Shown here one piece after another: positions 1 through 35,043 of a stretch of DNA of 35,043 nt (the stretch's first letter is position 1; each line of letters opens with the position of its first letter). The stretch is from Chiloscyllium plagiosum (Eukaryota). The stretch covers positions 2,926,156 through 2,961,198 of the forward strand of contig NC_057757.1 in the NCBI RefSeq assembly GCF_004010195.1. The letters run 5' to 3'. A program made the position numbers and the translations under genes. Below the pieces are notes generated by a model, which did not search any database, was not told the DNA's origin, and worked only from the letters and a program-made list of their open reading frames with translations.

Positions 1-150
1 GAGGCATTTGGATGGGTATATGAATAGGAAGGGTTTGGAGGGATATGGGCCGGGTGCTGGCAGGTGGGACTACATTGGGTTGGGATATCTGGTCAGCATG
101 GACGGGTTGGACCGAAGGGTCTGTTTCCATGCTGCACATCTCTATGACTC
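1..150 (+). mobile_element. CR1-type LINE 3' end (ORF2 C-terminus/3'UTR), truncated by window edge
   Basis: RHLDGYMNRKGLEGYGPGAGRWD peptide and tail; near-identical to copies at 3488-3950(-) and 6045-6375(+). Confidence 0.85.
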
Positions 151-448
151 TAAACCATCCCTCCCACATTCTCCTCCATCACATTGCTACTCCAGAGAAT
201 ATGTAGATTGAAGCCACCCATAACACATGCTGTACCTTTGCTGCATGTATTCCTCATTTCCTGTTTGATACCATCCCCCAGCCTCACAACTACTGTTTTG
301 TGATCAGTACACTACTCTCACTAATGTCTTTCTCCCTACGGCAGCCCCACCCATACAGATTCCACACCGTCCAAGCTAATGTCCTCCCTTACTATTCTGG
401 TAATCTCCTGCTTAACCAGCAACGCCTCCCCACCTCCCTTTCCTTTCA

Positions 449-885
449 TAGAACATAGAACATTACAGCGCAGTACAGGCCCTTCGGCCCTCGATGTTGT
501 GCCGACCTGTGGAACAAGGTCATCTAACCTACACTATTCCATTCTCATCCATATGTCTATCCAATGAACATTTCAATGCCCTTAAAGCTGGCAAATCTAC
601 TACTGTAGGGCGTTCCATGCCCCTACTACTCTCTGAGTAAAGAAACTACCTCTGACATCTGTTCTATATCTATTATCCCTCAAGTTAAAGTTATGTCCCC
701 TTGCGGTAGCCATCACCATCTGAGGAAAAAGGCACTCCCTGTCCACCCTATCTAACCCTCTGATTATCTTATATCCCTCTATTAAGTCACCTCTCAACCT
801 TCTTCTCTCCAACAAAAACAGCCTCAAGTCCCTCAGCCTTTCCTCGTAAGACCATCGCTCCAGACCAGGCAACATCCTGGTAACC
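449..885 (-). mobile_element. CR1-type LINE 3' fragment
   Basis: ORF 600-887(-) TRMLPGLERWSYEERL...RRRLRGDLIE...FFTQRVVGAWNAL is the CR1 ORF2 C-terminus; ends in an (ATAGAAC)n tail. Confidence 0.9.
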
Positions 886-964
886 AATTTTGTTTTGTCT
901 TTCCTGAAAATTGGATACCCCTGGGCATTGAATTCTCATTCTTCATTCCCCTGGGTCTGATAGA

Positions 965-1540
965 TCGGTGATGGAGCACACCCCTCCAACATTATCTGAA
1001 CCATTCTCGAAGACGTGACATCCCTTTATAAATTACATTGAAACAGACGTGTCGGCAATACTGACCAGGGTGTTTATAAAGCCAGGGGGGCTGGGTTTGG
1101 TGGGCTGGGGGCCCCTGGGGGGAGGAAGTTTGATAAGTGCGGGTTTTAATACTGATGCTGCTGTGGTTGGGATCCTCAGTGTGGGATGAGGCGAGTGGTG
1201 GAATTTAATTCAGTTTAGTTTAATTTCAATTTAATTTGAGTTAAGCTAATTCAAGGTGATTTTATCTAATCTGGCTCATTCTAAATTGGATGAGGTTGGT
1301 CTAATGTAATCTGGGTCTGCCTGAGCTCATTCGCAAAGTACTGTTACTTATTGAATCTCAACGTCGAGAGATTGTTCTGTAATATTTTCTGTGACTGTTT
1401 TGGTGTGTTCTATAGAGTAGTAGGGAATTTCCTGTTAACGTGTTTGTAATGTAAGATTGTTATATTGTCTCTCTTTTTTTGTATTTTTTATAATTTTATA
1501 GAAGAATAAAAACTTTTTCAAAGAAAAAGAAATATTTTTT
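965..1540 (+). mobile_element. Probable L1/Tx1-like LINE 3' remnant with AT-rich 3'UTR
   Basis: Degenerate MEH.P...FSKT*HPFINYIETDVSAILTRVF resembles fish/shark L1 ORF2 ends (from recall); followed by a T-rich UTR, AATAAA near 1504 and an A-rich tail. Confidence 0.4.
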
Positions 1541-1544
1541 AAAA

Positions 1545-1855
1545 AGTGAGTTATCTTGAGAATGTAATTTCAAAGAAGTTCTGGGGTTTACATATCAAAG
1601 ACCAGAAACCAGCAAATCCCATTCTAAAAAATGGAAGTTTTATCTAAGATTGTTTATTGTATCACAACCCATGACCCTGGACTCCTTTGGCTGTAAATTC
1701 TGTGTCTCACAATCTTATTCTTCACAACCACCTGATGAAGGAGCGTCGCCCCGAAAGCTAGTGTGCTTCCAATTAAACCTGTTGGACTATAACCTGGTGT
1801 TGTGTGTGATTTTTAAATTTGTCCATCCCAGTCCAACACCGGCTCCTCCAAGTCA
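1545..1855 (+). mobile_element. Penelope-like element pLTR/3' end (family A)
   Basis: Homologous to the inverted copy at 4287-4600 and the short copy at 27822-27880; contains a hammerhead motif. Confidence 0.7.
1729..1763 (+). ncRNA. Minimal type I hammerhead ribozyme motif
   Basis: CAC-CTGATGA-A-GGAGC-GTC-GCCCC-GAA-AGCT-A-GTG: core boxes, stem II with one mismatch, palindromic AGCT, stem I CAC/GTG. Confidence 0.65.
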
Positions 1856-2105
1856 CACTCATTCATACACAAACAGACACACCGACGCACANNNNNNNNN
1901 NNNNNNNNNNNNNNNNNNNNNNNNNNNNNNNNNNNNNNNNNNNNAATCTCACACTCCTGCACACGCACACACAATCTCACACACCCTCATACATTCCCTC
2001 ATACAGTCACACACGGATACTCAGACATACAGTCACACACAGACACACACACACTCTCTCACACACTCAGACACACAAACGTTCACACACACACACACAC
2101 AGAGA
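1853..2105. repeat. Degenerate (CA)n microsatellite containing a 53-N gap (1892-1944)
   Basis: Visible CA-rich low complexity. Confidence 0.9.
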
Positions 2106-2164
2106 CTGCTGTGCTGTCCTCAGTCCAGTTTCTTAGCCGGTCAGGCAACAGTTCTGCCCTAACG

Positions 2165-2270
2165 GGGCCTCTAAGGAAGGGTCACTGTATCTGAAACGTG
2201 ATCTCTTGAGTTCTCCCTGCTGAGCCTGCAGAGATTTCCCCACAGTTTCTGTTTTACTTTCAGATTTCCT
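2165..2270 (+). mobile_element. Degenerate Penelope-like end (family C)
   Basis: CTAAGGAAGGGTCACTGTATCTGAAACGT...; related to 24008-24105 and 28707-28805; hammerhead core mutated. Confidence 0.5.
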
Positions 2271-2404
2271 GCCGTTCTTTCGGGCCGGGGGAGGGAGGGG
2301 ATGTCTGAAGCACAATCAACTCTTGTTCAATAAACCCGACTGTACATATTCAATAGAAGCAGGGCAGAGAGTGATGTTAGGAGTGTTATTGAGGGTGTTT
2401 AGCC

Positions 2405-2569
2405 CCAGGTGGGGAAATTCAAGAATTTCACCAGGAAAGTCCGAAACATCTTGACAGAGCAATGATTGTTAACCGTGTGGGATTTGGTGGGTGTGGAATT
2501 TCAGCAGCACATTCTGAGCATTTATACGCAGCCAGCCAGTCAGATCTATGCAGATATCGAGGAGACACC
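2405..2569 (+). promoter_or_regulatory. Putative promoter/5'UTR of the Ig-superfamily gene with NF-kB-like sites
   Basis: Non-repetitive segment upstream of the ATG; GGGGAAATTC (2411-2420) and GGAAAGTCCG (2434-2443; reverse complement is a 9/10 match to GGGACTTTCC). Confidence 0.35.
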
Positions 2570-2627
2570 ATGGGCTTGGCCAGGGTGCTTTCAGCCTGTC
2601 TACTTCTCTCTACAATATCAGACGCAG
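2570..2627 (+). CDS. Exon 1: signal peptide MGLARVLSACLLLSTISDA of an Ig-superfamily protein
   Basis: Kozak-like ACCATGG; 19 codons + 1 nt; hydrophobic core with S-D-A cleavage motif; strong phase-1 donor CAG|GTAAGG matching the phase of the IgV exon. Confidence 0.8.
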
Positions 2628-2984
2628 GTAAGGAGTCTCAAACATTACCCTGAATGTGATACCATTGTAGTGATCTACACCGTCAGGACAGCTGAGGGGT
2701 GGGATAGAGCTCTCTGACAGAGTGCAGGAGGAAGGCAGCTGGGTGGGGAAACGGGGAGATGTGCTCAGTGGATACGGTGGGAGTGGGATAGGGTTTACCC
2801 CCCCCCCCTTCACACTGGGAGGGATGGAAGTTCAGGGGTAATCTGATGGTCACCTCAGGGTCCTACGTACATTGGACTCGATGGGCCAAATGGCCTCTTC
2901 TCGCTAGCGATTCTCTGAAGACTATGTTCAGGGGAGTTGGGAAGGAAGGGTGGGGGGGACAACTCGGGGAGGGCTACAATATTC

Positions 2985-3125
2985 CAATAGGATTTCGATA
3001 AGTACATGAACAGGGGAGCTTTGGAGGGATATGGGCCAGGCGCAGGCAGGTGGGACAAGGTTAGTTTGAGATTATGGTCGGCATGGACCGGTTGGGCCGA
3101 AGGGTTTGTTTCCACACTGTATGAC
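2985..3125 (+). mobile_element. CR1-type LINE 3' tail
   Basis: GGAGGGATATGGGCCAGGCGCAGGCAGGTGGGAC...GGGCCGAAGGG...; homologous to 1-150. Confidence 0.75.
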
Positions 3126-3129
3126 TCCT

Positions 3130-3252
3130 CCTGATGAAGGGCTTATGCCCGAAACGTCGATTCTCCTGCTCCTCGGATGCTGCCTGACCTGCTGTGCTTT
3201 TCCAGCAACACACTCTGGACTCTGATCTCCAGCCTCTGCGGTCCTCACTTTC
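3130..3252 (+). mobile_element. Penelope-like pLTR fragment (family B) beginning with a hammerhead motif (3129-3160)
   Basis: TC-CTGATGA-A-GGGC-TTAT-GCCC-GAA-ACGT-C-GA followed by TTCTCCTGCTCCTCGGATGCTGCCTGACCTGCTG; related copies at 6948-7042, 9046-9154, 30437-30612, 32623-32714. Confidence 0.75.
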
Positions 3253-3299
3253 ACTCCACCACTCTGACTGGACTGGGTAAACACAGAAAGGATCAGCGA

Positions 3300-3487
3300 A
3301 TCAGAGAATCCCTACAATGTGGAAACAGGCTATTCGGCCCAACAGGTCTACACCGACCCTCTGGAGAGTGACCCACCCAGACCCATTCCCCTACCCCATT
3401 ACTCAACATTTACCCCTGACCTAACCTGAACATCCCTGGGCACTATGGGACAATTTAGCACGGCCAGTCCACCCTAACCTGCACATA
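3300..3487 (-). mobile_element. HE1-type V-SINE 3' half
   Basis: GGGACAATTTAGCACGGCCAGTCCACCCTAACCTGCACAT matches the SINE body at 27268-27455 and 7770-7913. Confidence 0.7.
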
Positions 3488-3950
3488 GAGTCGTTGAAAT
3501 GTACAACATCTAAACAGTCCCTTCAGTCAACCCGTCCATGTCAACCAGATATCCCAACCCAATCTAGTCCCATTTGCCAGCGCTTGGCCGATATCCCTCC
3601 AAACCCTTCCCATTCATATCCCCATCCAGTTGCCTTTTAAATGTTGTCATTGTACCAGCCTCCACCACTTCCTGTGGCAGCTCATTCCATACACGTACCA
3701 CCCTCTGCGTGAAAAAGTTGTCCCTCAGGTCTCTTCTAACGTTTTCCCCTCTCACCCTAAACCTATGCCCCTGGAGTTCTGGACTTCCCCACCCCAGGGA
3801 AAAGACTTTGCCCTACCCTGGGAAAAAGGCCAATTTGCCCTGTCCACGCCTCTCATAGTTTTGTAAGCCTCTATAAGGTTACCCCTCAGCCTCCGACACT
3901 CCAGGGAAAACAGCCCCAGCCTGTTCAGCCTCTCCCTGTAGCTCAAACCC
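3488..3950 (-). mobile_element. CR1-type LINE 3' fragment
   Basis: SYRERLNRLGLFSLECRRLRGNLIEAYK and FFTQRVVRVWNELP...FKRQLD on the minus strand, frameshifted. Confidence 0.9.
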
Positions 3951-4286
3951 TAACGGCTCCAGACCAAAGGCAAGACCTTTGGGATGAGGTGGGGGAGGGT
4001 CCTTCAGGGGTGAGCACTGGTGCAACGGACTGAATGGCCTTGAGCTATCTTCCACCTGCTTTCCTGAAGGTCGGACATTATGGACAGTGGTGGCGAGGGG
4101 GCGCTGGCGGGGTCGAGGAGGTGGGGAAGACATTGTTGGAGAAGGCAATCCAGCAACTCACTGGGCTTTGGGGGTTGGGTTGGGTTGGGGAGGGTGGGCT
4201 TCCTAATCTCTCCGAGGGGCAGCAGAACGCACGGAGGGTTGAGGGTCACGAGGCTGGAGGCCAGTCTCCAGCCTGTTCCACACATT

Positions 4287-4600
4287 GATGTGGAGGAGCT
4301 GGTGTCGAACTGGGATGGACAAGGTTAAAAATCCCACAACACCAGGTTATAGTCCAACAGGTTTATCTGGAAGCACTAGCTTTCGGAGCACTGCTCCTTC
4401 ATCAGGTGGTTCTGGAACAGGATCATAAGACACAGAATTTATAGCAAAAGATTACAGTGTCATCCAACTGATGTGATATATTGAACAAACCTAGCTTGCT
4501 GTAAGTCTTTCATCTTTTAGAATGAGTTGCAGGTTTATAGAAATTATAGAATTTATAGCAACAGGATTGCATTGGCAAGGAATGTAATCTTAAACAAATT
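4287..4600 (-). mobile_element. Penelope-like pLTR/3' end (family A)
   Basis: Reverse-complement homolog of 1545-1855. Confidence 0.7.
4374..4408 (-). ncRNA. Minimal type I hammerhead ribozyme motif, intact
   Basis: Minus strand reads CAC-CTGATGA-A-GGAGC-AGT-GCTCC-GAA-AGCT-A-GTG: perfect 5-bp stem II and 3-bp stem I. Confidence 0.75.
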
Positions 4601-4611
4601 TTGTTTGAGAC

Positions 4612-6375
4612 CCTTTATCGGTCAGAGTATTGAGTACAGGAGTTGGGAGGTCATGTTGCAGCTGTACAGGACGTTGGTTAGGCCACTGTTGGAATATTGC
4701 GTGCAATCCTGGCCTCCTTCCTATCGGAAGGATGCTGCGAAACTTGAAAGGGTTCAGAAAAAATTCAGAAGGATGTTTCCAGGGTTGGAGGGTTTGAGCT
4801 ACAGGGAGAGGCTGAACAGGCCGGGGCTGTTTTCCCTGCACTGCCGGAGGTTGAGGGGCGACCTTATAGAGGTTTACAAAATCATGAATTTAGTAAGGCG
4901 TTTAAGAAGATTGCCCATGGTAAACTAATGGAGAAAGTGAAGTCACATGGTGTGCAGGGTGTTCTAGCAGGTGGATAAAGAACTGGTTGAACAACAGGAG
5001 ACAGAGAGTAGTAGCTGAAGGGAGTTTCTCGAAATGGAGAAAGGTGACCAGTGGTGTTCCACAGGGGTCAGTGCTGGGGCCACTGTTGTTTGTGATATAC
5101 ATCAATGATCTGGAAGAGGGCACTGTTGGTCTGATCTGTAAGTTTGCAGATGACATGAAGATTGGTGGAGTAGCAGAAAGCATAGGGGACTGTCAAAGAA
5201 TACAGGAGGGTATAGATAGACTGGAGAGTTGGGCGGAAAAGTGGCAGATGGAGTTCAACCCGGGCAAATATGAGGTGATGCATTTTGGGAAGTCTAATTC
5301 TGGAGCGAACTATACTGAAAAGGGAAGAGCCTTGGGAAAAGTTGCTGGGCAGAGAGATCTGGGAGTGCAGGTCCATTGTACCCTGAAGGTTGCTGCACAG
5401 GTGGATAGAGTGGGCATATAGTATGCTAGCCTTCATTGGACGGGGTATTGAGTACAAGAGCTGGCAGGTCATGTTAAAATTGTACAAGACATTGGTTCGG
5501 CCGTGTTTAGAATACTGTGTACAATCCTGTTCACCACATTACCAAAAGGATATGGGCGCTTTGGAGAGGGTGCAGGGAAGGTTTACGAGGATGTTGCCTG
5601 GTGTGGAAGGTGCTAGCTATGAAGAAGGGTTGAGTAGGTTAGGGTTAATTTCATTAGAAATAAAGGAGATTGAGGGGGGACCTGATTGAGGTTTACAAAA
5701 TCATGAAGGGTATAGACAGGGTGGATAGAGACAAGCTTTTTCCCAGGGTGAGGGATTCAATAACGAGAGGTCACGTGTTCAAGGTGAGAGGATAGAAGTT
5801 TAAGGGGGGATACACGCGGAAAATATTTTACACAGAGGGTGGTAGGTGCCTGGAAGGCGTTGCTAGCAGAGGTGGTAGAGGCAGGCAAGATAGATTCATT
5901 TAAGGTGCGTCTGGACAGATGCATGAGTAGGTGGGGAGCAGAGGGATACAGATCCTTAGGAATTGGGCGATAGGTTTAGACAGTGGATTTGGATCGGTTC
6001 AGGCTTGGAGGGCTGTTCCTGGGCTGTAAATTGTTTTGTTCTTTAGATAGACAAGGCCTTTTCCCCGGGGTGGGGGAGTCCAGAACTCGAGGGCATCGGT
6101 TTACGATGAGAGGGGAAAGATATAAAAGGGATCGAAGGGGCAACATTTTCACACAGAGGGTGGTGCGTGTGTGGAAGGTGCTGCCAGAGGAAGTGGTGGA
6201 GGCTGGTACAATGACAGCATTTAAAAGGCATCTGGATGAGTATTTCAATAGGAAGGGTTCAGAGGGATATGGGCCAAGTGCTGGCAAATGGGATTAGATT
6301 AGGATATCTGGTTGGCATGGACGAGCTGTACTGAAGGGTCTGTTTCGGTGCTGTGCATCAATGTGACTCCATGAC
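4612..6375 (+). mobile_element. CR1-type LINE mosaic: one copy (about 4612-4887 and 6045-6375) interrupted by a second 5'-truncated copy (about 4888-6044) with a broken RT domain
   Basis: SGVPQGSVLGPLLFVIYINDL...KFADD RT motifs; LVRPLLEYCVQ; RRLRGDLIEVYKIM at about 4885 resumes as DRQGLFPGVGESRTRGH at about 6046; frameshifts and stops present. Confidence 0.9.
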
Positions 6376-6429
6376 TCTGTGACTCTTTCATCTTTGGACT
6401 GGAACCTGGTGGTGTGAGATTTTTAACTC

Positions 6430-6790
6430 AGTTCCACACAGAGAGCTGCAGAAACTCTGAGTCGCCAGCTGGGGGCGGTGCTGCCCACAAGACCCAGGGA
6501 GGAGGGAGCGTTCATGAAAGTTTTCTTTCTGAAAAGTTTTGAATATTTCCCCCCATCCGTCAATGCCAATGTTTTGAGGCGCCCCGGGACGGCGGTGGGG
6601 AAATGAGCACGCCTGTGAATTCTTCTAGCGCCCGTCAGAAACTTCCCTCACTCCAGTTCACCTGAGAGAGCGAGACACACACACACATAGGGTTGACAAA
6701 GTTATCAGGGACTTTTCCACATTGTTGTGGGAGAACTCCGGAGAGGGAGCATGTTAGGGAAATCCCCCTCTGGTTCGATGGGCAATCCTA
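6430..6790. promoter_or_regulatory. Unique intronic segment with GC box and kB-like motifs (candidate enhancer)
   Basis: GGGCGG 6473-6478; GGGACTTTTCC 6708-6718; GGGAAATCCC 6757-6766 fits GGGRNWYYCC. Confidence 0.3.
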
Positions 6791-6809
6791 AATGTCATAA
6801 TGACCTGAA

Positions 6810-7560
6810 GACAATAGACAATACGTAGGCCATTCTGCCCTTCGAGCCTGCACCACCATTCAATATGATCATGGCTGATCATCCTTAATCAGTATCCTGT
6901 TCCTGCCTTATCTCCATAACCCTCGATTCCACTTAAACTCAAGGGTAGCGAGCTGAAAATGTGTTGCTGGAAAAGCGCAGCAGGTCAGGCAGCATCCAGG
7001 GAGCAGGAGAATCGACGTTTCGGGCATAAGCCCTTCTTCACATTAAACTCAAGGGTATACAAGCCCAGTCGCTCCAGTCTTTCAGCATAAGGTAGTCCCG
7101 CCATTCCAGGAATTGACCTTGTGAACCTACGCTGCACTCCCTCAATAGCCAGAATGTCTTTCCTCAAATTTGGAGACCAGAACTGCACACAGTACTCCAG
7201 GTGTGGTCTCACCAGGGCCCTGTACAGCTGCAGAAGAACCTCTTTGCTTCTATACTCAATCCCTCTTGTTATGAAGGCCAGCATGCTATTAGCCTTCTTC
7301 ACTACCTGCTGTACCTGCATGCTTACCTTCATTGACAGGTGGACAAGAACACCCAGATCTCTTTGTACTGCCCCTTTACCTAAATTGACTACATTTAGGT
7401 AGTAATCTGCCTTCCTGTTCTTGCCACCAAAGTGGATAACCATACATTTATCCACATTAAACTGCATCTGCCGTGCATCCGTCCACTCACCTAACCTGTC
7501 CAGGTCACCCTGTAATCTCCTAACATCCTCATCACATTTCACCCTCCCACCCAGCTTTGT
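6810..7560 (-). mobile_element. CR1-type LINE 3' fragment with nested Penelope-like insertion
   Basis: ORF 6985-7542(-) LQGDLDRL..W...QMQFNVDKC...LVRPHLEYCVQFWSP. Confidence 0.9.
6948..7042 (-). mobile_element. Penelope-like pLTR fragment (family B) with 15-bp TSD
   Basis: TTAAACTCAAGGGTA at 6933-6947 and 7043-7057; insert minus strand starts GTGAAGAAGGGCTTATGCCCGAAACGTC region (hammerhead lacking C3). Confidence 0.8.
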
Positions 7561-7769
7561 GTTTGAAAGCTCTCAAACTGACCCCATCCCCAGCTCTCTC
7601 TCCCCTTCCCAAAGACCACCCATCCAACTCTGTGCAACTTGTAGCTGCACAAAACACAGGAACCATCCATCAGAGTTAACAGGAGAAACTATAACCAGCA
7701 CTGTGCAGTGAAACATATGGGTACTTTCTCAGCTTTGTTTACAGTTTTTTTAAGACCACTCCTAACTTG

Positions 7770-7913
7770 CTCGTTCTCCCCATGTCCTCCAGTTTCCTCC
7801 CACAGTCCAAAGATGTGCAGGTTGGGGTGGATTGGCTGTGCTAAACTGTCCCATAGTGCCCAGGGATGTGCAGGTTAGGGTGGATTGGCCGTGCTAAATT
7901 GTCCCATAGTGCC
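7770..7913 (+). mobile_element. HE1-type V-SINE fragment with internal tandem duplication
   Basis: TTTCCTCCCACAGTCCAAAGATGTGCAGGTT...; the GATGTGCAGGTT...GTCCCATAGTGCCC block occurs twice. Confidence 0.75.
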
Positions 7914-8185
7914 CACTCCCCCCTTCTCCACACCCCCGCTCTCCACCACCCCTCACTCCCCTCCCATCCCCACTGTGAGTCTGTGGTGGTGGTGGTGGGG
8001 GGGGAGGGCCAGACTGTTGTGGGCTGACTGTCGGGATCTTGCTGTGTAATTTGTCGGGCCGTGGCGAGAGCGATGCAGGGACGCAAACCCTTGCTCCATA
8101 TCGGCGAGGGGCGGGGGATGGTATTTTGCGACAGAGGGTTTAATCGTTTCCCCCCCTCCCCCACTCTCTCCCCCCACGCCCACAG

Positions 8186-8581
8186 CAGAGCTGACCTGCG
8201 AGGGGCGAAGTCGGCGGGATCCGCTCACCGTCCGGGGGAGACTTGGAGACGGGGTCCTCCTGCCGTGCGCCTTCGCCTGGAGGGGCCGAAGCCCCGGGAG
8301 GCACATGGTGGTGTGGCAGCTGGACAGCGGTGGGGTCAGGGGTCAGGGTGAGCGGCTGGTGTACGGCTGGGACAGCGAGGGGCCGGGGGACACTGAGGAG
8401 CGCGGCGACCGTTTCACCCACCGCACCAGCATGAGGCGCCGCTGGTTCACCACCGGAGACGCCGGCCTGTCCATCGGCGGACTCTCCCAGGGGGACGAGG
8501 GCACCTACAGATGCTGGGTCACCACCCTCCGGCCTCACCGCAGGAAGCTCTGCTCCGAGGTGACCCTCACCGTCCAACCAG
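8186..8581 (+). CDS. Exon 2: Ig V-set domain, B7-family-like (ICOSL/CD276/butyrophilin type)
   Basis: Pyrimidine tract + CAG acceptor and donor CAG|GTGAGC, both phase 1; 396 nt open. AELTCEGRSRRDPLTVRGRLGDGVLLPCAF...VVWQ...LVY...RFTHRTSM...GDAGLSIGGLSQGDEGTYRCWV...LCSEVTLTVQP has B-strand Cys, C-strand Trp and the D-x-G-x-Y-x-C motif. Confidence 0.9.
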
Positions 8582-8735
8582 GTGAGCGGGCGGGGGGGGG
8601 AGGGGGGGGGGGAAACGGGTCAGTGCCGGGGGGTGGGGCGGGGGTTTAACAATCTCCAACAAACCCCCCTCCCCATCAGCGAGGGACAGCCCACCACACG
8701 CTCTCACCTCGCCAACAATGTCACGGTGTCCCTTG

Positions 8736-8920
8736 GCCCATCGTGCTCCGTGCTGACCCAAATGTCCGCCGACGCTAACCCCATTTCCTCAGCCCATGTC
8801 CTTCCCCGTCGCTGTATTTGCCCTTCGGCCCATTGAGCTCTGTGCTGACCCAAAATGTCCGCCCACGCTAATTCCATTTCCTTGGCCCAGGTCCTTTCCC
8901 ACCCCCCGTATTTGCCCTTT
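8736..8920. repeat. Two imperfect direct repeats of about 92 bp
   Basis: GGCCCAT..GCTC.GTGCTGACCCAAA.TGTCCGCC.ACGCTAA..CCATTTCCT...GTATTTGCCCTT occurs twice. Confidence 0.75.
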
Positions 8921-9045
8921 GACCCACACATCTCACCTTTCCAAACTACAAACCTTTTGCCTCTACAGTGTCCGTATCCCTCTATGCCCTGCCTGGCCGT
9001 GTACCTGTCTCCATCACCTCCCCTGGCAGGGAATTCCAGGCACTG

Positions 9046-9154
9046 GGCAGAAGTGGGCACTGCAGATGCTGGAGATCAGAGTCGAGAGTGTGGCGCTGGA
9101 AAAACACCCGAGGAGCAGGAAAACCGACATTTCGGGCAAAAGCCCTTCATCAGG
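9046..9154 (-). mobile_element. Penelope-like pLTR fragment (family B) nested in a decayed CR1 3' end
   Basis: Minus strand CTGATGA-A-GGGC-TTTT-GCCC-GAAATGTC; direct repeat CAGGCACTG at 9037-9045 and 9151-9159. Confidence 0.75.
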
Positions 9155-9249
9155 CACTGACCACCCTCTGTCTTGCAAACATCTCCTTTAAAGCTTTCCC
9201 TCTGTTTTACTCTTCAGCCCTTGCCCCTGGAGGTGACTGGCATTTCGTT

Positions 9250-9492
9250 CCAGCTGGACTGGTTGATCCAGGGACCCAGCTAATGTCCCAGGTTCGAATC
9301 TCGCCACAGCCGAGTTTGAATTCCATTGGAAACAGAAATCTGCAGTTACGCGTCAAAACGCTGATCACGAATCCATCATTGATTATTGGTTGGGGGGAGA
9401 CCCGTCCAGTTCAACCATGTCATTCAGGCCTACACGTGACTCCAGACCCATTATGTGGGCCCTTAATTGCCCTCCAGGGCAGTTAGGGGATT
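9250..9492 (+). mobile_element. tRNA-derived SINE, degenerate
   Basis: B-box GGTTCGAATC 9291-9300; 3' GGGCAGTTAGGG resembles the tail of the LINE at 17235-17925. Confidence 0.55.
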
Positions 9493-9992
9493 NNNNNNNN
9501 NNNNNNNNNNNNNNNNNNNNNNNNNNNNNNNNNNNNNNNNNNNNNNNNNNNNNNNNNNNNNNNNNNNNNNNNNNNNNNNNNNNNNNNNNNNNNNNNNNNN
9601 NNNNNNNNNNNNNNNNNNNNNNNNNNNNNNNNNNNNNNNNNNNNNNNNNNNNNNNNNNNNNNNNNNNNNNNNNNNNNNNNNNNNNNNNNNNNNNNNNNNN
9701 NNNNNNNNNNNNNNNNNNNNNNNNNNNNNNNNNNNNNNNNNNNNNNNNNNNNNNNNNNNNNNNNNNNNNNNNNNNNNNNNNNNNNNNNNNNNNNNNNNNN
9801 NNNNNNNNNNNNNNNNNNNNNNNNNNNNNNNNNNNNNNNNNNNNNNNNNNNNNNNNNNNNNNNNNNNNNNNNNNNNNNNNNNNNNNNNNNNNNNNNNNNN
9901 NNNNNNNNNNNNNNNNNNNNNNNNNNNNNNNNNNNNNNNNNNNNNNNNNNNNNNNNNNNNNNNNNNNNNNNNNNNNNNNNNNNNNNNNNNNN
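9493..9992. other. Assembly gap (500 N, probably a placeholder size)
   Basis: Exactly 500 N adjoining a satellite. Confidence 0.95.
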
Positions 9993-12900
9993 ACACATGG
10001 ATAAGTGAGACGGGGATACAGGCACGGATTAGTGAGACAGGGTTTACAGACATGGATTAGTGAGACAGGGATTACAGACACGTATTTATGAGCGAGGGAT
10101 GCAGGCACGGATTAGTGAGACAGGAATTACAGAAACGGATTAGTGAGAGTGGGATTACAGGCACTGATTAGTGAGACAGGGCTACAGGCATGGATTAATG
10201 AGACAGGGATTACAGGCATGGATTAGGGAGACAGGGATACAGGCACTGATTAGTGATTCAGAGATTACAGGCATGGATTAGGGAGACAGGGAAACAGGAA
10301 TGGACTAGTGAGTGGGATTACAGGCATGGAATAGTGAGTCAGGGATACAGGCACGGATTAGTGAGACAGGAATTACAGGCACGGATTAGTGACACAGGGA
10401 TATAGGCACAGATTAGTGAGACAGGGATTACAGGCACATATTAGTGAGACGAGGATTACAGATATGGATTAATGAGATTGGGATACTGGCACGGATTAGT
10501 GAGACAGGAATTACAGGCACGGATGAGTGAGACACGGATACAGGCACGGATTAGTGAGACAAAGATTATAGGCATGGATTAGGGAGACAGGGATACAGGG
10601 ATACAGGCACAGATTAATGAGACAGGGATACAAACATGGATTAAGGAGACAGCAATTACAGACTCGGATTAGGGAGACAGGGATACAGGCACGGAGTAGG
10701 GAGACAGGAATTACACTCACGGATAAGTGAGACAGGAATACAGGCACGGAATAGGGAGACAGGAATAAGACACATGGATAAGTGAGACAGGGATACAGGC
10801 ATGGATAAGTGGGACAGGGATTACCGCCATGGATTAGTGAGACACAGACACAGGCACGGATTTGAGAGACAGGGATACAGGCACAGATTAGGGAGCCAGG
10901 AATTATAGATAAGGATTAGTGAGTCACAGATACAGGTACATATTAGTGAGACAAGGCACGGAGTAGTGAGACATGGATTACAGACACAGATTAGTAAAAC
11001 TGGAATTACTGACAGAGATTAGTGATACAGGGATTACAGGCACAGATTACGGAGACATGGATATAGGCATGGATTAGAGAGACAGGGACACAGACTCAGA
11101 TTAATGAGATGGGGATTACAGACATGGATTAGTGACACTGGGATACTGACATGGATGAGTGTGACAGCGATTACAGGCGTGGATTAGGGAGACAGGGATA
11201 CAGGCAAAGAATAGGGAGACAGGGATACAGGCAGAGATTATGGAGACAGGGATTAAGGACACGGATTACGGAGACAGGGATTACGGACACGGATTACGGA
11301 CACGGATTGGGAGACAGGGATTACACGCACAGATTAGTGAGACAGGGATACAGGCACAGATTAGTGAGGCAGGGGTACAGGCACGGATTAATGAGGCAGG
11401 GATACAGGCACGGATTAATGAGGCAGGGATACAGGCACGGATTAATGAGGCAGGGATGCAGGCACGGATTAGTCTGACATGGATACAGGCACGCATTAGT
11501 GAAACGGGATCACAGTCATGGATTAATGAGACAGGGATACAGGCATCGATTAGTGAGACTGGGAGTATAGACACAGATTAGTTAGACACAAATACAGACG
11601 TGGATTAGGGAGACAGGGATTACAAACACGGATTAAGGAGACAGGGATAAAGCACGGATTAGGGAGACAGTAATTAAGGACACGGATTAGGGAGACAGGG
11701 ATTATGGACATGGATTAGGGAGACAGGAATACAGGCACGGATTAGTGTGACAGGGATTGCAGGCACGGATTAGTCTGACATGAATACAGGCATGGATTAG
11801 CAAAACAGAGATTACAAACAGAGATTAAAGAGGCAGGGATACAGGCATGGATCAGTGAGACAGTGATACACACACGGATAAGTGACACAGGGATACAGGC
11901 ACAGATTATTTAGACAGGGACACAGACATGGATTAGTGAGTCAGGGATTACAGACACGGATTAGTGAGACAGGGATTACAGACACAGATTTGTGACACAG
12001 GGATACAGGCACGGATTAGAGAGACAGGGATACAGGCATGGGATTATTGAGAAATGGATACAGGCATGGATTATTGTGACAGGGATTACAGGCACGGATT
12101 AGTGAGAGAGGGATTACAGGCACGAATTAGCCTGACCTGGATACAGGCATGCATTGGTGAGACGGGGATTACAGACACAGATTAGTAAGACGGGGATACA
12201 GACACGGATTTGAGAGAGTGATGCAGGCACGGATTAGTGCAAAAGGGATTACAGGCTCAGATTAGTGAGACAAGGATACAGGCATGGATTAGCGAGACAG
12301 GGATACAGGCACGGATTAATGAGGCAGGGATACAGGCATGGATTAGTCTGACATGGATACAGGCACGCATTAGTGAAACGGGGATCACAGTCATGGATTA
12401 ATGAGGCAGGGATACAGGCATGGATTAATCTGACATGGATACAGGCACGCATTAGTGAAACGGGGATCACAGTCATGGATTAATGAGGCGGCATGGATTA
12501 GTCTGACATGGATACAGGCACGCATTAGTGAAACGGGGATCACAGTCATGGATTAGTGAGACATGGATACAGGCACGGATTAGTGAGACAGGGATTGCAG
12601 GCATGGATTAGTGAGACAGGGATTACAGGCACGGATTAGTGAGACAGGGATTACAGACATGGATTAGTGAGACAGGGATTACTGACACGGATTAGTGAGA
12701 CAGGGATTACAGGCATGGATTAGGGATACAGGGATACAGGCACAGATTAGAGAGACAGGGATTACAGACATGGATTTGAGAGACAGGGATACAGGAATGG
12801 ATTATTGAGAAATGGATACAGGCATGGATTATTGTGACAGGGATTACAAACACGGATTAGTGAGAGAGGGATTACAGGCACGAATTAGCCTGACCTGGAT

Positions 12901-15014
12901 AGAGGCATACATTGGTGAGACGGGGATTACAGGCACAGATTAATGAGACAGGGATACAGGCACGGATTGGGGAGACAGGGATTACAGGCACAGATTAATG
13001 AGACAGGGATACAGGCATGAATTATGGAGACAGGGATTAAGGACATGGATTAGGGAGACAGGTATTACGGACATGGATTAGTGACACAGGGATGACAGAC
13101 ACGGATTAGTGAGACAGGGATACAGGCACGGATTAGTGAAACGGGGATCACAGTCATGGATTAATGAGGCAGGGATACAGGCATGGATTAGTCTGACATG
13201 GATACAGGCACGCATTAGTGAAACGGGGATCACAGTCATGGATTAATGAGGCAGGGATACAGGCATGGATTAATCTGACATGGATACAGGCACGCATTAG
13301 TGAAACGGGGATCAGACAGGGATACAGGCACAGATTAATGAGACAGGGATACAGGCATGGATTAGGGAGACAGGGATTACTGACACGGATTAGGGAGACA
13401 GGGACATAGGCACAGATTAGGGACACAGGGATACAGGCACGGATTAGTCTGACATGGATACAGGTACGCAATAGCGAGACAGGGATACAGGCACAGATTA
13501 ATGGGACAGGGATACAGGCACGGATTAGTGAGACAGTGAGACAAACACGGATTAGTGAGACATGGATTACACAATGGATAAGTGAGACAGGAATACAGGC
13601 ATGGATTAGAGATACAGGGATACAGGCACGGATTAAAGAGACAGGGATTACAGACATGGATTATTGAGAAATGGATACAGGCATGGATTATTGTGACAGG
13701 GATTACAGACACAGATTAGTGAGAGAGGGATTACAGGCACGAATTAGCCTGACCTGGATAGAGGCATGCATTGGTGAGACGGAGATTACAGGCATAGATT
13801 AATGAGACAGGGATACAGGCACGGATTGGGGAGACAGGGATTACAGGCACAGGTTAGTGACACTGGGATACAGGCACGGATTCGTGAGACATGGACACAG
13901 ATGTGGTTTATTGAGACAGGGACACAGGCACAGATTAGTGAGACAGGGATTACAGACACGGATTTGTTAGAGAGTGATGCAGGCCCGAATTAGTGCGACA
14001 GGGATTACAGGCTCAGATTAGTGAGACAGGAATACAGGTATGGATTAGTGAGACAGAGATTGCAGGCACGGATTAGTGAGACAGGGATACAGACACGGAT
14101 TAGTGAGACAGGGATACAGGCACGGATTAGTGAAATAGGGTTTGCAGAATGGATTAGTGAGACACAGATACAGACACGGATTAGGCAAACGGGGATTACA
14201 GACACAAATGAGTGAAATATGGATACAAGCACAAAATAGGGAAACTGTGATACAGGCACGGATTAGGGAGACAGGAATTACACACACGGATAAGTGAGAC
14301 AGGGATACAGGCATGGATTAGAGAGACACAGACACAGGCACGGATTAGTGAGACAGGGATACAGGCACAGTTTAGGGAGCCAGGAATTATAGATAAGGAT
14401 TAGTGAGTCACAGATACAGGTACATATTAGTGAGACAAGGATACAGGCACGGAGTAGTGAGACAGGGATTACAGACACGGATTAGGGAGACGGGATACAG
14501 GCATGGATTAGCGAGACAGGGATACAGGCACGGATTAATGAGATAGGGATACAGGCATGGATTAGTCTGACATGGATACAGGCACGCATTAGTGAAACGG
14601 GGATCACAGTCATGGATTAATGAGACAGGGATACAGGGACGGATTAGGGAGACTGGGATTACAGACACAGATTAGTTAGACACAAATACAGGCATGGATT
14701 AGGGAGACAGTGATTAAAGACACGGATTAGGGAGACAGGGATACAGGCACGGATTAGGGAGACAGGGATACAGACACAGATTAGGGAGACTGGGATTACG
14801 GACATGGATTAGGGAGACAGGGATTACGGATATGGATTAGGGAGACAGGGATACAGACATGGATTAGGGAGACAGGGATTATGGACACGGATTAGGGAGA
14901 CAGGGATACAGACATGGATTAGGGAGACAGGGATTACGGACACGGATTAGGGTGACAGGGATACAGACATGGATTAGAGAGACAGGGATACAGACACAGA
15001 TTAGGGAGACAGGG
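9993..15014. repeat. Minisatellite/satellite, 27-28 bp unit GGATTAGTGAGACAGGGAT(T)ACAGGCAC, about 180 diverged copies
   Basis: Continuous tandem array with recurrent variant blocks. Confidence 0.97.
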
Positions 15015-15534
15015 CACCTCAGCCAGTCAGACTGTCACCCAGGCAGTTAAACGCACACAGAGAGAGGACAGAGAGATGAACAAGCTCAAACCCACACAGA
15101 TCCCAGTGAGATTCAAACTAGAACAAATGTGAAAGATGGACAGGTTCTCTGCTGACAGACTCTGTCTGATTCAGACAGCTTCAAGACTCTTTTAACTTTA
15201 TACATCATGTCTCATCTCAAATGCGTCAGAGAACTGCCTGTGATGTATTTTTTAACACCGTTTAACAATGCGCTCTGGTCTCCATAGATACCATAACTCG
15301 GAGTTGTTTCTTTAGTCTGGCAATCTGATTCCATTTGATGGTTTACACGGACACCCACAAATAACTGGGAAGCTGCCAGAGTAACAACTCAACACCCTCA
15401 CTGAACACAACCAGGCCAAATATCCCACACGGGGAATTCAACAACGTGGCACATGGCTCTCAGGCCGTCCCTCAGGGACATGGCAATGGATGGTTATTCT
15501 GCCAAGCCTTCTGTCAGTGCCTGTATGATCCAAG

Positions 15535-16735
15535 TAACTCTCCCTCTACACCGCCCCCATCGAACCCTCCAAGGACAGGGACAGTACAGGGTTGGATACA
15601 TAGTAAAGCTCCCTCTACACCGTCCCCATCGAACACTCCCAGGGGCAGGGACAGCACGGGGTTAGATACAGAGTAAAGCTCCATCTACACCGTCCCCATC
15701 GAACACCCCCAGGACAGGGACAGTACAGGGTTAGATACAGAGTAAAGCTCCCTCTACACCGTCCCCATCGAACCCTCCCAGCACAGGGACAGCACGGGGT
15801 TAGATACAGAGTAAAGCTCCCTCTACACCGTCCCCATCGAACACTCCCAGGGGCAGGGACAGCACGGGGTTAGATACAGAGTAAAGCTCCCTCTACATTG
15901 TCCCCCATCGAACACCCCCAGGACAGGGACAGTACAGGGTTAGATACAGAGTAAAGCTCCCTTTACACCGTCCCCCATCGAACTCCCGCAGGGGCAGGGA
16001 CAGTACAGGGTTAGATACAGACTAAAGCTCCCTCTACACCATCCCCTTCGAACCCTCCCAGGACAGGGACAGCACGGGGTTAGACACAGAGTAAAGCTCC
16101 CTCTACACCGTCCCCATCGAACCCTCCCAGCACAGGGACAGCACAGGGTTAGATACAGAGTAAAGCTCCCTCTACACTGTCCCCATCAAACACTCCCACG
16201 GACAGGGACAGCACAGGGTTAGATACAGAGTAAAGCTTCCTCTACCCTGTCCCCATTGAACACTCCCAGGACAGGGACAGCATGGGGTTAGATACAGAGT
16301 AAAGCTCCCTCTACACCGTCCCCATTGAACCCTCCCAGGACAGGGACAGCATGGGGTTAGATACAGAGTAAAGCTCCCTCTACACTGTCCCCCATCAAAC
16401 ACTCCCAGGACAGGGATAGCACAGGGTTAGATACAGAGTAAAGGTCCCTCTACACTGTCCCCATCAAACACTCCCACGGACAGGGACAGCCCAGGGTTAG
16501 ATACAGAGTAAAGCTTCCTCTACCCTGTCCCCATTGAACACTCCCAGGACAGGGACAGCACGGTGTTAGATACAGAGTAAAGCTCCCTCTACACTGTCCC
16601 CCATCAGACACTCCGAGGGACAGGAACAGCACAGGGTTAGATACAGAGTAAAGCTCCCTCTACACTGTCCCCATCGAACACCCCCAGCACAGGGACAGCA
16701 CGGGGTTAGATACAGAGTAAAGACTATTCTACCCT
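15535..16735. repeat. Minisatellite, 69-70 bp unit, about 17 copies
   Basis: AGTAAAGCTCCCTCTACACCGTCCCCATCGAACACTCCCAGGACAGGGACAGCACGGGGTTAGATACAG recurs at 15602, 15672, 15741, 15810 etc. Confidence 0.97.
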
Positions 16736-17234
16736 GCCCTATGAAATGACTCCGTCTCCATCCTGATTATATATTACAATGACGTCTTTTCCTTTCTTCA
16801 TGGTAACCTTTCAGATGACTGATCTGGGTTAATGTGAAAGACATCCGAATGTACTGTTTGAAAAACTGGAAAACGTTGAAGTGGTTGACACGTTCTGGTT
16901 TGGTGAGGGTGTTACTGAGTAACAAGGTGAGCAGCTTCATGCGGGCTCTTACCCACCTCCTGGTCACAGAAAGGCAAACAACTTTGGAAAAAGAACTAAG
17001 CAAAGCTTCCGACGTGCTCTGAGATAGGGATTATTGCTTTTGTTGGAACACCCAATTTGAGGAGACTGGGGGCCCACAACCAGAGATTGCTTGGCAACTC
17101 TCGTTAGTTTTAGTTTCTGTTTCTTCACACCTCTCATTGGTTTTAGTTTCTGTTTCAAAAATGTGGAGAGTCAAAGGGAGGAGAAAACTTGTAAGTTGTA
17201 ATCAGGCTGTAAGTCCTTGTCCCCCTCTCTTCAA

Positions 17235-17925
17235 ATCCCCTACTATCAACATCCTGGGGGTTACCATTGACCAGAAACTCAACTGGACTCACCACATAAA
17301 CACGGTGGTTACAAGAGCAGGTCAGAGACTAGGGATACTGCAGTGGGTAACTCACCTCCTGACTCCCCAAAGCCTGTCCACCATCTCCAAGGCACAAGTC
17401 AGGAGTGTGATGGAATACTCCCCACTTGCCCTGGATGGGGGCAGCTCCAACAACATTCAAGAAGCTTGACACCATCCAGGACAAAGCAGCCCATGCTTGA
17501 TTGACACCACATCCACAAACATCCCCTCCCTCCACCACCGACACTCAGTAGCAGCAGTATGTACCATCTACAAGCCGTCTGCACTGCAGAATTTCACCAA
17601 AGATCCTCAGGCAGCACCTTCCAAACCCACAACTTCCATCTAGAAGGACAAGGGCAGCAGATACATGGGAACATCATCCCCTGCAAGTTCCCCATCAAGC
17701 CTCTCACCATCCCCACTTGGAAATATATCGCCGTTCCTTCAGTGTCACTGGGTCAGAATTCTGAAATTCTCTCCCTCAGGGCATTGCGGGTCTAACAACA
17801 GCACATGGACTGCAGCGGTTCAAGAAGGCAGCTCACCCCCACCTTCTCAAGGGGCAACTAGAGACGGGCAGGAAATGCTGGCCCAGCCAGCGATGCCCAC
17901 ATTCCATGAAGGAATATTTAAAAAA
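17235..17925 (+). mobile_element. LINE (CR1/L2 superclade) 3' fragment
   Basis: INILGVTIDQKLNWTHHINTVVTRAGQRLGIL...KAQVRSVMEYSP thumb-region motifs; 3' tail also seen at 22415-22670, about 27990-28115 and 33600-33830. Confidence 0.85.
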
Positions 17926-18039
17926 GGATTATTTGGGAAGCTGAGAAACCTTCTCCATCCCAGCTGCTCTGCAACGAAACAAGCACCATGCGTGTGCACC
18001 ATCCTTGCGATGATACAATGAAAACTTGTAGACACTGTC

Positions 18040-18270
18040 AGTTTCCACTTAACAAACCTGCCTGCTTTATCACTTAAAGTCTGGCAGTTAACTGTCAATC
18101 AGCATCAATGAGTGCTTTCTCCATGGCAACACTTCCACCAATCAGATCCTACTCACCAATCAGCACACAGTATAAAAATAGGTTTTGCTCATGAATTGAT
18201 ATTCTTGTGAAATGTCCTGATCAGTGCAAGATTAAATGTTTCCTTAAACGGCATTTTTTTCAGCAAAATG
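18040..18270 (+). mobile_element. Probable decayed Penelope-like terminal repeat
   Basis: CCATGGCAAC, two CCAATCAG, TATAAAA, then a degenerate CTGATCA...hammerhead-like remnant near 18217; assignment from recall. Confidence 0.4.
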
Positions 18271-19029
18271 TGGGTTTTTTTTTGTGTATGACTCTGTATA
18301 TCTCAGTATCTTAATTACCTTGTATACTGTGAAAAACTGGCCTGTCCCTTTGCAAAGGGACAGCTTGAATTTCATTCAATCAAAGTTCAACTCAAAGTCT
18401 AGAACTGTCCACAATTCGATTTTGTCAACAAGAAATCTGATGGACTGTTGATTAAATTCTATCTTTTACTTTAAAGACATTTGGCCGATGAGAGTGGGGG
18501 TCTCTCATGCCTGTTGAAAATATCATCTCTGCAGATGTTGTTTTTGTTTTGTGTGTGTTTCAAGATTAAAAAGGGATTTTGCTCCAATTACAGTTTACTT
18601 GTTAAACAGTGTTGCTGCTTGTTTTTAGAAATATGTTTTGTTTTATAGTGAATTGGTTATTTTTGAGAAACCCAGGAATCTGTTCTTGATGGTGAGCAGC
18701 AGTAAAGAGGGGAACACTTGGCCATTTTGGTGGTGATCTCTACTTGTTGCGGACTGTCATTGATTATCAGAGACTGGTTAACAGTGCAATCCCCTCCCAT
18801 CACAGTCATCAGAAACGCTCCTGTGGAATCTACTGGGGGCAGATTTCCAAGCTGTGGACAATCCCATCAGGTAGAAAGGTGTGACCCTCCTCTCTGTCAG
18901 CCTGGCCTGGACTGAGAGGCAGCGTCCTGACCTATCCATTGAATATCCATCCCTGCAGCCTTGAAACTCCCTTTCCACTATGTACCTGGGATGACACACA
19001 CCAAGCTTGGAGATTAATGGGAGATTGGA

Positions 19030-19362
19030 CCAACTGAGGCTGTTTTCATTGGAGAGAAGAAGGTTGAGAGGTGGCTTAATTGAGACATAGAAGATAATCA
19101 GAGGGTTAGATAGGGTGGACAGTGAGAGCCTTTTTCCTTGGATGGTGACGGCTAGCACAAGGGGACATAGCTTTAAATTGAGGAGTGATAGACACAGGAC
19201 AGATATCAGGGGTAGGTGCTTTACTCAGAAATGTTTACTGGATAGGCATATGGACGAGAATGGGATAGTGTAGGTTAGATGGGCTTCAAATTGGTTCCTC
19301 AGGTCAGCACAACATTGAGGGCCGAAGGGCCCGTACTGTGCCGGAATGTTCTACCGTTCTGT
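19030..19362 (+). mobile_element. CR1-type LINE 3' fragment with internal deletion
   Basis: LRLFSLERRRLRGGLIET..IIRGLDRVD; same subfamily as 449-885. Confidence 0.85.
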
Positions 19363-20519
19363 AAGTGCAGGAGAAGCAGCAAGAAGAGCAAATGTACCTT
19401 TTATAGATCATGCAAACATACAAATTACTCTCCGGATAAAACAGGCATTGGAACATAGAAAGGCCTGTTATTCAATAGTGACTGATGCGACTGTGGTCCT
19501 GGGGCCCGTGCTGCGTCACACACAGCTCTGTCACTGATTTGTCTGGTTAATGCTGTCGGAGATTTTCAACTTTCAGTTTGGTGTTTCTGAAACTTATCAA
19601 TCAATAACGTGTCGTGTTGTTGCTACGGTGACAGTGCGGTAAAGCTGCTGTGTGATTGGATGAGGAACAGCCAAGGGTGGGTGGTGGGGTGGGGTGGAGG
19701 GTGGTAGAGCTGCCCCACTTGGAGGGTGGGAGATGTGGAAAACACCCTCCAAGACCACACCTTCGCCCACCCATTATCTTTCTGCAACCTCCTCATGTCC
19801 CAAGTCATTGTTATAAATTACAAACCGTTGAGGTCCTAGCACCGACTCCTGTGGCACTCCACTTATTACATCTTACTGCCCAAGGAAAATCCACTTACAT
19901 GTGCCCTCTGCTTTCTGTTAGCCAGTCAATCCTCTGTCCATGCCAGATTAATGCCCAGTGGTTTTGGGTGAGGGGTAGAAACAGATCCCAGGGATCAGGT
20001 GGAATCATGTTGCAGTGTGATGCAGGCTCTTTCCCGCCCAGCTGAGAAATCTCACACCTCACCCAAACAGCAGCCACTTTGGAGAGAGTGTTCCCCCACC
20101 CCCAGGGAGTGTGCACCTGGACTGGGCCTTCACTCTAACTCTCTGCTGAGCTGTGACAGCAGTGGGCCTGCTACTGAACGATACAGTGCTGGAGATCAGG
20201 AGGCTGACCCTGTGGTCTGAGTTCTCCAATGTCTCTGTGTCAGTAAGTGTGGTCAGAGAACAGCAACAGCCCTTCATGCAATCTCTGAGTATGGTAATAC
20301 CCACTCACAGCGCTGCAGCCCTTTGTCTTGCTGATGTATACCTGAAAGTACAGTAATAAGGGCAGCTTTAGAAAGCAGTTTTCACCCAGCCAGCTGACAC
20401 AGATCGATCAGTAGGAGATGCTGAGGAATTTGGTCAAATGTGACTGACAGTGGGGCAGAGTCAGCCTGGGTACTGCCCAGTCAGTCACCACCAGAATCTC
20501 AACAGTGTCCCAAATAGGG

Positions 20520-21377
20520 ACACTCAACACTGGAGCCCCCCAGGGGTGCGTACTCAGCCCCCAACTGTACTCACTGTATACCCATGACTGCGTCACCAAA
20601 TGCCAGACTAATGCCATTTACAAATTCGCTGATGACACCACCATAGTTGGTCGAATCTCAGATGGCAATGAAACAGACTACAGACGGGAGGTGGAAGACC
20701 TGGAAAAATGGTGCACTGAGAACAACCGAGCTCTCAATGCTGGCAAAACCACCTGGGAGTGGTCATCCACAACAAGCTTTCTTGGACTCTTCATGTGGAC
20801 CCACTGGTTACAAAGGCCCAACAATGTCTCTTCTTCCTCAGGCAGCTGAGGAAATTTGGCATGAGAGCAAATTCCCTTGCCAACTTTTATAGGTGCACCA
20901 TCGAGAGCATTCTGTCTGGATGTATCAGTACCTGGTATGGCAACTGTACCATTCAAGATCGGAGATGGTTACAGAGAGTGGTGAACTCGGCCCGGATGAT
21001 CACAAAGGCCAACCTCCCATCTATAGAATCCATCTACCGGGCTCGCTGTCAAGGAAAGGCCGCCAGCATTCTCTAAGATCCATCCCGTCCTGGCAATGCT
21101 TTTCTACAACCTCTACCACCGGGGAGAAGGTACAGAAACCTGAACACACGCACCAGCCGGTTTCAGAACAGTTTCTACCCTCCTGTTGTTAGAATTCCGA
21201 GTGGACTCTCAAACTCTTAACATTCGCCTGTACCTGTGGTTTTGTTGTTGCTGCTGTTCACCTAGTATTTACTATCTATGTTACTTAACTCTGTGATCTG
21301 CCTGTATTGCTCGCAAGACAAAGCTTTTCGCTGTGCCTCAGTACACGGGACAATAAACTCAATTCAATTCAATTCAA
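20520..21377 (+). mobile_element. Rex1/Babar-type LINE 3' fragment
   Basis: NTGAPQGCVLSPQLYSLYTHDC...KFADDTTIVGRI; KAQQCLFFLRQLRKF..FYRCTIESILSGCISTWYGN; ends AATAAA + (AATTC)n. Confidence 0.85.
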
Positions 21378-21517
21378 CACCATTGACCTAATCACAGGGC
21401 GCGGAGCTGTGCTGATCTCATTCCGAACGGGAAAGGAGTGGTGACACACCCACTAAAGGACACAAGAGGATCACTCAGCCCCTCCAAATAGTGTCTGCAC
21501 AGTTTGCACCCATTCTC

Positions 21518-21718
21518 CAAAATGGAGAAAATGCTGGAAAATCTCAGCAGGTCTGACAGCATCTGTAAGGAGAGAAAAGAGCCGACGTTTCGAGTCTAAC
21601 TGACCCTTTTTTTTTAGTTTTGACAAAGAGTCAGTTAGACTCGAAACGTCAACTCTTTTCTCTCCTTACAGATGCTGCCAGACCTGCTGAGATTTTCCAG
21701 CATTTTCTCTTTATTTGG
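21518..21718. mobile_element. Palindromic (head-to-head) Penelope-like pLTR insertion with 14-bp TSD (family D)
   Basis: Arms 21525-21606 and 21628-21709 are inverted with 4 mismatches; TTGCACCCATTCTC at 21504-21517 and 21719-21732. Confidence 0.85.
21616..21654 (+). ncRNA. Hammerhead ribozyme motif, U3-A8 core variant
   Basis: AGTT-TTGACAA-A-GAGTC-AGTTA-GACTC-GAA-ACGT-C-AACT: perfect 4-bp stem I, perfect 5-bp stem II, GUC site. Confidence 0.65.
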
Positions 21719-22414
21719 TTGCACCCATTCTCACTGCGCTGAAGGCTGGGGTGCCGAGGTTGGGGACAGAGAGTTCGGCACCAGCACTACCTCCTCATCG
21801 CTGTCCAAGTGCTAAAAGCGAGAGAGAGTGAGGAGCATGGGGGGGGGAAGCCGAGGGTGGGAACCAGTCTGGTCTCACCAGCTCCTGAACCCTGTGCACT
21901 ATCGCTGTGTGTGTCTCCCTCCTCCCCATCTGCACGCTGTCACTCCTGGAGGCTCACCATCAGGTAGTGAGCGAGGGGAAGCTCTGACAGGCGCGAACAT
22001 CAGGACTGAGTGAAGGAAGGCAGCTGGTTAATGAGCTGAGCCAGATGGATCTCTGCCCAGTGCCCTGGTGCACCAGCACTCAGTCCTCTCAGTGTGAAAG
22101 GCAGGAGCTCAGATTTCTAATGAAGAGGTGCTGAGCATTAAACACCGAGTGATAATTGCTCAAATTTCACCAGCACCAGGTAGCGGGATAAATATTTGAT
22201 TAAACAAAAAGGTTATGCAGAGCAAGTGGAGAGTAAAAATAGATGAATGCTTCTTGGAAATGCTTCTCGTTTACTGTACTCACTGTGACCGTTCATAGCA
22301 TTGCTTCATTCCATGTATAGACCTCTGTCAAAAGGCAGCCTTACAGTTACATTAACACCACATACAAGCTCAGGACATTCCAAATGGCTCTCCAGCTCAT
22401 TCAACAGTTGTTTC

Positions 22415-22670
22415 TTTTATTTGGTCACAGGGCCCCGGCTTCACTGTCTGCCCGTCACTAGTTGCCCCTTGAGCAGGTGGGGCTGAGCTGACTCCTTAAA
22501 CCCACTGCAGTCCATGTGCTGTGGGTAGACCCAGAATGCCCTTCGGGAGGGGATTCTCAGCGACTGTGCAAGAACTGCGATATACTTCCAAATCAGGGTG
22601 GGGAATGGATTGCAGGGGAACTTGCAGGGGCTGGTGTCCCCATGTACCCACAGCCCTTGCCCTTCTGGGT
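22415..22670 (-). mobile_element. LINE 3' tail (same family as 17235-17925)
   Basis: Reverse-complement similarity, e.g. CCCGTCACTAGTTGCCCCTTGAG...CTGCAGTCCATGTGCTGT. Confidence 0.75.
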
Positions 22671-22708
22671 GAAATGTGTAAAGCAGACTCCATTAAACAT
22701 CATTCTGA

Positions 22709-23441
22709 CCAGTGCTGAGGGAGTGCTGCACTGTTGGAGGGTCAGTGCTGAGGGAGTGCCGCACTGTCGGAGGGTCAGTGCTGAGGGAGTGCCGCACTGT
22801 CGGAGGGTCAGTGCTGAGGGAGCGCCGCACTGTCGGAGGGTCAGTGCTGAGGGAACGCCGCACTGTCGGAGAGTCGGTGCTGCCGCACTGTCGGAGGGTC
22901 AGTGCTGAGGGAGCGCCGCACTGTCGGAGGGTCAGTGCTGAGGGAGCGCCGCACTGTCGGAGGGTCAGTGCTGAGGGAGCGCCGCACTGTCGGAGGGTCA
23001 GTGCTGAGGGAGCGCCGCACTGTCGGAGGGTCAGTGCTGAGGGAGCGCCGCACTGTCGGAGGGTCAGTGCTGAGGGAGCGCCGCACTGTCGGAGGGTCAG
23101 TGCTGAGGGAGCGCCGCACTGTCGGAGGGTCAGTGCTGAGGGAGCGCCGCACTGTCGGAGGGTCAGTGCTGAGGGAGCGCCGCACTGTCGGAGGGTCAGT
23201 GCTGAGGGAGCGCCGCACTGTCGGAGGGTCAGTGCTGAGGGAGCGCCGCACTGTCGGAGAGTCAGTCCTGAGGGAATGCTACACTGTCGGAGGGTCAATC
23301 CTGAGGGAGCGCCGCACTGTCGGAGGGTCAGTGCTGAGGGAACACCGCACTGTCGGAGGGTCAGTGCTGAGGGAACACCGCACTGTCGGAGGGTCAGTGC
23401 TGAGGGAGCGCCGCACTGTCGGAGGGTCAGTCTGAGGGAGT
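22709..23441 (+). repeat. Minisatellite, 33-bp unit CAGTGCTGAGGGAGCGCCGCACTGTCGGAGGGT, about 22 copies
   Basis: 11-aa periodic ORFs; homogeneous centre with diverged edges. Confidence 0.97.
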
Positions 23442-24007
23442 GTTTTAAAGGATGGCTGCATGTTTTGAAAAACAAGTCACTGACCCTCATAGCAAGCCGT
23501 GTCTAATCAGCTGCTGGAACAAGCAGAAACTGAAGGAGCTGCTGAAGAATGGGAGCCGAGGAGTTCTGTATTCAGATACAGCTGGGTGGCATCAAAGAGT
23601 TCATTGGTCTATGGACTAGTGACCAATTACCAAAGGACTTTGCCTGCCAACAATCATGAGATTGTTTCTCAGAAAAATTACCAGCTTGGAGCTGGGAACA
23701 AGATAGAGGGAGAGATCTGATCTCAGCAGCACAGGAGATGTGTCTCAATTCTGTACAGATTAAACCCAGGTTAAAGCTAAAGAAAACCAGGTCATCTTTC
23801 CTTCAGCAGTTGGAATAAGTTGTTGCCTTTAAATGCTAGGTTAGAGATCTTTCAGCCTGTGAACCAGGCATCCAGCTCCTCTCACCAACCAGTGAAAACA
23901 TCCGGAAAGGCATATCGTGGAGGTACCTTCACAAACAATGTTGTGAACAGAGACTAATGGACTACTTTCCCAGTTTCTCCCCATCCATAATCTATTTTCC
24001 CTAAACT

Positions 24008-24105
24008 TCTCTGAAGAAGGGTCACTGGGTCTGAAACATTAACTGAACTTTCTCCCCACTGATGCTGCCAGACCTGTTGAGTTTTTCCAGCAATTTCTGT
24101 TTTTG
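24008..24105 (+). mobile_element. Penelope-like end (family C) with decayed hammerhead
   Basis: CTGAAGA-A-GGGTC-ACTG-GGTCT-GAAACATT...GATGCTGCCAGACCTGTTGAGTTTTTCCAGCA. Confidence 0.6.
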
Positions 24106-24134
24106 TTACTTAATTTTCCCTATTTTTCTTCTGT

Positions 24135-24465
24135 GGTCTGTGTGTGTGTGTCTGTATGTTTCTGTGTGTATTTGTGTCTGTGTGTTGTCTGTGTGTGTGT
24201 TTGTGTGTGTGCGTATATCCGTGTCTGTGTGTTGTCTGTTTCTGTGCATGCATTTATGTGTCTGTGTGCGTACGTGTGCCTGTGTCTGTGTGCGTACGTG
24301 TGCCTGTGTCTGTGTGCGTACGTGTGCCTGTGTATGGTCTGTGCATATGTTTGTGCATAGGTCTGTGCATGGTCTGTGCATAGGTCTGTGCATGGTCTGC
24401 GCATGGGTCTGTGCATGGGTCTGTGCATGGGGTCTGTGCATGGGGTCTGTGCATGGTCTGTGTAT
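24135..24465. repeat. Compound (TG)n microsatellite, 24-bp repeat, and (GGTCTGTGCAT)n 11-13 bp repeats
   Basis: Directly visible. Confidence 0.9.
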
Positions 24466-24860
24466 GGGTTGTGATCCATTGGGATTGGGTACAGTGGGAG
24501 TGAATGGGAAGGGTTGTGATCCATTGGGATTGGGTACAGTGGGAATGAATGGAAGGGGTTTGATCCATTGGAATTGTGTACAGTGGGAGTGAATGGGAAG
24601 GGTTGTGATCCATTGGGATTGGGTACAGTGGGAGTGGATGGGAAGGGGTTTTGATTCATTGGGATTGGGTACAGTGGGAATGAATGGGAAGGGTTGTGGT
24701 CCATTGGGATTGGGTACAGTGGGAATGAATGGGCAGGGGTTTGATCCATTGGGATTGGGTACAGTGGGAGTGAATGGGAAGGGTTGCGATCCATTAGGAT
24801 TGGGTACAGTGGGAGTGAATGGGAAGGGGTTTGATCCATTGGGATTGGGTAGAGTGGGAA
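24466..24860. repeat. Minisatellite, 45-bp unit GGGTTGTGATCCATTGGGATTGGGTACAGTGGGAGTGAATGGGAA, about 8.5 copies
   Basis: 15-aa periodic translation; five GGG runs per unit. Confidence 0.95.
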
Positions 24861-25184
24861 AGTGGTTGATAGCTGATGGGGGCTGAAACGTTGGGAGTGA
24901 ATCGATTGGGTTATGCTCAAAAAAGCCGTAAGGAATTTTTTTTATCATGTCATCGATTTTGCTAATGTGTGTTTGTGACTTTCTATCAGATAAAGTGGGT
25001 TGTAATCTCATAATAATTGCTGGCAGATAACGTTCAGGAGCAAGAGTAAGTGTATGTGAATAACTGCTATTTTGCACAGAAGGGAGGTCAGATAAATATT
25101 CTTATCTTCCATCATGCAGAGCCACAGCCAGTCAGAAATTCCTGTATCTGTGCACCAACTCACAATTCATATCGTCATTGACCA

Positions 25185-25450
25185 AGGGAAAGAAAGACTG
25201 CATTTTTATAGCACCTTTCATGACCTCAGCATATTCCAAAACACTTTATAGATAATGAAGTGCCTTTACTATGTTGCAATGTAGAGACAGAGCTGATTAA
25301 TGCACCTCAAACCAGAACAGGAATCAGACTGGTGGTCAGATTGCTGATTCTGTGATAGGGTTTGTTGTGAATAAGCTGTTGTTGGGACAAAGGGATGGTT
25401 CTTCACTGGAACCCTTTGAAATAACATTGCATAATCATTGACTTCCAGAG
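25185..25450 (-). mobile_element. Deu-domain SINE (SacSINE1/AmnSINE1-like) 3' part, old
   Basis: TGCATTTTTATAGCACCTTTCATGACCTCAG..TCCAAAACACTTTA..AATGAAGT resembles the reverse complement of the DeuSINE tail (from recall). Confidence 0.55.
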
Positions 25451-25499
25451 GGTGGGTCTGTCGGCTGATCATGGGAGGGACTCTCAGATGCTTCGAACA

Positions 25500-26990
25500 T
25501 CAGAACTAGGGACAGGAGGAGGCCATTCAGCCCCTTGATCCCGCTTCACCATTCAACACCATCCTGGCTGATCTCACCTCAGTCTCAACTCCACTGTCCG
25601 GTCCACCCTTCACCCCATTACTGATTGAACGTCTGTCTCTCTCCCCTTTAAATATATACAATGTCCCAGCACTCTGGGGGAGTGAATTCCACAGACTTAG
25701 AATCCTTTGAGAAAAGTAATTGCTCCTGATATCTGAATTAAATCTGCCAACCTTTAACCACTCATTCCACATTGCCCCACAGGAGCAAACATCTTCTGTA
25801 CAAAGAGCAAAAGAGAGGTACAGCACAGGAACAGGCCCTTCAGCCCACCAAGCCTGGCTGATCATCATGCCCTAAACTAAACTAAAAAAACAAACCTTTT
25901 GCCCTTATTCAGTCTGTATCCTTCTGTTCCCTCCCTATTCATGTAACTATCCAGGTGCCTCTTAAATGTCCCTAATGTGGCTGCTTCTACCATCTCTCCT
26001 GGCAGTGCATTCCAGGTTCCTACTATGCTTTACATGAAAAACTTCCCTCACACATCTCCTTCAAACTTTCCCCTCTCCCCTTGAACCTGTGCCCCCTTGT
26101 TATTGAAACATCAACCCTGGGAAAAAGCCTCTGACTATCCACCCTATCTATGCCTCTCATAATTTTGTAGACCTCTATCATGTCTCCTCTCAGTCACCGT
26201 CTTTCCAGTGAAAACAATCCTAGTCTTTTTAACCTTTCCCCAGAGCCAATGCCCTTGAGATTAGGCAACATCCTGGTGAACCTTCTTTGCACTTTCTCTC
26301 CAAAGCTTCCACATCCTTCTGGTAGTGTGGTGACCAAAACTGCACACAATACTCCAAATGCGGCCTAACAAGGGGTTTATATGGCTGCAACATGATTCGC
26401 CAACTCTTGTACTCCATGCCCCAGCTGATGAAGACATGCACGCCATGTGCCTTCTTAATCACCACGGCCACCTGAGTTGCCACTTTTAAGGAGCTGTGGG
26501 CCTGCACACCCAGATCCAGCTGTATTTTAATGTTCCTAAGGATTCTGATATTTACAGTATAATTCACATCTAAATTTGATCCTCCAAAATGCATCACCTT
26601 GCATTTGTCTGGATTAAACTCCATCTGCCATTTCTGTGCCCAAGTCGCCAATCTATCCATATCCTGTTGTATCCTTTCTTAACCATCGGCATTATCAGCA
26701 ACTCCACCAGTCCTTGTGTCCTCTGCAGTCTCACTAATCAGACCACCCACATCTTCCTCCATTTCTTCTACATATACGTTGTCAACCCACATTAACATCT
26801 TTTATATCTCAATTAAATCTCCCCTCACTCTTCAAAACTCCAGAGAGTATCAGTCTGAACTGTTCAATCTCTCTCCAAAAGGCAACCCCTCATCTCTGGA
26901 ATCCATCTCTCATGAACTTCCTGAAGACTGCCTCCAATGTGACTGTCTCTCTCCTCAGGTAAGGGGACCCAAACTGTAGCAATACCCAAG
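25500..26990 (-). mobile_element. Nested CR1-type LINE fragments (older copy about 25500-25800 and 26790-26990; younger copy about 25810-26770)
   Basis: WAQKWQMEFNPDKC...LVRPHLEYCVQFWSP; YFSQRILSLWNSLPQ. Confidence 0.85.
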
Positions 26991-27139
26991 GTATGTTAAA
27001 TAGTTTACTTCATATAAATTTAGAACTTATCATTCTGAAACATATCACTTTAGAAAGTACCATTCAATTAACAATCACTTTTGTAAATATCCTTAACATC
27101 TTGGTTTTCATTATTTGTTGGCATCTGAAGAACAGCACT

Positions 27140-27260
27140 TTTTTTTTAAAAAAACCTATTTTTCTAAGCAACTTGCTCAGAGGTATAATTACACACCTTT
27201 GGAGCAAGTGGGACTTGAACCTGGGTCTCTTGGTCCAGAGGTGTGGACAATACCACCATG
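27140..27260 (-). mobile_element. Short tRNA-derived SINE
   Basis: Minus-strand B-box GGTTCAAGTCCC and an A-rich tail. Confidence 0.5.
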
Positions 27261-27267
27261 TCATTTA

Positions 27268-27455
27268 TTGGGCAATTTAGCATGACCAACACACCCTCAC
27301 CTGCGCATCTTTGGACTGTGGGAGGAAACCGGAGCACCCAGAGGAAACCCACGCAGACACGGGGAGAATATACAAACTCCACACAGATAGTCGCCCAAGG
27401 CTGGAATCAAACCTGGGTCCCTGGTGCTGTGAGGTAGCAACACTAACCACTGAGG
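27268..27455 (-). mobile_element. HE1-type V-SINE (5' tRNA head + V domain)
   Basis: TGGACTGTGGGAGGAAACCGGAGCACCCAGAGGAAACCCACGCAGACACGGGGAGAA is the reverse complement of the V-domain core; head has A/B boxes. Confidence 0.85.
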
Positions 27456-27594
27456 AAATCTGCCAGTTTATATGTGACCCACAGCGCTGAGGTTGACTCC
27501 TCCTTGCAATTCAGGAAGGAATGCTGAGCTAGCCAGTTGACACCAATGACTCATTAATGAATAACTTAAACAATGCTCTCAATGACCTGGATAA

Positions 27595-27780
27595 GGCAAA
27601 GTCACCATAGCCCCAGTGTCTGCTGTCTCATCAGTACTTTAACCTGAGGGTCACCATGCCTCCGGCAAAGGGAGAGGTTGAGAAGGAGAGCTCTTCACAA
27701 TGGCCTCAGCTGGGGTAGGAATTGAACCCGTACCAACTCTGGCATCACTCTGCATCATAAACTAACCCAGCCCATCAAGC
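27595..27780 (-). mobile_element. tRNA-derived SINE, degenerate
   Basis: Minus-strand B-box GGGTTCAATTCC (about 27718-27729). Confidence 0.45.
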
Positions 27781-27821
27781 CATTTCACCCCCTGGCCTGG
27801 GTCATAGCCGCCATCAAATAA

Positions 27822-27880
27822 GTGTGCTTCCAATTAAACCTGTTGGACTATAACCTGGTCCAACACCGGCATCTCCATAT
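27822..27880 (+). mobile_element. 59-bp Penelope-like family A insertion with 10-bp TSD
   Basis: CATCAAATAA at 27812-27821 and 27881-27890; the insert matches 1761-1798 exactly, then the element end after an internal deletion. Confidence 0.8.
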
Positions 27881-28414
27881 CATCAAATAATTCAGCTGTC
27901 TAAGCTCATTGGATTGCTACTAAAATTCCTTCTTGCTGCAAGTTGTCACAGGAAGAGCAGGTGCATTGGGAATGTAGGCCTGTTGGGACTTATTGTGGGT
28001 CTACCCACAGCACAGGGACTGTAGCGGTTCACCCTCACCTACTCAAAGGGGCAACTAGGGACGGGTAATAAATGCTTGGCCCAGCCAGAGTCACCCATGT
28101 CCCACAAGGGAATGAATCAATGGCTGGGAGAGTTTCTCTGTTAAGGTCAGTCTGTATCGGATATTGATGGAATTTGAGACAAGGTCTGTTACATCAGGGG
28201 GAACAGTGATATTGAGAACAGCCAGAACAATGGGGAATGGGTTAGATTTGACTGGAGCCCTCTTCATTGACTCCAGCCACTGCTGGAGGAACCATTCTTC
28301 ACAAACACTCCTCACTCGAAGCACTAACTACTCTGGGTTAGGCTGGGGCGTTCAAGTAGGGGCCTGGGATTACATACAACTGTGCTCATTGAGAGTGAAT
28401 GGGGGGTGGGGGTT

Positions 28415-28670
28415 AATAAATGGGTGTTTAATTGCAGTCAGGGTTAATTATTGTGGGGTGTTAGTTATAATGAGTTTTAATTATTGTGGGAGTTAAATTA
28501 TAGTGAGGGTTAATTTCAGTGGGGTTTAATTTGGGGGATAATGACAGTAAGATGTGCAGGTTAATTGGACCGGTTGGAGTTAATCACACAGTTCGTGGGG
28601 GTGGATTAATTACAATAGTGGTAATTACAGTCGGTGGGCGAATTATTGAGGGTTAAAGGGGTTAGTATTG
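28415..28670. repeat. Low-complexity TAATT/GGG-rich degenerate repeat
   Basis: Recurring GGGTTAATT motifs, C-poor. Confidence 0.6.
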
Positions 28671-29784
28671 GACAACAGCCATTTGAGCCAACAGTTGAAT
28701 TACTCAGATGGAGGAAGGTCACTCTGAAATGTTAACTCTTTCTCTCTGTCTGACCGCACTGGGCACGGCCAGCTCCTTCAGATTTTCCCGCTATTTTTGT
28801 TTGATCTCTTGAGCCTTCCTCTTGTGGGATTGGGTCCCTGTTCCTGATTGGGTCCCATCTCCAAATAACTTCCACGACTGGCTCCCCGTTACATCCCTCA
28901 GTGTCGGTATCACACCTTTCTGGCCCAGTTTGGAACACAAGACAAACTCGTCTCTCAAATGTGGTGATTGGGAGTGTCTCCCAAAGAGACCATGCTCCAG
29001 CAGGACAAATGAATAAACGGGATTTTTCAAAGACAATTAAAGAGGAAACAGTTTGTTACTAACCACCTACCCCCGCTGCGATGTTTCCCCCGGGTATTGC
29101 TTCCAGCTTTTCAGAAGTTAATTCCCAAATTCTAGTAATTCCAGGTCAACCTGGTCCTGGATTGTACATGCAACTGACTCTGAGATGGAATGAATTTCTC
29201 CAGACGGGTACAGACGAGAGGGACTGATAAAATGTAACAGAACATTACAGAGCGGTACTCTGAGATCTGAGAGAGAGATGAATCCTGCTTTGTTCCTAAT
29301 GTTTGTCACCTGGAAATGTTGTGGTTTTGTTGATGGGAGGGGACCATCTGTTGTGTTGTTTGATGAGAATCAAATCATAGGGTGAGTGGACCACAAAGCA
29401 AGCAGGACTAGTCCCTGTACAGAAACCTCTCATTTCAATATCTTTGAGGTGCAATTGACCCAATGATTGAAGACTCCTCCAACCCACAACGGCAGCATTT
29501 ATTCATCAGGCTCACAGAGTGTGTTGGCAAAATATTTCCTTTTATCGAAGACAAAACTGTTTCCTATCCTCCCCCTCCCACCATCTGTCCACCGAATTCC
29601 TCACACTGGAGTCTGTCTCGTTACCTTATCAAAGCGTACTTAGACTCCATTAAACATGTTGAACTAACTAAACGCGATAACCACCGGCAGTCTAGAGTTA
29701 CAGGCAAATTATTTGCATTGGATCTAAACTGCTGGACTCTGGATTCAGCATCAACATCAATAAACCATTCCAATTGGTTGGGGA

Positions 29785-30058
29785 TTCTAGACCAAGGGGC
29801 ATAGTCTGTGAATGAGGGCCAGTCTGATCAGGAGAGATGTGAGGAAGGACTTGTACACCCACAGGGCGGGAGAGGTTTGGAACTGTCTCCCACCATGGCA
29901 GTGGATGCTGGCTCAGTTGTTCAGTTCAAATCTGAGATGGATGAATTGCACAAATATTCAGGTCAAAGGCAGGGATATTGAGTTTGGCCACAGACCAGCC
30001 ATGATCTTGTTGACTGGTGGAACGGACTGGAGGGGCTGAATGGACAATTCCTATGTTT
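29785..30058 (+). mobile_element. Old CR1-type LINE 3' end
   Basis: RDVRKDLYTHRAGEVWNCLP; tail GAGGGGCTGAATGG...TTCCTATGT. Confidence 0.7.
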
Positions 30059-30436
30059 CTAGTCCCAGATCCAAAGTCTCTCCGTACTGACCCCGTGGTG
30101 GTTTCTGGCTGTGATGTCTCTCTCACACTTTCCTCCAAAGTTTCTTTCCTGGCTTAGCTCCTTACGATCCTCCCTTCTGTCATTTTCTCACCGCCCATCC
30201 CCACAACCGATCGTTCTGCTGTAACATGACAGCTATGTCCCTCTGTGACCTTGCGCTAAGGTAAACTGCTGTAGGAATCATGTTGTGGCGGTCACGCTAT
30301 GGAAAACCCTGCATACCCATTCAGCAGAAGGTTCACGAGATGCAAACTACACCCACAATTCATCAATTGTGTGATAACTAATTCATGCTGAGGAAACACT
30401 GTACCCCATCCTTTCAGTTTGGTCTTACTTCTGTCC

Positions 30437-30612
30437 CAGGCAAAAGTGAGGACTGCAGACACTGGAAATCAGAGTCTAGATCAGAGTGGTGCTGGAAAAG
30501 CACAGCAGGTCAGGCAGCATCCGAGGAGCAGGAGAAAGCCCTTCATCAGGACTGAAGGCAGGAGCCTCCAGGGTGGAGAGATAAATGGGAGGGGGGTGGG
30601 ATGATGAAGGGC
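30437..30612 (-). mobile_element. Penelope-like pLTR fragment (family B) with inverted 12-nt cap and 14-bp TSD
   Basis: TCTTACTTCTG(T/C)CC at 30423-30436 and 30613-30626; GCCCTTCATCAGG near 30538 and inverted ATGATGAAGGGC at 30601-30612. Confidence 0.75.
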
Positions 30613-30968
30613 TCTTACTTCTGCCCTGTTGTATCATCATGTTTATTCACTTCCGGTGATTAGGCCATTCCCCCAAAACATTCACTTTTGTTCCTGTCCC
30701 CACCGCTGCTGCTATTTCCAGCATTTTCTGTTTTTATTTCAACATCCACAGCCATTCACTTAGAAAATAGGAGCGGGCATCTGGTGCAGGGGAACAAATT
30801 GTACAAACTAGTCCAGGGAGGGCAGTATTTTGATTTGACGTACAGTGAAATTATTGTCCCTGTATAATTTTTACTTGTTTTGCTTCTTTGTAAAATCTAC
30901 CCATTGAGCCTGCTCCCCATTTAATACGATTAGAGATAAAAATAACTGCAGATGCTGGAATCCAGGCT

Positions 30969-31904
30969 GGACAGGCAGGAGGCTGGGGGAACCCAGCAAG
31001 GCAGGCAGCATCAGGAGGGACAGGCAGGAGGCTGGGGGAACACAGCAAGCCAGGCAGCATCAGGAGGGACAGGCAGGAGACTGGGGGAACACAGCAAGCC
31101 AGGCAGCATCAGGAGGGACAGGCAGGAGGCAGGAAGAACACAGCAAGCCAGGCAGCATCAGGAGGGACAGGCAGGAGGCAGGAAGAACACAGCAAGCCAG
31201 GCAGCATCAGGAGGGACAGGCAGGAGGCAGGAAGAACACAGCAAGCCAGGCAGCATCAGGAGGGACAGGCAGGAGGCAGGAAGAACACAGCAAGCCAGGC
31301 AGCATCAGGAGGGACAGGCAGGAGGCAGGAAGAACACAGCAAGCCAGGCAGCATCAGGAGGGACAGGCAGGAGGCAGGAAGAACACAGCAAGCCAGGCAG
31401 CATCAGGAGGGACAGGCAGGAGGCAGGAAGAACACAGCAAGCCAGGCAGCATCAGGAGGGACAGGCAGGAGGCAGGAAGAACACAGCAAGCCAGGCAGCA
31501 TCAGGAGGGACAGGCAGGAGGCAGGAAGAACACAGCAAGCCAGGCAGCATCAGGAGGGACAGGCAGGAGGCAGGAAGAACACAGCAAGCCAGGCAGCATC
31601 AGGAGGGACAGGCAGGAGGCAGGAAGAACACAGCAAGCCAGGCAGCATCAGGAGGGACAGGCAGGAGGCAGGAAGAACACAGCAAGCCAGGCAGCATCAG
31701 GAGGGACAGGCAGGAGGCAGGAAGAACACAGCAAGCCAGGCAGCATCAGGAGGGACAGGCAGGAGGCAGGAAGAACACAGCAAGCCAGGCAGCATCAGGA
31801 GGGACAGGCAGGAGGCAGGAAGAACACAGCAAGCCAGGCAGCATCAGGAGGGACAGGCAGGAGGCAGGAAGAACACAGCAAGCCAGGCAGCATCAGGAGG
31901 GACA
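30969..31904. repeat. Minisatellite, 49-bp unit GCAGGAGGCAGGAAGAACACAGCAAGCCAGGCAGCATCAGGAGGGACAG, about 19 copies, derived from a Penelope-like end
   Basis: Period 49 (31141, 31190...); preceded by ACTGCAGATGCTGGAATC as in the family B copies. Confidence 0.95.
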
Positions 31905-32109
31905 GGGAGTCGGTGGGTGGGAGGGGAGATGGGGACTGGGAAGGGAGTCATGGCTGATCATCCGCCCCAGGCCCCTGTTCCCGCCATCTCCCCAAAGCCC
32001 TTTGATCCCTTTCGTCAAAACAAACAAGAACATACTGCGTCTTGAAGAGACAATGTTTCGGCGATTTTTGCCTCAGGTTGATGAGACGTATGTACGTTAG
32101 CTCGCTGAC

Positions 32110-32945
32110 TGACATACTTACACAATGTTTCAGCCCCAACCTCTCCCTGTGCCAGTGAATTCCATGGGCTCCCTGCGCTCTGGGTGAAGCCACCCTCCTC
32201 ATCTTAGGCCTTATCCTTAAACTCTGACCCCTGGTTGTGGACTCTCCCACCATCAGGCGTATCCTTCTTTTTTCTAACCTGTCTAGCCCCGTTAGAATTT
32301 TATAGGTTTCTATGAGGTGCCCCCTCCCCCTCGTTCTTCTAAACTCCAATGAGTACAACCTTACTGACTCAGCCTTTCCTCATACATCAGTCCTGCCTTC
32401 CCAGGATTCAGTGTGATAAACCTTCGCTGCATTCCCTTGACAGCAGTAACATCCTTTCTCAGAGAAGGTGACCAGAACGGTACACACTATTCCAGGTACA
32501 CACTATTCCAGGTACACACTATTCATTAATGCTCTGTACAATTGCAGTAAGATATCCTTGTTCCTCTACTCGAATCCTCTCACCATTAAGGCCAACACAC
32601 AGTTTGCCTTCTTCCCTGTACCGAGAGTGTGGTGCTGGAAAAGCACAAGCAGCATCCGAGGAACACCACACTCTCGACCCTGATCTCCAGCGTCTGCAGT
32701 CCTCACTTTCTCCTCCTTCTGCCCTGTACCTCCACGCTCAGAGGCTGACACATGAAGACACTCAGGTCTCATTGAACATTCCCCTCTCTCAAATTACAGC
32801 CTTACAAATCAGAATCTGCCTTCCTGGCCTTGCTACCAAAGCGGATGACCTCACATTTATCCACACTGTACAGCATCTGCCCACTCCTTCAGCCTGTCCA
32901 AATCCCACTGCAACAATCCTCCTCCCACCCAGCTTCGTGTTACCT
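32110..32945 (-). mobile_element. CR1-type LINE 3' fragment, decayed
   Basis: YSLEFRRTRG..LIETYKILTGLDRL on the minus strand. Confidence 0.8.
32623..32714. mobile_element. Penelope-like insertion with inverted configuration and 16-bp TSD
   Basis: CCTTCT(T/G)CCCTGTACC at 32607-32622 and 32715-32730; CGAGAGTGTGGTG...CACCACACTCTCG inverted pair. Confidence 0.75.
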
Positions 32946-33599
32946 GTAGGCTGCTATGTTGTTCAGTAGCTGGAATATGGTACCTTATCAAATGCTGTTA
33001 GGGATTCCAATTCAATGACAGCTCCTGGCTCCCCTTTATCTCTCCTGTGTGTGACACCCTCCCAGAGCTCGAATAAATGTATCACGCTGACCCTGCCCAA
33101 TTAGATTATATGTCTCTAAATGCTGAGCTGTGACATCCTGTGTCATAGACTCTCACATTTTCCTAATGGGTCAGAATCCTGCAATTCCCTCCCTAATGAC
33201 ATTGTGGGTCTACGTACATTCTCAAAGTGAGACCTCACTCTCCACCTGAATGAAGGATTCCATCATATTCCAGTCACCTCTCATCTGGGGGTAGGTAAGG
33301 GTCTCCTGGCCATGTTACTCATTATGAGTTTCCCATTACACACAGAGTTAAGGGATACGGGGAGAGTGCCGGTGAGTGGCATTGAAATGCCCATCAGTCA
33401 TGATTAAATGGTGGAGTGGACTTGATGGGATTATGTCTTATGGTCTTAAGCCCCTGGCTAGGATGGCCTGATCTCTAATTGGTTCTTTAATGTGTTGGTC
33501 CATCCTGTACACTCTAAGGAGTTCCTCCTGTGCGGTTTTGTGCCTAATTTGTTTCACTCAATGGAGATGAAGATTAAAATCACTCTTAATTACTGATGG

Positions 33600-33830
33600 T
33601 GGGGTGCCCATCTATCTGTTGCCCTTGTCCTTCTCAATGGATGCGGTCATGGCTGTGTCTAAGAAGCCTTGGTGAATTTCTGCAGAGCATCTTGTAGAGA
33701 GTACACATTGCTGCTACTGAGCGTCAGTGGGTGTTTGTGGATGTGGTGTCAATCAAGCAGCTGCTTTGTCCTGGATGGTGTTGAGCTTCTTGAGTGTTGT
33801 TGGAGCTGCCCCCCATCCAGGCAAGTGGGA
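33600..33830 (-). mobile_element. LINE fragment (same family as 17235-17925)
   Basis: Reverse complement of CCACTTGCC.TGGATGGGGGCAGCTCCAACAAC...ACCATCCAGGACAAAGCAGC. Confidence 0.8.
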
Positions 33831-34789
33831 AAGCCCTCATCTATCTTCTCCATGCCCCAGTGTAATGGGTCATGAGGAAAAGATGGAGGGCTCAGAGTTA
33901 ACCCAATGCCTTAGGTGCTTGGGCTGTAACTAATTGAGTGATTTCCACATCCAATTTGATTTTAATTACAGCAGATTGTGAATACTAATGTACGTGAGCA
34001 CTAACATTTGGGGAGAGTCCGAGAAATCTGATAAATTCTAATTCATTGTCTTCTGGTCACTGATTGGTCAGAACAATAATTTTATTTCAGAATAGACAAC
34101 ATTGCAAATGATTGAATAAATGGCAAGTTACAGACTCGGGGAAATGCACAGTTCAGAAAGAGGCCAACAGCCCACTGAGAGTGTGAGGGCTGTTTGAAAG
34201 GAACAAGTAATTCCACTCTCCTGCTCTCTCCCTATAGTACAGTCAGATTTTCTTCAAGTATTTCTCCAACGCTGGTTTTGAAAGTTATGATTGAATCTGC
34301 CTCTCAGGCCTGTCAGTGCATTCCAAATCACAACAACCTGCCACATTAAAACAAACATTTCTTCAGACTGCCTCTGGGTGTTTCTCCAATCTCCTGAAAC
34401 CTGTCTCCGCTGTCTCTCCTGTCACTGCAAGTAGTTTCCCTTCATTCACTCAATCAAACCCACTCAGCAGTATTCCTGCACTCTGATAGCTTCACCAACA
34501 GCACGCAGTGAGAGGGGGAGAGGGACACAGAGACTGCCTTTAGCTTGGACACTGCTTCTGTGCTGTCTCACATTCTCTATCCAACTCTCTTCCTTTCCAA
34601 CCTTTTTCCACCTTGCTATCTCTTGTTCTCTGCCGAGTGATTTATTCATTTCCTGCCCAAATGCATATCCTCTCTCTGTCTTCACATCCCTCCTGTTACC
34701 ACCAAAACCATCTCCTGTTCTTCTGACCTCAATGTCTCCTTATTGTTCTTTTGATGCTCTCACCATATCCTTTTTATACATCCCATAGT

Positions 34790-35043
34790 GGGGCACTCCC
34801 TCAGCGCTGACCCTCCCACAGTGTGGCACTCCCTCAGCACTGACCCTCCGACAGTGCAGCACTCCCTCAGCGAAGACCCTCCCACATGCGGCACTCCCTC
34901 AGCACTGACCCTCCGACAGTGCGTCACTCCCTCAGCACTGATCCTCTGACAGTGCAGCACTCCCTCAGCACTGACCCTCCGACAGTGCGGCACTCCCTCA
35001 GCACTGACCCTCCGACAGTGCGGCACTCCCTCAGCACTGACCC
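34790..35043 (-). repeat. 33-bp minisatellite, inverted relative to 22709-23441, runs off the window
   Basis: GCACTCCCTCAGCACTGACCCTCCGACAGTGC units. Confidence 0.95.

Follow-up and report, generated by a model that had tools for sequence, protein, structure and literature searches.

The window, by which we mean the whole 35,043-nucleotide stretch of Chiloscyllium plagiosum DNA analysed here, carries on its plus strand a small hammerhead motif with a U3-A8 core. The motif sits in a 201-bp fold-back insertion (21518-21718), as part of its right arm, and the sequence around it is a Penelope-like retroelement's (PLE) pseudo-LTR (pLTR). The relevant features are the following.

21504..21517 (+): left target-site duplication, 14 bp; an exact 14-mer found otherwise only at 21719
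21518..21609 (-): inverted, 5'-truncated pLTR arm, with stem II, GAA, ACGU, C17 and tail present
21604..21615 (+): arm junction; CCCTTT (21604-21609) fits both arms
21616..21654 (+): minimal type I hammerhead motif (min-HHR) with U3-A8 core, from direct reading and family copies
21616-21619 (+): stem I, 5' strand, AGTT
21620 (U3), 21625 (A8), 21626 (A9) (+): positions of the core TTGACAA
21627 (+): extra A between A9 and G10.1
21628-21632 / 21638-21642 (+): stem II, GAGTC / GACTC, 5 bp with a 5-nt loop
21643-21645 (+): GAA
21646-21649 (+): stem III, ACGT (ACGU in RNA), a palindrome without a loop
21650 (+): C17, with the predicted cut directly after it
21651-21654 (+): stem I, 3' strand, AACT
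21655..21718 (+): remaining pLTR arm, reaching the shorter of the two 3' ends common in the family and ending in TTTGG
21719..21732 (+): right target-site duplication, 14 bp
21524..21710 (no strand assigned): fold-back of both arms, a predicted hairpin of ~85 bp (-146 kcal/mol, z -21.8)
3130-3162 (+), 7015-7040 (-), 30530-30552 (-): copies of a second min-HHR family, C3-G8 (GGGC), with 55,034 exact genomic matches

The three copies of the C3-G8 family comprise one complete copy, one truncated in the core and one without the 3' half of stem II. An open frame at 8050-8646 (+) encodes an immunoglobulin V-set domain (PF07686, E 1.3e-06) and is likely a host exon; no further exon of it was found among the 35 plus-strand open reading frames of at least 70 aa in the window. 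A broken LINE-type reverse transcriptase fragment (PF00078, PF09004) lies at 20448-21073 (+), ~450 bp upstream of the insertion, and is unrelated by motif to the Penelope reverse transcriptase (RT). Tandem arrays occupy 9999-15014, 15533-16722, 22710-23440, 24466-24859, 30969-31906 and 34787-35043, with units of 27/55, 69, 33, 45, 49 and 33 bp; the unit of 49 bp is similar to the C3-G8 Penelope family's tail.

Re-reading of 21616-21654 returned every element first described there, namely the TTGACAA core, stem I (AGTT/AACT), stem II (GAGTC/GACTC), GAA and GTC. The sequence-only reading thus had the letters right, and it overlooked the extra A at 21627 and the loop-less stem III. It also did not recognise the motif as a min-HHR of the dimer type, located at the end of a Penelope-like element, or see that a fold-back hairpin buries the window copy. 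Since stem III is ACGU without a loop, a single molecule is unable to close it. The motif has the features of the min-HHRs of PLEs: core boxes YUGANRA and GAAA..UH in which 3-8 can pair, an extra nucleotide between 9 and 10.1 together with a G10.1-C11.1 pair, and a palindrome at 15.1-16.1 with no closed stem III (ACGU, 21646-21649). Stems I and II also covary across families, in 11 hand-picked motifs that are related and so do not represent independent events; in this alignment 91.6% of cells are paired and 5 of 10 pairs show two-sided change, against 22-37% for slid controls. Pairing in stems I and II and at 3-8 is retained among these same related motifs, for the 3-8 change as one event.

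The motif does not correspond to the canonical monomeric type I hammerhead of Rfam, as stem III is unclosed and the Rfam model found no match at E up to 1. At that threshold the scan of the window returned zero hammerheads, the C3-G8 copy near 3130 included, and only hairpin-driven miRNA matches far below threshold. Because the C3-G8 copy was equally missed, the minimal shape, not U3-A8, accounts for the Rfam result. In folding calculations, the lone motif of 45-53 nt folded only modestly better than shuffled sequences (z -1.3 to -2.1), and the hammerhead was not the fold of lowest energy. The ACGU duplex of stem III is predicted to be worth -1.7 to -3.1 kcal/mol. The probability of the hammerhead fold was 0.002 for the window copy and up to 0.024 for a family copy, in competition with a hairpin in which core and cut site are paired to each other; this hairpin was the lowest-energy form of every copy folded, at -9.9 kcal/mol with U3-A8 versus -13.5 in a C3-G8 copy.

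The window copy has several features of its own. Its 39-mer is unique in the genome by exact match, and its stem I, AGTT/AACT, is private to it, the family form being AGCT/AGCT. The sequence CGAAACGT has 4 matches in the window versus 0.09 expected, an excess that, like the anchor matches given below, is not due to chance. The left arm, whose match lies at 21585-21592 on the minus strand, lacks core positions 3-9 and has a run of A in their place. At the junction, CCCTTT would represent microhomology, and the T tract at 21604..21615 is the sequence that the family usually carries immediately upstream of stem I. The insertion would have formed from two cDNAs primed at nicks 14 bp apart and joined head to head. 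A transcript of either strand is predicted to fold into one long hairpin that buries the ribozyme, and no second complete motif with which it could pair lies near the window copy; on these two grounds the window copy is probably inert.

We regard it as very improbable that the 200-bp palindrome is a separate non-autonomous element, MITE- or retrozyme-like, or an intronic ribozyme used by the host. The clean 14-bp duplication, the near-perfect arms and the position of the Ig V-set exon, ~13 kb upstream on the same strand, would suit such an origin, but the exact motif is single-copy, palindrome centres vary among copies, and the majority of copies have a single arm or are joined to pieces of open reading frame. 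The buried core, the second arm without positions 3-9 and the lack of a further Ig V-set exon among the 35 plus-strand frames also speak against it. Nor does the locus resemble a non-LTR retrozyme, with its head-to-tail tandem non-coding units of one hammerhead each, as no tandem array covers the site and the arms are inverted.

To determine the family state of positions 3 and 8, we used an anchor from stem II to the cut site that leaves out the core, which gave 1,520 exact matches in the 3.56-Gb genome and 0 for a reversed control. At the first 30 loci retrieved in this way, TTGACAA followed AGCT in 19 and CTGANGA in none, the remainder being mostly 5'-truncated. Genome-wide, with stem I and the other stems fixed, U3-A8 was present in 791 of 823 copies (96%); the other states were G3-A8 (11), C3-A8 (10), U3-G8 (5), U3-C8 (3), and A3-A8, G3-G8 and C3-G8 with 1 each. 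The family tail has 2,609 exact genomic matches, and the family comprises at least 2,600 copies. Anchoring on this tail gave a sample of 96 arms, 56 of which extended in register to stem I; U3-A8 was present in 51 of these 56, and all core letters were retained in only 12 of them. Among 30 loci picked by the endonuclease (EN) protein alone, 15 of 16 readable cores were U3-A8 and the sixteenth was U3-G8. One locus picked in this way (L314) has the C3-G8 motif of another family behind it.

The GGGC family served as a C3-G8 control. In the first 100 matches listed from its 55,034 exact matches there were 97 C3-G8, 2 C3-A8, 1 U3-G8 and 0 U3-A8, and a looser loop pattern applied genome-wide found 27 U3-A8. 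Decay in a C3-G8 family therefore yields ~0.05% U3-A8, against 96% here, which argues that U3-A8 is not a product of decay. That the window copy alone has decayed, or has taken its Ts from the neighbouring poly-T, has next to no probability left: the copy does have private changes and abuts a T tract, and U3-A8 does arise in ~5 of 10,000 copies of the C3-G8 family, but the genome counts, with U3-A8 after AGCT in 791 of 823, refute it.

These counts settle much of what the sequence-only reading had proposed. U3-A8 is the family consensus (791/823 anchored copies). The two circumstances that it had named as contradicting it, a CTGANGA consensus and Ts borrowed from the poly-T, are ruled out by the single C3-G8 copy among 823 and by TTGACAA after AGCT in 19 of 30 loci, respectively. 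Its claim that the family would be invisible to a strict CUGANGA descriptor holds, given the consensus, and for annotators this means that such searches skip whole families. Its description of a compensatory double change rather than decay stands in its second half (791/823); selected compensation is only likely, as it is inferred from one evolutionary event.

To characterise the carrier, we examined long copies of the family, in which a GIY-YIG reading frame ends ~400 nt upstream of the motif (match to PF01541 at E 0.003-0.004, under the curated cut-off) and the open reading frame (ORF) starts ~150 nt downstream of it. In 20 loci taken from the 40 best matches to the ORF start, an intact U3-A8 core lies upstream of the start in 8, and none of the 20 has an unbroken ORF. 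Two near-complete copies (L138, L152) run in the order N-terminal region, RT, thumb, EN and motif; they have broken frames and carry an inverted copy of the motif at their 5' end. This order is that of EN+ PLEs, a single ORF with RT and, at its C terminus, a GIY-YIG domain, the copies' own Pfam matches being weak and under the cut-off. For the RT piece, 154 longer relatives were found. Of the 120 listed, most contain PF00078 and PF26215, and many also PF01541, in single long proteins. The best named RT relatives among the matches listed are shark proteins, and a comparison of the RT piece with solved structures gave no match.

The termini agree with this assignment. EN+ PLEs are described in PMC8557442 as having a pLTR with a hammerhead at both ends, an inverted 5'-truncated copy and an optional 30-40 bp tail, and the family has a hammerhead pLTR at both ends, the inverted 5'-truncated copy and the optional tail of 30-40 bp. 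The RT-EN linker in the translation of one locus (L006) reads CNRRRCNTC (CxxxxCxxC), in agreement with the CX2-5CxxC pattern of the Neptune clade; the same source gives this type of linker as common to Neptune and Nematis, and judged by its sequence the linker fits either. In many copies (L137, L139, L140, L142-L145, L147, L148, L150, L151, L153, L154) only a 5' portion of the ORF, of varying length, is present, and it runs straight into a second motif beginning at stem I. These fusions look as if a short leader cDNA had jumped onto the RNA of a broken element.

Related families in the same genome indicate the direction of the change. A sister family of greater age shares the tail type and carries G8 and another loop. 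It has 113 exact C3-G8 matches and 486 tail matches, and its loop was found in 0 of 41 U3-A8 matches with a changed loop. In an endonuclease tree (26 natural copies, 300 columns, midpoint root) the U3-A8 family forms a clade (94/95) nested in three C3-G8 lineages. As related families carry C3-G8 and the U3-A8 clade nests among them, U3-A8 is likely derived from C3-G8. In the old family, anchored on the tail, 18 of 30 loci were kept and 12 dropped for poor register; G8 was present in 14 of the 18 and U3-A8 in none, and position 3 was noisy (C 6, T 5, G 4, A 3), the sample being decayed.

Three copies, L105-L107 (G000 C49:7256033 and two small contigs), all carry C3, with G8 in one and A8 in two, and include the sole C3-G8 copy of the 823. 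We considered them as an ancestral C3 subfamily and rejected this, as there are only 3 members and L105 and L106 share flanks over 3.6 kb, which identifies these two as one duplicated insertion. Their placement in the tree has an AU p of 0.40, on a branch about twice as long as the others. This old insertion may be either a relic of the ancestral state or a reversion.

The tails of the U3-A8 and the old family differ at 21-31% of sites. In the motif, seven columns clearly differ, namely 3, 8, 7, 17, two loop bases and one stem position changed from A-U to G-U; that is, positions 3 and 8, four free positions and one stem position that keeps its pair. An eighth column (I.3) is a near tie due to truncation. 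Random placement reproduces this pattern in about 1 to 2 of 10,000 cases, a figure that presumes uniform change and is driven mostly by the kept stems and core; the presence of both 3 and 8 among the seven changes, taken alone, has p 0.065. The double change was likely selected as compensation, a conclusion that rests on one event. C7-G8 is a CpG and would offer an easy path to A8, so that a likely course of events is that C7-G8 decayed as a CpG to C7-A8 and C3 changed to U, in either order, with U3-A8 preserving a Watson-Crick pair at 3-8.

The 5' ends of copies bear on how the family is copied. The sample comprised 96 arms, taken from the top of a list of 100 places, and these all lie on a single contig. 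Of these, 50 start at the 5' edge of stem I, 28 of the 96 exactly at its A, and 1 at the cut site; 11 extend at least 40 bases upstream. The frequency of starts at stem I (50/96) versus the cut site (1/96) argues that the template is uncut RNA. A TATA-like box lies 30-33 nt above the stem I A in 59 of 63 family matches and in 9 of 9 C3 matches, counted without removal of duplicates. Transcription would accordingly be expected to start at the stem I A, ~31 nt below this box. A signature of cap copying, an extra G before AGCT, was present in 19 of 58 (p 0.058) and is not supported. The T tract followed by AG may also act as a splice acceptor. Ends at -2, which this predicts, occur in 12 of 96 arms, but ends at -4 are commoner (28/96) and several of those at -2 arose by microhomology.

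A close parallel is the Poseidon element PAc of Anolis (Frangieh et al. 2024), for which PMC11167929 reports that RT starts at two internal sites and that both DNA strands are nicked and extended. Its hammerhead cuts only with protein and requires pairing between 3 and 8, and uncut RNA serves as the predominant template; mutation of the core does not stop insertion in vitro, and none of the reads terminates at the cut site. The present family is alike in that a hammerhead lies where pLTR and ORF meet, that two 3' ends (tail) are preferred and that inserts derive from uncut RNA. It differs from PAc, which is C3-G8 with the ORF start inside the ribozyme, in that the ORF starts ~150 nt downstream, and also in its CxxxxCxxC linker, as in Neptune/Nematis. 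We propose that reverse transcription begins inside the 5' leader and runs to the 5' end on uncut RNA. An internal RT start with both strands primed, as in PAc, would account for the short solo copies, the two preferred 3' ends and the fold-back insertion. Following the model in PMC4209133, the motifs at the 5' and 3' ends of a full element would pair with each other by way of ACGU, and cutting after GUC would trim the RNA. By analogy with PAc, the copies from uncut RNA and the insertion of core mutants in vitro suggest that cutting may be dispensable.

This leads to the main alternative, in which the ribozyme is dispensable, U3 and A8 are two common transitions (one of them at a CpG) fixed by drift in a master element, the pair is coincidental, and the motif persists as a leader close to the promoter or as RNA that binds protein. 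In its favour are the single copy of 96 that starts at the cut site, the weak stem III and the p of 0.065 for 3 and 8, as well as the PAc core mutants that insert in vitro and the absence of reads ending at the cut site (PMC11167929), and the Naiad elements, which flourish without canonical hammerheads (PMC8557442). Yet 11 fixed core and closing positions and the ACGU palindrome are all kept between families whose tails are 21-31% apart, neither C3-A8 nor U3-G8 forms a large subfamily (10 and 5 of 823), and the same U3-A8 swap is found in Penelope motifs of Schistosoma (PMC4209133). We therefore hold drift to be unlikely, and consider it probable that the motif is the pLTR hammerhead of a PLE family in which U3-A8 is standard and likely replaced C3-G8 under selection for predicted cutting that depends on a dimer or on protein, the window copy being a short, probably inert fold-back.

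The U3-A8 core, which the sequence-only reading had presented as if new, has been published before. Perreault et al. (2011; PMC3088659) described natural U3-A8 covariation and reported such ribozymes to be active in vitro. The likeness lies in U3-A8 in place of C3-G8; the passage concerned covers hammerheads generally, whereas the motif here has no closed stem III. Cervera and De la Pena (2014; PMC4209133) described U3-A8 in min-HHRs of Schistosoma mansoni PLEs (Cercyon), with a descriptor of its own and ~1,300 hits, and min-HHRs in PLEs are given there as having low activity even as dimers. As far as the available text of that paper goes, the two share the type I topology, the absence of a stem III loop, the palindromic 15.2-16.2, the extra base at 9/10.1, the G10.1-C11.1 pair, a short stem I, the pLTR location, mostly solo or inverted copies and the U3-A8 core. 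Stem II is 5 bp here and 7-8 there, the present case is one homogeneous family with countable C3-G8 sister families, and its cartilaginous-fish-like host is not mentioned in that text. The structural basis of C3-G8 is treated in PMC3884650. The literature searched held no U3-A8 reports beyond PMC3088659, PMC4209133 and PMC3884650, and no shark or chondrichthyan Penelope hammerhead; the supplement of PMC4209133, which may list shark motifs, lay outside the search. The variant and its Penelope link are known, and what is new is a well-counted example, with no new principle.

The role of Penelope hammerheads is unsettled in the literature (PMC8557442, PMC7761336, PMC11167929). A family-wide U3-A8 alongside C3-G8 sisters within the same genome amounts to a natural paired test for selection on catalysis. 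Tentatively, a vertebrate Penelope lineage may have switched from C3-G8 to U3-A8 by way of a hot spot at a CpG and afterwards multiplied to thousands of copies, leaving one old C3 insertion as a relic, and the switch might be read as natural evidence that cutting matters in vivo, considering that U3-A8 also weakens the inactive hairpin between core and cut site (-13.5 to -9.9 kcal/mol). If true, cutting would matter to Penelope elements in vivo although inserts are copied from uncut RNA.

Transcript data were also inspected. One poly-A single-cell run (~2% read) and three contig sets showed no point at which many molecules begin or end. Contigs under three other organism labels include pieces that span the motif and start at stem I, and among the 40 matches listed (75 more lie beyond these) they show no difference at positions 3 or 8. 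Another min-HHR family, with a long stem II, a CACTGATGA core and C3-G8, occurs as inverted pairs at two further loci, L061 (4567 + and 5262 -) and L008.
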